Source: Dehalococcoidia bacterium (GTDB lineage: Bacteria; Chloroflexota; Dehalococcoidia; Plut-88900). Taken from it: a DNA stretch of 64,000 bases. A program made the translations under genes and the position numbers. The notes beneath the pieces are model-generated. The model was not told where the DNA came from and searched no databases. It saw only the letters and a program-made list of their open reading frames with translations. This document shows positions 1 through 64,000 of this stretch, in pieces (position 1 is the first letter of the stretch; every line of letters begins with the position of its first letter). The stretch covers positions 1,731,437 to 1,795,436 of the forward strand of contig OZ240221.1 of the NCBI GenBank assembly GCA_965197675.1, given 5' to 3'.

Positions 1-49
1 TACTCATCACTGTGACGATGGCGGACGAGGCATTGGTGGCCGTAGGGGC

Positions 50-556
50 TCAGGGCGTGGGGGTGGCAAGCCTCGTGTCTCCGTCTGATCTGAACTCGTC
101 AGCAATAACCTTATACGCTTCTTTCTGAGCTTTTTCATTCGCGCCCTCATCAATCGCCATTTCATAGCCTGTGGGAATCTTATCGTATGTCTGCCGTAAG
201 CGAGTAACATCATTTGAGGTTACATTCCCATACCATAATTGTCGCCATGCAGTTGCCAGATACCCATACTGTTCGCTGAACAGATTAGCAGCAGTTGCTT
301 TTGATGAGTAATCGGCATGAATAGACCAGAGCGTTGAGATCACTACCATGCCAAAGAACGCAATGGATATAAGTACCGATAGCTCTATCGCCAACGGGAT
401 TATCGCCATAGCAGCAGACAGAATCGTCACCCACGTTAAGAATGTATGCTTTCTCCGCAACTTGCCTGATAAAATCCCGTAGTAACGAATGAGGCGATCT
501 GTATCAGTGAGGCCAATCCAGACTTGCTCCTTGAGATGGTGTCCTTGATTATCCAT
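50..556 (-). CDS. Small membrane protein with two adjacent TM helices and soluble N- and C-terminal tails. It lies directly downstream of, and is co-oriented with, the methyltransferase-nuclease fusion. SLATT-like topology is a possibility.
   Basis: 168-aa ORF. Hydrophobic stretch 'FLTWVTILSAAMAIIPLAIELSVLISIAFFGMVVISTLWSI' gives two TM helices flanked by charged residues. There is an 11-nt gap to the upstream gene on the same strand. No family recognised by eye. Confidence 0.45.
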   Translation of the reverse strand: MDNQGHHLKEQVWIGLTDTDRLIRYYGILSGKLRRKHTFLTWVTILSAAMAIIPLAIELSVLISIAFFGMVVISTLWSIHADYSSKATAANLFSEQYGYLATAWRQLWYGNVTSNDVTRLRQTYDKIPTGYEMAIDEGANEKAQKEAYKVIADEFRSDGDTRLATPTP

Positions 557-567
557 AAAGAAGCCTC

Positions 568-2163
568 CTACCGAGGTATCCCCGGCATCCTCGGCTCTAG
601 GGTATGTCGACCAGCCACAGTAGGCGTTTGAAACCTCTTACCCTCTAGTATCTCCCCCACTGTCAATATCTGCATCCTCGGATAGTCAATACCCAGAATA
701 TCCAGCGTGCCAGCTTCAGCCATAAACCTTGTGAAGTTGCGGGCCTTGACAACGCCCATCGGCTCCATGATTATCAGTCCAGCAATCAATGCTGTGTCGT
801 AGTCCAGAACGCCTTTAAGTTCCCGTAGAACATTGATCCCGACGTTAGCCCCGCCTTTCACCTCTACAACCATGCTCTGCAAGTCCTGAGCGTGTGGGAC
901 AGCAAAGTAGACTCTACCGTCAACCCCTCCATCGGCTGACCGCTTGGTGGTTACGAAGCCGTCAGCCTGCTCAACTGCCCACTTCTGGAAATGGTACTTA
1001 TCTCGCTGCCAAAGGTCTTGTGCGCCTTCTACAGTACGAGGCACACCCTCAACAGTGAAGTCCTGGCCTTCTACCAGCCCTAGGCGTTCTGTGAGCCGTA
1101 TGCGGGCAACTCGTTTGACAGCGTGGATAGCTATGTCTATCCCTATCCACGGTCTCCCTAGCTTGTGGGCTGCTTCCAGCGTCGTGGCACAACCGCAGAA
1201 TGGATCGAGGACAACATCGCCCTCGTTAGAGCTTGCCTTGATGATACGCTCTAGCAAGGCGAGGGGTTTCTGTGTGTTATACCCCATGCGCTCCGCAGCC
1301 TGAGAATTTACTGGCGGAATATCGGTCCAAACATCGTGGACAGCGCGCCCCTCTAGTTCATCCAAATAGCGTTTGAGTTGTGGTACTCGGCTCCCCGTAT
1401 AGATCCGCCCTTCGGCTTCCAGTGAGCGCATTCGTTCCTCAGTATAACGCCATGCCCGCGTGATACCGTGAAACTCATAGACTGGCCCCCGACCTGCTGG
1501 CGGATTTAGGTCACTAAGCCTAAACCGACCTTTATCATCCTCATGGGTGAATTTACTCTCAATGTATTCTTCTGAGAACGGTGCATATTGCCGGTTGAAC
1601 TGGTGTAAGCCAGGCTTGTTGGTGTAGAAAAGAATCCGATCCGATACCCGACCAAAGCGTTTTGCATCCGCGTGGAAGTTAAACCGTTGCCAGACAATCT
1701 CATTCTTGAAATTGTCATGCTCGAATACGGCATCCAGCAGGGCCTTGATGTAATGACTCGCAGTCGGGTCGCAATGGTAATAAAGGCTTCCAGTCGGCTT
1801 CAGGATGCGCCGCATGATCAAGAGGCGCTGGGCCATGTACGACAGGTAGGCCAAGAGACGTGGCTGGGTTCCCCGTAAGGCTTGCATCCAGAGCCTCCAT
1901 AGCTCCGCCACTTCGTCCCTAAGCCCGCTCTCCCGCATGAGAACGGGCATGGTTCGGATAGCCCGATCCCGCTCTTCGTCAAGCTCCCACATATCACAAA
2001 ACGCCTCTATCTGGTCTGGGAGCGGTCGCCCGGTCTCATCCTTGTAAATGGCGTTATAGTTGCGTTGACTGTTGAAGGGTGGATCAAGGTAGATTAGGTC
2101 TACGCAAGCATTAGGCCATTCCTGCATGATGGTAAGGCAGTCACCATAGTAAAGCCTATTCAT
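568..2163 (-). CDS. DNA methyltransferase (N6-adenine/N4-cytosine family, beta-class motif order) fused to a C-terminal Mrr-like PD-(D/E)xK restriction-endonuclease-like domain.
   Basis: N-terminus carries 'DLIYLDPPFNS' (motif IV, DPPF). AdoMet motif I 'VVLDPFCGCATTLEAAHKLGRPWIGIDI' lies about 300 aa later. The C-terminal ~170 aa contain 'SADGGVDGRVYF...VVEVKGG', matching the Mrr_cat signature (GDGGIDG ... VQcK). The protein is 531 aa. Confidence 0.7.
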   Translation of the reverse strand: MNRLYYGDCLTIMQEWPNACVDLIYLDPPFNSQRNYNAIYKDETGRPLPDQIEAFCDMWELDEERDRAIRTMPVLMRESGLRDEVAELWRLWMQALRGTQPRLLAYLSYMAQRLLIMRRILKPTGSLYYHCDPTASHYIKALLDAVFEHDNFKNEIVWQRFNFHADAKRFGRVSDRILFYTNKPGLHQFNRQYAPFSEEYIESKFTHEDDKGRFRLSDLNPPAGRGPVYEFHGITRAWRYTEERMRSLEAEGRIYTGSRVPQLKRYLDELEGRAVHDVWTDIPPVNSQAAERMGYNTQKPLALLERIIKASSNEGDVVLDPFCGCATTLEAAHKLGRPWIGIDIAIHAVKRVARIRLTERLGLVEGQDFTVEGVPRTVEGAQDLWQRDKYHFQKWAVEQADGFVTTKRSADGGVDGRVYFAVPHAQDLQSMVVEVKGGANVGINVLRELKGVLDYDTALIAGLIIMEPMGVVKARNFTRFMAEAGTLDILGIDYPRMQILTVGEILEGKRFQTPTVAGRHTLEPRMPGIPR

Positions 2164-2272
2164 GCCGCCACCTTCCAGAAATACAATCGCCCGTACCCCG
2201 GAACGCGCTCAGATGTAATGATGTCCTTTCTTTTGAGCCATTGTTGAGCATTCTGAACATAGTGCTTCCAAC

Positions 2273-3148
2273 TCACGCTGTCACCGCCCCTTGAATGAAG
2301 CGGGAGAATGGGTCGGCCATACCCCGCATGTTGTACTTGAAACAGGCTTCGACTGCATAAGCCATAGCGAAGCCCTTAGTGTAGTGGTGGTGAGTCCCAT
2401 ACCAAGCCCTCTTTAGCAGACTCCAAAAGCCCTCGATAGTGTTGGTATGGGTTAGCCCATCGGCGTACTGCTTGGCATGTTCTATAGTTGCGTGTCGGAT
2501 CTTCCCATCCATTCGCCGATATGCGGGGTACTCATCAGTTACCAGCAGTGAGTTGTCAGTATCTAGGTTTCGGCTTAAAAAGTCCTCTAAGGCTGGTCCA
2601 TCCACCTTGATAGATGGCTCAGCAACTACTCTCCCATTGCGCTCTACGGCTCCAACGATGGGGAGCTTGTGAGTGCCCCTGCCCCTGGGGGCGGGTGTAG
2701 CGTCGGCGTGGTGGTTCCGTCTACGGGGCTTTCCACCTATGTAAGCCTCATCCGCCTCAACAATGCCAGATAGCAATTCACCATCTCCTACCATCGCCCT
2801 ACGGATTCTCATTGCCATGTACCAGGCTGTCTTTTGGTTCAAGTCCAGGTCGCGGGCCAACTGGTGAGAGGATACGCTCTTTTTCGCATTTAGAAGAATG
2901 GAGACAGCGAGAAACCACTTTTGAAGCTCGATATGAGTCTTTTGGAAGATGGTGTGAGCCAGGACATTGAAGCTGGACTTGCAATCGTGGCAGTTCCATC
3001 GACCCTCACGATGCCCGTCAGCCTTGCGGGCTACGCTTACCCTTCCACAATAGGGGCAGGCCGGTGTATCATGCCATCGCACCCGTTCTAGGTGCTCTAT
3101 GCAAGACTCATGGTCTGGGAAACGCTGGAAAACCTTGATTAAGTCCAT
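2273..3148 (-). mobile_element. IS1595-family (ISXO2-like) transposase gene. Terminal inverted repeats of the IS were not resolved.
   Basis: 291-aa ORF with an N-terminal zinc-ribbon 'CPYCG' and the hallmark 'LLVTDEYPAYRR' DDE region typical of IS1595/ISXO2 transposases. It sits next to a methyltransferase-nuclease gene. Confidence 0.75.
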
Positions 3149-3420
3149 GTCTGTTCCTTCCTTAAGGATAGTGTAAAGGAACAGAGTCTATTTGTCAAGC
3201 CCCTAACTACTTATTCCGTTTTTCTAAGATGTTCCAATCCTGAATGTCTACCTATTGATCGAATGTGGCCCATTCTACCTTGGGATACTCGTGCTTTAGC
3301 CCTTCGACGTCGGCAGTTAAACCGATTTGGGCGGACCAGTCGTACATTAATCGCTGCGTCTGAGAAATGGGCGCTCAGCTCCTCTATGGATTGCTCCTAG
3401 TATACCGTCGTACGACCGGT

Positions 3421-5607
3421 CTATTCGATCTTTTCAAGAGGTGCGTAGCTCAGCAGCAGCCGTTTTATGCCGACGCTTCCTTTGAAGGCCACGGTAACCT
3501 CATGGTCTCCGTTGGCGGACTTGCAGGACACGACTATTCCATCTCCGAATACGGAGTGTCGCACCTGATCGCCGTCCCTCAACCCAGAGTCCTTCTCCTC
3601 CGGCTTGGCGGGCGTGGACCACCACAGGTCTGAAGGACTCGATTGTACTCCTTGGGGCAGGCTCGAGACGCTGGCTGTGAGATGCTCTGGGATGGCCTGC
3701 AGAAACCTTGACGGTGCGTTGACGGTGCTGCTTCCCATCAATCTTCTTCGGAAGGCTCTAACCAGGTATAGACGCTCCATGGCCCTGGTCATCCCCACGT
3801 AGGCTAGTCGCCGCTCCTCCTCCATCTTTCCAGGGTCATCAAAGGACCTCATGTGGGGTAGAATACCCTCTTCCATACCCACTATGAATACCACGGGAAA
3901 CTCCAAACCCTTGGCTTGGTGAAGGGTTATAAGAGTCACAGCGTCGGCTCTCTGCTCTAGCTCATCAACGTCTGACACCAGGGCCACGCCCTCCAAAAGG
4001 GTAGCCAGGCCCTCTTCGGGAGGCAGGTCTCGGTATTCTCCAGCAACGCCGCGTAGCTCCAGGATATTCTCCCATCTTTCTTCACCATCCTCGTTGCCGT
4101 CCAGCAGATATCTTTGATAGCCAGTAGTTTGTACTACTGCGTTGACTAGCCTCACCACGTCCAAGTCTTCCACCTGGTCTATCAGGCCATTGAGCAAGTC
4201 CAGGAAGTTGGTGAGGGAGCGGGTCGTGCGTGCAGTAAAGGGATGCTTCTCAGTCGAGCTTTCTCGCCCATCGGTGGCTATCATTTGGAGGGCGGTGTAC
4301 ATGGGCACGTCCAGCTCTTGCGCCCATCGGGTAAGCTCGTCGATGGTGCGCTGGCCTATTCCCCTAGTCGGCACGTTTATGACCCGCATTAGGCTCACCG
4401 AGTCGTATGGATTGTGAATCAGGCGCAGATAGGCGATGATGTCTTTCACTTCTCGTCTTTGGTAGAATCTCGTCCCACCAACCAACCGATATTGAATCCC
4501 GTATCTGAGGAACGCCTCTTCAATGACCCGTGACTGGGCATTGGTGCGGTACATCACAGCGAAATCGCCTCTCTTATATTCATGGGACCTGATCAGCCCT
4601 TCTATCTCTCGAGCCACCACTTGGGCTTCTTCCTGCTCGGTGTAGGCCTCGGTCATGGAAATGGGGCTTCCCGACTCGTTCTGAGTCCACAGGTTCTTCT
4701 CTTTGCGCTGCTGGTTGGTGGAGATAACGTGATGAGCCCCTTCCAGTATGGTCTGCGTGGAGCGGTAGTTCTGCTCCAGAAAAACCACTTTGGCATCAGA
4801 ATAGTCCCTCTCGAAATTCATGATGTTGCGGATATCGGCGTATCTCCAGGAATAGATGGATTGGTCTGGATCACCTACCACACAGATGTTTCGATACCCA
4901 CTAGCCAGCAGCTTGGCCAGGGTGTATTGGGCAATGTTGGTATCCTGAAACTCGTCGATTAACACGTGGACGTAGCGGGACGTGTATTTCTCCAGTGTTT
5001 CGCGATTTTTCTGAAGCAGCTGTACCGTCTTCAGAAGGAGGTCGTCGAAGTCGACCCCGTTGTTGTCCTGTAGCCGTACCTGATACCTCTGGTAAATGCG
5101 GTGCACGACCTCGTCAAAGTAGCTCTGGGTGTGTCGAGTGTGCTCTTCTACTCCAATGAGCTGGCTCTTGGCGGCCGAGATCGACGATAGGATGCTTCTA
5201 GGCGAGAAGCTCTTGGGGTCTACCCCCAACTCTTGCATGACCCTCTTTATAATGCTTATCTGATCGTCATCGTCAAAGATGACAAGGTTCCTGTCTAGTC
5301 CCACAGACTCGCCGTCGATTCTGAGTATCTTGGCGCATATGGCGTGAAAGGTGCCTAGCGCTATGCTTTCGACCGTCTGTCCCACCAGCTGGTACAGGCG
5401 CTCTTTCATCTCCCTGGCAGCCTTGTTGGTGAAGGTCACGGCCATGATTCTGTGGGGAGCCACCCCGCACACCTTGATGAGATATGCTACTCGATGAGTA
5501 ATGACTCGGGTCTTGCCGCTTCCGGGGCCGGCCAGGATGAGCAGAGGGCCTTGGACGGTCTCTACCGCCTCTCGTTGGGCCGGATTGAGGTTTTCGAGAA
5601 TCTCCAT
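3421..5607 (-). CDS. pcrA: ATP-dependent DNA helicase of the UvrD/PcrA family, with a C-terminal Tudor-like domain.
   Basis: 728 aa. Walker A 'ILAGPGSGKTRVI' follows 'NPAQREAVE'. Helicase motifs are present throughout ('DEFQDTN', 'VGDPDQSIY'). The C-terminal 'GDQVRHSVFGDGIVV' resembles the PcrA/UvrD C-terminal domain. Confidence 0.85.
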   Translation of the reverse strand: MEILENLNPAQREAVETVQGPLLILAGPGSGKTRVITHRVAYLIKVCGVAPHRIMAVTFTNKAAREMKERLYQLVGQTVESIALGTFHAICAKILRIDGESVGLDRNLVIFDDDDQISIIKRVMQELGVDPKSFSPRSILSSISAAKSQLIGVEEHTRHTQSYFDEVVHRIYQRYQVRLQDNNGVDFDDLLLKTVQLLQKNRETLEKYTSRYVHVLIDEFQDTNIAQYTLAKLLASGYRNICVVGDPDQSIYSWRYADIRNIMNFERDYSDAKVVFLEQNYRSTQTILEGAHHVISTNQQRKEKNLWTQNESGSPISMTEAYTEQEEAQVVAREIEGLIRSHEYKRGDFAVMYRTNAQSRVIEEAFLRYGIQYRLVGGTRFYQRREVKDIIAYLRLIHNPYDSVSLMRVINVPTRGIGQRTIDELTRWAQELDVPMYTALQMIATDGRESSTEKHPFTARTTRSLTNFLDLLNGLIDQVEDLDVVRLVNAVVQTTGYQRYLLDGNEDGEERWENILELRGVAGEYRDLPPEEGLATLLEGVALVSDVDELEQRADAVTLITLHQAKGLEFPVVFIVGMEEGILPHMRSFDDPGKMEEERRLAYVGMTRAMERLYLVRAFRRRLMGSSTVNAPSRFLQAIPEHLTASVSSLPQGVQSSPSDLWWSTPAKPEEKDSGLRDGDQVRHSVFGDGIVVSCKSANGDHEVTVAFKGSVGIKRLLLSYAPLEKIE

Positions 5608-5747
5608 ACTACTATCTTAAAGGATTATAGCAGTCGGTTGTCTGCCACTATCTAGCTGGAGGGGACGAATCGAGATCTGAGTGGGCGAGGAAAGGACTAT
5701 GGAATGTGTGCGACCGCCGTATTTGGCGGTGATTGCGTAAGACTGGG

Positions 5748-6947
5748 TTAAGCGGCTTGCTCGAAGATGGCGGCCACGCCCTGTCCTCCGGCTACACACA
5801 TGGTCTCCAGCCCATATTTGGACTGGCGGCGCCTCATCTCGTGGAGCATTGTGGCCAGTATTCGAGCCCCCGTGGCAGCGATGGGATGACCTAGTGAGAT
5901 TCCGGATCCGTTGACGTTAACGATGTCCTCATCAGGGAGACGCCACTCTCGGAGCACCGACAATACTTGAGAGGCAAAGGCTTCGTTAAGCTCGATGAGA
6001 TCGATATCCTTCCAAGATAACCCTGTCTTATCGAATAGCTTTTTGACTGCAGGCACGGGCCCTATGCCCATATATGCTGGATGAACCCCGGCAGCAGCCC
6101 ATCCTCTCAAGAAGCCCATCGGCTTGAGCCCCAGCTCATCCAACTTTTCGGCGGCCACTACTAGACAGACGGCGGCGGCATCGTTTTGGCTGCTAGCGTT
6201 GCCTGCCGTTACTGTTCCCTTCGGCATCACAGGCGGTAGCTTTGCCAGTTGCGCCATAGAGGTGTCTGCACGGGGCCCTTCGTCCGTATCGAATATGACC
6301 GGATCACCCCTTCTCTGGGGAACTTCTACAGAGACAATCTCCTCTTTGAATTTATCGGCTTCTTGAGCCGCTATGGCCCTCTGGTGACTGCGAAGTGCGT
6401 ATTGGTCCTGTTCCTCTCGGGAGATCTCGTACTTCTGGGCTACGTTCTCCGCTGTTTCTATTACCCCGGAGATATATCCAAATCTCTCCTCTGGCGAGAC
6501 CCTCTCTCGCCCCCTTACCAACCGATCATGAAGGGTGAGAGAACCGAACCGTCCACCCCAGCGGGCCTCGGTCAGGTAGTATTCAACGTTGCTCATGCTC
6601 TCGACACCGCCGGCAATAACTACGTCGGCATTATTAGTCTGGACCATCATCGAAGCGTTCAGGATAGCCTGTAGCCCTGAAGAACACCTCCGGTCCAACT
6701 GATAGCCGGGGACCTCTATTGGAAGGCCAGCTTTGAGTGATGATAGTCGACCTATGGCAGGGTTCTCTCCGCTGGGGTAGCCGTGACCTAGAATTACCTC
6801 GTCAACCAACTCTCCATCCAGGCCCGTTCTACTCAACAGCTCTCGAATGACCAGTGCTGCCAGCTCCTCGGCGGGCACCTTCTGGAGTGCTCCCCCAAAT
6901 CTCCCTATTGGAGTCCGCAGCGGACTGACTATGGCTACTTCTCGCAT
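5748..6947 (-). CDS. Acetyl-CoA C-acetyltransferase (thiolase).
   Basis: 399 aa. N-terminus 'VAIVSPLRTPIGRFGG', 'NASMMVQTN' and the C-terminal 'CVAGGQGVAAIFE' are thiolase signatures. Confidence 0.85.
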   Translation of the reverse strand: MREVAIVSPLRTPIGRFGGALQKVPAEELAALVIRELLSRTGLDGELVDEVILGHGYPSGENPAIGRLSSLKAGLPIEVPGYQLDRRCSSGLQAILNASMMVQTNNADVVIAGGVESMSNVEYYLTEARWGGRFGSLTLHDRLVRGRERVSPEERFGYISGVIETAENVAQKYEISREEQDQYALRSHQRAIAAQEADKFKEEIVSVEVPQRRGDPVIFDTDEGPRADTSMAQLAKLPPVMPKGTVTAGNASSQNDAAAVCLVVAAEKLDELGLKPMGFLRGWAAAGVHPAYMGIGPVPAVKKLFDKTGLSWKDIDLIELNEAFASQVLSVLREWRLPDEDIVNVNGSGISLGHPIAATGARILATMLHEMRRRQSKYGLETMCVAGGQGVAAIFEQAA

Positions 6948-7036
6948 GGTGAGTTCCCCTGAAAAGAATGGTCTTGCTACTCTAGTGCCTGCCTAACAGT
7001 ATACATGATACATGGAAAAGACCCCATAAACACACA

Positions 7037-8158
7037 TTGCCGCCTACCACAGCCAGGGCAATCGCATATTGGTCAAAAGCAGCTTTGGCGAAACTCTTCC
7101 CACCCGGCTGGACGCTGGCCGAACCTGGAAAAACGGCTGGCGCCATATCCCCTCACCCTGAGCTAGTCGAAGCTATGCGACTCGGACGCCGCGCCGTTGG
7201 CTGCGACATCGACCCACTGGCTCGAATGATTGCAGCAGCCAAGTTGACCCCCATTGACCCGATCGCCGCCCTCCGGGAGGGAAACAAGATCATAGATGGA
7301 GCGAGCGACTACTACCGTCGAGCCCGTTGGAGACTGCAAAGAGAATCGAAACTGCGCTTCGACGCAAAAACGAGGAAGTTCATCCGCTACTGGTTCCTAC
7401 CCCAGCACCAGCTTGAACTGCTCGCTCTGGTACAGCGCATCGAATCTCTGCCCAGAGGAGGAACGCGGGACTTCCTCCGTGTGGTATTTTCCTCGACCAT
7501 CATTGCCAAGTCTGGCGGAGTATCGTTGGCGCGCGATCTAGCGCACACCCGTCCTCACAGAGACACACAGAAGACGCCCCCGTCGGCCTTCATAGAGTTT
7601 GACAGACGCCTAGAGCGCAATGTCGCGACTCTTGACAAGCACGCGCCCAGCGACGCCGCAAGCGCTGCCGACACTGGCCTGCCGCCCCCGAGTGTCGACC
7701 TAATCGTGACGTCGCCGCCTTATGCCAATAACGCGATCGACTACATGCGTGCGCACAAGTTTGCGCTAGTGTGGTTCGGCTGGAAGATCGACGACCTCGC
7801 CCGGATTCGCGCTCAGTATGTGGGACACGATGCGATAGCCGGCCTACGCTACGACGGTCTACCCAGCCGGTGCGAGGATACGTTGGTCAAGCTGGCAGAC
7901 CGTGACGACAGGAAGGCACTGGTATTACGTCGCTACTTTGAAGAGATGAAGACCGTCATTGCGGAGATGAAGCGAGTCCTGAAGAGCGGCAGGCCGATTG
8001 TGATCGTCGTAGGCTCCTCGAGATTACGGGGCCTAGACGTAGAGACACACAAGGGGCTTGCCGCCATCGGTGAGAGCGTAGGCCTTGCCCTAGCTGGAAT
8101 CGGCACTCGCAGGCTGGACCGGGACAAGCGCATGATGCCCGCGCGATGGGGTCAGTGA
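7037..8158 (+). CDS. Alpha-class (Dam-like architecture) DNA methyltransferase with an SPPY catalytic motif (N4-cytosine or N6-adenine). Candidate modification subunit of the adjacent CCGG-family endonuclease.
   Basis: N-terminal 'LAEPGKTAGAIS...RRAVGCDIDPLARMI' aligns with the Dam motif-I region 'VEPFVGAGSVF...ILADINSDLI'. The FxGxG is partly degenerate. Motif IV 'DLIVTSPPYANNAIDY' lies about 190 aa later. The gene is directly upstream of the endonuclease on the same strand. Confidence 0.6.
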   Translation: MPPTTARAIAYWSKAALAKLFPPGWTLAEPGKTAGAISPHPELVEAMRLGRRAVGCDIDPLARMIAAAKLTPIDPIAALREGNKIIDGASDYYRRARWRLQRESKLRFDAKTRKFIRYWFLPQHQLELLALVQRIESLPRGGTRDFLRVVFSSTIIAKSGGVSLARDLAHTRPHRDTQKTPPSAFIEFDRRLERNVATLDKHAPSDAASAADTGLPPPSVDLIVTSPPYANNAIDYMRAHKFALVWFGWKIDDLARIRAQYVGHDAIAGLRYDGLPSRCEDTLVKLADRDDRKALVLRRYFEEMKTVIAEMKRVLKSGRPIVIVVGSSRLRGLDVETHKGLAAIGESVGLALAGIGTRRLDRDKRMMPARWGQ

Positions 8159-8220
8159 AAGCAGTCGCAGATCGAAGAGCGTATGCACAATGAATACGTG
8201 GTTGGATTGGTGAAGTCGTA

Positions 8221-9059
8221 ATGCCCGGCAGGATCGAAGCTCTCCGACGAGCCTATCACCGCCAGATTTTCCGCGACGTATTGAGGCAAACGGCGTCTGG
8301 CATTCCGAACAACGCCGATAGCGGAAGTGCTTCGAGTGTGAGGCTTGCTAGAGGCATTGTCGAGAACATCGGACTTCCGATAGGGACGGAGAGATTGGCT
8401 GGACAGACAGCGGGACGCCAATTCGAGGAGACGACAAAGAGCTTCCTGCGCGACGCATTTGGGTTGCTTTCTCATCTACGCCCGGGGGAATGGGAATTCT
8501 CGCTGGGCGGAAACATCCGTGACTACGAACAATATCTGCATTTGTCCGATGTACGACGAGTCGTCGAACAACATGAGGAGCTACGGATCATCTTCGGCGA
8601 CTATATCGTCACGGCTGACATTGTTGTCTGCCGAAAGCCGGTTACAGATTCGAAGATCAACGAGAACGAAGCTCTGATCAATGACGACACTGTAGCTACG
8701 CATACGCCACTGCGGCTCGCTAATTCACAAGCGAATATCTTGCACTCCAGCGTGTCTTGCAAATGGACGATTCGCAGCGACCACTCTCAAAACGCACGCA
8801 CCGAGGGCCTAAACCTTGTGCGCAACCGAAAAAAGGCAAGACTCCGCATATAGTCGTCGTCATAGGGGAACCTCTTCCTGGGCGAATTGCTTCGCTCGCA
8901 TATGGCACAGGAGACATCGACTGCATCTACCATTTCGCCTTGAGGGAATTGAAGGCAGCAGCAGCGGATAACGATTCGGATGCCGAGTTGTTAAATACAC
9001 TCGTGACCGGCAGGAGGCTACCCGACATCAGTGACTTGCCGTTCGACTTGGCAGCCTGA
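8221..9059 (+). pseudogene. NgoMIV/Cfr10I-family (CCGG-core) Type II restriction endonuclease, interrupted by a -1 frameshift in an A6 homopolymer at 8829-8834.
   Basis: ORF 8221-8853 contains 'SCKWTIRSDHSQNARTEGLNLVRNRK', the SxK active-site plus R-S-D-R CCGG-recognition motif of NgoMIV-family enzymes. It stops shortly after 'cgaaaaaagg'. The +1 frame (ORF 8757-9059) continues 'KGKTPHIVVVIGEPLPGRI...DIDCIYHFAL...DISDLPFDLAA', matching the NgoMIV C-terminus. Inserting one A restores a continuous reading frame of about 280 aa. Confidence 0.7.
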
Positions 9060-9152
9060 GCATGATACTCTGCTTTGATGGAGTGTCTGGCTGATAACCG
9101 TCCTGTTTTGCCAACGGTCCTTTGGCGGCAGTATCAGTCTTGCTCCGTTTAA

Positions 9153-9368
9153 TTCATTGAGTTTGTTATCTGTCCTATCCACGCGACAGCCAGAGATTTC
9201 CCTGCTCAACCTGGCCCGAAATGCAAAACAGGCCCCATACACGGACTAACAAGGGTGGCCGCCGCACTTGCCGACGGCAACCCAGGGTTCGCCACGGTGC
9301 TCAAGGTGGTCCGTGCCTTGGGACTACAACTTCATGCGTCCGCCGCGCCGGGAGTGACTGGAGAATGA
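9153..9368 (+). pseudogene. C-terminal remnant of a HigA-family addiction-module antidote (antitoxin) protein. It has no start codon and the HTH domain is missing.
   Basis: A stop-to-stop open frame ends '...GLTRVAAALADGNPGFATVLKVVRALGLQLHASA', resembling the conserved C-terminal tail of HigA-type antidote proteins ('NP.f.T.lKv..ALGl.L'). There is no ATG or HTH upstream. Confidence 0.35.
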
Positions 9369-9395
9369 ACGACCATTATCAGGGACAACCGGGCA

Positions 9396-10256
9396 ATGGC
9401 AGGTAGCCGGTTCAGCTTGAGGAGTAAGCCAGTGCCGAAAGTCATTTGGCCGACGCTAACGTTTTGCCTGCTGGCAGCCTTGCTCACAGGCGCGGCTTGC
9501 GCCGGTCACGATCAGGAGGTGAAATGGGGATACGATGGACCGGGCGCGCCGGAACGCTGGGCCTCGTTGTCTGAAGAGTACGCAACCTGCGCCGACGGCC
9601 AGCGGCAATCTCCAATCGACATTGCCGGATACGACCGGGGTGACGCCGCGCCCATTGCGCTCTCATACAGCGGCGACGCCGCTGCTGTCCGCAACGACGG
9701 CAGATTTGTGCACGTTGACTATGGACGCGGCAACACTCTGAGCGTGGGTCGGCGGACCTACGAGTTGAAGTCGGCTCACTTTCATTCGCCCTCGGAGCAT
9801 CTGATAGACGGCGCGAGCTTTGCGGCGGAGTTGCACCTGGTTCACGCGGACGCTGACGGAAACCTGGCGGTGGTGGGGCTGCTGTTCGGGCTGGGCGCAC
9901 CCGGTCCCGTGGCGCAGGAGATTCTCGACGCCGCCCCAGCTGCCGGCGATACCGTCATCGAAGGTTTTGCGCTCAGCGCCAGAGACTACGTGCCGGGCGA
10001 GTTGGGCTATTATCGGTACGACGGCTCAAAGACGACGCCTCCGTGCGACGAACCAGTTGACTGGTATGTGATGCGCCAGCCGGAAACCATCTCCCAAGAT
10101 CAGGTCGATAGCCTTCTGATGCTGAGCGGTGGTCCCAACAATCGTCCTGTGCAGCCCATAGGCGACCGAGCGATAACAACCCTGCGCCACGCCGAGAATG
10201 CCCCAGCCGGTCCCTGTTGCGTAAGATACAGTAACCAAGTGAGTAGGACAGCATGA
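9396..10256 (+). CDS. Alpha-class carbonic anhydrase, secreted (signal peptide).
   Basis: 286 aa. 'QSPIDI', 'HFHSPSEHLIDG' and 'AELHLVH' are zinc-binding histidine motifs of alpha-carbonic anhydrases. The N-terminus is hydrophobic. Confidence 0.85.
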   Translation: MAGSRFSLRSKPVPKVIWPTLTFCLLAALLTGAACAGHDQEVKWGYDGPGAPERWASLSEEYATCADGQRQSPIDIAGYDRGDAAPIALSYSGDAAAVRNDGRFVHVDYGRGNTLSVGRRTYELKSAHFHSPSEHLIDGASFAAELHLVHADADGNLAVVGLLFGLGAPGPVAQEILDAAPAAGDTVIEGFALSARDYVPGELGYYRYDGSKTTPPCDEPVDWYVMRQPETISQDQVDSLLMLSGGPNNRPVQPIGDRAITTLRHAENAPAGPCCVRYSNQVSRTA

Positions 10257-10274
10257 AGATGCAACTACAGCCGC

Positions 10275-10670
10275 TTACACGACGGCCCTTTCCCAGACGT
10301 CCTGCCACTCCATGAAAGCCTTGGCATCGTGCTTGGAGATACGACTTATCTCCTCTACCGTCTTATCATTGTCTTTCCAACACAGCAACCTCCGTCCGTC
10401 AGGAAAGGGATGGAAAGTGTAAGGGTCTACGGGATAAACGGAGAATCTGTGCTTCCCCAGCTCCATGTCTTGAACAATCTCTGGCTGCAGCATGTAAGAG
10501 ATGTAGGCGCATGTGGAGAAGTGGTAGCCGGGGAAAAGCTCCTCTGTGACGCATGCGCCCCCGATCATCTCCCGTCTCTCGAGGACTGACACCTTCAAAC
10601 CCGCCTTGGCCAGGTAGAACGATGCTACCAGCCCATTGTGTCCACCCCCGACGATGATGACGTCGTATGC
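10275..10670 (-). pseudogene. N-terminal fragment (about 130 aa) of a CrtI/phytoene-desaturase-like FAD/NAD(P)-binding oxidoreductase. It lacks an ATG and the C-terminal ~350 aa.
   Basis: The reverse-complement frame upstream of the listed 107-aa ORF reads '[48 protein letters not shown]' (Rossmann GxGxxG). The frame opens just after a stop with no ATG and terminates at 10275, abutting the convergent carbonic anhydrase gene. Confidence 0.55.
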
Positions 10671-10716
10671 TTTTGCTATAGCCAGTTCGCTGGTTTACCC
10701 GTCTGAAAAATTCATT

Positions 10717-11673
10717 CTAAGAACCATCGACCAGCACCCCATCGAGTGCGCGTAATAGCTCTTCTGGGCTCACGAGGCCTTCGAACCTGGCGTGTACGTA
10801 GCCGGCGGAGTCAACTACAAACAGCCACGGCTCGCTGGGGAGGTTCCACTCCCTGGATATATCTGTCCATTCCAGTCGGCCCTCGTTGCGAGCCAGAATC
10901 AAGTCCCAAGGCTCGATGTGAATGAAGTTGATTCTACCTTTGTAAGTATCATATACCTGAGCCGTCACGTCGGTCACCGGGCCGCACATTCGGGTCAGAC
11001 AGAAGGCAGGGGTGGAGAACATCACTACAAAGGGTTTCCCCTGCACCAGGGCCTCCTCCACCGTGAGCTGGTAAAACCCAGGGATGGGGGGATTGTGAGT
11101 CGTTATCATCGATAGGTATTCAACGTCACGCCCTGTAGGATTACGACTGGGCGGCACTTCATCGTTGACTTGGAGGGTTGCCGATACCTCCTCAACCTGG
11201 AAAGCCAGACTGCCCTGATACTGGGTTGAATCATTGGGGAGCCGGATTTGCAGCGAGGCTCGCCATATGCCTGGTTCATCGAAGATGGCCGATGCCACGG
11301 TGTATACAGGTAGCACCTCTTCGTGCATGTGTATCTCGCCATCGGGATGCCGATGAGGCGTGGAGCCGGATATGTTGTAAAAGACGGCGTCGGCCTCTGA
11401 TTTGAGCACTTCCTGGTCGTTGTTTAGCTTGTAGAAGCTCACGTGAACCTCTGCATCAGGGATCAACCGTCCGCTTACGTCCATCACGCCGAAGGGGAAG
11501 CGATTCTCCCCGACCACCATTTCAGAGGCAGCCAGCAGCCCACTAAGCTCGTCAGATTGGATAGAGGTGAGTGTGACGGGGCTATTGGAGTTGCAGCCGC
11601 CTGCGAGGATGACTCCAAACATGATGAGGCAGCCCAAAGCTGCCAGGGTAAGCACTGACAACGTTTTAGACAT
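10717..11673 (-). CDS. Lipoprotein with a thioredoxin-like (TlpA/redoxin-like) C-terminal region. The start was reassigned to the internal Met that carries the lipobox.
   Basis: 'MSKTLSVLTLAALGCLIMFGVILAGGC' is a signal peptide with a lipobox cysteine. The C-terminus 'FVVMFSTPAFCLTRMCGP' is thioredoxin-fold-like. The ATG at 11671-11673 was confirmed on the minus strand. Confidence 0.5.
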   Translation of the reverse strand: MSKTLSVLTLAALGCLIMFGVILAGGCNSNSPVTLTSIQSDELSGLLAASEMVVGENRFPFGVMDVSGRLIPDAEVHVSFYKLNNDQEVLKSEADAVFYNISGSTPHRHPDGEIHMHEEVLPVYTVASAIFDEPGIWRASLQIRLPNDSTQYQGSLAFQVEEVSATLQVNDEVPPSRNPTGRDVEYLSMITTHNPPIPGFYQLTVEEALVQGKPFVVMFSTPAFCLTRMCGPVTDVTAQVYDTYKGRINFIHIEPWDLILARNEGRLEWTDISREWNLPSEPWLFVVDSAGYVHARFEGLVSPEELLRALDGVLVDGS

Positions 11674-12049
11674 CTCTTTGTTTATAGCTCTGTTTATCTT
11701 CGTAACCGAATGGTTCGTACTACAATCATCCGTTATGATAAAATCCACCATGTTCCCGACTGAAATGAGCAGCAGGTAGAGATATAGTGAAAACGGCACT
11801 GCGCATTCGTTCGGCCCACGTGCTTCTGGCAGCGGCGGCCGCGGCTGGCGTCACCGCCGACTCTTCTTACCGGGGTCATCCTCGTGCTATCCTTAACTCC
11901 GGCGATAAAGACTGGTGTGAAGAGGCCGCCGTAGGGATATGCCCATTTCATTAAAGGTGTCGACTATGGGTTGGATATCCATGCCAACAGCCCTATATAC
12001 AATCTGGAGTCCATGCACTAAGTCTAAGTAAAACCCCAGGAGGTTTCCA

Positions 12050-13102
12050 GTGGTCAAAAGTGAGCTATCAGGAAAAATACAGACCGTGTTAGGACCAGTT
12101 GCCCCCGATGATCTGGGCATAACTCTCACCCATGAGCATCTGCTGATAGATCTCAGCACGGTGTTGATTGAGCCTCAGGGAGCCAGCGAAATCGAGCTAT
12201 CCAGGCAGCCGGTCTCCTTAGAGAACCTTTCCTGGATCATCTATCACTCCGAGAGCAACATCGACAACATGATTCTGAGCGACGAAACAACCATAATCGA
12301 GGAAGCTCTCAGATACAAAAAGTACGGCGGTAGAACGATAGTAGACGCTACTAGCATTGGTATCAGAAGGGATCCATCGGGACTCGCCCGCATAGCTCGA
12401 GCCACTGATCTGAACGTAATTATGGGCGCCGGATACTACATTCACGACTGCCACCCACCTGACATGGATGGTAAAAGCGAAGATGAGATAGTGGAGGAGA
12501 TCGTCAAAGATGTTACCCAGGGGGTGGGCGATACCGGGATCAAATCGGGGATCATTGGCGAGGTTGGATGTTCTTGGCCCATGCCCAATAACGAGGTGAA
12601 GTCGTTGAGAGCAGCCTCTAGAGCACAGGCAATTACTGGGGCCCCTCTTCTCATCCACCCTGGTGTGGACCCTTCCGCTCCCAAGCGGGCCATAGAGATA
12701 GTCCTGGAGGCGGGGGGCGATCCCAAGCGTGCCGTTATGAGTCACCTGGATCGCACCATCTTCGACTTCGAGACCTTGGACAGGCTGGCTGCGACCGGTT
12801 GCTACCTGGAATACGACCTCTTCGGGAATGAGAAGGCTCTATACCCCCTGGGCCCCATCGACCTGCCCAACGACGCCCGTCGCCTGGACTTTGTGTTTCA
12901 TCTTCGAGACCAGGGGAGGCTGGACCAGGTGCTGATGGCTCAGGATGTCTGCACAAAGATCCAACTGACCAGGTATGGGGGGCCCGGCTACTCGCACATT
13001 CTGGAGCACGTGGTGCCAATAATGAAGAGGAGAGGACTGTCCCAGGATGAGATTGACCACGTGCTGATCGACAACCCCAAACGGGCTCTGGCTTTCACAT
13101 AA
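12050..13102 (+). CDS. Phosphotriesterase family protein (PTE-like lactonase or aryldialkylphosphatase-related).
   Basis: 350 aa. 'GITLTHEHLLIDLS' near the N-terminus is the PTE-family metal-binding motif. The rest is a TIM-barrel amidohydrolase-superfamily pattern. Confidence 0.75.
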   Translation: MVKSELSGKIQTVLGPVAPDDLGITLTHEHLLIDLSTVLIEPQGASEIELSRQPVSLENLSWIIYHSESNIDNMILSDETTIIEEALRYKKYGGRTIVDATSIGIRRDPSGLARIARATDLNVIMGAGYYIHDCHPPDMDGKSEDEIVEEIVKDVTQGVGDTGIKSGIIGEVGCSWPMPNNEVKSLRAASRAQAITGAPLLIHPGVDPSAPKRAIEIVLEAGGDPKRAVMSHLDRTIFDFETLDRLAATGCYLEYDLFGNEKALYPLGPIDLPNDARRLDFVFHLRDQGRLDQVLMAQDVCTKIQLTRYGGPGYSHILEHVVPIMKRRGLSQDEIDHVLIDNPKRALAFT

Positions 13103-13120
13103 CGCGGTTATAGCGTTCAG

Positions 13121-14329
13121 CTAGACCACCCCGTCGTTCTCCAGGGCATCTACCCGCGCTTTAGTATAGCCCAGCACCTCGTTTAGCACCTCGAAAGAGT
13201 GCTCACCCAGGAGAGGAGCTCTGGTCAGCTTATTGGGGGAATCGGACAGCTTTATAGGAGAGGCAAGCATTGTCATGTTTCCATCCCTTTGGGGGTGATG
13301 GTAGGGCACCACCATCTCCCTTTCGATGAGGTGAGGGTCGGAGTGGATGTCCTTGGCGTTGAGGCAGGCCCCTACGATCACACCTGCTTCTCCTAGAATG
13401 TGCATGACCTCGTACTTGGTGCGCTGTTTGGTCCACCCCTTGACTATCTCGTCTATCTCTTCCTTTCTCTCCATACGGCCTTCTTCACTAGTGTAACGTT
13501 CGTCTCCAATGAGGTCGTCCCTACCAATGGCTTTAAGAAGCAATGTCCAAGTGTCGTTGGTAGTCTCGCCTGCCTGAACGTAGGCATAGTCGTCCTTTCC
13601 TCCGGGCTTGCAGGGATAAATTCCCGAAGGGACGGCAAAAGTTGGTGTGGACTCTCTTCTTACGGTTGCATCGGGGTCGTGATGGTACCACATCATGGCG
13701 ACACGACCTATGTTGACCACTGCGTCCTGCATCGCAACCTCGACGACCTGCCCCTTGCCGGTTCTCTCCCGTTGAAGCAGGGCTGCAGTGACTCCCAAAG
13801 CAGCGTGATACCCCGTTCCTATATCTCCGATGGTAGGGCCTGTGGCCATAGGAGGACTGTCATCATATCCGGTGGTGCAATACGCTCCGCCCGTGGCCTG
13901 GGCTATCATGTCGAAGCTCTTGAAGGAGCTGTAAGGGCCATACGTGCCGAATCCCTTTATCCTACCCAGAATGATCCTGGGATTGACCTTTTGAAGCACG
14001 TCGTAACCCAATCCCAGCCGCTCCAGTGTACCTGGCCCTTGATTCTCGGTCACCACGTCTGCCCTCTTCACTAGCTCGAAGAATATCTCTTTACCCTTTT
14101 CCGACTTCAGATTCAGGGTTAAGCTGCGTTTGTTGTTGTTGAGGGCGAGGAAGTAGGGGCTATCCAGACCGGGTTTGTCCTGAGTGGACTTGCGACCAGG
14201 ATCTCCTCGGCCCGGAGCCTCCACCTTGATGACATCGGCCCCCAGCCAGGCCAAAGCCTGTGTGAAGGATGTTCCTGCCTCCCATTGAGTCATGTCTATG
14301 ATTCTTATGCCTTCCAATGCTTGTACCAT
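13121..14329 (-). CDS. CoA-transferase family III (CaiB/BaiF).
   Basis: 402 aa. 'LEGIRIIDMTQWEAGTSFTQALAWLGADVIKVEAPGRGDPGR' is the classic family-III CoA-transferase N-terminus. Confidence 0.85.
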   Translation of the reverse strand: MVQALEGIRIIDMTQWEAGTSFTQALAWLGADVIKVEAPGRGDPGRKSTQDKPGLDSPYFLALNNNKRSLTLNLKSEKGKEIFFELVKRADVVTENQGPGTLERLGLGYDVLQKVNPRIILGRIKGFGTYGPYSSFKSFDMIAQATGGAYCTTGYDDSPPMATGPTIGDIGTGYHAALGVTAALLQRERTGKGQVVEVAMQDAVVNIGRVAMMWYHHDPDATVRRESTPTFAVPSGIYPCKPGGKDDYAYVQAGETTNDTWTLLLKAIGRDDLIGDERYTSEEGRMERKEEIDEIVKGWTKQRTKYEVMHILGEAGVIVGACLNAKDIHSDPHLIEREMVVPYHHPQRDGNMTMLASPIKLSDSPNKLTRAPLLGEHSFEVLNEVLGYTKARVDALENDGVV

Positions 14330-14380
14330 GATTCCTCCTCCATTCCCAGCGGTTTTACTAAGTGAAGTTTCCCTGTTGAT

Positions 14381-14734
14381 CTATTTGCCGTAGCTTGGCT
14401 CGTAAACCTCTACCTTGAAGCCTCCAGGCACTTTGAAGTGAGCAGCTCTACCGTAGCCCGCTTCGATTATCTCGCCTGTGAACTCGACGCCTCTAGACTT
14501 TAGCTCCTCAACCGTCTTCTCGATATCATCGCAATAGAAGGAGATAGAGTGAGTTCCGGAAGGGGCCGTGACCGAATCGTCTGTTGGATGACACCCCATG
14601 TCAGCCTCGGGAATGTCGAATATCAACCAGCCATCTCCTACGTCCGTACAGGGAAAGCCCAGCTTGTCCCGGAAGAAAGCACGAAGCGATTCAGGCTCCG
14701 AGGTGTAGAACATGGTATGTACGCCTCTTATCAT
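14381..14734 (-). CDS. VOC (glyoxalase/bleomycin-resistance/dioxygenase) family protein.
   Basis: 117 aa. N-terminal 'FFRDKLGF' and the paired beta-alpha-beta-beta-beta arrangement are typical of VOC proteins. Confidence 0.6.
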   Translation of the reverse strand: MIRGVHTMFYTSEPESLRAFFRDKLGFPCTDVGDGWLIFDIPEADMGCHPTDDSVTAPSGTHSISFYCDDIEKTVEELKSRGVEFTGEIIEAGYGRAAHFKVPGGFKVEVYEPSYGK

Positions 14735-14959
14735 TTGTCATCCTCGCTGTATGTGACGAAGCGTCAAAAGCAGTATATTCTCGCACTTCAGGCGTTTCAA
14801 GACCCTGATCAGACCCCGCAGTTATCAGAGCCTGAGAAATTGACATAGTGCGAAAGTGCAGGTATGCTGATGTGTGAAAAGCTTCACTGGCGGGAGCCTT
14901 TCCTAGATAGGCATGATAGAGTATCCATCGCGTGTAGAGCGCCTACTCTTCACAGATAG

Positions 14960-16162
14960 GTGGTACGCGAGGAGGGCAGCATGATTAACAAGTTCGGGAT
15001 CCTGTACGCCGGCCATACCGATATAGGTAACGTCGGGTTCAAGGGAACGCCGGTCAACGACCGCTTCTTATCCGATGAGGAGTTGGCGGCCCCTATGTTC
15101 ACTTCGGTCGATATCGCACAGAATGCCGATCGCTGGGGATACGACACCCTGTGGTTGGCAGAGCACCACTTCCAAAGGGAAGGCTACGAGTGCCTGGCTA
15201 ACCTCATACTACTGGGCGTTCATATAGCTAATCTGACCGAAAAGATCAAAGTAGGCTGCGCCTTCAATATAGCGCCCATGTGGCATCCCGTAAGACTGGC
15301 CGAGGACTATGCAGCAGCCGATCACCTGACCGACGGTAGAGTCGTCTTCGGCGTTGGTCGTGGATATCACACCCGAGAGGTGGAGGCCTTCGATGCCCCC
15401 ATCATAGACCAAGAGGCCAACAGGGACCTGTTCGAGGAGCAGGTGGAGATTATCTTTAAGGCCTTCAACAATGCCTCTTTCTCCCACCATGGCAAGTATT
15501 ACAACATCCCTCCCAAAGTGCCTTACCGCGGATACGAGTTGGAGGAGATAACGCTGGTGCCCCGCCCCAAATACCTCCCCGTGGAGTGCTGGCAGCCCAT
15601 AGTAAGCGCCAACCCTCGTGGATTGAAGTTTATGGCCAAACACGGCATTAGAGGAATAATCGGTGGCGGAGCTGGCCCTGGCGGAGCTTCAGAGAAGGTG
15701 GTGAGAGCCTACCAGGAAGCCATGGCCGAGGCGGGCAGAGAAACTCAGTTGGGAGAAGGACTGGCAGTCGGATTAGATATCTACCTTGCCGACACTCAGG
15801 AGAAGGCGATAGCCGAGGCTATGCCTTATTATGAAGAGAACATGAAGATGTTCGGACCCCTCAACTTTGTGCCTGGCTTGACCGACCAGCAAAAGCTGGA
15901 TCTGGAATACCCCACCGATGAGTTGATTCCTACCCTTCCCAAGATCGATGACTTTATCAAGGGCGGTTCCTACCTCTTTGGGCCTCCTGAGACGATCATA
16001 GAGGGATTGATGAAGGTGCAGGATGCCTATCCTGGCGTCGAGCAAGTCAATGTTCAGGTGCTGTCTCCATTCCCTAGAGCGCAGATGCTAGAGCAGTTCG
16101 AATGGTTCGCTAAAGAGGTGATGCCCGCGTTCAAAGCGCCAGCTAAGGTAGCAGCTAGCTGA
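14960..16162 (+). CDS. LLM-class (luciferase-like) flavin-dependent oxidoreductase.
   Basis: 400 aa. 'DTLWLAEHHFQREGYE' is the LLM signature. It is one of four paralogs in this window. Confidence 0.8.
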   Translation: MVREEGSMINKFGILYAGHTDIGNVGFKGTPVNDRFLSDEELAAPMFTSVDIAQNADRWGYDTLWLAEHHFQREGYECLANLILLGVHIANLTEKIKVGCAFNIAPMWHPVRLAEDYAAADHLTDGRVVFGVGRGYHTREVEAFDAPIIDQEANRDLFEEQVEIIFKAFNNASFSHHGKYYNIPPKVPYRGYELEEITLVPRPKYLPVECWQPIVSANPRGLKFMAKHGIRGIIGGGAGPGGASEKVVRAYQEAMAEAGRETQLGEGLAVGLDIYLADTQEKAIAEAMPYYEENMKMFGPLNFVPGLTDQQKLDLEYPTDELIPTLPKIDDFIKGGSYLFGPPETIIEGLMKVQDAYPGVEQVNVQVLSPFPRAQMLEQFEWFAKEVMPAFKAPAKVAAS

Positions 16163-16188
16163 TCCAAGACCAAGATCAGTTGAAAGGA

Positions 16189-16220
16189 AACACGGCGGCC
16201 TATGAGGCCGCCGTGTCTTT
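16189..16220 (+). terminator. Rho-independent terminator downstream of the LLM oxidoreductase gene.
   Basis: 'ACACGGCGGCC-tatga-GGCCGCCGTGT' is an 11-bp GC-rich stem followed by 'CTTT'. Confidence 0.6.
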
Positions 16221-16824
16221 ACTTAGATTCCCATCTCCTTACCCGTCATTTCTCTGTAAATAGGGGATTCCAGGGGGGAGTGCAGAGGATGCAACGCCCC
16301 TTTGCCGGGGAGTTCAAGGGGGATGAGGTCGAAGCCCTCTGGATTCCCGTATCAAGCACGGGAACGACGGAGATGGAGGTCTCCTCTTCTGCCAATCCTC
16401 TGAAAACAGGCTATTTTCATCCCCTTGCGTGGCCTCCACAATGCTATGGGCAGTTCCCGACTCCGAACCGGAATCCATCTCCCGCTGCCCCACTCAAATG
16501 GTTCCCTTCGACAGGCTCATGATAAACTCTAAGCTTTCAATGAACTGCTGGGTCTCATCGCAGTTACTCTACAATGCACGGCTTTGTACTTGATACGGGG
16601 CCGGTGATGAGCGTGGTCTTTCTCATCCAGCCCGGTATGTGATTCTTTGGGGCACATCCCACAAGCCCCCTTCCAGAGGAATGCATCCCTCTGGACTCAT
16701 TCTATTGGGAACTATGAGACGGACTCTACAGGCAAAGGGGCAGAGCCCCTTTGCAATCCCCATCAAGTCTGGGAGAATTCCCGCATGCTGAAGCTATCAG
16801 AGCCCCAAGAAACGGAGGAGTCAT

Positions 16825-17565
16825 ATGAATAAGATTCTCAGGGCAGGGAACATGGACGCGAATCGAAGAGAGGCCATGCTAGACCGCATCGAAAGAGTGA
16901 CCGAGTTTCCACTGCTGATCCTCGCGTTTGTCATGATCCCTTTGCTGCTTGGGCCCTATCTGTGGGACCTTACCGACGGTGAAGAGGCTACTTTCATCGC
17001 CCTGGACGCATTTATTTGGGTTGTATTTGCCGTCGACTTGGGGGTAAAGACGCTAGTGGCTCCGCACAGACTGGCTTACCTGAGAAGTCATTGGCTGGAC
17101 GTTATAATAGTTGCGTTACCCTTCATTAGGCCCCTGCGTCTCCTTCGCCTTGTTGTATTCAGCTCCCGAGCAATACTTGGCGTCAGAAGACTGGTAAATA
17201 TAGACCTTCTTTTTGTCTACGGTGTTGGTATGGTGATGATAGCGTCTACCGCCGTGTTTTCAGTGGAGGAGAATCAAGCCGAGGCCAGCATCACCTCTTT
17301 TCCGGAAGCGTTGTGGTGGGCCGTGGTAACCATATCTACCGTAGGATATGGCGACATGGTTCCTGTGACGGCTGCTGGTAGAGCAATAGCCATGTTGTTG
17401 ATGATTGGTGGGATAACCTTCTTCGGTGGAATAACCGCCAACCTGGCCTTTTTCCTCGTGCGAACCCCGAGTTTCCAGGGCAACGGTCAGGAGGTTTCTC
17501 AGTTGATAGAAGAGATTCGCTCTTTGAAGGGCGAGGTGGCGAGACTGAGAGAAGCTGGCGAATAA
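16825..17565 (+). CDS. Compact voltage-gated-type (6TM, KvAP-like) potassium channel.
   Basis: 246 aa. The selectivity filter 'TVGYGD' is present. An S4-like segment 'RPLRLLRLVVFSSRAILGVRRL' has Arg at every third position. There are six hydrophobic segments. Confidence 0.8.
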   Translation: MNKILRAGNMDANRREAMLDRIERVTEFPLLILAFVMIPLLLGPYLWDLTDGEEATFIALDAFIWVVFAVDLGVKTLVAPHRLAYLRSHWLDVIIVALPFIRPLRLLRLVVFSSRAILGVRRLVNIDLLFVYGVGMVMIASTAVFSVEENQAEASITSFPEALWWAVVTISTVGYGDMVPVTAAGRAIAMLLMIGGITFFGGITANLAFFLVRTPSFQGNGQEVSQLIEEIRSLKGEVARLREAGE

Positions 17566-17581
17566 GAAACTGGCTATCAAG

Positions 17582-18664
17582 CTATGAATGTTGACCTCTC
17601 TTGATGCCTCGTTTTATGCGGCCGTATTCCGAGGAGATTTCCGCCCCCAGGATCAGGATGAAGGCGGTGGCATAGACCCAAACCATCAGGATAATTATGG
17701 ACGCCACGTTCCCGTATGTCTGGTCATACTGGGCGTAGTGCTCAAGATACCACAGGAACAAATTCTTGCCGATTTCGAACAATGCACCGGCGACGATTGC
17801 GCCCAACCATACGTCTCGCCAATAAACCTTGGTAATCGGCAGGAACTTGTAGAGGAGCAGGTACATACCAAAGCTGATGATGAACGCCGGTATCTTGAGC
17901 ACGATGGTGACCGCTGAGCCGCCGAGGATGTCTGACACGTTTCGGTCGCCGATCTCGATGGTTGTGGCCCACTGAAAGAAGCCGGTTATTGCCACGGAAA
18001 AAACGAATACCACCCCCAAGCTCAGGGCCATGCCTATCTGTCTTGGTTTGCTCTTGTAAAAGGGTCTGTTGTCTTGAATGTCCCATGCTCGGTTCACTGC
18101 TCGGGTGATGGCGCCGAAGACCGCACTGGCTGTCCAGAGAAGGCCGAAGACAGCTAGAATCCCCAGAGAGCTACGGAACCTCACTACTCCCTGTACACTA
18201 TCCCGCACGAAGTCCTCTGAGCCGGGCAGGAAATCCACGATGAAGTCGATTATCTCCTCCTGTCGTTCTGGGGAATCGGCGACTATGCCGATGATGGCGC
18301 TCAATCCTAATATAAGCGGAAACAATGATAGGATAGCGTAATAGCTCACGCTGGCGGCCATGTGAGTGGCGTCGTCATCCCCCAGTTCTCGTATCACTCG
18401 AGTGATCAACTGAACGAGGGTGCTGGATCCCAAGCGCGTCTTGGGGAGTTGCTCTTTGAGCTTGCTGGCGCCCGCGCCCGAGACATTTGTAGTATGTCGG
18501 ATCCTGCTCACGATTCTGCCGAAGAATCCATGCCTCCGGCGGGTGCGGCTTGGTTGCTTCGCAGGTGATCTTCTGAGAAAAGACGGCTTAGCCTTTTTGA
18601 CCCACAAGGCTAGCCGCTGTGTTAAGGAGACAGCTCGCTCGTCTGGAGATGAGTTGCGAGTCAT
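17582..18664 (-). CDS. YihY/BrkB (virulence factor BrkB / formerly RNase BN) family integral membrane protein.
   Basis: 360 aa. It has a multi-TM core with 'YYAILSLFPLIL' and 'LGAEISSEYGR' motifs typical of YihY. The N-terminus is long and basic. Confidence 0.7.
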   Translation of the reverse strand: MTRNSSPDERAVSLTQRLALWVKKAKPSFLRRSPAKQPSRTRRRHGFFGRIVSRIRHTTNVSGAGASKLKEQLPKTRLGSSTLVQLITRVIRELGDDDATHMAASVSYYAILSLFPLILGLSAIIGIVADSPERQEEIIDFIVDFLPGSEDFVRDSVQGVVRFRSSLGILAVFGLLWTASAVFGAITRAVNRAWDIQDNRPFYKSKPRQIGMALSLGVVFVFSVAITGFFQWATTIEIGDRNVSDILGGSAVTIVLKIPAFIISFGMYLLLYKFLPITKVYWRDVWLGAIVAGALFEIGKNLFLWYLEHYAQYDQTYGNVASIIILMVWVYATAFILILGAEISSEYGRIKRGIKRGQHS

Positions 18665-18775
18665 GATAAGAGTTTAACAGTTGTGGAAGGCAGGAGAGAG
18701 AGTATTGTCAATACGTTAAAAAGACGAGGCCCATATGGGCCTCGTCTCCTCAATATCATCAGAAACGGGTGTTGG

Positions 18776-19609
18776 TTACTTCTTTTCTTCGTCCTTGAAA
18801 GGGGTTTGCAATACGACTTTGACCCCTGAGATGACGCCGGTTGCTGCATTTCTGACCGAAGTTGCTGCAGACTCACTTATCTCCGTGGCGGCGTCGACGG
18901 CTCCCGAGGCTACAGCTGAAGCTGCATCCTCGGCTTTAAGTCCTACGTTCGCGGCTCCTTCTATGGCTCCCTCAACGGCACTTCTGGCTACCGAGGCTAT
19001 ATCTCCTCCCACCTCTGCAGTGCCCTTGATCAATCCTTTAGCGCTATCACGGGCGGCTCCCACGGTATCCGCTCCGATCTCTGTTGTCCCCCTCAAGGTT
19101 CCCTGCACGACCGACTTGGCGGTAGAGGCCAGGTCGCCACCCACTTCATTGGCGCCCTGTATGGCCCCTCGGGCAACACTGACTACCGAGTCTTCGAGGG
19201 TCAGACCGACGCTTTTACCTGTAACCAAGGCGCCTTCGACAGCGCCTCGTCCAGCATCCGTAATATCCCCTCCAACCTCTCTGGTTCCTTTGATGGCTGC
19301 TCTGACGGTGTCGCTTAGGACTCCAGCTGTGACAGTAGTCACTTCACCGACGCCTTGAATTACTCCAATGACGGACCCTTTAGCAGTCGCCCCCAAGTCG
19401 CCCCCAACTTGATTGGCGGCGTGGATAGCGCCTGTGACTCCATCAATTGCTAGGCTGGAAGCCTCTTTGCCAATATCTCTTACACCCTGAAGTCCCTTCA
19501 CCGTATTCTCTTTGGTGGTGTCTATGGTGGCGCCAACTACGTCACCGGCACTCTTGATTGTCCCTACCAGAGCGTCTCTAATCCCTCTACCAAAATTGCC
19601 TAGCGGCAT
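18776..19609 (-). CDS. Gly/Ala/Val-rich protein built from at least eight tandem 22-residue (2x11) repeats ('IKGTxEVGGDIxxxARxAVEGA'). It has no signal peptide or TM segment. Function unknown.
   Basis: Manual repeat phasing gives consecutive 22-mers IQGVGEVTTVTAGVLSDTVRAA, IKGTREVGGDITDAGRGAVEGA, LVTGKSVGLTLEDSVVSVARGA, IQGANEVGGDLASTAKSVVQGT and so on. An RBS 'AAAGAGGGTGA' precedes the start. Confidence 0.6.
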   Translation of the reverse strand: MPLGNFGRGIRDALVGTIKSAGDVVGATIDTTKENTVKGLQGVRDIGKEASSLAIDGVTGAIHAANQVGGDLGATAKGSVIGVIQGVGEVTTVTAGVLSDTVRAAIKGTREVGGDITDAGRGAVEGALVTGKSVGLTLEDSVVSVARGAIQGANEVGGDLASTAKSVVQGTLRGTTEIGADTVGAARDSAKGLIKGTAEVGGDIASVARSAVEGAIEGAANVGLKAEDAASAVASGAVDAATEISESAATSVRNAATGVISGVKVVLQTPFKDEEKK

Positions 19610-19647
19610 GATGTCACCCTCTTTCTGACTGGTTGAGTTCCATGAAT

Positions 19648-19677
19648 AATATACGAGATTATAGAGACATATGTCAA
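19648..19677 (-). promoter_or_regulatory. Sigma70-like promoter candidate for the 22-residue-repeat protein gene (TTGACA-N18-TATATT, with an overlapping TATAAT).
   Basis: The reverse complement of 19648-19677 reads 'TTGACAtatgtctcTATAATctcgTATATT', about 40 nt upstream of the ATG at 19609. Confidence 0.4.
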
Positions 19678-20276
19678 ATGATTCGTGCGTCCAAAATTCC
19701 CTGACTCCTTCTCCTCTGGGAGAAGGTTAGAGCCTGCTCTCTGCTTGATACGAGAATGAGCAGGACCGGCTGGAGTAAACAGCCCCGCTCATGGCGAGCC
19801 TAGAGTTTACCCTGAGCCTGCCGAAGGGCGTGAGCGGGGGAGGGGTGGGTTGTCAACGCCCCCGCTCATCTGGTTCGACAAGCTCACCATGAGCGGGGCT
19901 TGAGGCGTCTCCGCTCACCCTGAGCTTGTCGAAGGGTGCCCTCATTCCCCATGCCGTCATTCCCGTGTCAAGCACGGGAATCCAGGTCTCTACATCTATC
20001 TGGCGGGGGGTTGGGAGATGTGCCTCCAGACACAAAAACCCACATGGGCGATGGAGAACAAGACGTTTGCCATTCTGAGACAGACTCCTGGTGGGAGAAG
20101 GTTAGTATGAGAGTGGACAAGATACCTGTAAAAGTGTTACCTATGTCCCCGGTTGTTCAGGGGTGAGTAGTCTAGGGTGTGTAATAAGAGACGGAGATGG
20201 ATAAGCCGGCACCCTGCACATGGCAGGACGCCGGCTTAGATAGCTTCAGTATTAGCTGTGAATTTTGGAAAGCCTG

Positions 20277-21389
20277 TTACTGGGTGTAAAGATCCTTCCT
20301 GAACCGTTCAAGCACTGTATCCCAATTGACTGCGATGTAGTCCCAGTCCATCAGAATAGCGAAGCTCGCCCGCTCGGCGGGATCCGAAGGAATAACTTCA
20401 CTGGCGACAGGGCCATATTCCACGTTTTTGTTGGACATGTAGTAGGGCACCAGTTCGGCCCATTGACTTTGAAGCTCAGCATCCAGCATGAAGTTTACAA
20501 AGGCTTCGGCCATGTCCCTCTTCTTTGTGCCTCGCACTACACCGAAGTAGTCGATGAATCCAGGCACTCCTTCCTCTGGGAGTACCATGGCGAACTTATC
20601 TGGGTTTCTCAGTATCAACGGCATGATTATCTCCGCTGCGTGGACCACCACGTCTACGTCTCCTCGGGAGATAGCCGCAGTCATCTCTGCACCAGTCTCA
20701 GACCAGACTGCCACGTCCTGCTCCTGAAGCCTAGAGATGATAGCATCCAACCCTGCATCGGTATACAGCTCGCCCTCTCCCGGAGAAACATCTATGCTCA
20801 GAGCAGTTGTCGAAGCAGGGGCTATCCACTGGTCTGCTGACTGGGCTATATTGCCAGTGACCTCAGGTCTCCACAGGTCCTTCCACGAGGTGGGCTCGAA
20901 GCCCAGGTCCTCCTTATCGTAACCCAAAGCTATAAAGCCGAAGTCGAAAGGCATTCCATAATCGGGAGTTAGGCCGAACCCGGGTGATTTGTGGAAGTCG
21001 GTGAGTTCGGCCGCGTTAGGAATATTCTCCAATCGAAGGGGCGCCAGTAGGCCTTCTGCCTTCGCTCTTAAATAATCGTTGCTGCCCAGAAAGACGGCAT
21101 CGTAGGGAGGATCGTCGGCGGGTGCGGCAGGGATTTGGACGATCTCTTCGCCGGTGCTGGGAACCAACTCTACCTTTGCCCCGGTCTGCTCCTCAAAGGC
21201 CTTTACGAATACCTCGTTAATCGCGTCGTAAAAAGGCCCTGAATAAGAGGTGGCAATCAAAGTCTGGCCTTCAAAAGGCTTGGCTACAGAAGTAGGAGTG
21301 TCGTCGCCGCCACATGCAGCCGCAACCAAAACTACACTCAACGCTACAGCCAGTACTACTAACCACTTGCTGTTTCTCTTAGTAAACAT
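20277..21389 (-). CDS. ABC-transporter periplasmic substrate-binding lipoprotein (PotD/family-1 solute-binding type). Start reassigned to the Met that carries the signal peptide.
   Basis: 'MFTKRNSKWLVVLAVALSVVLVAAACGG' is a lipoprotein signal. An RBS 'GGGAGGG' lies 5' of the ATG at 21389. The protein is a paralog (about 55% identical) of the next gene. Confidence 0.7.
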   Translation of the reverse strand: MFTKRNSKWLVVLAVALSVVLVAAACGGDDTPTSVAKPFEGQTLIATSYSGPFYDAINEVFVKAFEEQTGAKVELVPSTGEEIVQIPAAPADDPPYDAVFLGSNDYLRAKAEGLLAPLRLENIPNAAELTDFHKSPGFGLTPDYGMPFDFGFIALGYDKEDLGFEPTSWKDLWRPEVTGNIAQSADQWIAPASTTALSIDVSPGEGELYTDAGLDAIISRLQEQDVAVWSETGAEMTAAISRGDVDVVVHAAEIIMPLILRNPDKFAMVLPEEGVPGFIDYFGVVRGTKKRDMAEAFVNFMLDAELQSQWAELVPYYMSNKNVEYGPVASEVIPSDPAERASFAILMDWDYIAVNWDTVLERFRKDLYTQ

Positions 21390-21565
21390 CCCAACCCTCC
21401 CATTGACTAAGTTGCGAAACCCTGACATTCTACTAGTGTTATCAGGGTTTCGCAATCGTTCTCTACCTACTCCAACGGCCTATTATCATGAAGGATAGCG
21501 ATTCATAACAAACCGTCGGTTAGAGGATATATTCCATTAATGGCTGGAGCCGTAGGAGACCCTAG

Positions 21566-22756
21566 CTAGTTGGTGTACACCTCTTTCTTTAGACGTTCTT
21601 CGAACAGGTCCCAGTTCTCCAATATGAAACCCCAGTCTGGCATCCTACCGAAGGACTCCCTCGCTTCGGAGCTCTCGGGCAGGAACTGGCTGGCTATGGG
21701 GCCATACTGAACGTCCTTGTTGGACATCCAGTAGTTTATCCTCTCTGCCCACTGGCCCTGAAGTTCAGAGTCGAGCAGGTAGTTCAAGAATGCCTCGGCC
21801 ATGTCCCGCTTCTTGGTTCCTCGCACGACGCCGAAGTAGTCCATGAAAGCCGATACTTCGTCCTGTGGAACTGCTACGCCAAACTTATCGGGTTGCTCCA
21901 GCACAAAGGGAGCAACTATCTCGAGGGCTTCAACGTAGATAGCTATGTCGCCTCGCTCCATCGCAGCCGCTGCTTCCGCATTAGTCTGGAACCATAGAGC
22001 GACATCCAGCTTGGCCAATTCCTCCATGAGAGCGTCTCGGCCCTCCTCTGTATACAGCTCGTCAAACCCTGGAGCGAAATCCATAGCAAGTGCCAATGGT
22101 GCAATAAAGCCGGACATGTTGCCGGAGCCTAGAGCAATCTTACCCTGGGCCTCGGGCCTCCACAGGTCTCCATACGAAGTCGGGGTGAAGCCCAGTGCCT
22201 CTTTGTTGTATCCGATTACTACGAAGCCCATTTCGAAGGGTATCCCATAGTTGATGTCCATCCCCTGTCCCTGGTCTGAAGAGTGGAAGTCGGTGAGGTT
22301 GGCCATATTGGGGATGTTCTCTCTTCTCAAAGGCAGGAATATGTCCTCCTGTATGCCCCTGACGAAGTCTGGGGAAAAGGCGACGATGACATCGTAGGGA
22401 GGGTCATCTTCAGGCGCGGCGAGGATATTGGGAATCTCTTCTAGAAACGTGGGCCTGAAATCTACCTTGCCGCCGGTATCTTCCTCGAACTTGGGCACTA
22501 TGATTTCATTGATCGCATCATAAAAGGGTCCTGCATAGGCGGTAGCTATCAAAGTCTGGCCCTCAAAGGGCTTTGCAGGAGTGGGCGTCGGCGTAGGTTC
22601 AGGTGTCGCTGTCGCCCCCGCCCCTGGGGCTGATGGTGTAGGTTCTGGAGTTGCGGGCGTCGGTGTGTCATCGTCACCACACGCAGCAGCAACCAGGACC
22701 ACTGATATCAATATGGCTAATGCTACTAGCCATACACTTTTTCTTATGGAAAGCAT
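21566..22756 (-). CDS. ABC-transporter periplasmic substrate-binding lipoprotein, a tandem paralog of 20277-21389, with a Pro/Thr-rich linker after the lipobox.
   Basis: 'MLSIRKSVWLVALAILISVVLVAAACGDDDTPTPATPEPTPS...' Blocks shared with the neighbour include 'KPFEGQTLIAT.Y.GPFYDAINE' and 'FGVVRGTKKRDMAEAF'. An RBS 'GAGAGGTGA' is present. Confidence 0.7.
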   Translation of the reverse strand: MLSIRKSVWLVALAILISVVLVAAACGDDDTPTPATPEPTPSAPGAGATATPEPTPTPTPAKPFEGQTLIATAYAGPFYDAINEIIVPKFEEDTGGKVDFRPTFLEEIPNILAAPEDDPPYDVIVAFSPDFVRGIQEDIFLPLRRENIPNMANLTDFHSSDQGQGMDINYGIPFEMGFVVIGYNKEALGFTPTSYGDLWRPEAQGKIALGSGNMSGFIAPLALAMDFAPGFDELYTEEGRDALMEELAKLDVALWFQTNAEAAAAMERGDIAIYVEALEIVAPFVLEQPDKFGVAVPQDEVSAFMDYFGVVRGTKKRDMAEAFLNYLLDSELQGQWAERINYWMSNKDVQYGPIASQFLPESSEARESFGRMPDWGFILENWDLFEERLKKEVYTN

Positions 22757-22843
22757 GAACTCACCTCTCTCAACTGGTTCCAAAGTCTAAGCCCTGCTAG
22801 TCTACTATCGATGTCAAGGTGCCGCAACCCTTCCGCCCCGTTG

Positions 22844-23143
22844 TTGTGCCACGTGGCCATATATAAGATGAGAACCTACGTGCTATAATGCAAATACTCA
22901 TCTCGCTTACAAGGAGGTATCACCGTCATTTCTCACAGAGGTCTTCGCCCGGGTGCAGGCGCTCCCAAGGGCAGCCTGAACGGACTGAAGCAGGGCCGGA
23001 ACGCTCGCCGGTTTCGAGAGCTTGTCAACGCCCTTGCTGAAACCAAATGCCCCGGCCCCTTCTCCCTCGGTAGATGAGGTGTCCCTGCTCACCTAGTTCC
23101 CTTCGGTAAACTCAGGATAAACTCTAAGCTCACCATGAGTGGG
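22844..23143. ncRNA. Copy 1 of a ~300-nt conserved non-coding element (candidate structured small RNA or miniature mobile element). Strand undetermined.
   Basis: It shares a conserved 5' block 'GTTGTGCCACG..GC.ATATATA.RATGAGAACCT.CGT.CTATAATGCAAATACTCATCTCGCTTACAAGGAGGTATCACC' and a 3' block 'GGTTCCCTTCGGTAAACTCAGGATAAACTCTAAGCTCACCATGAG' with copies at 31623 and 32107. The interior diverges in a patchy island pattern and is not protein-conserving. Confidence 0.45.
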
Positions 23144-23274
23144 GGAGGAAAAGAAACATCCGCTCACTCTGAGCCTGTCGAAGAGTCACCCTGAGCTTAA
23201 AGTTTACCCTGAGCGTAATCGAAGGGAAGGGTGCCCTCACCCCCTATACCGTCATTCCAAGCCCCCCTCTTTTC

Positions 23275-23306
23275 CGTCATTCCCGTGTCAAGCACGGGAA
23301 TGACGG
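23275..23306. repeat. Palindromic hairpin module 'CCGTCATTCCCGTG-tcaag-CACGGGAATGACGG' (REP-like), the most complete of at least eight copies.
   Basis: It is a perfect 14-bp inverted repeat. Variants sit at 16341-16370, 19954-19986, 25993-26025, 27951-27985 (loop inverted), 31575-31608, 32059-32092 and 32532-32565. Confidence 0.8.
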
Positions 23307-23704
23307 GGACCCTATCCCAGAGGCTCGCAAGGGTGCCCGCCGATCATGGTGAGCCAAGAGTTTTCCTGAGCCTGTTGAAGGGAACCACCCTCTGGCGGGG
23401 AGCTTGGGCCTGTCTACCGCCAGGTAGAGGATGTACACCCAGATACGAAAACCTACCAAGAGCGAACGGTTGTGTACAACCCCAAGCTGATGAAAAACTC
23501 AATCAAAATTAACTGGGCCTTCGTGCCTGGGAGACCCGTAAAACACAACTTTTTTCACAATTCAATCAGTTCTCAAAGGAAAACAGGGAAAGCAATCAAG
23601 TTTCCACACATTAACCCTGCCTTACTTCAGCGATTCGACCTCTCGCGAGGTAGTGTTATAGACCAGATATATCGCAGGGCGAGACTTATGATCTGCTGAA
23701 GCTG

Positions 23705-24661
23705 TCAGAGGATGGCTATAGGATTAAGTGGAGAGCCAGTAGCGTACTGTATTCGCAGAGGTGAGATGGCCAGCATAAACTCCCAGCGCCTGCGCTGGGC
23801 ACAGGCTTTAGCTAGCTCTTCGAGGTTGGCGTTGTCTATAAGCCAAAGACCCAGATGGGGTATTCCTATCTGGTGAATTGGAGAGCTTAGGCTCTGGTAA
23901 CCGCTGGGTTGTACGTCGTTTATTCCGTCGGAACCCAGTATGGCGACACCCCGTTCTTTGAGCCATGGTATGCAGGCAGCCTGCGTTCCGGGGTAGGGCT
24001 CTGCCGAGAAGTCAAAGGGGCCTTCGGTGAAGTGTCTGGCCAGGTGCCCAGTCCGCACAAGTAAGACGTCGCCCGACTCTACCTCTACACCTTGAGACTT
24101 CTCAACCTGCTCCAGTTCGTCCGGCAATATGGGTACAGGTCCCTCAAGCCACCGGACGTTTCGGTGACGAGGTACGTCCAGTAAAACGCCCCTGGTCACC
24201 ACACCGTCCGACATTTGCTCCACGGACTCTACGGTAGCTCCCTGTGCGGTGTTAACCATTTTAGAGGGGAACCCGTTGTACATTTGACCCTTCCAGAAGA
24301 TGTGAGAGATGGCATCTAGGTGGGTGATGCTGTCGCCGTGATAGGTCATGCCTATGAAGTCCATGGCGCCCTGCTCATCGTTCTTCCCCTGTTCGGAGGG
24401 TAGGTTGTACCTTTCGCCCGAGTGGGTCATGTAGTGAAAGACTTTGGAGATGCGGTCTCCAGGAAGCTCCCGGGTGATAAGCCATGAACAGGAGACTGAG
24501 CCCCCGTCTTTTACTAAGGATGCACCCTGCTTCCGCTTCTCTTCGGTTATCAGATTCAGAGTGCCCCGCTGATCATCCTTACCCCACCTGCCCCAGTTGG
24601 ACTGGGTCTCCATGTAGCTTAGAGCCTCTTCCTCGGTAGGAATCTTACCTTTGTCTGCCAT
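23705..24661 (-). CDS. Cyclase family protein (kynurenine-formamidase-like metal-dependent hydrolase).
   Basis: 318 aa. 'GMTYHGDSITHLDAISH' is the cyclase-family His-rich metal motif. Confidence 0.7.
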   Translation of the reverse strand: MADKGKIPTEEEALSYMETQSNWGRWGKDDQRGTLNLITEEKRKQGASLVKDGGSVSCSWLITRELPGDRISKVFHYMTHSGERYNLPSEQGKNDEQGAMDFIGMTYHGDSITHLDAISHIFWKGQMYNGFPSKMVNTAQGATVESVEQMSDGVVTRGVLLDVPRHRNVRWLEGPVPILPDELEQVEKSQGVEVESGDVLLVRTGHLARHFTEGPFDFSAEPYPGTQAACIPWLKERGVAILGSDGINDVQPSGYQSLSSPIHQIGIPHLGLWLIDNANLEELAKACAQRRRWEFMLAISPLRIQYATGSPLNPIAIL

Positions 24662-24691
24662 GGCCGTCTCCTTCTATCGAGCTAGAGGGTT

Positions 24692-25759
24692 CTACCTGAA
24701 TAGCGGCATGATCTTCTCACTCAAGAGCCGAAGAGATTTGCTGGTCTTCTCTAACGACATGAGGCTTCTTTGAGTGAGCATCAAGTTTCTCACACCTGCA
24801 TCACGAAACTGGGCAACTTGCTCGGCGACGCGCTTCGGTGAACCGATGAGCATCTCCTCCGCCAGAGGGTCTGGATTCTCCTTGTAGTCCGAGCGCAGAA
24901 GATGAGGTGCGATGGTCGGAACATCCTGGTCTTTAGGGTTCCATTTCTCACGGAGTTCCTGAACGTGCTTCTCGGCTTTCAGAAAAGCTGGAAGAAACTC
25001 GTCGAGAGCCTCATCATTGGTCTCCGCTATATAGCTGTCACACCAGACCCAGGACTGGTCCAGGATCTTTTCCACCTCTTTCTCACTGAATCCTGCCGAA
25101 AGCATGGTATCTCTATACAGCTTAACCTTTCGACCTACCTTCTCGGCGGCCAACCCACGAAAGAGGGGAGGCCGGCCAATTTTGGCTATGCTTATTATCG
25201 ATTCATCGCTTCCGCAGGCACGAGCCAGGGGTGGATGAGGCTTCTGGTAGGGTCTAGGTCTAAGTGAGGGTATGGTCACTTGCCAATACTTGCCTTGAAA
25301 ATTCAGGTCTTCGGAAGTCCATGCTTTCACCAAGAGATCTTCCGCTTCTGTGAGGCGCTCTCTACCTTCGGCAACTGTTGTGCCGAACCCTGAGTATTCG
25401 AAGGCGTTGTAGTTAGAGCCTCGCCCAATTCCAACCACTAGGCGCCCATGACTCAGGTTATCGAGCAGGGCTGTCTGTACAGCGGCTCGAACCGGATGAT
25501 GCAGCGCCATCTCGATCACTCCAAGACCTATCAAGATTCTTTTGGTTTTGGCGGCCACCGCTCCCGCGAAAACCAGAGAATCTGAGTAGATAACCTCTCC
25601 TGCAAAGTGATGCTCGGCCAGCCAAATGGCATCCAGCCCCATCTCCTCCACTAGCTGGGCCTCCTGCAGACATCTATCTATCGCCTGCGGGTCTCTGCTT
25701 GGGTCAAAGTTCATGGGGTAGAAGAAATGACCAAACCTCATTCTCACCTCAAAGCGCAC
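24692..25759 (-). CDS. LLM-class flavin-dependent oxidoreductase.
   Basis: 355 aa. 'GLDAIWLAEHHFAGE' is the LLM signature. Confidence 0.8.
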   Translation of the reverse strand: MRFEVRMRFGHFFYPMNFDPSRDPQAIDRCLQEAQLVEEMGLDAIWLAEHHFAGEVIYSDSLVFAGAVAAKTKRILIGLGVIEMALHHPVRAAVQTALLDNLSHGRLVVGIGRGSNYNAFEYSGFGTTVAEGRERLTEAEDLLVKAWTSEDLNFQGKYWQVTIPSLRPRPYQKPHPPLARACGSDESIISIAKIGRPPLFRGLAAEKVGRKVKLYRDTMLSAGFSEKEVEKILDQSWVWCDSYIAETNDEALDEFLPAFLKAEKHVQELREKWNPKDQDVPTIAPHLLRSDYKENPDPLAEEMLIGSPKRVAEQVAQFRDAGVRNLMLTQRSLMSLEKTSKSLRLLSEKIMPLFR

Positions 25760-26374
25760 TGTCTATCTGGGTGGATGACGTGGCTCTAAAGGTACATTTG
25801 GCGCTATATTTTGTCAATCTCGCTGCAATGACCAGGCCTTAGGCAGTGCGGACGAGGGTCTATAGTGACTTCAACTCGGTATTGGCACCTTTAGAGCGGA
25901 AACTTCATTATTCTTGACCCTGTCCCAGAGTGCCCTCACTTCCTATGCCGCCTGCCTGAAGCAGGCAGGTCATTCCCCTGCCCCCTTCTTTCCCGTCATT
26001 CCCGTGTCGAGCACGAGAATCCAGGGGTGGGGTGTCACACGGGGAGAATGTCCCCCGCTCACCCTGAGCATGTCGAAGGGAGTGAGCGGGAATCTCTTTT
26101 ACCCCGCTCATAGTGAGAGTGGATCCCTCGCTCATGGTGAGCTTGTCGAACCACCCTCTGGCAGGGGTCTGGGCCCGTCCTGATCTCGTCCAAGGATGAT
26201 GTGCCCCCACATACAAAACCTACCAGGATGGAGGCCAACCCCCTTTGCTTTTCTGAGACGATCTCTCAAAGGAGAGGGGGCGTGGGAATGACGGTTGGGG
26301 GGATAAGGACGCCCTTCGGCTGCCCCAATGCTTCCATAGTGGACTCCCTGGATAAAGACTTGTTCAGAACATCC

Positions 26375-27607
26375 TTAGTACTGGAAGAGTATAGTATCCA
26401 ACTCTTCGATGCGTTCGTCCTGGGTATACCTCCAGGTGCCGATGTAGCCGCGAAGCAGATCGCCGTTCTGGTCCCAGTCCAGGGAGTTGGCGGCCCCCTC
26501 GTAGTCTATTTGACGGCCATCGGCGAGCAGGCGAAGGCCATTGGCAACTCCCACGGGAGTTCCCAGGACCATCTCCCCGGGCGGACTACCGATCGCTCGC
26601 AGCTGGTCGCGGATAGCGTCGCCGTTAAGGCTGCCGGCTGCCTGGGCAGCCAGGGCCAGCGCAATGGTCGCGTCGTAGGTCTCCTTGACATAGGTGGACT
26701 GGGGCAGAGCGCCATACTCGGCCTCAAAGGCCGCCTCCCACGCGGCGGTGGCGTCGTTGCCCGGGGCAGGGGCCCCCGCCGTGCCGTACATGTCGCCCAG
26801 CCGCTCGCCGCCTATCTCTGTAACCATGCTCCGCCTCTTGGCGGCGTCGCCAAAGGTGAACTGGCTGTAGATGCCCGCTTCCAGGGCCTTCCGGACAATG
26901 GACAGCGCCTCCTGCTCAAAGGTGATGACCACCAGCGCTTGGGCGCCTGCGCTCGCGCTCTCCCGCAGCTCGGCAAGGTAGGTCGTCTGATTGCGGTCAA
27001 GGGCAACAGCGCGCAACGGCCCGTCCCAAGACTCCTCGAAGCTGCGGGCCAGCCCCTGACCGTACGGGTCGTCGATGTAGAGCAAGCCCACGTTGTCGAA
27101 GCCCTGCTCCCGGGTCACGCGGGCCAGCACCGGCCCCTGGGCGGTGTCGGAAAGGGTCGTGCGGAAGAAGTAGTCGTCGTCGGCCGCCCCGGTCAGTTGG
27201 GGAGAGGTGGCTGAGGGACTAATGGTCGGCACGCCGGCCGGTCCGGTGACTATCTCTGCGACAGGCAATGCCACTGCGCTGGCGGTGGGCCCCACTATGG
27301 CATGGACGCCCTCCGTCTCCACTAGGCGCCGCGCCGCCTCAACCCCCAGCTGCGGATCAAGCGTGGAGTCCGCTTCAACGCCTTCGACCGGCATGCCTAG
27401 CACGCCGCCGGCCTCGTTGATATGCCATATCGCCATGTCAAAGGCGCGCTTCCTGTCGGCCACAGTCTCCAAAGCGCCACTAAAGTTGAGCATCAGCCCA
27501 ATTCTCATGGGAGTGGAGGCTTCCGGCTCCTCCGGTGCGCCGTTATCACACGCAACGACGGCAATGAGCAGGCCGGCCATCACTATGAGCCGCACCAGGT
27601 TAGACAA
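26375..27607 (-). CDS. ABC-transporter substrate-binding protein, branched-chain amino acid (LivK/amide) binding family.
   Basis: 410 aa. 'MSNLVRLIVMAGLLIAVVACDNG' is a lipoprotein signal. The periplasmic-binding-protein type-I fold pattern includes 'RIGLMLNFSGALE...' and 'VHAIVGPTASAVA'. Confidence 0.75.
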   Translation of the reverse strand: MSNLVRLIVMAGLLIAVVACDNGAPEEPEASTPMRIGLMLNFSGALETVADRKRAFDMAIWHINEAGGVLGMPVEGVEADSTLDPQLGVEAARRLVETEGVHAIVGPTASAVALPVAEIVTGPAGVPTISPSATSPQLTGAADDDYFFRTTLSDTAQGPVLARVTREQGFDNVGLLYIDDPYGQGLARSFEESWDGPLRAVALDRNQTTYLAELRESASAGAQALVVITFEQEALSIVRKALEAGIYSQFTFGDAAKRRSMVTEIGGERLGDMYGTAGAPAPGNDATAAWEAAFEAEYGALPQSTYVKETYDATIALALAAQAAGSLNGDAIRDQLRAIGSPPGEMVLGTPVGVANGLRLLADGRQIDYEGAANSLDWDQNGDLLRGYIGTWRYTQDERIEELDTILFQY

Positions 27608-28076
27608 GACACTCTTTCAATATGGCTTGCAGACTGGGAATAGTAACACACTGCGGGGGGTACGGTAACGCCGCACGTCCGCCCTTGTTCTCATGTTATA
27701 AAACATGGTGACACTCTCATTATACAATGTCTCCTGCATATCTCTAAAGCGAGGTCAAACGCTTGGTGCAGGTCGACTCCAATGAAGTAAGAGTAACCGG
27801 TGAAAACTCCTCCATGCGCCTTGCCCAACAAGAAATCGGTGAGTTCACCACCCGCGCCAGTCACTGGAGCGTCTTCTACTCGCCGGCGGGGACAGGTCAT
27901 GCCCTATTCCTCCAGATCGAAATCACCGATAGCGCCATCACCCCCTATGCCCGTCATTCCCGTGCTTGACACTGGAATCCAGAGGCACCCCTCTGGCAAG
28001 GAGTCTGGGCCTGCTCGCCGCGCCGAACGCGGCGCAGGCAAGAGCATCCATTCCAGAAGCACTATTCTCTTTGTCT

Positions 28077-28484
28077 CTATCCCTTCAATGGTTTGGCGAA
28101 GCTCAGCTCGTGCCCGTCTGGATCAGTCATGTGGAAATATCGCTCCCCCCACTCGGCATCCCTGGGAGTAGTATCGGGCTTCAATCCATTACCAATGGCT
28201 CGTTGGTAAAGAGCATCTACGTCGGAGACGTAGAAAATTATCCTTCCCCACCATCCTCTAGAGCTCCTGCTCTTGGCGATTATGTTCAGGTATCCACTCC
28301 CAACGGCAAAACTAGTGAAAGAGGCCCCTTCTCCGCCATACAGCATTCTGAACTCCAGTGTGCCATAGAATCGGACCGCCCTTGCCATGTCATCTGTGGC
28401 CAGAGTGACGGCGCTAATGGATTCAATGGAGGGCGTGGGATCAGCGGGATAGTCTGTTCTCTCTTGATCGGCTCGCATCAATCC
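28077..28484 (-). CDS. VOC family protein. The listed ORF was trimmed to the internal Met so that it does not overlap the convergent amidohydrolase.
   Basis: VOC-like 'ISAVTLATDDMARAVRFYGTLEFRML' and 'FHMTDPDGHELSF'. The upstream 127 codons overlap gene 28567-29712 and have no recognisable domain. Confidence 0.5.
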   Translation of the reverse strand, partial: GLMRADQERTDYPADPTPSIESISAVTLATDDMARAVRFYGTLEFRMLYGGEGASFTSFAVGSGYLNIIAKSRSSRGWWGRIIFYVSDVDALYQRAIGNGLKPDTTPRDAEWGERYFHMTDPDGHELSFAKPLKG

Positions 28485-28566
28485 GTCCGATGATGTTTGG
28501 TCATCAATTGAGATGATGTTATCATATCGGCTGAAGACAGACCTGGCTGGTATAGGGGGACAACCT

Positions 28567-29712
28567 ATGAAGTGGGTGGATGTGGACGGGCATGTATTGG
28601 AGCCTTCAGACCTCTGGTTAAACAACCTGGAAGCACCATACAAGAGCAGGGCCATGCACTTTGTGAAAGACGAGAAGGGCTTGGAAAACTGGAGCATAGA
28701 TGGACAGATACATGGGAAGCTGACCGATTCCACATCGGCGAACCTCGCGACCATCGGCAAGAGTATGGAGTGGAGGAGAGAGAATATCTTCGATAAGCAC
28801 TTGGTGAGCTGGGAAGATGGACGTGCTATGAACCCTCCCGCCTGTGACTCGTACCATCGCATCAAGATGATGGATGAAGAGGGAATAGACGTATCTTTCC
28901 TGTTTCCTTCCTTGGGGCTCTCATGGATGAGCCGAGTAAGTGATCCAGGGCTGGCGGCTGCTTATTGCAGGGTCTATAACGACTGGATAGTTGAGTTTTG
29001 CCAACCCTATCCCGACCGGCTTTTCCCCTGTCTGCTGCTTCCGCTGATTGACATAGAGGAGTGCATCAATGAGTTGAAGCGCACCTCCAATGTCTCTCCC
29101 AAGACCGTGATGTTCCCCAACTCTCCTCCTCAGAATAAGGCTTACGGTAATCGACACTGGTATCCGCTGTGGGCCGAGTTCCAGGAACAAGGTATTCCCG
29201 TTAGCCTTCACCCGGCCTCGGGGGGAAAGAGCGCTACGACAATACACTATCCGGAGCTGCAGAGGCCAAGTTGGTGGACTTTCACCGCCAATGGCCTGGA
29301 TAGCCCGTTGGGTTTCCTGAGCTTCTTTCAAGAGGCGGCCTTCGATCATTTTCCGGATCTGAAACTGCTGATCATGGAGACGGGCTGTGCCTGGATGCCC
29401 TGGCTGCTTCACAGAATGGATGAGAAACACGAAATCCTGGGGTTCACCACTCCTATGAAACTCAAGCCCAGCGAGTATTTCTACCGTCAATGCTGGATAT
29501 CTATGGACCCTGATGATGAGTTGGGCTCGGCTGCCATCAAGCTGCTGGGGGCTGACAAAGTCATATGGGCCTATGATTACCCTCATTCTGACTCCCCCTT
29601 GGAGCCGGTGAAGAGTCTTAAGAGAGCCCTCGCTGAGCTACCCGATGATGACCAGAGGAAGGTGGCCGGCGAAAACGCCATGAACATCTATAATCTGACG
29701 CTGGGCGACTAA
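28567..29712 (+). CDS. Amidohydrolase-2 family protein (ACMSD/LigW-like metal-dependent hydrolase or decarboxylase).
   Basis: 'MKWVDVDGHVLEPSDLW' is the start pattern shared with the four other amidohydrolase-2 paralogs in the window (M.xxDxDxHxxEP..LW). It ends with a 'DYPHSD' metal motif. Confidence 0.75.
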   Translation: MKWVDVDGHVLEPSDLWLNNLEAPYKSRAMHFVKDEKGLENWSIDGQIHGKLTDSTSANLATIGKSMEWRRENIFDKHLVSWEDGRAMNPPACDSYHRIKMMDEEGIDVSFLFPSLGLSWMSRVSDPGLAAAYCRVYNDWIVEFCQPYPDRLFPCLLLPLIDIEECINELKRTSNVSPKTVMFPNSPPQNKAYGNRHWYPLWAEFQEQGIPVSLHPASGGKSATTIHYPELQRPSWWTFTANGLDSPLGFLSFFQEAAFDHFPDLKLLIMETGCAWMPWLLHRMDEKHEILGFTTPMKLKPSEYFYRQCWISMDPDDELGSAAIKLLGADKVIWAYDYPHSDSPLEPVKSLKRALAELPDDDQRKVAGENAMNIYNLTLGD

Positions 29713-29732
29713 GAAATTAGAGAGGAACATTC

Positions 29733-30371
29733 ATGGATCCAGTTAAGGTACAGGTCTTCTCTGACTACACTTGACCCTGGTGCTATATCGGCCTGGTGAG
29801 GATCGAACAGCTACAAAAGGACTATGCAGTGGATGTGGAATGGAAGGCTTTTTTGCTCAACCCTGGCATCCCTGTGGAGGGCATTCCCAACCAACACAAG
29901 GAAGGTGAGGGCGACGAGCTAACAGGTCACCTGAAGCAAGCGGCGGAAGAAGCGGGATTGATGGATATGAAGGAGCAGGCCATAACCCCCAACTCCAACT
30001 CCTGCTTCGAGGCATCTGAGTATGCCAAGGACAAAGGCAAGTTCGATGAATACCACAAGGCTGCGTTCAAGGCATACTGGGAGAAAAGCGAGAATATAGG
30101 CGTACCGGAAGTTCAAAAAAGGATTTTCGAGGTGTGCAACCTGGACTGGGAGGATTTCAGTTCTCCAGACAGTAACGGACAGTACGCCAAGCGTGTCGAG
30201 GCCCAGCTAATGGAGGCCAACACGTATGGCCTGAGAGCCGTTCCTGCGTTTATACTGGACAGGTACCTATTGCAGGGAGCCCAGCCTTACGAAGTGTTTC
30301 AACAGGCCATGAACTTAATCCAAAAGGAAAGAGAGTCCAAAAGTGGGCTGTGGATACCTGGTGAAGATTAA
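29733..30371 (+). CDS. DsbA/FrnE-family thiol-disulfide oxidoreductase with an in-frame TGA at codon 14 (29772-29774), where the first Cys of the CPWC active site should be. It is either a candidate selenocysteine (UPWC) protein or a nonsense-disrupted gene.
   Basis: The ATG at 29733 has an RBS 'AGAGGA'. Translation gives 'MDPVKVQVFSDYT*PWCYIGLVRIEQL...', matching the FrnE/DsbA N-terminus '..SD..CPWCYIG'. The listed ORF (GTG 29796) is the same frame downstream of the TGA. Confidence 0.55.
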
Positions 30372-30399
30372 GAAGCCCTTTTGATGGGGGATCAACTCG

Positions 30400-30789
30400 A
30401 TGGATGATCAGGAACAAGACTATAAGAGAAGGCTAACGTCGGAGCAGTACCACGTAACCCGGGAGAAGGGTACTGAGTCACCCTTCTCCGGAGAATACTG
30501 GGCTGCCAAGGACGCGGGCATCTACCGATGCGTTTGCTGCGATACGCCCCTCTTCCCCTCCAAGACCAAGTACGATTCGGGTACGGGTTGGCCCAGCTTT
30601 TGGGAGCCCGTCGACGAGGGTAAAATCCATTCGGAACTCGACGAGTCGCATGGGATGGTGAGAACTGAGGTGATATGCGCTGAGTGTGATGCCCATCTGG
30701 GTCATGTCTTCCCAGACGGGCCTCCTCCAACTGGGTTGAGATATTGCCTCAATTCGGCGGCTTTGCGTCTGGATACTGAAGAAGAGTAG
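30400..30789 (+). CDS. msrB: Peptide-methionine (R)-S-oxide reductase MsrB.
   Basis: 129 aa. It has two CxxC zinc knuckles ('CVCCDTPLF', '[12 protein letters not shown]') and the catalytic 'RYCLNSAAL' motif of MsrB (SelR domain). Confidence 0.9.
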
Positions 30790-30792
30790 GGT

Positions 30793-31278
30793 CTAGCTCG
30801 ATTCCCAGGTCTTCCAGTCTATCTCCCTGCCCGGGTAGGCAACGCTCTTGAACGGCCACTCCTTGCTTATCCAATCCTTGACTGTACTAAACAGCTTTCC
30901 ATCTAGGCCTGTATTGGCCTCGCTTTTCCGCACCCACATGTAAATAGTCGCGTCATTCTCAGGTTTGACGGGCGGGTATATGTACACACAGCCATAGTAT
31001 TTGCTCTCGTCAAGGCTTGTTACTTTGTAGACGAAGGACGTTTTAGTCTGGAACTCCTTGTTGTGCCACCCCAGGTCGATCATGTCTTGCTCGATACTCA
31101 GATCCTCGCTGGGCCACTCAGTGTGAGACCCGAAGACGCTCGTTAGGTTCTCTCTGCTTGACATAACAGCGTCATAGTCTTTGAATGTATCGTGAATAGT
31201 GAGCATGCTTAGTCGGAAGCCATCTCCCTGCAGGGATTCCGGGACCTCGAAGTCGTCGGGGACAAGGGTACTAGGCAT
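30793..31278 (-). CDS. Hypothetical protein, possibly a GNAT-fold N-acetyltransferase.
   Basis: 161 aa. The assignment rests on pattern resemblance ('GCVYIYP' and a beta-rich core) and is weak. Confidence 0.3.
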   Translation of the reverse strand: MPSTLVPDDFEVPESLQGDGFRLSMLTIHDTFKDYDAVMSSRENLTSVFGSHTEWPSEDLSIEQDMIDLGWHNKEFQTKTSFVYKVTSLDESKYYGCVYIYPPVKPENDATIYMWVRKSEANTGLDGKLFSTVKDWISKEWPFKSVAYPGREIDWKTWESS

Positions 31279-31622
31279 GTAGGATTCTACCTCTTGTTAC
31301 ATACAACCAGTATTGATCTGCGAACGTTCGTGTTGAACGGATAGGAGTGTATGAAGTTCTATCATCTGTGTCAAGAACGCGAGTACAGAGGACGAGTGCA
31401 AGCGCATTTTAGCCGAACCCCCACCCCGCCTGTCTGGACGCCCGGCGAAAGCCGGAAAAACGACTGACCGCGTCTCCCCCCCGAGCCTAAAGTTTACCCT
31501 GAGCGTAGTCGAAGGGAAGGGTGTTCCCCCTCACCCCCCCATGCCGTCATTCCACTGCCACCCCCTCTCCCCACCCGTCATTCTCGTGCTTGACACGGGA
31601 ATCCAGGGCTGGAACCTAGCCT

Positions 31623-31922
31623 GTTGTGCCACGCAGCTATATATAGAATGAGAACCTGCGTACTATAATGCAAATACTCATCTCGCTTACAAGGAGGTAT
31701 CACCCCTATTTCTCACGGAGGTCGTCGCCTAAGAGCAGAGGCTCCCAAGGGCAACCCGAACGGTCTGAAGCGTGGGCAAAACTCTCCCCGGATCCAAGAA
31801 CTTGTCAACACCCTCGCTGAAAACAAATTCCCGGCTCCTTTTCCATCGGAGGATGAAGTATCTCCGCTCACATGGTTCCCTTCGGTAAACTCAGGATAAA
31901 CTCTAAGCTCACCATGAGCGGA
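31623..31922. ncRNA. Copy 2 of the ~300-nt conserved non-coding element.
   Basis: Same conserved 5' and 3' blocks as copy 1. It forms part of a 484-bp tandem duplication. Confidence 0.45.
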
Positions 31923-32106
31923 GGTGTGTCGTATATCCCGCTCACTCTGAGCCTGTCGAAGAGTCACCCTGAGCGTAGTCGAAGGGAAGGGTGACCTCAT
32001 CCCCCATGCCGCCTGCCTGCTGCAGGCAGGTCATTCCACTGCCACCCCCTCTCCCCACCCGTCATTCTCGTGCTCGACACGGGAATCCAGGGCTGGAACC
32101 TAGCCT

Positions 32107-32405
32107 GTTGTGCCACGCAGCTATATATAGAATGAGAACCTGCGTGCTATAATGCAAATACTCATCTCGCTTACAGGGAGGTATCACCCCTATTTCTCAC
32201 GGAGGTCGTCGCCTAAGAGCAGAGGCTCCCAAGGGCAACCCGAACGGTCTGAAGCGTGGGCAAAACTCTCCCCGGATCCAAGAGCTTGTCAACACCCTCG
32301 CTGAAAACAAATTCCCGGCTCCTTTTCCCTCGGAGGATGAAGTATCTCCACTCACATGGTTCCCTTCGGTAAACTCAGGATAAACTCTAAGCTCACCATG
32401 AGCGG
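32107..32405. ncRNA. Copy 3 of the ~300-nt conserved non-coding element.
   Basis: It is about 97% identical to copy 2 and lies exactly 484 bp downstream of it. Confidence 0.45.
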
Positions 32406-33038
32406 AGGTGTGTCGTATATCCCGCTCACTCTGAGCCTGTCGTAGAGTCACCCTGAGCTTAAAGTTTACCCTGAGCGTAGTCGAAGGGAAGGGTGCTCTA
32501 GTTCTCTATGCCGCCTGCCTGCTGCAGGCAGGTCATTCCCGTGCTTGACACGGGAATCCAAGGGAGGGGTGTTGCACGAGGTGGATGTGCCCCCAGACCC
32601 CGAAACCTACCTGGGCAGGCGGGTCCAACCCCAAGCTGACGAAAAACTCAATCAAAATATAACGGGTCTTCGTGCCTGGAAAACCCCTAAAACAAAACTT
32701 TTTTTACAACTCAATCAAGTTTGAACGGGGACCAGAAAATTCAATCAACTTTCAAAGCTAAACAGAAAAGACAATCAAGTTGCCATACCCAAGCTCAGTC
32801 GGGATATGATGCAAGGCAATCGCATTTCGGCCAAAACCAGCTATGGCGGAACTCCCACCCCGCCTGTATGGACGCCGGCGAAAGCCGGAAAAACGACTGG
32901 CGGTGCACCCCCTATCTCAACATGCGATTGCCCTGTAGAGAGGACGAGTCTGGCCCTGGCTTGACACAGTACAATACGAAATGTAGGATGCTGATTGACT
33001 TTTGGGATTCCATCACAGGGAGGATATAAAAAGTTGAT

Positions 33039-34109
33039 ATGAAATTTGGCTTGATGTATGAAATCCAGATCCCGAAGGAAGTCTACCATCCGGGCATGGT
33101 GCGGGACCGCTACAAGCAGGTTCTGGCCCAAGTTTCCCTAGCAGATGAAGTAGGCTTCGACTACTTTTGGACTGTGGAACATCACTTCCTAAACGAGTAC
33201 TCCTATTGCTCGGCCCCTGAGGTTCTCTATGGTGCTGTTTCACAAGTTACAAACAAGATACGCATCGGCCACGCCGTAGCCTTACTCCCAGGGCAGTACA
33301 ACCATCCGATACGGGTTGCAGAACGGGCGGCAGTGCTGGATATATTGAGTGACGGCCGTATGGACCTGGGCACAGGCAGGTCATCCACAGTCATCGAAAT
33401 GGATGGTTTTCAGGTCAATCCGGAAGAGACCAGGGACCAGTGGGCAGAGGCCCTATCGATGATTCCAAGGATGTGGACAGAGGACCCCTTCTCCCACGAA
33501 GGGCATTTCTATCAGATTCCACCTCGCTCAGTTATTCCCAAGCCCGTGCAGGACCCTCATCCGCCTCTCTGGACGGCCTGCAGCCAGCCAGCCAGCTTTA
33601 AGATAGCCGGGGAGAAGGGCATAGGTGCTCTGTGCTTCAATCTCGATGGCATCGACGCTATAGCCGAGCGAGTGGCTGTCTATAAAGAGGCCGTCAAGAG
33701 TGCCAACCCTGTGGGTAAATTCGTTAACAACCAGATTGCTGCCATGTGCGTGACCTACTGCGGTGAAGACGAGGAAGAGGCTGTAAATGTGGCCGGCCCT
33801 CAAGGCGAGTGGTTCTTCAACAAGGCCGCGGAGACCTATTTCGGATGGCAGAGCAGGGCCGTGCCCGACTCTTATAAATTCGAACTATCGACTGCAACGG
33901 ATTCATACGCCTCAACCCTCGATGACCACCTCAACTCCGGAGCTTTCGCTATAGGAAACCCCGACTCTGTCATTAAAACCCTCAAGAAATATGACGAGGC
34001 AGGCGTAGACCAGATCCTATGCTTCGTACAGCCCGGCAATCTGGCGCATTCAAAGATCATGGACTCGATAAAGCTGTTCGGACGTCACGTAATTCCCTAC
34101 TTCCAATAG
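33039..34109 (+). CDS. LLM-class flavin-dependent oxidoreductase, first of a tandem pair.
   Basis: 356 aa. It has 'GFDYFWTVEHHFLNEYSYCSAPEVLYGAVSQ'. It is about 75% identical to the next gene. Confidence 0.8.
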   Translation: MKFGLMYEIQIPKEVYHPGMVRDRYKQVLAQVSLADEVGFDYFWTVEHHFLNEYSYCSAPEVLYGAVSQVTNKIRIGHAVALLPGQYNHPIRVAERAAVLDILSDGRMDLGTGRSSTVIEMDGFQVNPEETRDQWAEALSMIPRMWTEDPFSHEGHFYQIPPRSVIPKPVQDPHPPLWTACSQPASFKIAGEKGIGALCFNLDGIDAIAERVAVYKEAVKSANPVGKFVNNQIAAMCVTYCGEDEEEAVNVAGPQGEWFFNKAAETYFGWQSRAVPDSYKFELSTATDSYASTLDDHLNSGAFAIGNPDSVIKTLKKYDEAGVDQILCFVQPGNLAHSKIMDSIKLFGRHVIPYFQ

Positions 34110-34143
34110 AGTCGTCGACATCAAGCTCAAGGGAGGAAGACAG

Positions 34144-35214
34144 ATGAAGTTCGGGCTGATGTATGAGATCGCTATACCTGAACCACATCATCCTGGCGTA
34201 CAGCAGGAACGGTATAAGGAGGTGATGGAGCAGGTGGTCTTGGCTGATGATGTCGGCTTCGACTATTTCTGGACAGTAGAGCATCACTTTCTAAACGAGT
34301 TCTCCTACTGTTCTGCGCCGGAAGTGTTGTATGGTGCTGTCTCGCAGATCACCAAGCGAATAAGGATAGGGCACGCAGTAGCATTGCTGCCAAAGAACTA
34401 CAATCATCCAATACGGGTGGCGGAACGAGCGGCGGTGCTGGATATTTTGAGCGATGGTCGAATGGACTTGGGGACCGGACGCTCAGCCTCCCTCATTGAG
34501 ATGGACGGATTCCAGATCGACCCAGAAGAGACCAGAGAGCAGTGGTCAGAAGCTATCTCGATGATTCCCAAGATGTGGACAGAGGATCCATTCTCCCACG
34601 AAGGGCATTTCTATCAGATCCCACCCCGTTCTGTGATTCCCAAACCAGTGCAACAGCCTCACCCGCCGTTGTGGATGGCATGCGAGCAGCCGAAGAGCTT
34701 CCAGTTGGCGGGTGAGATGGGCGTGGGCGTGCTCTGCTTTGGCCTGAGTGGATATGGACAGCTTGGAGAGCGCGTAGATATATACCGTGAGGCTATCAAG
34801 AATGCCACACCGGTTGGTAAGTTCGTCAACGATCAGGTGGCCGCCCTTTGCTTGACCTATTGCGGAGAGGACGATGCCGAGGCCAAGAGGCTAGCCGGCC
34901 CTGAGGCTAAGTGGTATGTGCAGAAGGCGACTGAAACTTACGAGTCTTGGAAGACCCGCGACATTCCCGATACTTACAAGTTCAATATCCAGGCCGTCCA
35001 GAAGGAGAGGGTTGAGCAGACGATACAAGATCATCTGGATTCGGGCGCCTTCGTCATTGGAGACCCGGATGCCGTCATTGAAGGAATCAAGCACTACCAA
35101 GAGGCCGGAATAGACCAGATGCTCTGCATGATGCAGAACGGCCACTTGTCCCACTCCAACATAATGGACTCCATAAGGCTGTTCGGAAGATGTATAATCC
35201 CCTACTTCAAGTAG
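34144..35214 (+). CDS. LLM-class flavin-dependent oxidoreductase, second of a tandem pair.
   Basis: 356 aa and colinear with 33039-34109 ('GFDYFWTVEHHFLNEFSYCSAPEVLYGAVSQ'). Confidence 0.8.
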   Translation: MKFGLMYEIAIPEPHHPGVQQERYKEVMEQVVLADDVGFDYFWTVEHHFLNEFSYCSAPEVLYGAVSQITKRIRIGHAVALLPKNYNHPIRVAERAAVLDILSDGRMDLGTGRSASLIEMDGFQIDPEETREQWSEAISMIPKMWTEDPFSHEGHFYQIPPRSVIPKPVQQPHPPLWMACEQPKSFQLAGEMGVGVLCFGLSGYGQLGERVDIYREAIKNATPVGKFVNDQVAALCLTYCGEDDAEAKRLAGPEAKWYVQKATETYESWKTRDIPDTYKFNIQAVQKERVEQTIQDHLDSGAFVIGDPDAVIEGIKHYQEAGIDQMLCMMQNGHLSHSNIMDSIRLFGRCIIPYFK

Positions 35215-36098
35215 ATGGGACTGTGAAAGTCTACCTGATAGACGGCACCTATGAGTTGTTTCGAAGCCATTTCGCCCTGCCTTCCATCAGTGCACCAAGC
35301 GGTAGACCCGTTGGTGCCGTGCGAGGCCTGATTCAAACCCTCCTCCTATTGCTACGCGGTGAGGGCGTTACGCATGTAGGTTGCGCTTTCGACCATGTCA
35401 TCGAGTCCTTTAGAAACGATCTTTTTGCAGGCTACAAGACCGGTTCGGGCGTGCCTGAAGATCTGATGTCCCAGTTCGAGTTGGCTGAAAGAGCCGCTTC
35501 ATCCCTCGGCATCGTCATTTGGCCCATGGTCGAGTTCGAGGCCGACGATGCTATAGCTACAGCTACTGATAGGTGGAGAGATGATCCAGGCGTGGAGCAG
35601 GTGGTTATATGCTCTCCTGATAAAGACTTGATGCAGCTAGCACAAGGCGACAAAGTAGTGAGTTGGGATAGAAGGAAGGATGTGGTGCTGAACGAGACCG
35701 CAGTCGTCCAGAAATTCAACGTCTCCCCGGACTCGATCCCCGACTATTTGGCCATGGTCGGAGATTCGGCGGATGGGATTCCAGGCATCCCCAAATGGGG
35801 AGCCAAGTCAACTTCAGAGATGCTGAGATGTTACCGCCACATAGAGCAGATCCCCAGTGACCCGATGACTTGGGATGTGAAACCCCGGGGAACAGAAGCG
35901 ATGGCCAGGAGCCTAGCGGAGAACCGGCAGGAGGCTAATCTCTATAGGACGTTGACAACTCTGAGGCGGGATGCGCCTATTACCGAGACGTTGGACGATC
36001 TAGAGTGGAAAGGCGTACGGAGACAAGACTATCTGGACCTGTGCGAAGAGCTTGGCTTTCAGCGGTTGAAGGACTTACCCCACAAATGGACGGAGTGA
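35190..36098 (+). CDS. 5'-3' exonuclease (Pol I N-terminal-like / flap-endonuclease family). The real start is possibly the GTG at 35225.
   Basis: 'VKVYLIDGTYELFRSHFA' (PIN-like 5'-nuclease N-terminus), 'FEADDAIATA' and an H3TH region 'GIPGIPKWGAKSTSEML'. Confidence 0.7.
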   Translation: MYNPLLQVDGTVKVYLIDGTYELFRSHFALPSISAPSGRPVGAVRGLIQTLLLLLRGEGVTHVGCAFDHVIESFRNDLFAGYKTGSGVPEDLMSQFELAERAASSLGIVIWPMVEFEADDAIATATDRWRDDPGVEQVVICSPDKDLMQLAQGDKVVSWDRRKDVVLNETAVVQKFNVSPDSIPDYLAMVGDSADGIPGIPKWGAKSTSEMLRCYRHIEQIPSDPMTWDVKPRGTEAMARSLAENRQEANLYRTLTTLRRDAPITETLDDLEWKGVRRQDYLDLCEELGFQRLKDLPHKWTE

Positions 36099-36100
36099 GG

Positions 36101-37234
36101 CTAGGTTGGAGCTACGTCTTTCAAGCCAAGCCCCGTAATGGCTACCAATACCGATTCGTCAGGAGAGACGTGGCCCTCCCTAACAAGCGCTTCCACCCCG
36201 GCAATGGCCGCTGACGATGTGGGCTCGGCGTAGATTCCCTCTTCTCTTGCTAGCATACTTTGCCATTTCAGTATGTTGTCATCGTTTACTGCCAGTGCAA
36301 CTCCACCAGTGTCCTTTAATGCCTTCAAGACCTGCTCCAGCCTGGGCGGTTCAGCCACGGAAATCCCGCCTGCTACAGTTTTAGCTCCCGGCTGAGGTTT
36401 CCAGTCCTTTCCCTTAAAAGCCGCTACTATGGGCTGGACGGCTTCCGCTTGAATGGAGTGAAGCTTGGGAATCTCGCTGATCACCCCCTGCTCTCTAAGC
36501 TCTCTGAAGCCCTTCCATGACCCAATTAGTAGAGAACCGTTTCCAACAGGCATTACAATGTGCTTGGGTGTGTGGTTTTGGAATTGTTGGGCCACCTCGT
36601 AGGCGAAGGTCTTGGTTCCCTCTAGGAAGTATGGACTCAAGTTATGAGAGGCGTAGCAGAGTCCTCGCTCATCCTGATATGCCAGGGCAGCATGATAAGA
36701 GGCTTCCCTGGGGCCATCTATCAAATGGGTCTGGGCGCCGTAGACCATGATCTGCTGAATCTTAGCTTGCGGCGCAGTGCTGGGCGCAAAGATGTGAGCA
36801 ACCATATCTGCTAGGGCAGCATAGGCAGAAAGGGATGCGCCGGCATTGCCTGAGGAGTCTTCGACAACTTCATTTACACCTAACTCCCTCAGCATAGAAA
36901 TAAGGACCGTGGTGCCCCTGTCTTTGAAGGAAGCGGTAGGATTCTGGAACTCCAACTTCCCGTAGACATTCGTCATGCCCAGCTTTTTACCCAGCTTGTT
37001 CAGGGTTATTGAAGGGGTCTGTCCTTCACCGAGGGAAACGATATTGCCTTGGTCATGCAGTGGGAGAGGTGCGCGAATGGACCACAGACCTTGCCCCGTG
37101 TCTCTAAAAGAGGAAGGAATCGTGGATTTGTAGTCTACGTCTAGGGGCAGACAACAACTCGTGCATGTTAGGGTATAGGCATTGGCGGGGAAGGAGGAGC
37201 CGCATTTAGAGCAGTTAAGCTGTATGTGGGACAT
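36101..37234 (-). CDS. thrC: Threonine synthase-like PLP-dependent enzyme (fold type II) with an N-terminal zinc ribbon.
   Basis: 'CSKCGS...CTSCC' zinc ribbon, followed by 'FQNPTASFKDRG' (PLP-lysine motif of threonine synthase). Confidence 0.65.
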   Translation of the reverse strand: MSHIQLNCSKCGSSFPANAYTLTCTSCCLPLDVDYKSTIPSSFRDTGQGLWSIRAPLPLHDQGNIVSLGEGQTPSITLNKLGKKLGMTNVYGKLEFQNPTASFKDRGTTVLISMLRELGVNEVVEDSSGNAGASLSAYAALADMVAHIFAPSTAPQAKIQQIMVYGAQTHLIDGPREASYHAALAYQDERGLCYASHNLSPYFLEGTKTFAYEVAQQFQNHTPKHIVMPVGNGSLLIGSWKGFRELREQGVISEIPKLHSIQAEAVQPIVAAFKGKDWKPQPGAKTVAGGISVAEPPRLEQVLKALKDTGGVALAVNDDNILKWQSMLAREEGIYAEPTSSAAIAGVEALVREGHVSPDESVLVAITGLGLKDVAPT

Positions 37235-37273
37235 AAGCTATCGAAACCCAGGTGGTAGGGAGCACAGAAACAG

Positions 37274-39076
37274 CTAGGTCTTTTGCTTTGTCTTGACACG
37301 TTTTCTTAGCTGGCTGGTCTTTTTCACGTCCACCTTGCCGGTCTTCGGGTCGAGCCATACCCCATACTCATCACGGGCCTTCTCCTTGGAAACGTACCCG
37401 TTTAAGACGTCCGACTCCACCATTTGAGGGTCTCGCTTTAGGGGGTCTCCATATCCTCCGCCTCCTGCACCGATTATATCGAAGACATCATCGGTATGGA
37501 GAAGAAGGTTGGAAAACTTGGAGGGGGAGGAGGTTCCAAACAGAGCAGGGAAGCTCCACGAGGTTCCTTCTCGTATTATGGAGAATTTGTTGGCCAACCC
37601 CTCCTTCCCTCCGAAGATGCCCCATGGAGGGATCACGTGACGATCTGCACAACCGGTTATTGATGTTGGTGTTAGGATTCGCATCTGGCGTTGTACACCG
37701 ACGCCTCCGCGATGTTTACCGGGACCTCCTGAGTCGGTGACTATCTCGTATTTCTCTAGCCGAAGCGGAAATCGAGCCTCCCAAAGTTCCATCGACTCGT
37801 TCTTTGCGTTGCTCATCGAGTGGTTATCCACGTTGCGCCCGTCCAATGTGGCCCGAGCACCCGTTCCTCCCGGCGAGAAATAGTACCAGATGAACTCGTC
37901 ATGACTATGGGGTCTATCACCAGAGCCTGTGCAGTCGTTCTTTGTACTGTGGCTTCCCGCTATGACCCTCTCTGGAAGCCACTGAGCCATAGCCTTGAGG
38001 ACAGCCTCATAGACTCGGCTCAAGGGGTCATTGGTTGTGGAGAAGACAGGGGCCGGATACACGGGATTCACGATGCTGCCCTTTGGTGCCTTGACCTCGA
38101 CGGCTTCAATAAATCCCGAGTTCATCGGTGCGAAGGGATCCACGGTGTTTAGAAGAGCCACGTAGCAACCGGCCTTGGTCTCGGTAAAGGTGCAGTTGAC
38201 AGGACCTCTCACCTGGGCATCGCTGCCAGTGAAATCCAGCGAGACTTTCCGCCCCTTTTTAGTTAGCTTGACATGAATCTTGTATGGCCCGCCGCCGTGA
38301 CCATCGTCTTCTTGGTACTCGGTTCCTTCCCACTGGCCATCAGGCAGTTGCTCTAGGGTCTTCACGAACCGGTGTTTGGAGTATCTCAGGGCCTCGTCCA
38401 TTCCCTTCGAGACCATGTCGTGTCCATATTTTCTAATAAGCTCTTGAAGGCGACGTTCGGCTATGATGTTGGAGGCGATCTGGGCTTGGACGTCTCCCCA
38501 GCATTGGTGGGGTATCCGTACGTTCTTAAGGATGAAATCTCTAATCTCTCGGTCTAAAACCCCTGCCTTGTATAGCTTCACTGGGGGAATAATTAGCGCT
38601 TCTTGGATTACATGCCGTACAGTCCCCGACCAGCCGCCAGGGCTCATGCCTCCCACGTCCACCCAGTGACCACGGTTTGCCGCGAAGCCCAGCATCTTCC
38701 CGTCCATGAACATGGGACGGGCCACGACGACGTCGGCCTGGTGAGAGCCGCCGTTGTAGGGGTCATTGAAGACTATTACATCGCCTTCTTCAAAGGAGTC
38801 GTAGGTGCTCAGCAGTGTTTCAATGGGGTCGAACATTGCTCCTGAATGGGCAGGAGTACCTAAAGCTTGGGCAACCATTCGGGCTTTAGAATCGTAGAGG
38901 GCGCAAGTGAAGTCTCGTCCCTCGCTGAAACATGTGGAGTAGGCGGCTCGCACGGTAGTCTCCACCATCTCCTGCACCGTGGAGATTAGATAGCTACGCA
39001 TAATCTCGGCAGTGAAGGGGTCTAGCTTGCCCCGTTTCTTGGATGGATGAGCTGGCTTTCGAGTTATCGTGGTCAT
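37274..39076 (-). CDS. hyuB: Hydantoinase B / 5-oxoprolinase subunit B family protein. It has no adjacent HyuA partner.
   Basis: 600 aa. 'DPFTAEIMRSYLISTVQEM', 'FNDPYNGGSHQADVVV' and 'VRGPVNCT' are HyuB hallmarks. It is about 70% identical to 41237-43039. Confidence 0.8.
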   Translation of the reverse strand: MTTITRKPAHPSKKRGKLDPFTAEIMRSYLISTVQEMVETTVRAAYSTCFSEGRDFTCALYDSKARMVAQALGTPAHSGAMFDPIETLLSTYDSFEEGDVIVFNDPYNGGSHQADVVVARPMFMDGKMLGFAANRGHWVDVGGMSPGGWSGTVRHVIQEALIIPPVKLYKAGVLDREIRDFILKNVRIPHQCWGDVQAQIASNIIAERRLQELIRKYGHDMVSKGMDEALRYSKHRFVKTLEQLPDGQWEGTEYQEDDGHGGGPYKIHVKLTKKGRKVSLDFTGSDAQVRGPVNCTFTETKAGCYVALLNTVDPFAPMNSGFIEAVEVKAPKGSIVNPVYPAPVFSTTNDPLSRVYEAVLKAMAQWLPERVIAGSHSTKNDCTGSGDRPHSHDEFIWYYFSPGGTGARATLDGRNVDNHSMSNAKNESMELWEARFPLRLEKYEIVTDSGGPGKHRGGVGVQRQMRILTPTSITGCADRHVIPPWGIFGGKEGLANKFSIIREGTSWSFPALFGTSSPSKFSNLLLHTDDVFDIIGAGGGGYGDPLKRDPQMVESDVLNGYVSKEKARDEYGVWLDPKTGKVDVKKTSQLRKRVKTKQKT

Positions 39077-39097
39077 ATCTTGGCTTTACTCGTCGTA

Positions 39098-40237
39098 TTA
39101 GTTGAGCGGAAGACCGTATAGGTTAGCCGCATTCTCGCCTAGGACCTTACGCCTCGCCTCTTCTGTCAACGGACTGAGGGTCTCCGTTAGCTCCTGCAGT
39201 GCTCCCGACTCGGCCTCAATGTGAGGGTAGTCGGAGCTCCACATACAACGATCTTCTCCTATGTACTTTATCGTGTTGGGAACCGTGGTTTCGTCGGCCT
39301 CCATCGCCACCCATACTTGCCTCTTCAGATACTCACTTGGGAGGAGTTTCATAGGTGATGTGAACCCTACCTTATCATAAATGCCGTCCATCCGCTCCAT
39401 GTACCAGGGAAGCCACCCAGAGCCGATTTCCAGGACGGCTATTTTCAGGTTTGGGAAGCGGTCGAAGACGCGGCCCTGCAGCAGGCTTACTAGGCTAAAT
39501 AGAACGTCTCCTACGTTGGTTACAGTCAGCCACCAGAAGGAGAACTCGGCGGTTCTGGGGTACAGGTTGCCTGGCGCCACCCCTACGTTGCTCGAAACGT
39601 GAAGGCTTACAGGGATTCCCGCATCTGAAGCTTCGGCCCAGAAGGGGTCGTAGTAAGGATCTCCGTAGGGTGTTCCCCTCTGCGCCGTGTTGTGGACGTA
39701 CAAGCCTTTTGCGCCCAGGTTAACCGCCCTTTTTAGCTCCTTGATGCTTTCCTGTACATCTAGCATGGGGATGTGCCCGATGGGGATGAGCCTATCAGGA
39801 TATGGTTTGCAAAAATCTAGCACCCAGTTGTTATAGGCTCGACACATGGCCGCTTCAAGCTTGGGATCGTCGCAATCCTCTGGCCAGTCCAAACCTATGG
39901 AGGGGTAGAGCAGCACCGCATCCACACCTTCAGTATCCAGCAGCTTTATTCGATCATGAGGGTCTGCGGCGGGCCGGTTGAGCTGTCGGGCCTCTTCATA
40001 AGGGATCTCGCCGGGGCTTAATATCTTCTTCGGGTCCTGACCTGCTCCGGCGATGTTGGCTAACACTCCTCCTCTGTCTTGTTTGCACATCTTGCCATCC
40101 AACTCTACATATTCATAGCCGCGCTCGTCCAGCTTGATATGTAGACCTCTTTCTCGGTACTCGGACTCGAGATAGGTCTCCCATAGGTCGGGGGGCTCCA
40201 AGATGTGGGCGTCGCTATCTATAATCTTAGGAGACAT
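39098..40237 (-). CDS. Amidohydrolase-2 family protein. Start reassigned to 'MSPKIIDSDAHILEP'.
   Basis: It has the N-terminal pattern 'IIDSDAHILEPPDLW' shared with its paralogs, and an RBS 'AGGAGGAA' upstream of the ATG at 40237. The listed longer ORF adds 21 non-conserved residues. Confidence 0.7.
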   Translation of the reverse strand: MSPKIIDSDAHILEPPDLWETYLESEYRERGLHIKLDERGYEYVELDGKMCKQDRGGVLANIAGAGQDPKKILSPGEIPYEEARQLNRPAADPHDRIKLLDTEGVDAVLLYPSIGLDWPEDCDDPKLEAAMCRAYNNWVLDFCKPYPDRLIPIGHIPMLDVQESIKELKRAVNLGAKGLYVHNTAQRGTPYGDPYYDPFWAEASDAGIPVSLHVSSNVGVAPGNLYPRTAEFSFWWLTVTNVGDVLFSLVSLLQGRVFDRFPNLKIAVLEIGSGWLPWYMERMDGIYDKVGFTSPMKLLPSEYLKRQVWVAMEADETTVPNTIKYIGEDRCMWSSDYPHIEAESGALQELTETLSPLTEEARRKVLGENAANLYGLPLN

Positions 40238-40359
40238 GCTGGTCTGGTTCCTCCTAGGTCGATATATTATTGCCTCTGTACGCTTCATGGAATTATACAC
40301 TAACGTTGCCTGCTTACAAGGTATAATCTATGCACCCGATTTCCACTTAAGGAGCCGTC

Positions 40360-41232
40360 ATGACCAATCCAAGGGCCGAGTACTCACCGATGCCTGATCG
40401 CAAGCCTCTGAAGCTTCCCGGCGGAGCGAGGGTGGCTGTTTGGGCCATCATCAATGTAGAGGAGTGGGACATCAACGCACCAATGGCCCGTACCGTTCTG
40501 CCTCCGCCTCAAGGGGTAACGGTTATCCCAGATATCGCTAACTACAGCTGGCACGAGTACGGGCTTAGGGTGGGATTCTGGCGCCTGAAGGCCGTTCTGG
40601 ACAAGCATGGCATCATGGCTACTCTCAGCCTGAACGCGTCGGTCTGCAACAGCTATCCTGAGATAGTTGATCAGAGCGTGAAAAGCGGCTGGGAGATACT
40701 GGGCCACGGCTTTATTCAACGAGCTATGAACGTGGTGGAAGACGAGCGAGATGTGGTGCGCAAGAGCGTTCAGCTTATCAAGGAGCGCACTGGAAAGGCT
40801 CCTCGCGGATGGATGGGCCCTGGCCTGACCGAGACCTTCCATACCCCTGACATACTGGCTGAAGAAGGCATCGAGTATGTGTGCGACTGGGTCAACGATG
40901 ACCAGCCCTATCCCATGAAGGTGAAAGCTGGAAACCTATTCTCCATCCCCTACACTTTGGAGATCAACGACATTCCCATCTACATCATCCAGCATCATCG
41001 CTCCCCCGAAATCTTCGAGAGGGCGCGAGATCACTTCGATACTCTCTATCAGGAGGGAGAGGAGAGCGCCCGAATAATGGCCATCTCAACCCACCCGTAC
41101 ATTACTGGAGCGGCACACCGTATAAAGTACTACGATCAGATATTCCAGTATATCAAGCAGCACGAGGGGGTGATGTTCATGACGGGCAGCGGGATCCTCG
41201 ACTGGTATAAGGAGGCTGCCGGCTTCGTCTGA
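40360..41232 (+). CDS. Polysaccharide-deacetylase-family protein (PuuE/allantoinase-like divergent NodB fold).
   Basis: 290 aa. 'VAVWAIINVEEWDINAPM' and 'GWEILGHGF' are present. An RBS 'AAGGAG' is present. It is a paralog of 48413-49291. Confidence 0.65.
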   Translation: MTNPRAEYSPMPDRKPLKLPGGARVAVWAIINVEEWDINAPMARTVLPPPQGVTVIPDIANYSWHEYGLRVGFWRLKAVLDKHGIMATLSLNASVCNSYPEIVDQSVKSGWEILGHGFIQRAMNVVEDERDVVRKSVQLIKERTGKAPRGWMGPGLTETFHTPDILAEEGIEYVCDWVNDDQPYPMKVKAGNLFSIPYTLEINDIPIYIIQHHRSPEIFERARDHFDTLYQEGEESARIMAISTHPYITGAAHRIKYYDQIFQYIKQHEGVMFMTGSGILDWYKEAAGFV

Positions 41233-41236
41233 TCAC

Positions 41237-43039
41237 CTAAGCCTTGACAGTTTTTTGCTGCTTTTTCAGACGCTCTCGCAGTTCAGCTGTCTTGGCTTTA
41301 TCGGCTTTGCCGGTTTTAGGGTCAATCCAGACGCCGTACATCTGCTCGGCGTGATCTGGGGAAACGTACCCGTTGAGCACATCCCATTCCACCTTCTGGA
41401 CGTCTCTGTTCAACGGGTCTCCGTATCCCCCGCCGCCGCCGGCACTGATATCGAAGATATCGCCGATGTTCAGCGGAACGTTGGAGAACTTGGAACTGCA
41501 GAAGGTGCCGAACAGAGATGGGAAGTCTCGTTCCTTGCCATCTCGAATTATCGACATCTTGTTAGGGAACCCCTCTTTTCCGCCAAACAGTCCCCACGGT
41601 GGGATCTTTTGTCGGTCGGCGCATCCTGTGATGCTCGTGGGCGATGTGATTCTCATGTGGCGGCTCGCTCCCAGACCTCCCCGGTTTTCCCCGGGCCCCC
41701 CTGAGTTGGTAATCAATGCGAGTCTATCGAATTCCAATGGGAACCGGCTTTCCCACAGCTCCATGGACTCTGCCCTGCTGTTGACCATGGCGTCGGTATC
41801 CATGCTTCGTCCGTCTTTGGTCGCTCGAGCTCCGATTCCTCCTGGGCCGAAGTGGTACCAGATGAACTCCTCTCCCGTCTCTGGATGATCGCCGCCGCCA
41901 GTGCAGTCGTTCTGAGTCGCGTAGCCTCCGGCGACGACTCTGTCAGGCAGCCATTTGGATATTGCTTTCATCACCGCTTCATGGACCCGGTTGATGGGGT
42001 CGGACGTTGTGGCGAACACAGGCGCCGGATATACCGGGTTCACCATGCTGGCTATGGGTGCTTTGACCTCTATGGCTTCGATCAAGCCGGAGTTCAACGG
42101 AACGAAGGGGTCTACCACGTCCACCAACGCCGTGTAAGAGCCTGCTTTCGTCTCAGTGTAGGTGCAGTTGACAGGCCCTCTTACCTGTGGGTCTGTCCCA
42201 TCGAAGTCCACCAGTATCTTTTCCCCTTCCTTCTTCAGGGTCACGTGGACGGTGTAAGGCCCTCCACCGTGTCCATCGTCCTCGATGTAGTCTTCCCCCT
42301 CCCACTGTCCATCGGGCAACTCTCCCAGCTTCTTAGTAAACCGACGCTTGGAGTAACTGAGGGCCTGTTCCATCCCCTCCAGTACGGCCCCGGCGCCATA
42401 CTTTTGGGCCAGCTCCCTTAGCCTTCGCTCCGCAGTTATGTTGGAGGCTATCTGAGCCTGTATGTCTCCCCAGCACTGCTTCGGGATACGCACGTTCTTG
42501 AGTATGAAGTCTCTGATCTCTCTATCCAAGACACCTGCCTTGTAGAGCTTCGCAGGGGGAATTATCAAGGCCTCCTGGATAACGTGCCGCACCGTCCCAG
42601 ACCAGCCTCCTGGACTCATGCCTCCCACGTCCACCCAGTGACCTCGGTTGACACCGAAGCCCATGAGATCGCCATCGAGGAAGATGGGGCGGGCCACCAC
42701 CACGTCTGCCTGGTGAGAGCCTCCGTTGTAGGGATCGTTGAAAACTATCACGTCGCCCTCTTCAAAGGTGTCGTAGGTACTGAGCAGGGTCTTGACCGGG
42801 TCGAACAGCGCTCCAGAGTGCACGGGCAGACCGTAGGCCTGGGCGATCATACGGGCCTGAGAATCGAAGAAGGCGCATGTGAAGTCGAGACCTTCGCTGA
42901 AGCAGGTGGAGTAGGCAGCGCGAATGGTGGTCTCCATCATCTCCTGCACCGTGGAGATGAGATAACTGCGCATGATGGCTGCGGTGAAGAGATCTATTCG
43001 ACTCCTCTTGGGTTCAGCGACGGCCTGTGTAGTAGTCAT
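41237..43039 (-). CDS. hyuB: Hydantoinase B / oxoprolinase B family protein, paired with the upstream HyuA.
   Basis: 600 aa. 'FNDPYNGGSHQADVVV' and 'VRGPVNCTYTETKAG' are present. Confidence 0.85.
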   Translation of the reverse strand: MTTTQAVAEPKRSRIDLFTAAIMRSYLISTVQEMMETTIRAAYSTCFSEGLDFTCAFFDSQARMIAQAYGLPVHSGALFDPVKTLLSTYDTFEEGDVIVFNDPYNGGSHQADVVVARPIFLDGDLMGFGVNRGHWVDVGGMSPGGWSGTVRHVIQEALIIPPAKLYKAGVLDREIRDFILKNVRIPKQCWGDIQAQIASNITAERRLRELAQKYGAGAVLEGMEQALSYSKRRFTKKLGELPDGQWEGEDYIEDDGHGGGPYTVHVTLKKEGEKILVDFDGTDPQVRGPVNCTYTETKAGSYTALVDVVDPFVPLNSGLIEAIEVKAPIASMVNPVYPAPVFATTSDPINRVHEAVMKAISKWLPDRVVAGGYATQNDCTGGGDHPETGEEFIWYHFGPGGIGARATKDGRSMDTDAMVNSRAESMELWESRFPLEFDRLALITNSGGPGENRGGLGASRHMRITSPTSITGCADRQKIPPWGLFGGKEGFPNKMSIIRDGKERDFPSLFGTFCSSKFSNVPLNIGDIFDISAGGGGGYGDPLNRDVQKVEWDVLNGYVSPDHAEQMYGVWIDPKTGKADKAKTAELRERLKKQQKTVKA

Positions 43040-43097
43040 GGCTCCTCCTTAGCTTGGACAAGTGGATCTATCGGATATTTCTGCGTTTCCTGAGCCC

Positions 43098-45137
43098 TTA
43101 TAGCTCATCTGCCCACTCCTGGGACATCTTCTGCTTTGGAACCTTTACAATGATGTTTCCGTATTGATCGAGGCTGGCTGTGCAGCCTTTAGGCATGAAG
43201 AAGGTGGAGTCGACCTCTTCTATGATGCAGGGTTGGCGAACGGTCATCCCAGGCTCCAGGTCGTCTCTATCGAACACTGCAATCTCGTCCTCGTAGTGGG
43301 CAACTTTTCTATAGGACTTGGGCGTAGCTTTCCTAGAAGAGGTCTTGCCGTTTGTCGCTGAGATGTCCAAGGGAACCGAAAGGCCGGTCACAGTAACCCT
43401 GGCGTTGACTATCTCTGCGGGGTCCCCAAGGTTGGTGCCGAATAAGACTCGGTGCCAGCGCTCGAACTCTTTATATACGACGTCCTTATCCAGTGCGCTT
43501 TTCTCGTCCAGGGGAACTGCCACCTCGTTGGACTGGCCTATATATCGAATGTCCAGCGTGTAATCTACCACACTTCCAGTGATGAACTGCTCCTCCCCTT
43601 TCAAGAACTCCTCAGCTTTCTTTTCCAACTCTTTGAATACGCTCTTAAGCCTTTCAACGTCGAACCCATCTATAGGCATCATCACCGTTCGGAAGGCCGA
43701 ATTCTTCAAGTCCGCTGTCAGCAGCCCAAAGGCGGAGAAGGTGCTGGGATTAGGGGGCACCATGATGGAGGTTATCCCCACCTCTCTGGCTACCTCGGCT
43801 GCATTTTGACCTCCGGCGCCTCCGTAAGGCAATAGAGTGAAATCTCGAGGGTCGATGCCCTTCCTGACCGTGGATTCGAGGATAGCCTGGATCATGTTGG
43901 CGTTTACCACTCGATATATTCCCATAGATGCCTCCTCGATGGAGATATCGAAGTGGTCGGCTATGGGCCTGATGGCATCTTGGGCTTTCTGTGGGTCGAC
44001 CTCTAGCCTTCCACCCAGGAAATTGTCGGGATTCAGAATTCCAGTGACCAGGTTGGCGTCTGTGACTGTAGGCTGGGTACCTCCCAGGTTGTAGCAGGCA
44101 GGGCCCGGGTCTGCTCCTGCGCTCTGAGGGCCTACCTGCAGCTCTCCCCCTTCATCGATCCAGGCTATGCTGCCTCCGCCAGAGCCTATGGAATTTATGT
44201 CGATACTCTGGGTTCGTACCGGGATTCCCCACTCGGGTTCGACCTGGTCTTTGATATCGGGCTGGCCGTCTCGAATCACGCAGACGTCGTAACTGGTTCC
44301 CCCGGCGTCAACCGTGATCAGGTTCTTGACCCCCGTTTTATCCCCGATGAACTTCCCGGCTAGCACTCCTGCACTGGGCCCCGAGGCTATAAGGGTTACG
44401 GGAACCCTTTGTGCTTCTTTGGACGGGATGATCCCTCCGCCTGAGTGCATGTATTTGACGTCTATTCCCAAAGCTCTGTCCAGTCGTTCGATGTATCCCT
44501 GAGTCTTGGGCATGGCGTAAGCGTTCAAGACAGTAGTGCTAACCCGCTCGTATTCTCGAATGCGAGGGTCTACCTCCGAAGAGATGGTTACATACGTATT
44601 GGGAGCCTCGGCTCGGATCACCTCTCCAATGATGTGCTCGTGCTCTGAGTTGGCGTAGGAGTTGAAAAGACACACCGCAATGGCCTCGACTCCTTTGTCT
44701 AGGAGGGTTCGTACCACCGAGACCACCTCATCCCTGTTTAGGGGAACTGTGATATTCCCTTTGTGGTCCACACGCTCGGTTACTTCATAGACCATGTGTC
44801 GAGGAGTGAAGGGCTTGGGCTTGTCGTACTGGAGGTTGTACAGCTCCTTCTTGTGACTGCGACCAATTTCCAACACGTCCCTGAACCCCTTGGTTGTGAT
44901 GAGCCCTACATTGGCCCCTGAGCGGGTAAGGGTTAGGTTGGTCACCAGCGTAGTGCCGTGCATGAAGTAAGAAATCTCCTTCATATCGACGGCTGCTTGC
45001 CGGCAGGCTGTGAGCAGCCCTTCCTCTGGTGCTCTGGGCGTGGTGAGGGTCTTGGTCTTGCTTATTTCGCCCGTCTCTTCGTCATACAGCACCAAATCTG
45101 TGAAGGTGCCTCCGATGTCTACTCCTACTCTCTTCAT
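43098..45137 (-). CDS. hyuA: Hydantoinase A / oxoprolinase A family protein (ATP-dependent, ASKHA fold).
   Basis: 679 aa. 'MKRVGVDIGGTFTDLVLYDE' and a second 'VDAGGTSYDVCV' nucleotide-binding motif are present. Confidence 0.85.
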   Translation of the reverse strand: MKRVGVDIGGTFTDLVLYDEETGEISKTKTLTTPRAPEEGLLTACRQAAVDMKEISYFMHGTTLVTNLTLTRSGANVGLITTKGFRDVLEIGRSHKKELYNLQYDKPKPFTPRHMVYEVTERVDHKGNITVPLNRDEVVSVVRTLLDKGVEAIAVCLFNSYANSEHEHIIGEVIRAEAPNTYVTISSEVDPRIREYERVSTTVLNAYAMPKTQGYIERLDRALGIDVKYMHSGGGIIPSKEAQRVPVTLIASGPSAGVLAGKFIGDKTGVKNLITVDAGGTSYDVCVIRDGQPDIKDQVEPEWGIPVRTQSIDINSIGSGGGSIAWIDEGGELQVGPQSAGADPGPACYNLGGTQPTVTDANLVTGILNPDNFLGGRLEVDPQKAQDAIRPIADHFDISIEEASMGIYRVVNANMIQAILESTVRKGIDPRDFTLLPYGGAGGQNAAEVAREVGITSIMVPPNPSTFSAFGLLTADLKNSAFRTVMMPIDGFDVERLKSVFKELEKKAEEFLKGEEQFITGSVVDYTLDIRYIGQSNEVAVPLDEKSALDKDVVYKEFERWHRVLFGTNLGDPAEIVNARVTVTGLSVPLDISATNGKTSSRKATPKSYRKVAHYEDEIAVFDRDDLEPGMTVRQPCIIEEVDSTFFMPKGCTASLDQYGNIIVKVPKQKMSQEWADEL

Positions 45138-45283
45138 TACTTCTCTCCGAGGTGATCTGGATGATTAGTGTGACGCCATTTCCCTGTCCTCTTTTTTCAT
45201 CAAGGACAGAGTGAATCTGTATTATATCAGAATTGTGGTATGTATCACTTGCTAAATTGTGCTAATTGCGTACCGGTCGGCTC

Positions 45284-46402
45284 TTAAAGAGACAGCCCAT
45301 ACAGCGCTGCGGCATTCCCTCCGGCTATCTTCCGAGCTTCATCCTCTGGGATGTCCTTCATCATGTCCTCAACTGCTTGACGAGAGCGAGGAAAAGTTCC
45401 CTCATCATGGGGGTAGTCGCTGCCCCACATCAACCCGTCCACCCCTGTTATGTCTCGATTTCTCAGCCCTACAGGATCTATGCTGAAGGTGGCGTATCCT
45501 TGGCGCTTGAAGTATTCGCTGGGGAGCATGTCCAGCTTTTTAGTATGCCACATATGCCTTTTTTCGTAGTATTCGTCCATGAGGATAAGGTACCAGGCTA
45601 TCCACCCTATGCCTGCTTCGGCCAATACGAACTTTAGGCTGGGGTGGCGCTGCAGCACCCCGGATGCAGTCAAGTTCACTAATGTGCTGCGAGCTTCCGA
45701 TATGGTCATGGCCATGTAGATAAGGTCCGTTCCCTGGGGATCTGCTTCTCCAAGGTCATCGATGATCTCGTTTTCACCGACGGTCATGGAGTGGAAGGAG
45801 AGTATAAGGTCCGCATCTTCGACAGCAGACCATAAAGGCTCGTAGTCGGGTCGGTTGTAGGGAAGAGATGGCATACTCACGGGAATGTTTATGGTGCGAA
45901 AGCCCAGTTTAGCTGCTCGCTTGACCTCCTCGATAGCCGCTCTGATATCGACTACTGGTGCCGTGGCAGCAGGCACGAAACGGTCGAGATTGTCCTTGAA
46001 TAGTTCGGTATACAAGTCGTTGTAGAGGCGACAAAACGCCATCTGATATCCAGGATCGGGTGATGCGAAGATGCGAAATATCTCGTTGGAGTAGACCACC
46101 TCGGCACTGACCCCATCTTCGTCTTGGTCGGTCAGTCTCGCTTGAATATCGGTAAAGGCTTCATCTCCTCCCTGGGCCTTCACCTGTCCACCTCGAAACT
46201 CTCTGCGTTTGTCCTCATCGGTCAATAGCTTAGCTGTCAGGTCAACCCGAATGGGCTTTTGCCCTTCGTTGACGAGGTAGTGTCCGCCGTTTATGGTCTC
46301 GATTCGAGGCGCCCTATCACGATACTCGGGTGACAGCCGGTGGTATATCTTAGACGGGTCCTCTGCGTGAGAGTCGGCGGAAATCAACTTGTAATCAGGC
46401 AC
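45284..46402 (-). CDS. Amidohydrolase-2 family protein.
   Basis: 372 aa. 'KLISADSHAEDP' at the N-terminus and 'SDYPHDEG' at the C-terminus. Confidence 0.75.
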   Translation of the reverse strand: MPDYKLISADSHAEDPSKIYHRLSPEYRDRAPRIETINGGHYLVNEGQKPIRVDLTAKLLTDEDKRREFRGGQVKAQGGDEAFTDIQARLTDQDEDGVSAEVVYSNEIFRIFASPDPGYQMAFCRLYNDLYTELFKDNLDRFVPAATAPVVDIRAAIEEVKRAAKLGFRTINIPVSMPSLPYNRPDYEPLWSAVEDADLILSFHSMTVGENEIIDDLGEADPQGTDLIYMAMTISEARSTLVNLTASGVLQRHPSLKFVLAEAGIGWIAWYLILMDEYYEKRHMWHTKKLDMLPSEYFKRQGYATFSIDPVGLRNRDITGVDGLMWGSDYPHDEGTFPRSRQAVEDMMKDIPEDEARKIAGGNAAALYGLSL

Positions 46403-46515
46403 CGATATCCTCCTGTACAGCCTTTCTTCTTCCCCACAAAATGCCCTGGGCTTGATACTGTTTTTATCACCTACCCAGGGCCAATTGTTCGATATGAGTT
46501 GATTGTTTAGTCATA

Positions 46516-46995
46516 TTAAAGCGTTCGCAAGTCCTTGCCGGTCTTTTCCGCTGCCGCGACCTCTGAGAAGTCGGAGACTTTGGACTGGTCCCAAGAGTAG
46601 ATGCGTTTGGGGGTTATCTTGGCTACTGCCTGAGGGTTTGCTAGCAGCATATCCGCCGCCCCATCTGCCTTTTCGTCTCCCACGTGTTTCGCAGCTATCT
46701 TTCGTACTATGGGTCGTACGTCACCCCGTATCATCTCCGCCGTACCATGGACAACCACTCCTCGGAATGGAAGAGTATCGCTGCTCACTGAAAGGGAGAT
46801 TCGATTATCTCGGTCCAGGGCACGAGACTTGGGATTGCCATCCATTAAAGTTATATAGAAGAACTCTCCGTCGTAGTAGGACCAGATGGGAGTGACGTGG
46901 GGATGACCTGTTTTAGTCAGAGTAGCTACGTGGGTTAGCCAGGGCTCCGCCATGAAGCTCTTTACCTCCTCCATGGTCATGGTAACCTTTCCCAT
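46516..46995 (-). CDS. Pyridoxamine-5'-phosphate-oxidase-like (PPOX class / F420- or FMN-binding split-barrel) protein.
   Basis: 159 aa. 'AEPWLTHVATLTKTGHPHVTPIWSYYDGEFFYI' is a typical PPOX-like N-terminus. Confidence 0.65.
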   Translation of the reverse strand: MGKVTMTMEEVKSFMAEPWLTHVATLTKTGHPHVTPIWSYYDGEFFYITLMDGNPKSRALDRDNRISLSVSSDTLPFRGVVVHGTAEMIRGDVRPIVRKIAAKHVGDEKADGAADMLLANPQAVAKITPKRIYSWDQSKVSDFSEVAAAEKTGKDLRTL

Positions 46996-47130
46996 GGATA
47001 CCCTCCTATTGAAAGTCCCTGGATTCTTGCAAGGCTATATATGCGCGCTTGAATCCCTGACAGAATAGACCCTGATAGTTTAGTTGTAGCTGCTCAGAAA
47101 ACAAGCCTAAAGTCAAATTTATCTGTATCT

Positions 47131-48291
47131 CTAGTTAAGGTTGTAGACTTCCAGGGCGTTTTCTCCCAAGATCTTACGCTGATCAGCCTCTGATAGAGAT
47201 TCTATAGCCTCCTTCACCCTGCCAACGATGCCAGGGAAGCCATCGGCATGAGGGAAATCGGTGGCCCAGAAGAACTTGTGGGCGCCTACTTCCTTTATCA
47301 CGTGGGAGATCAGTGTCTCGTCGGGTTCCAGGGATATCCAGCACTGCCTTTCGAAATACTCACTGGGCTTGAGGTCGAAGGGGCAGGTATATTTGCCTGT
47401 TTCCCACCTATCGTTCATGCGCTCCAACCAGAAGATAATCCACGTAGCCCCTGTCTCCAGGAACACCACCTTCAACTCAGGGAAACGGTCGAAGGCTCCT
47501 CGATTGATCATGTTCAACAAGGCCATTTGCAGTGGGAATGGGTCGATCGTAAGGCTATACCAGAAATCCTGGTGAAGGAACTGGGTAAGTCCATTGGTGT
47601 CCCCGAAATCATCATTGCCTGGGTAATCGTGATGGCTGGTGGGATGGATGCTCAATGGTAGTCCAGTCTCTTGGATTTCCGCATATAGTGGATCGTAGTA
47701 TTTGCTACCGTAGAGGTTGCCACTTAGGGGCACCGCGCAGATCATGAATCCCTTTGCCCCCATCTTGGCTACCCTTTTGGCCTCCTTCACTGCCTCGTTT
47801 ACGTCCCTGGTCGGCAAGTGGGCTATGGGGATGAGACGCTCGGGATCGGTCTTGCAAAAGTCGATGAGCCAGTCATTGTACGCTCGACAGTAGGCCCCAG
47901 CGACCTTTGGGTCCTCGCACCCATCTTCCCAAAAGAGGCCAGCGGTTGGGTAGAAGAGGGATTTCCCCACCTTCTCCTCGTTCATCCACTTCAGCCTGGC
48001 CTCAGGTTCGTTAGAGGCCGGAATCATACCGTCGTAGTAGTGCATCTTGCCGGGGTCGAAGAACTGGCTTTGGTCTTCCACGCCGAATGCCTTGCCTGCA
48101 TCCAATCCTAGCCCAGCCCCACCATGTACGATCTCTGAGGTCTTTCCATCTATCTCCAGATACTCCAACCCTTTGTCGTCGAGCAGAAACTGCATGGGCC
48201 GGTCTTTATACTCCGGATCCAAGTATTCGTCCATCATTAGCTTGACAGGCTCCGCTACGTGTCCATCGACATCAACCGTTCTATATTCCAC
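47131..48291 (-). CDS. Amidohydrolase-2 family protein.
   Basis: 386 aa. 'MEYRTVDVDGHVAEP' at the N-terminus and 'ATDFPHADG' at the C-terminus. Confidence 0.75.
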   Translation of the reverse strand: MEYRTVDVDGHVAEPVKLMMDEYLDPEYKDRPMQFLLDDKGLEYLEIDGKTSEIVHGGAGLGLDAGKAFGVEDQSQFFDPGKMHYYDGMIPASNEPEARLKWMNEEKVGKSLFYPTAGLFWEDGCEDPKVAGAYCRAYNDWLIDFCKTDPERLIPIAHLPTRDVNEAVKEAKRVAKMGAKGFMICAVPLSGNLYGSKYYDPLYAEIQETGLPLSIHPTSHHDYPGNDDFGDTNGLTQFLHQDFWYSLTIDPFPLQMALLNMINRGAFDRFPELKVVFLETGATWIIFWLERMNDRWETGKYTCPFDLKPSEYFERQCWISLEPDETLISHVIKEVGAHKFFWATDFPHADGFPGIVGRVKEAIESLSEADQRKILGENALEVYNLN

Positions 48292-48412
48292 TCGTCCCCT
48301 CCTTTGCTTGTCGGGAATATGGTAGAGAGCTAGCCTAACTATCTTATTCCCCCTCGGTTATTTGTCAACTTTGTGATATTCTGCAAACCATTTATTGTTT
48401 GAGGTGAATGTG

Positions 48413-49291
48413 ATGGAGGAGCGAGATTTCGTTGGCTACGGAAGAAGTAGACCGCGAGTAAACTGGCCCAACAAGGCCCGACTCGCTCTGTCCATTGTCC
48501 TCAACTACGAAGAGGGAGCAGAGTGGAATCCTTTGGACGACGAACCGCTGTCGAAAATGACAGGTGAGAATAGAGACGGAACGAGGGACTTGTTGGAAGA
48601 AGCCTCCTTCGAGTATGGCAGCCGTGTGGGTGTCTGGAGGCTCATGGAAATCTTCGAGAAGTATAGGGTCCCTGTTACCTTCTACGCATGCGGCAGAGCC
48701 GTGGAACGTAACCCAGAGGTTGGTAGAGAGATCGCTAGAAACGGACATGAGGCATGCGGGCACGGCTATCGCTGGATCGACTCCAATCTAATGACAAGAG
48801 AGGAAGAGAAGGAGGATATACGTAGGTGTGTCGAAGCTATTGCCAAGGTCGTTGGTCAGAGACCCTTAGGGTGGTTTCCTAGAGCGCCCAGCCTCAATAC
48901 TCAAGAGCTGTTGGTAGAGGAGGGGAGCTTCGTATATGATTCGTCTGTTTCCAACGATGACTTTCCCTATTTCAAGCAAGTATTGGGCAAGCGGCTTCTG
49001 ATTCTGCCCTATTCAGAAGACGTCAACGACGCCAAGTTCAAACAGTCGCCGGGATTCGTTTCGGCTGGACAGTTCTTCGAGTATATGAAGACTAACTTCC
49101 ATCGGCTTTACGACGAAGCTAAGACCAGCCCGCGTATGATGTCGGTGGGGCTGCACACTAGAATCTCAGGCCTTCCCTCCAGGGCATCCGCCATTGAGGA
49201 CTTCATAGGCTACGTCAAGACGTTTCCTGCTGTGTGGATCACTCGCCGCATAGACATAGCCCACTGGTGGTTGGAGAATCACTCGACGTAA
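48413..49291 (+). CDS. Polysaccharide-deacetylase-family protein (PuuE-like), a paralog of 40360-41232. Start placed at the ATG after the 'GAGGTGA' RBS.
   Basis: 'VNWPNKARLALSIVLNYEEGAEWN' and 'GHEACGHGYRW' are present. The listed 48395 TTG start is less likely. Confidence 0.65.
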   Translation: MEERDFVGYGRSRPRVNWPNKARLALSIVLNYEEGAEWNPLDDEPLSKMTGENRDGTRDLLEEASFEYGSRVGVWRLMEIFEKYRVPVTFYACGRAVERNPEVGREIARNGHEACGHGYRWIDSNLMTREEEKEDIRRCVEAIAKVVGQRPLGWFPRAPSLNTQELLVEEGSFVYDSSVSNDDFPYFKQVLGKRLLILPYSEDVNDAKFKQSPGFVSAGQFFEYMKTNFHRLYDEAKTSPRMMSVGLHTRISGLPSRASAIEDFIGYVKTFPAVWITRRIDIAHWWLENHST

Positions 49292-49655
49292 TGCAGGAGC
49301 ATTTGATTTTGTGTTGAGACTGTTGTGTCGAGTGGCTACAGGAGCCAGAAAGGTTTAGCGGGGTACGCTCTATATTAAACGTCTCAGCAGCCATCCACTG
49401 CCAGGGCTCGTCCGGTAATAGCCTTCGAATCCCCTGAGATTGGGAAGATCAGGGTGTTCGTGACTTCTTCGGATGTAGTGGATCGACGCAATGTCATCTG
49501 TTGGACGTGTCTTTCATGAACCTGTTCTTCTGTGATACGCCATGAGTGGGCCTTTTCTCGGCTAGGTAGAGGAGTCGCTTCCCAGCTTGCTCCATTACCT
49601 TCTCAATCAGAATGACAGACCAAAATCAGACCCTCTCCCAGCTTAGCTGGAACGT

Positions 49656-50018
49656 CTAGCCGATGACGCTCTCTTGGTATAAAGAGAATCTCTGATTGAT
49701 CATTTCGCAAATGTCGGAGGCATACTGAAGCAGTTCCTGAATAGTCAGCTCTTGATGAAAAGTGCCGGCAATGTGGTTCCCTTCCACTGAGGCCGTCACC
49801 CTGCGAGTACGCATCCAGCGAGCAAAAGCCTGGGCGAAATCGGCCAATACAACGCTAGCCTCATCTGTAATGGGTATGTTGGCTCCGTTGTGCGAGTTGA
49901 TGGGTGTAATCTTCAACGATGCACCTGCCTGGCTCACCTCAGTAAGGTCGATCTCTATCCTGAAGGTGACGCCGGCGGGTCGATAGTCCAATGCTGAGTT
50001 TACTTTTAGGTAAGACAT
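49656..50018 (-). CDS. Hypothetical protein.
   Basis: 120-aa ORF in an otherwise gene-free gap. No motif recognised. Confidence 0.3.
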   Translation of the reverse strand: MSYLKVNSALDYRPAGVTFRIEIDLTEVSQAGASLKITPINSHNGANIPITDEASVVLADFAQAFARWMRTRRVTASVEGNHIAGTFHQELTIQELLQYASDICEMINQRFSLYQESVIG

Positions 50019-50058
50019 GGTTTTGACACCTCTGATTCTGACTTACGCGTGGGGATCT

Positions 50059-50862
50059 TCAGACTTCCCGACCTTCAACTTTAATGTAAGACAGGTTCTT
50101 TGCCGGGTCGGGCCTGCGTCTCTCGATGAAGGCCTGGCGCCTCTCTAGCGACTCCTCCGAATCCAGATAGTCGGGCACGTACCGCTCCGTGGGGCTGGGC
50201 ACCCTCAGGGGATCAGATGCTTCGTCGAATGTGATCTTTTGTAGCTGTAATATCACTGGGCTGCAGAGCATGAGGTCTTGGCACCATTGGTCTACCTCTT
50301 CCTCCAACTGCTCAGCCGGTACTACGCCGTTGACCAGTCCCATCTCCAGCGCTTGCTGGGCTGTGTACTGCTGGCACCTCATCCATATCTCTCTTGCCCG
50401 TTTCTGACCTACCACCTGGGCTAGATAGGCGACGTCGTAGCCGGATGCTGGACTGCCGACTCGCGGTCCTGTCTGACCAAAACGGGAGCGGTCCGAGGCG
50501 ATGGTGAAATCGCAGCTGTAGGCCAAGATATTCCCTGAACCTATGGCATACCCGTCGACCATGGCTATAACAGGCTTGGGGTACTTGCGTATCTGTGTGA
50601 AATAGTCCACTTCTGGATCGGTGTAGTTCCTTCCCTCGAAATCAGGCTGGCTGACGTCTGCTCCAGAGCAGAAGGCGTTGGGGCCTGCTCCGGCCATTAC
50701 TACCACTCTCACCGAGTCGTCGTTGGCGGCTTCCCTGAAGGCCTTCACCAACTCTTCCTTGGTGCGCTCCCTCACCGAATTGTAGCTTTCAGGTCGGTTG
50801 ATAGTGATTCGGGCGACACCATCCTTAACTCCATATACAATGTCGGTATACTGCACGGACAT
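50059..50862 (-). CDS. Enoyl-CoA hydratase/isomerase (crotonase) family protein.
   Basis: 267 aa. 'VVVMAGAGPNAFCSGADV' and 'KPVIAMVDGYAIGSG' are the crotonase oxyanion-hole motifs. Confidence 0.8.
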   Translation of the reverse strand: MSVQYTDIVYGVKDGVARITINRPESYNSVRERTKEELVKAFREAANDDSVRVVVMAGAGPNAFCSGADVSQPDFEGRNYTDPEVDYFTQIRKYPKPVIAMVDGYAIGSGNILAYSCDFTIASDRSRFGQTGPRVGSPASGYDVAYLAQVVGQKRAREIWMRCQQYTAQQALEMGLVNGVVPAEQLEEEVDQWCQDLMLCSPVILQLQKITFDEASDPLRVPSPTERYVPDYLDSEESLERRQAFIERRRPDPAKNLSYIKVEGREV

Positions 50863-51028
50863 ACCTCCTTCTGTGGAATCTGTAGTAGAGGGCCATTGAA
50901 ACTAGCTACAACTTATATCATAGGGTAAGATTGACAGCAAACCCAAATTCAGAGCTTACCTTGACAGTGGGTTGGGGTAGAGCTTATAAAACACGTCGCA
51001 ACCCTTTCGATGAAATGGGGGGTACAAG

Positions 51029-52042
51029 ATGAAGAAAACTGAGCTATTTGCCTCGTATTCAGGTATACCGACCTTTTACAAGGTGCCATTTATTGATGCT
51101 GAGAAGGTGGAAGATGGAATGGTGGTGGTTGCCGGGGTTCCCCTGGACATGGGGATAGTGGTGGCCAGGACGGGGGCTCGGTTCGGACCGAGGGAGATTC
51201 GTGAGGCCTCTTCCATGTACAGGGGTCTGCAGGAGGCGGGCGACCCACCCGTGTCCATTGATGTGGATACCAATGTTGCGCTGCAACTCAAGGACCATCT
51301 AAACGTTGTGGATATAGGTGATTTCACAGTCTATCCTCAAGACCTGATGAAAAGCACCGATTCAATCATTCAAGGGGTCTACGAGGTGGTCAAAAGGGGG
51401 GGCAAGCCAATTGTTCTTGGAGGCGACCACTACATCACGTATCCGTGCTTTGAAGGGTTCGCCAAGGGCATAGCTGAAAGTAGACCTGATGCTCGACTGG
51501 GGTATATCCACATCGATAGTCACCCTGATTTCCGAGAGGGCTACAGGGGACTGGGGCGCTATAATCACGCCACCAGTGCACGGCGTCTCAGCGAGAACCC
51601 CATGATCACTTATAAGAACATGGCATGGGTGGGACTAAACGGCCCTGTCATGGACAGGGACGCCTACATCTCCTTCAAAAAACACAACTTCAAGATGTTC
51701 ACTGCTGATACCATCAGGAAGCGCGGCATGGATGACGTGATTAGGGAAGCGGTGGAGACGGCCGCCGATAGCGTAGACGTGGTATACGTTACGGTAGACA
51801 TAGACGTGGTGCACAGCGGCTTCGCTCCGGGCACCGGGATTCCCGGTTTCGAGGGCATAGAGGCCGTGGACTTGCTGGATGCTATGGCGTATCTCAGCGC
51901 AAGCGATATGGTGGGGGCCTTAGACCTGTGCGAGGTGTCTCCACCCCTTGACCCGACGGGAAGAACGGCTCATCTGGCTGCCAGCGGACTGATAGGCTTC
52001 CTAAGCCGACACCTATTCGATAAGATCACGATAGAGGTGTAG
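51029..52042 (+). CDS. Arginase/agmatinase/formiminoglutamase-family ureohydrolase (guanidino-group hydrolase).
   Basis: 337 aa. 'VLGGDHYITYP', 'IHIDSHPDF' and 'YVTVDIDVV' are the binuclear-Mn-binding motifs of the arginase family. Confidence 0.8.
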   Translation: MKKTELFASYSGIPTFYKVPFIDAEKVEDGMVVVAGVPLDMGIVVARTGARFGPREIREASSMYRGLQEAGDPPVSIDVDTNVALQLKDHLNVVDIGDFTVYPQDLMKSTDSIIQGVYEVVKRGGKPIVLGGDHYITYPCFEGFAKGIAESRPDARLGYIHIDSHPDFREGYRGLGRYNHATSARRLSENPMITYKNMAWVGLNGPVMDRDAYISFKKHNFKMFTADTIRKRGMDDVIREAVETAADSVDVVYVTVDIDVVHSGFAPGTGIPGFEGIEAVDLLDAMAYLSASDMVGALDLCEVSPPLDPTGRTAHLAASGLIGFLSRHLFDKITIEV

Positions 52043-52043
52043 C

Positions 52044-53492
52044 TCAGACCAGCTCTTTCACCAGATCGGCTACCACCTCATTGATATTACGCACCAGGAG
52101 GTCAACCTCGTTCTTCGTTATACACAGGGGAGGACTGAAGAGTATCAAGTCTCCCCTTTGAAGAACGAGCATGTCCCGTTTCAAGAAGGCTTCGGTAAGT
52201 CGCTCCTTCAGGTTGACCTCTTCAGGAAACTTCTCTCTGGCATCCCTGTCCTTCACCAGCTCTATAGCGCCAATGAGACCCAGGCCGCCTCGAATATCAC
52301 CCACGATGGGGTGCTCGTACAGAGTCTGGAGCTGATCGAATAGATAGCTGCCCATCTGCGCCGAGTTCTCGACCAGGTTCTCTCGCTCCATGATCTCTAT
52401 GTTGGCCAGGGAGGCAGCGCTGGCTGCTGGATGGCCGCCAAAGGTGAACAGGTGCCGGAAGGTCTTTCCCTCCTCTCCTACAAAGGCATCTGCTATCTCC
52501 TTGCGCGCCACCGCCGCACCGATGGGCTGGTATCCACTGGACAGGCCTTTGGCCATGGTCATAATGTCGGGCTGAAGATTCCAGTGCTCCGAGGCGAACA
52601 TCTTGCCCGTGCGCCCAAAGCCGGTGATCACCTCATCAACTATGAGCAATACGCCATATTTATCGCAGATCGATCTTAATGTGGGCCAATACCGGTTATG
52701 CGGCACCATGGCGGTGGTTACCGAGATGGGCTCGCCGATTACAGCCGCCACGGTTTCTGGCCCTTCATGCTTGATGGCCCGCTCAACGTCGTAAGCACAC
52801 TCCAGGTTGCACTCGGGGAGATTGCGGCAGTAGACACAACGATAGCTATAGGGTTGAGTAACATGCACGTTGCCTGGCATGAGCGGCCCGTAGTGCTGAG
52901 GGCCTGCGTCTGGTCGCCCACCCAAGCTAAGGGTGGCTAGAGTCGCGCCGTGATAAGAGCCACGTCTACTGATTATCTTGTACCTTCCTGGATTCCCTTT
53001 TAGCCTATGATACGCCTTGGCCATCTTTAAGGACGATTCCACAGCCTCGGAGCCACCGCTAACTATGAATACCCTAGACTTTTTGTCGGGGGATAGGCTG
53101 GCTACCTTGGCGGCAAGCCTCAGGGCAGGTTCACTGGTAGTAGCAAGGGGCGCGTAGTTGAGATGCTGTAGCTGATCGTATACAGCGTCGGCTATTTCCT
53201 TACGTCCATAGCCCACATTTTGAAGCCACATGCCTGCCATTGCGTCGAAGTATTTGCGTCCCGTTGAGTCTGTGACCCAGCAGCCTTCGCCTTCTACTGC
53301 GACTCGGAGACCATCTGGCCTGGCGAAATCTTCTACCTGCTGCTCGTGAGGCCAGAAATGGTTCAGTGCTATCTGGCGCAACTCTTCAATGAGCTCAGAC
53401 TTGTCTTTCGAGGTCGACATATCAGGCCTACTACCCTCTAAGAGATCTTGACGGATGACTTGGGGACGTACGTATTCAATCGTCGTACCCAT
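52044..53492 (-). CDS. Class-III (omega) aminotransferase. The start is possibly the internal Met at 53420.
   Basis: About 460-480 aa. 'SGGSEAVESSLKMA' and 'LIVDEVITGFGRTGKMFA' (PLP-lysine region) are present. Confidence 0.8.
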   Translation of the reverse strand: MGTTIEYVRPQVIRQDLLEGSRPDMSTSKDKSELIEELRQIALNHFWPHEQQVEDFARPDGLRVAVEGEGCWVTDSTGRKYFDAMAGMWLQNVGYGRKEIADAVYDQLQHLNYAPLATTSEPALRLAAKVASLSPDKKSRVFIVSGGSEAVESSLKMAKAYHRLKGNPGRYKIISRRGSYHGATLATLSLGGRPDAGPQHYGPLMPGNVHVTQPYSYRCVYCRNLPECNLECAYDVERAIKHEGPETVAAVIGEPISVTTAMVPHNRYWPTLRSICDKYGVLLIVDEVITGFGRTGKMFASEHWNLQPDIMTMAKGLSSGYQPIGAAVARKEIADAFVGEEGKTFRHLFTFGGHPAASAASLANIEIMERENLVENSAQMGSYLFDQLQTLYEHPIVGDIRGGLGLIGAIELVKDRDAREKFPEEVNLKERLTEAFLKRDMLVLQRGDLILFSPPLCITKNEVDLLVRNINEVVADLVKELV

Positions 53493-55492
53493 ACCCGATC
53501 GCCATCGGTAACATTGAGGATACTCCTACCTATGGGCCCCATGAGCACCCCTTCATCATCAGGACCATCGACTACTTTAGCCCAGGCCCTCAATGGCGAA
53601 CCCACCTCTGCCACGAACTCCATCACGTCCCCATCCTTCACGCCTATGGCGTCAGCATCTTTCTTGATCAGGTTTGTGGTACGGCAGCCTCTGTGGTCAA
53701 ACACATCGGTGCCGCTAACGCTGATCTTTACATAGTGCCGCCGGCTTTTGATCTCGCGGCGCAACTTCGCTGTCTCGGACAGGTCGACTTCGCCATTCTT
53801 GAACACCACGCCGTAAACATCCCGAGCCCAATCCTGAGTGATATATTCATCCAGCATGTCCATCCGCACTAGCTCCACCTCGCGGGTTAGGGGGTCTCCA
53901 ACACCTCCCCCCGCCGATGAACTCATGACAACGATGTCTCCTTCTTGCAAGGGAAAGGATTTTATCTTACCGGGAAGAGGAGAGGCCTCTATCTCTCGAC
54001 CGTCTCGGATGACGGTGACCGAGTTGCCCATCCCAGGGTAGGCCCCCGCTGCGCCCCACGGAGGAATTACGGCTCTGTCCGCCATGACGTTCAACTCGCT
54101 GGTATTAGATAATACCCTCACCTTCCTGGTAACCCCGAAGCCGCTTCTCCTGTATCCTGGCCCTTCGCCGTTGGTACGAGCCTCCAGACCCTCTATGAGA
54201 AGTGGTTGTCTCTGCTCGGCGCTTTCCGCGGGATAAATGCTGGGTATATCTCCGCCGTCGTAGGACTCGCATCCAGTCGCACCGTCGGTATCGTTGGTTC
54301 CTGGGAAGCCTCCCAGAGGATACTCGTAGAAGATGTAGTGTTTGTCTCGGCTGGTGTCGTAGCCGGCCACGTAGACGTGGAAGGACGTGCCACTGTTCTC
54401 TCCTCCCGCCTCCTCTGGCATGATCTGTGCAAAGAGTCCCACCACCGCCGACTGCACTTGACGAAACACCTCCCAGACCCCACCCACGGGGTAAGGCAGT
54501 GACGCTTGTAAAAAGCTTTTGTCCGGGACAGTGAACTCCAACGGGCGGAAAGTGCCACCATTCACTGGCGAGTGGGGGTCTAGCCAGCTCTTCACCACTA
54601 CGAACACGGCTCCCTGGGTTATAGCTGGGCCCACGTTCATGGGTCCAACCACCTGGGGAGATGAGCCAGTGAAGTCGAAGTGCATGCTATCGCCCTCGAT
54701 GGACATCTTCACCTTGATCGGGAGGGGGTCGGGGGAGAGGCCGCTATTATCACAGTAGTGCTCGTTGTAGTACTCGCCTGGAGGGAGATGAGATATACGG
54801 CGTCGCATGATCTGCTCGGCCCTCTCCAAGAGGGTGTCTCGACAGGCTTCAATGGTAGCGGTGCCGTACTTCTGGCAAAGCTCTGCTATTCTCATCTCAG
54901 CTACCCTAGCGGTGTCCAGCATGGCGAGGGCATCTCCCTCCCTCTCTTCTGGCAGACGCATGTTGGCAAACAGAACGTCCCACAAGTCCTGATTTACTTT
55001 CCCTCGCTCGATGAGCTTCACAGGAGGCATCCGGATGCCCTCCTGGTATATATCTACGTCCTGCCCTGAGAAACTTCCAGGGGTAGCGCCTCCAACGTCG
55101 GACCAGTGAGCTCTTACAGCGATGAACATGAGTAGGCGCTCATCGGAGAAGAAGGGAGTATAGAAGACCACGTCGTTGAGGTGAGTTCCACCTGTATAGG
55201 GATCGTTCATTATGATGACGTCACCTGGGTAGATTCTGTCCCGCAGCTTTTCCAACACGTTGTTCAGCGCCAGGTGGAAGCTGAACACGTGGCCGGAGAA
55301 GTCGCCCTCCGACATTCCTATGAGGCTCTGGGTAAGCTCACCCTTGGCCGTTAGCAGACCGCAGGAAAAGTCGTGGGAGTCGTATAGGATGGGTGCATAG
55401 GCCGTCCTGATGAGGGTTGCCCTCATCTGCATGACAGTGTGAACGAAGGTACCCTGCACTACTTCTAGAGTGATAGGGTCTATCCCTGACAT
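53438..55492 (-). CDS. hyuB: Hydantoinase B / oxoprolinase B / caprolactamase-beta-like protein, paired with the upstream HyuA.
   Basis: 684 aa. 'MNDPYTGGTHLNDVV' and 'VGPMNVGPAITQGA' are present. It is the longest of the three HyuB paralogs. Confidence 0.8.
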   Translation of the reverse strand: MSGIDPITLEVVQGTFVHTVMQMRATLIRTAYAPILYDSHDFSCGLLTAKGELTQSLIGMSEGDFSGHVFSFHLALNNVLEKLRDRIYPGDVIIMNDPYTGGTHLNDVVFYTPFFSDERLLMFIAVRAHWSDVGGATPGSFSGQDVDIYQEGIRMPPVKLIERGKVNQDLWDVLFANMRLPEEREGDALAMLDTARVAEMRIAELCQKYGTATIEACRDTLLERAEQIMRRRISHLPPGEYYNEHYCDNSGLSPDPLPIKVKMSIEGDSMHFDFTGSSPQVVGPMNVGPAITQGAVFVVVKSWLDPHSPVNGGTFRPLEFTVPDKSFLQASLPYPVGGVWEVFRQVQSAVVGLFAQIMPEEAGGENSGTSFHVYVAGYDTSRDKHYIFYEYPLGGFPGTNDTDGATGCESYDGGDIPSIYPAESAEQRQPLLIEGLEARTNGEGPGYRRSGFGVTRKVRVLSNTSELNVMADRAVIPPWGAAGAYPGMGNSVTVIRDGREIEASPLPGKIKSFPLQEGDIVVMSSSAGGGVGDPLTREVELVRMDMLDEYITQDWARDVYGVVFKNGEVDLSETAKLRREIKSRRHYVKISVSGTDVFDHRGCRTTNLIKKDADAIGVKDGDVMEFVAEVGSPLRAWAKVVDGPDDEGVLMGPIGRSILNVTDGDRVWVRRLNTYVPKSSVKIS

Positions 55493-55495
55493 AGG

Positions 55496-57532
55496 TTAAC
55501 CTCCAGTCCGCTCAAGAGTCAGGTTGGCGTACGGGTCTACCGAAGCCTTCCATTCAGGGAAGATGACCGTGGTAGAGCCGTATTCTTCTATGACTGCCGG
55601 CCCACTTAGAGAGCTTCCTGGGCTCAATAGCTCTCGACTGTAAACTGGACAGTTGAGGAAGGAGCCTTTGAAATAAACCGAGCGCTCCTCTTTGAGGGCT
55701 TCTGACAGGACTCTCCCTCCAGCGCCCTCAGAGTGAAGCTTCGGCTTATCGAACTTACCAGAGGCGACCACTCTCAGATACACGATCTCGATGGTCATCT
55801 CCTTACGACTGTACCCGTAGGTTCGGTGGTAGATGTCGTGGAAGTCTCGTTCCATACCTTCTAGCTCGGACTTCAGGTCTACTGGAACTTCCAGCTGATA
55901 AGACTGACCCATGTACCTCATGTCGACAGAGTAGGCGATGTGTACCCTCTCATCGGGGAGACCTTCTTTCGTCAGTGCATCCCGGCCCTCTCCCTCCATC
56001 TCTTTCAGTAGGGTCTTGATCAAAGACAAGTCGGCCTCATGTAGCTCGGTAACATAGGTTCTGGCATAGTGGTGCTGCAAGTCTGTGGTCAGCAGGCCGA
56101 AGGCACAGGCGTTACCTGGGTGATTGGGGACCAAAACTCTATCTGCCCCAAGCTCTTCAGCTATGGGGATGGCGTACATGGGGCCTGCCCCGCCAATGGG
56201 GACGAGAGCAAAATCACGGGGGTCTAACCCTCGCTCTATTGATAGGGTACGGATGGCGCCGGCCATGTTGCTGATGGATATCTCGATAATGCCAGCCGCC
56301 AGTCGATTCTGGTCGGATATGTTTGCTTGCCGACCTAGTGATGATATCGCCTGCTCTGCCAGATCCTTGTTGAGGCGCAGGTTGCCTGCCAGTGGGGTAT
56401 CGACGGATAGATAGCCTAAGAGCAAGCTAGCATCGGTGACGGTGGCTTCTGAGCTTCCTTTTCCGTAGCTGGCTGGGCCTGGGTCTGCACCGGCGCTGCG
56501 AGGCCCTACTTTGAGACTTCCGTTTTCATCCACCCACCCGATGCTGCCACCACCCGTTCCAATTGTAATGATGTCTAGCTGAGGAGTCTTGATGGGTACG
56601 CCGGCAAAGAGCCTCTCCCTAGTTATGACAGGCTTCAGATTACGGGTTAGCGATACGTCGGTACTGGTGCCGCCCATGTCGTAGGTGATGATGTCCTCGG
56701 AGCCGATGGCCTCTCCAAGATGGACTCCCGCACTCACTCCAGCTGCAGGCCCTGATAACAGAAACCTGACGGGATAATCTGCCGCGCTGGCTTCCGTGAG
56801 TATGCTGCCACTGGAGGTCATATAGAATAGCTCGCCCTTGTATCCCTCGCTGCGAAGGAGGGATCCCAGCTTCTTCAGGTAGCTTCCCACCAGCACCTCC
56901 ACGTAAGCGTTGAGGATGGTGGTAGCCCATCTTTCAAACTCTCGGAACTCCGGCACGACCTGGGCTGATTCGGATACGGGAACCCATGGGAGGTGTTGTC
57001 TGATCAGCTCTGCGGCTCGATGCTCGTGGTCTGGGTTGGCGTATGAGTTCACGAAGCATACCGCCGCGGATTCGATTTCCTCTCTCTTCATTTCATCGAT
57101 AATGGACTCTATATCTTCGTCTCGGAGATCATTCAACACTGCCCCGCTGTATAGGACTCTCTCGTCGACCTCGTAGCGAAGACGCCGAGGAACATAAGGC
57201 TCTGGACGCTGCCAACGGATGTTCCACAATCCTTGCTCGGAATATCGCCTCAGCTGTCCGTATTCGATGACGTCTCTGTGCCCCTTGGTTACCAGAACGG
57301 CCGTCTTGGCGCCTTTCCTCTCGACTACGGCGTTGGTGGCTATGGTGGTGCCATGTACTATCATTCGCACATCTCGGAGGTCCAACTCCATCTCACCCAG
57401 GCCCTGCATAAAGGCCTGGGTCGGGTCAGAGGGGGTCGAGGGGACTTTATAGACCTTGAGTTGGTTGGTCTGCTCGTCGAAAACAACGAAGTCGGTGAAG
57501 GTTCCGCCGGTATCAACTCCGATGTTCAGCAA
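55496..57532 (-). CDS. hyuA: Hydantoinase A / oxoprolinase A / caprolactamase-alpha-like protein.
   Basis: 678 aa. 'MLNIGVDTGGTFTDFVVFDE' and 'YDMGGTSTDVSL' are present. Confidence 0.85.
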   Translation of the reverse strand: MLNIGVDTGGTFTDFVVFDEQTNQLKVYKVPSTPSDPTQAFMQGLGEMELDLRDVRMIVHGTTIATNAVVERKGAKTAVLVTKGHRDVIEYGQLRRYSEQGLWNIRWQRPEPYVPRRLRYEVDERVLYSGAVLNDLRDEDIESIIDEMKREEIESAAVCFVNSYANPDHEHRAAELIRQHLPWVPVSESAQVVPEFREFERWATTILNAYVEVLVGSYLKKLGSLLRSEGYKGELFYMTSSGSILTEASAADYPVRFLLSGPAAGVSAGVHLGEAIGSEDIITYDMGGTSTDVSLTRNLKPVITRERLFAGVPIKTPQLDIITIGTGGGSIGWVDENGSLKVGPRSAGADPGPASYGKGSSEATVTDASLLLGYLSVDTPLAGNLRLNKDLAEQAISSLGRQANISDQNRLAAGIIEISISNMAGAIRTLSIERGLDPRDFALVPIGGAGPMYAIPIAEELGADRVLVPNHPGNACAFGLLTTDLQHHYARTYVTELHEADLSLIKTLLKEMEGEGRDALTKEGLPDERVHIAYSVDMRYMGQSYQLEVPVDLKSELEGMERDFHDIYHRTYGYSRKEMTIEIVYLRVVASGKFDKPKLHSEGAGGRVLSEALKEERSVYFKGSFLNCPVYSRELLSPGSSLSGPAVIEEYGSTTVIFPEWKASVDPYANLTLERTGG

Positions 57533-57652
57533 TTACTGTCCCACCTGAGAAGAGATTTCTTGGGTATGGTTTTGGTCGCCCACGACTTGGCATAGGGTAG
57601 CATTCTGAGTTTTTCCTGTATAGGCCACTCTGGATGTGATTAGCGGTGTCCA

Positions 57653-58876
57653 TCATGACTGAGGCTGCTGCTGGCATCTTCTGAGCCACATGGCCATACC
57701 TGTGGGTATCATGAAAGCTGCAAATAGGAAGGAGGTGATCATGGCTAGAGTCAGATCGCCGCTGACCTCCTGCACAAACCCTACGATTATTGGCCCAACT
57801 GCCATTCCTGAGAACATGCTGGTCAGAACGAAGCCGGATCCCAAAGCTATTTCCCTTGGGTTCTGATGCGGCAGCTCGAAGGGTATGGTAAAGATGATGG
57901 GGTTGAACGCCCACGCCAGCCCGTGAATGATGCTCAAAGCTATCAGCGCCGGGAGTGAGTCGGTGAGGACCAATCCTATAGCCGACGTAACCAGCACTAT
58001 GGGTGATACAAGCAGAAGCGGCTTCCTCACGTCTCTCTTGACTATGTAAAACGCTACCGCTATACCGCCGCAACCTGTCATAAACCAAGCAAGGGCTTGA
58101 AGGAGTCCGGATGTGATGAGCCCGATGTCATACTTGTCCAGCATCAGGGTAGGCCAGAACGTGACCAATCCACCCCATAAGATGTTGGCGGAGAAGAGGG
58201 TCAGACCGCCGTACCACAGCTCTTTGTGCTTGAACACGTTTGCTATGGAGACCCCTTCCTCTGATCGGTCGCCTTCGACACGATCCATCCTTTTTCCCTC
58301 TTTGGCCCCGATCACCCACATGGCGGCAACGACGGCATAGGCGATAGCATATATGTAGAAGGCTCCCCGCCAACTATCATTCAACAGTATCAATATGAAC
58401 GGGGTTAAAAGGAAGCTTAGTGTGTCGGCGAGATAGATCATGCCCTGAAGGAAGCCATTGGCTACCATTACCTCTCTGGGTGGAAACCACTGTGTTATGA
58501 GAAGGGCTCGTGCAGGCTCTCGGGCCACCATTACTATGCCGAACACGACCCTCCACAGAAGCAACATAATGAATCCCTGGGCCCAACCTTGTAATGCGAC
58601 GCATCCCACTCCCAGTATCACTGTTACCGATGTGAGGATTCGAGCATTGAACCTGGAAAACCATAGGCTCATGGGCAGGGTAAGGGCTAAGTTGCCGATG
58701 AATACTGAGGAACCCAACCAGCCTTGCTCTGTGGGGGATAGATCGAGGTCCTCGGTGATGGCAGGAAGCAGTAGCCCAATACACAGGACTATCAGGATTC
58801 CGATAGTATAAGTACTGCCGAGCAGCCCCAACACTACGTATCGGTATGAGCTGGGTGTGGTTTCAGAGTGGTTCAT
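57653..58876 (-). CDS. MFS transporter.
   Basis: 407 aa. It has 12 predicted hydrophobic helices, with a 'RFNARILTSV' loop after the second TM helix. Confidence 0.75.
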   Translation of the reverse strand: MNHSETTPSSYRYVVLGLLGSTYTIGILIVLCIGLLLPAITEDLDLSPTEQGWLGSSVFIGNLALTLPMSLWFSRFNARILTSVTVILGVGCVALQGWAQGFIMLLLWRVVFGIVMVAREPARALLITQWFPPREVMVANGFLQGMIYLADTLSFLLTPFILILLNDSWRGAFYIYAIAYAVVAAMWVIGAKEGKRMDRVEGDRSEEGVSIANVFKHKELWYGGLTLFSANILWGGLVTFWPTLMLDKYDIGLITSGLLQALAWFMTGCGGIAVAFYIVKRDVRKPLLLVSPIVLVTSAIGLVLTDSLPALIALSIIHGLAWAFNPIIFTIPFELPHQNPREIALGSGFVLTSMFSGMAVGPIIVGFVQEVSGDLTLAMITSFLFAAFMIPTGMAMWLRRCQQQPQS

Positions 58877-59405
58877 TAAAGCTGTGCCGAGATCCGGAGA
58901 AAGGCCTAGGGTTCCAAAGTCAGCAGGTATTGTACACGTACGTCTGCTCCTGTCTGAGGACTGGGATTATGCACGGAGATATCATCGATACCATTTCCTG
59001 AACATACCTTTAGGATGCTAAAAGTCTTTGTCGGCTTTCTTTCCGCCTCAACTCTATCACGAGCTTATCAAATGAAGGGAGGTCTATGACGGATGAGATT
59101 CGTCGTTAGGAAGATACGGCGCCTGGCCAAGCGCGACTCTGGCTTCACCTTATAGAGTGCTGGCAGTTGTAGACGTCCACGTGGCGAACCAGGGGGGTTA
59201 CCACAGGTCAACCAAAGTCCCGGTAGTAGACGTGTCGATCAGCGACTTCTCGGCTTCTACTCGTGTCTTGGGACCGGAGACCTGTGGCTGCCTGCTAGAT
59301 TACACGCTGAAGCACCTCTACTGTTGAGACATGTCCGGACTGTTCACCAAATTGAACATTACCGCAACGGTAGACTGACTACCACTAGCCCAGTGTCTGT
59401 ATAGG

Positions 59406-59750
59406 TCAGTGGAACTCGGGTTCGATTTCTATGTAGATCTTTATCTCGTCTTCCAGATCTTTTCTCGATCCTCTGAGGAAGGGCATGGTGATGAGCCCTC
59501 CTCCCAACATATTCGCTATAACGCTCAAGCTGTACGAGGGAACCAATCCCGTAAACACGAACTCCGTTCCTTGGTCTGTACGTTTTAGTTTAATGCCTAC
59601 GCCTGTCCACCCGCTCTTCTTCACTATAAAGTCTCTGGTTAGCAAGTTAGTTTCGTATACCTCATGGGTGCCGGTGAAGCGTTCTCTGAAGAGGCTCACC
59701 ACTCTTTTCTTAGTCAGCCCTGGACGGGCCAGCACTGTCATTGTAGACAT
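59406..59750 (-). CDS. Hypothetical small protein.
   Basis: 114 aa. It is directly downstream of the VWA protein on the same strand. No recognisable motif. Confidence 0.35.
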   Translation of the reverse strand: MSTMTVLARPGLTKKRVVSLFRERFTGTHEVYETNLLTRDFIVKKSGWTGVGIKLKRTDQGTEFVFTGLVPSYSLSVIANMLGGGLITMPFLRGSRKDLEDEIKIYIEIEPEFH

Positions 59751-59813
59751 GGAAACATCCTTTTCTGAATATTATCAACTGACAACTTAGCTAGCATAGG
59801 GCTGATCATCCAG

Positions 59814-61427
59814 CTATCGGAAGAAGGGGAATACGGGGAAGAATAAGCGTCCTATTATTGTGACGACTCCCAGAGACCCGATTCCTATCAGGACCCATGC
59901 CCACCAGCTAATACCATCGCTTGGTTCCTCTATAACTGGGGCTGGTGGAGGAATAGGTGTAGGAGTTGGCTCCGGCGTAGCTGTCGGAACGGGAGTCGAA
60001 GTTGGTGTTGGGGCTGGGGTAGGGGTAGAGGTAGAGGTAGGGGTAGGTGTGAGGACAGGAACCGGAACCACTGTGAAAGCTAGAGTCGTGGAGTTGTTGT
60101 CCAAGTTAGGATCACTAATCTGGCCCGAAAGCACTTCGACGTGGGTGGCAATCACTCTGCCGCCCATGCCGATCATAGTTTGGGCTGTAACCTCCAGAGT
60201 TGCGCTGGTCCCGGGAGGCAAGGCTCCAACTCTCCACTCTCCTGAATTGCTGTCCAAAGTTCCCAGGCTGGGCGCGCTATGTAGGATTGTTAAATCGGGG
60301 ACAGGAATGCCGCTAACCGTGACTCCGGCAGCCGGGTGTGGTCCCAGATTAGTGACTTCGACCTCGTATACTATGCTGTCCCCCTCGGTTATCCGACCTG
60401 TGCCGACGACCTCGGTTATAGCAAGATCAGCTGCAGGAATTGGTGGAGGCGGAGCGTCGTAGACCACCTGATTGTCGCTGCTGGTAGATGCCAGATTTCC
60501 CCTGCCTATAGAGTTGACGGCAGCCCCTGCGCGCACCGATGCGATAACCGTACCATTGTCCCCCAATCCACCGATGGCAACCTCATAGGTGACCGGCCCT
60601 CCCGATACTGTAGCGATGGTTGCACCTGATGTTCCAGTTAGGATCACGTCGGCGCTGTCGAAACCGGTCACGTCCTCGCTGAATACCACGGTGAATAGTA
60701 CGGGTGAGGCATTGGTGGGGTCTGCTTGAGTTGATGACTGATTGATGATGACGGTTGGGGTGGGGCAGGCCTCCCCTGCAATCATTCCGATATCAGCAAC
60801 CAGTTGGGCGAAATCATCCACGCTGAAGACGTGGTCTATGTCGGGATCGGTGGCGATAGCGTTGAGAGTGGAGGTACTTACGTCTCTTCCGACTCCGACC
60901 ACGAAGACTTCCGCTCCAGTAGCCATCGAGGCTGCCTCGACATCCTGCAAACTGTTGCCTTGGTTATCGTTACCATCGGTGATGAATATAATTACGTCTG
61001 TGGTCGTGGGTCGTTCACCCAAGCCTGTGGTGAACTGCTCCGAGGCGCCTTCGAGACCTCTGACGATGTTGGTGAATGGAGCCAGCTCCTGGCCCCCTCG
61101 CACCAGTCCATCTATGCCTGCCTGCAGCATGGTCCGCTGGTCAGTCATCTCTACCACTGAACCACTGCCGCCTAGAAACTTGGTAATGGCCATGACAACT
61201 CCCGTGCTGGAGTCTAGGTCGAAGGCCTCTACTATGGCGCTGGCCGCCTGCTTGAGATCGGCCAACTCTGCGGCATTAATGCTTTCGCTGTTGTCCAAGG
61301 CCAGCACTACATCGGCAAGACCTATACACGACGAGGCAGCATACACGCTTTTAGCATGATGGGAGTTCAGTGGAAATACCAGAATAGCTGGTAAGAGCAG
61401 TAGGAGAGCAAAAATAACTCGGGTCAT
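59814..61427 (-). CDS. Secreted, membrane-anchored VWA-domain protein with DUF11-type repeat domains and a Pro/Thr-rich stalk.
   Basis: A signal peptide is followed by the MIDAS motif 'LALDNSESI' (VWA). Two beta-sandwich repeats ('VTYEVAIGGLGDNGT', 'YEVEVTNLGPHPAAGVTVS') follow. 'TPTPTSTSTPTPAPTPTSTP...' precedes a C-terminal TM helix. Confidence 0.7.
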   Translation of the reverse strand: MTRVIFALLLLLPAILVFPLNSHHAKSVYAASSCIGLADVVLALDNSESINAAELADLKQAASAIVEAFDLDSSTGVVMAITKFLGGSGSVVEMTDQRTMLQAGIDGLVRGGQELAPFTNIVRGLEGASEQFTTGLGERPTTTDVIIFITDGNDNQGNSLQDVEAASMATGAEVFVVGVGRDVSTSTLNAIATDPDIDHVFSVDDFAQLVADIGMIAGEACPTPTVIINQSSTQADPTNASPVLFTVVFSEDVTGFDSADVILTGTSGATIATVSGGPVTYEVAIGGLGDNGTVIASVRAGAAVNSIGRGNLASTSSDNQVVYDAPPPPIPAADLAITEVVGTGRITEGDSIVYEVEVTNLGPHPAAGVTVSGIPVPDLTILHSAPSLGTLDSNSGEWRVGALPPGTSATLEVTAQTMIGMGGRVIATHVEVLSGQISDPNLDNNSTTLAFTVVPVPVLTPTPTSTSTPTPAPTPTSTPVPTATPEPTPTPIPPPAPVIEEPSDGISWWAWVLIGIGSLGVVTIIGRLFFPVFPFFR

Positions 61428-61636
61428 GTAGGCGCCCTACACTAGAGGTTGGGAACTGCTAGCTTCTATCTAACACCTCGCGGCACTTCCTGGAAACCAC
61501 ACCTCCCACCGAGCTTGTCATTGCGTTTAAAGTAGCACATCATTTGTAACATTGCAATACTAGTTTTGTACCTGTTTTAAAGATTCAGACCTCTTGTAAT
61601 CTGTGTATTATTGTATGGTGGAGAGGCTGCGTAAGT

Positions 61637-62305
61637 ATGCTTAACATTGCTCACAGGGGCTATACCAAGCAATTCCCGGACAATACCCTGGAGGCCTTTC
61701 AAGCAGCCATCGAATTGGGTGTTGATGTGGTCGAATGCGATGTCAGAGAGACGATAGACCACGGATTCGTGATTTTCCACGAGCCGGAGCTACAGGGCGT
61801 TGACATCGGTGAAATGTCGCTAACCGATGTTAGGGAAATTAGGCTGCACGATGAATACGCAATTCCTACTCTGGAGGAAGCTCTTGCTCTTCTCAAAGAT
61901 CACGTTGGGCTGATCCTGGATTTAAAGGATTTGGAGTCTCTGGATTCACTACTTGAAATCTTGAGGGCGGAGGTGAATCCTGATAGAGTTGCGTTCGGAT
62001 CTTTCAATACCCAGCTATTACGGGAGCTTTCTTACAAGGCTCCCGAGTTCAGAAGAGGGCTAATCCTGGAGCGAGTTGAAAGTGATCCAATCGAGGTGTT
62101 GGAGTCGGTTCGTTGCCAAGCCATTGGGGTTAGCTTTCCTCACGTAACCGAAGACCTGATCGAAAGAGTGCACTCAGGCGGGCGCATGATCTTCGTGTGG
62201 GGTTGCGAGACTGAAGACGATGTCGAGAAGGCGGTAAAGCTGCCCATTGACGGAATAGTGTCTGATGTTCCGGACATGGTTAAACTAGAGTTAGCAAAGC
62301 GATGA
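61637..62305 (+). CDS. Glycerophosphodiester phosphodiesterase family protein.
   Basis: 222 aa. 'MLNIAHRGYTKQFPDNTLEAFQAAIELGVDVVECDVRET' is the GDPD catalytic His/Arg/Glu/Asp motif. Confidence 0.85.
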   Translation: MLNIAHRGYTKQFPDNTLEAFQAAIELGVDVVECDVRETIDHGFVIFHEPELQGVDIGEMSLTDVREIRLHDEYAIPTLEEALALLKDHVGLILDLKDLESLDSLLEILRAEVNPDRVAFGSFNTQLLRELSYKAPEFRRGLILERVESDPIEVLESVRCQAIGVSFPHVTEDLIERVHSGGRMIFVWGCETEDDVEKAVKLPIDGIVSDVPDMVKLELAKR

Positions 62306-62329
62306 TGCCGTCTCGTACCTTGGCGGAAC

Positions 62330-63349
62330 CTAAATGATTATGAGGATGATACCCGCAAATATGGCCGTTATGCCTATCAGCGTCTTTGGTCTCAAGGTCT
62401 CACGCAAAATCAGAACCGATAACATCGCCAGGATCGGCATCTGAGTGTTGGTAAGCACAGTTGCTATGGCCAGTCCCACTTTCTCTATCGCAACTAAGTA
62501 GAGAAGACTGCCGAATCCATAAATGACGCTTCCGTTGGCAACTGCCAATAGCAGAGTCACTGGTTTCTCTCCTAACAATTTCCTTTGACGCTCTGTACTC
62601 GTCGCACTTTCACTCTCAGAGCCGAGGACAGGTTGAGTTAGTACCCTTCCCTGCTTGGAACAATCGGTTGAAGTCGGATTGACGGCAGAAGAGTCGTGAC
62701 TATCGGGGGGATTAATCAGTAGTTTGTTCACCCCTAGAATGACTAGACAGAGGCTGAAAAGGCTTGCAACAGCAAGCCTTACCGAGTTCACTAAGAATGG
62801 GTCCACTTCCTCGACGGCTATTCCCTGTAGTGTAAAGCCTCCCGCCCACAGCAATGACGCCGTTAGTAGAAGGCTCATACCTTTAATCCCCAACCAGGGC
62901 GCCTGATGAAGGGCTGCTGTACCTCTCTGCGCAAAGCTGAGGAGATAGGCCCCGATGATTACGCTGACAATTCCTGCCAGGGCCAATGCAGATGGCGATT
63001 CTCTCAAAAGAAAGATTCCAGATAGCACGGTCAAAATAGCGTAAAGTCCATTTGCCGTAGGAAATGCTTTGCTTACGTCGACGAAGCGAAGCACCAGTAG
63101 GTACAGAGGCAACCCCAACCCCGTATTGAGGATTCCTCCGACTATCCCTATAGAAATATAACTCAGATTTACATTGGCCAGATCATCTAACTTGCCCAAG
63201 GCGCCAGCTATCACAAAGCCGAGCAACGCTCCGCCCATGCTGCTTAGGGCCGCGAGCGTGATAGGCTTGACCCTCGCTGTTAGCAGCTTATCGTTAATGG
63301 AGGTGATACCAAATGTTGCAGCAGCGGCAAGCGCAAGTAGTTCACCCAC
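62330..63349 (-). CDS. DMT-superfamily (EamA-like) transporter.
   Basis: 339 aa. Ten hydrophobic helices arranged as a duplicated EamA topology. Confidence 0.7.
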   Translation of the reverse strand: MGELLALAAAATFGITSINDKLLTARVKPITLAALSSMGGALLGFVIAGALGKLDDLANVNLSYISIGIVGGILNTGLGLPLYLLVLRFVDVSKAFPTANGLYAILTVLSGIFLLRESPSALALAGIVSVIIGAYLLSFAQRGTAALHQAPWLGIKGMSLLLTASLLWAGGFTLQGIAVEEVDPFLVNSVRLAVASLFSLCLVILGVNKLLINPPDSHDSSAVNPTSTDCSKQGRVLTQPVLGSESESATSTERQRKLLGEKPVTLLLAVANGSVIYGFGSLLYLVAIEKVGLAIATVLTNTQMPILAMLSVLILRETLRPKTLIGITAIFAGIILIII

Positions 63350-63571
63350 GAAGGTACCTTTGATAGAGAAGCTTTGACGTCAAGTGGAAAACCATGTCGG
63401 TTCATCTTACTAAGTTTATACATAGTATGTGAATGATAAAGAGAGCGGTGAACCGTATCACAAAATTGACATCACCGGGTTCTCAACGTAGACTTTGACT
63501 GTCCTGGCTCCATGCTTCTAAGACTCCACCTCACTGGGGGTCTGCTGAGTCGGCGACAGGCGGGAGTGCTC

Positions 63572-64000
63572 ATGTCGAAGAACGGCTTCAAGGTTATGGA
63601 CTCGGATATGCACGTTATGGAGCCTATAGACCTGTGGGACCGTTACATGAAGCCTAAATTCAGAGATCGTGCACCCAGGCCTACCTACAGCTACTTCTTA
63701 GACCAGCGGATGGAGCATGAAGGGAAGGTCATCTCTCGTTCTCAGGTCAGCTTCGATAACTATAGCGTACTGCCTACCGAGATGATGACCGACCGTTACG
63801 GTAACCTGGACCAGCTCAAGAAGCACCAAGAGCGCGGATGGGGACCGGACGTACAGCTGGAAGCTATGGATGCCGAGGGTGTGGATGTGGCGATTCTGTT
63901 TCCAGGACTTGCACTAAGCGCACTTGGTAAAGAATACGACGACGATGATCTGGCCGCAGATGTCGCCAGGGCTTATAACGATTGGATGGCCGACTTCTGT
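63572..64000 (+). CDS. Amidohydrolase-2 family protein, 5' partial (it runs off the window).
   Basis: 'MSKNGFKVMDSDMHVMEPIDLW...' matches the N-terminal pattern of the other four amidohydrolase-2 paralogs. Confidence 0.7.
   Translation, partial: MSKNGFKVMDSDMHVMEPIDLWDRYMKPKFRDRAPRPTYSYFLDQRMEHEGKVISRSQVSFDNYSVLPTEMMTDRYGNLDQLKKHQERGWGPDVQLEAMDAEGVDVAILFPGLALSALGKEYDDDDLAADVARAYNDWMADFC

Follow-up and report, generated by a model that had tools for sequence, protein, structure and literature searches.

A probable FrnE-type DsbA-like selenoprotein with an in-frame TGA at its active site, and a covarying SECIS-like hairpin downstream, in a Dehalococcoidia bacterium

When a TGA codon interrupts a gene at an active-site position, it has to be decided whether the gene is broken, whether it ends there, or whether the codon is translated. 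This question is raised by a forward-strand frame in the window, by which we mean the whole stretch of 64,000 nucleotides that was analysed. The frame runs from an ATG at 29733 to 30371 and comprises 212 codons; on translation, its lone internal stop is a TGA at 29772-29774 (codon 14), and it ends with TAA at 30369-30371. The context of codon 14 reads MDPVKVQVFSDYT-TGA-PWCYIG. A preliminary description of this DNA had placed the TGA at the catalytic CPWC cysteine of a gene that starts at ATG 29733 behind a ribosome binding site, and translation together with alignment to FrnE (PDB 5CNW) confirms this. It had also proposed a UxxC selenoprotein, a reading that is supported by the conservation of the TGA, by purifying selection on both of its flanks and by a covarying hairpin at a fixed distance. 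On the sequence evidence, 29733-30371 very probably encodes a 212-residue cytoplasmic thiol-disulfide oxidoreductase that belongs to the DsbA family, FrnE branch, with selenocysteine (Sec) in place of the first active-site cysteine (U14-P-W-C17). The gene and its landmarks are as follows.

29733-30371, forward strand: probable FrnE-type DsbA-like selenoprotein gene with Sec at codon 14 (translation, Pfam DSBA, match to FrnE 5CNW)
29720-29726, forward strand: Shine-Dalgarno-like GAGAGGA, six bases before ATG 29733 (read from the sequence)
29772-29774, forward strand: UGA for a probable selenocysteine (U14), which would be the nucleophile of the UPWC redox motif (aligned codon in relatives, FrnE alignment)
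29781-29783, forward strand: Cys17 (TGC), resolving cysteine of the UxxC motif (TGC or TGT in 85 of 85 TGA loci)
30243-30245, forward strand: Pro171 in an AVPAF motif (invariant in clade alignment A1)

The identity of the protein is best judged with a cysteine substituted at codon 14. In this form it matches the Pfam DSBA domain (PF01323) over residues 6-193 with 100 bits (cut-off 25.6; E = 1.9e-28), and the best match among solved structures is FrnE of Deinococcus radiodurans (PDB 5CNW; E = 1.5e-14, residues 3-200). FrnE SDIACPWCYIG and SDYT[TGA]PWCYIG align without gaps, and the FrnE residue opposite the TGA is Cys22 (numbering of PMC8945050). Pro171 would be the cis-proline of the thioredoxin fold, as expected from the fold family. 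The ATG at 29733 lies 13 codons upstream of the active site; the N-terminus starts with MDPVKVQVF, enters strand beta-1 at residue 4 and has no signal peptide or hydrophobic leader that can be read from the sequence. UPWC is a CP(W/F)C-type site in a cytoplasmic-type DsbA-like domain without signal peptide, which is the combination found in the FrnE subfamily (cd03024). A search of NCBIfam gave no specific model above its cut-off for the window protein. One candidate from this search, the Rcas_1661 family of thioredoxin-like (seleno)lipoproteins (NF041057), was rejected, as it scored 35.8 bits where 190 are required and matched in the C-terminal half only.

Two characterised proteins are useful for comparison. 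D. radiodurans FrnE (DR_0659), a cytoplasmic disulfide reductase and isomerase assigned to cd03024, shares the SD..CPWCYIG context and likewise lacks a signal peptide, but has Cys22 where the window has Sec, and overall sequence similarity is low. Its active site is regenerated by a C-terminal CxxxxC tail (PMC8945050); the window protein has no such C-terminal CxxxxC, has no Cys at all within its last 70 residues, and ends with ...KERESKSGLWIPGED. Many FrnE proteins carry this motif, but those of S. roseofulvus and D. maricopensis are also without the tail (PMC8945050), so that CxxxxC is not strictly defining. Classical periplasmic DsbA, as in Escherichia coli, shares with the window protein a thioredoxin fold into which a helical domain is inserted, a motif of the CxxC type and the Pfam DSBA domain, but it carries CPHC and a signal peptide, where the window has UPWC and no signal peptide. 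A classical periplasmic DsbA is ruled out by the missing N-terminal signal peptide, and by analogy the window protein is expected to act as a cytoplasmic reductase/isomerase rather than as a DsbB-coupled oxidase.

Conservation of the codon was assessed in 121 sources, that is, the window and 120 loci obtained via species-representative genomes, metagenomes (clade alignment A1) and exact protein look-up, where the metagenome relatives are the best 80 matches. The motif [DE][YF]x[stop/C]PxC is present in 119 of them; the other two end at contig ends. At the aligned codon these 119 sources have TGA in 85 cases, TGC in 26, TGT in 8, and TAA or TAG in none. The 85 TGA loci represent 78 distinct segments of 78 nt with 36-99% protein identity to the window, and TGA is found without exception in homologues above about 36% identity if their contig includes the N-terminus. 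TGC and TGT occur only in 34 distant homologues (at most 33% identity), which belong to Gemmatimonadota and Longimicrobiales apart from one Dehalococcoidia homologue. The TGA aligns with the first CxxC cysteine of these cysteine forms, so the two make a Sec/Cys pair. The nearest named relatives are Chloroflexota metagenome-assembled genomes (MAGs), and the TGA forms include Chloroflexota and Anaerolineales MAGs at 61% and 39% identity. An independently assembled strain that is 98.5% identical (L037) retains the TGA as well.

The TGA forms are not uniform, and split into several subclades with differing flanking residues. One separate large subclade (L065-L120), from JGI and other metagenome contigs, reads FSDYV-TGA-PWCYIDSVRVEQLE (e.g. 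L065, 2933-2980) and has a perfect 7-bp hairpin, UCGACUC-GGUC(C/A)-GAGUCGA; it makes up more than half of the best 80 metagenome matches. In another pair of loci the segment before the TGA differs, with TDQPIPVIFWYDYI in L040 (72-116) and MADPVKVQVFSDYI in L039 (9800-9844), though the protein downstream (P0019) is identical. This points to recombination in the N-terminal segment, or to a short contig that is chimeric there.

If the codon is read by the Sec machinery of bacteria, a SECIS element is expected shortly after it. The preliminary description had found no convincing hairpin by eye; here a SECIS-like hairpin with family-wide covariation was located, which had been overlooked because it is weak in the window sequence. 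In the window it takes the following form.

29788-29806, forward strand: core SECIS-like hairpin of 7 bp, UCGGCCU / GGUG loop / AGG(A)UCGA, with A29802 bulged (RNAfold)
29776-29820, forward strand: extended stem-loop around the core hairpin, nt 5-49 counted from the U of UGA (predicted fold, -10.7 kcal/mol)

According to RNAfold the core hairpin has only -5.8 kcal/mol, and its loop begins 20 nt after the UGA. Folding of 29772-29840 alone gives -12.6 kcal/mol with z = +0.97, which is no better than shuffled sequence, and a single-sequence result as unimpressive as this made a comparative analysis necessary. Counted from the U of UGA, nt 17-23 form pairs with nt 29-35 across the family; they enclose a loop of 5 nt, nearly always with GG at its start (UCGACUC-GGUCC-GAGUCGA and UCGGCCU-GGAGC-GGGUCGA are examples). 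Of the 78 distinct TGA sequences, 63 form all seven pairs and 76 at least six, while the cysteine homologues (n = 34) have 2-6 pairs in this register and never 7. In alignment A2, which holds 68 distinct sequences, 96.2% of the cells are paired, against at most 52% when the partners are slid by 1-3 columns. Compensatory changes are seen at three of the seven pairs (A-U/G-C, C-G/U-A and U-A/C-G; 35 cells), and none of 500 shuffles matches the observed values. It is worth noting that the covariation concerns the seven core pairs, and that the extended stem-loop at 29776-29820 is the predicted fold of the window sequence. The window itself deviates from its family: in the consensus register, GGC...AGG ATC at 29792/29802 would leave a C-A mismatch, and because of this the hairpin is predicted to adopt a shifted register there, with a GGUG loop and one bulged A. 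The consensus pair is retained in relatives that have GGT...ATC or GGC...GTC.

Published criteria for bacterial SECIS elements (bSECIS; PMC13188914) are a loop of 3-9 nt, a stem of 4-16 bp, a G in the first two loop positions, a distance of 16-37 nt from the UGA and a minimum free energy of -7.5 kcal/mol or lower. The region after the TGA in the window falls within all of these ranges (loop GGUG, 7 bp, spacing 20 nt, -10.7 kcal/mol), as do 72 of the 78 TGA sequences, but the criteria are permissive, and 23 of the 34 cysteine controls pass as well. As the sole discriminator they are insufficient, and were rejected for this use. What tells Sec and Cys homologues apart is the fixed spacing together with the covariation, and not the generic criteria; the spacing is 19-21 nt in 71 of the 72 TGA sequences that pass. 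A search against Rfam gave no SECIS or tRNA-Sec family, either in the whole window at gathering thresholds or in 29600-33100 at E up to 1. The SECIS of the E. coli fdhF type and the bSECIS consensus are similar to the window hairpin in that the hairpin lies in the coding region directly after the UGA; the consensus has an apical loop starting with G-G or G-U, and the spacing of 20 nt and the stem of 7 bp in the window are within its ranges. The fdhF-type element has no sequence similarity to the window hairpin. By analogy with these elements, the window hairpin would be bound by SelB.

In summary of the observations, a UGA is conserved throughout a deep clade, its flanks are translated, and a covarying hairpin follows 19-21 nt downstream. 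These data show recoding and a SECIS-like element without telling which amino acid is inserted, and this counts for the alternative that survives best, namely that the UGA is recoded to cysteine, either by a SelB-dependent non-canonical tRNA(Cys) or by misinsertion of Cys under limiting selenium. Such tRNAs reportedly occur in some bacteria, in work said to be that of Mukai et al. in 2016 and Vargas-Rodriguez et al. in 2018. In the same direction points the fact that Sec-synthesis genes were not seen in the window and the 120 loci, although such an absence is to be expected with so little of each genome sampled. A tblastn search with E. coli SelA, SelB and SelD (NC_000913.3) gave no match in this set of about 1.03 Mb, and with ARAGORN neither the window nor 60 loci yielded a tRNA-Sec (64 kb of genome, with short flanks elsewhere). 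A second selenoprotein gene was not recognised in the 64 kb either: there are 92 candidates for open reading frames split by a TGA, and none of the ten that were inspected by eye is credible, since they either run on past an ordinary stop or lie opposite a real gene. However, systems that recode UGA to cysteine are rare, and Sec advantage is the simplest account of the long retention of both UGA and SECIS across a deep clade. DsbA-like UxxC proteins are moreover a recognised Sec family, and Chloroflexota, including Dehalococcoidia, are documented users of Sec with large selenoproteomes (PMC13326102). In BSepDB, two marine Dehalococcoidia MAGs with 46-49 selenoprotein genes are among the ten richest bacteria (PMC13326102). 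Recoding to cysteine is accordingly given a small probability, and selenocysteine remains the preferred reading of codon 14.

The next alternative takes the UGA as a true stop. The frame would then consist of a 13-residue leader and a separate, truncated DsbA-domain protein that starts at a GTG at 29796 or at 29829. Both GTG codons are in frame, and starts of this kind are what public gene calls use. Among 5.8 billion proteins searched, 68 homologues were retrieved, and the 23 closest of them (P0001-P0023; 38-99% identity) are entered as products of 138-188 aa that start at an internal Met or Val downstream of the CxxC position, while the distant homologues (at most 33% identity, cysteine forms) are full length. 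The products P0001-P0023 are unnamed in their sources. The closest, P0001, is 99% identical to the window protein and begins with MDVEWKAF, which in the window corresponds to the following start.

29829-29831, forward strand: false start GTG (Val33), giving a 180-aa product without the active site (public gene callers)

Such a truncated product would be missing both strand beta-1 and the entire UxxC/CxxC active site by which the fold is defined. Nor are the downstream starts conserved, as the range of 138-188 aa in the called products shows, and the model leaves no role for a hairpin that covaries and keeps its distance from the UGA. The most direct argument comes from the codons around the TGA, for which pN/pS was calculated across the TGA clade by the method of Nei and Gojobori. 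It is 0.32 (pS 0.59) in the eight codons upstream of the TGA, 0.40 at codons +1 to +8 and 0.42 at codons +9 to +30. The columns for Ser, Asp, Tyr, Pro and Cys each show several synonymous codons, so the eight codons that precede the TGA, and the PWC that follows, are conserved as protein and not merely as nucleotides. An upstream start is present in frame in 83 of the 85 TGA loci, and the in-frame ATG, where present, usually lies 12-22 codons before the TGA. Judged from this substitution pattern, both flanks of the TGA are translated in one frame, and purifying selection on both of them effectively rules out a translation start downstream of the TGA. We regard termination at the UGA as very improbable, and Sec insertion within one continuous protein again accounts for the data.

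Purifying selection on both flanks in the same way rules out a pseudogene, which the preliminary description had named as a real alternative. Under this explanation a Cys-type FrnE gene would have suffered a nonsense change from TGC or TGT to TGA, or the TGA would be a sequencing error. A single transition or transversion would suffice, the hairpin of the window is weak, and gene callers do read the TGA as a stop. Against this, 78 distinct sequences, with identities as low as 36%, have TGA at the aligned codon and none has TAA or TAG, the TGA is kept in the independent assembly of the 98.5%-identical L037, and no close relative carries TGC or TGT. The explanation is effectively excluded, with a probability that we consider minimal. 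A genome-wide reassignment of UGA to Trp or Gly (codes 4 or 25) has nothing in its favour beyond the in-frame TGA and is negligible, since homologues have Cys and not Trp or Gly at the aligned position and since TGA serves as an ordinary stop elsewhere in the window, as had been noted before: it terminates 11 of the 40 open reading frames with 250 aa or more, among them the carbonic anhydrase gene at 9396-10256 (PF00194, 9.6e-32), beyond which the frame continues into junk.

A DsbA-like protein with UxxC is not a new selenoprotein family, because such proteins (COG2761/PF01323) were described in 2005 and 2008. The first report, from the Sargasso Sea, presented nine sequences of DsbA-like UXXC selenoproteins belonging to COG2761, with a predicted SECIS (PMC1088965). 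In the later GOS survey the family appears as 'DsbA 1' (pfam01323, UxxC), with 63 sequences and 704 Cys homologues, and is enriched in marine samples (PMC2398784). DsbA-like selenoproteins have also been found in sequenced bacteria (PMC1794560), and a 2026 review uses the name 'DsbA-like protein form 1' (PMC13188914). This family and the window protein have in common PF01323, Sec in place of the first CxxC cysteine, widespread Cys homologues, and a small SECIS hairpin with a G in the apical loop just after the UGA; nothing essential differs. The shared domain, motif and COG would thus place the window protein in this family, of which NIP15863.1 and AACY01178397 are published representatives.

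From the established bacterial Sec pathway a mechanism can be proposed. The hairpin would act as a bacterial SECIS that recruits SelB-GTP-Sec-tRNA(Sec) to the ribosome, and the UGA at codon 14 would then be read as Sec and not as a stop. In the finished protein, going by FrnE biochemistry and the chemistry of CxxC and UxxC motifs, the selenolate of U14 would attack substrate disulfides or oxidised thiols, and C17 would resolve the reaction by forming a selenenylsulfide with U14. This selenenylsulfide could be re-reduced by a cellular reductant, e.g. the thioredoxin system. The likely role, again following FrnE and CxxC chemistry, would be that of a cytoplasmic disulfide reductase/isomerase in the defence against oxidative stress.

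The two neighbouring genes in the window are on the same strand and very close.

28513-29712, forward strand: Amidohydro_2 gene (Pfam, 9.3e-29), with its stop 20 bases before ATG 29733
30400-30789, forward strand: msrB (SelR PF01641, 6.5e-53; TIGR00357, 2.6e-57), 28 bases downstream

No promoter-like or terminator-like site was seen between the amidohydrolase gene, the Sec-FrnE-like gene and msrB. Given the common strand, the gaps of 20 and 28 bases and this continuity, the Sec-FrnE-like gene is probably co-transcribed with msrB in the window species. There, and only there, the Sec-FrnE protein might conceivably, though with low probability, be a dedicated reductant of the co-transcribed MsrB. 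The preliminary description had spoken of a redox pair; msrB does lie directly downstream, at the coordinates given above, but among the TGA loci the adjacency is limited to the window and L037, so that the pair is a local arrangement and not a conserved module. The TGA genes in L038 and L039, for instance, have unrelated neighbours, and msrB as a conserved partner was rejected, since it is not adjacent in any other TGA locus.

The main value of these results lies in annotation, and general knowledge of selenoproteins is unchanged by them. Re-annotation of the truncated entries as selenoproteins of 200-215 aa would fix dozens of database entries, and would add to the number of selenoproteins counted in marine Chloroflexota-like genomes. 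With its 78 sequences, the alignment presents a clean, small bacterial SECIS with covariation, and could serve as a family-specific model. It also illustrates a more practical point: generic bSECIS criteria separate Sec and Cys homologues poorly, and positional conservation does so well.

Some further features of the surroundings deserve mention. Downstream of msrB, an open reading frame of 161 aa on the reverse strand (30793-31278) converges on it, and 3 bases separate the two stop codons; the frame is conserved in L037 and has no Pfam match. Between this frame and the first luciferase-like monooxygenase gene sits an intergenic unit of about 484 nt in two tandem copies (31546-32029 and 32030-32458) that are 98% identical. 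A third copy, 83% identical, is found 9 kb away at 22842-23196. The unit carries REP-like palindromes, e.g. ATTCCCGTGCTTGACACGGGAAT, and matches no Rfam family. At the orthologous site L037 has a single copy (11819-12284) where the window has two, which means that the copy number of this unit differs between strains. The 64 kb also contain five Amidohydro_2 paralogues that are 26-40% identical to one another (28513-29709, 39104-40228, 45287-46390, 47134-48297 and 63590-64000), along with several genes for luciferase-like monooxygenases and hydantoinases. Such paralogue expansion is known from marine Chloroflexota of the SAR202 type.
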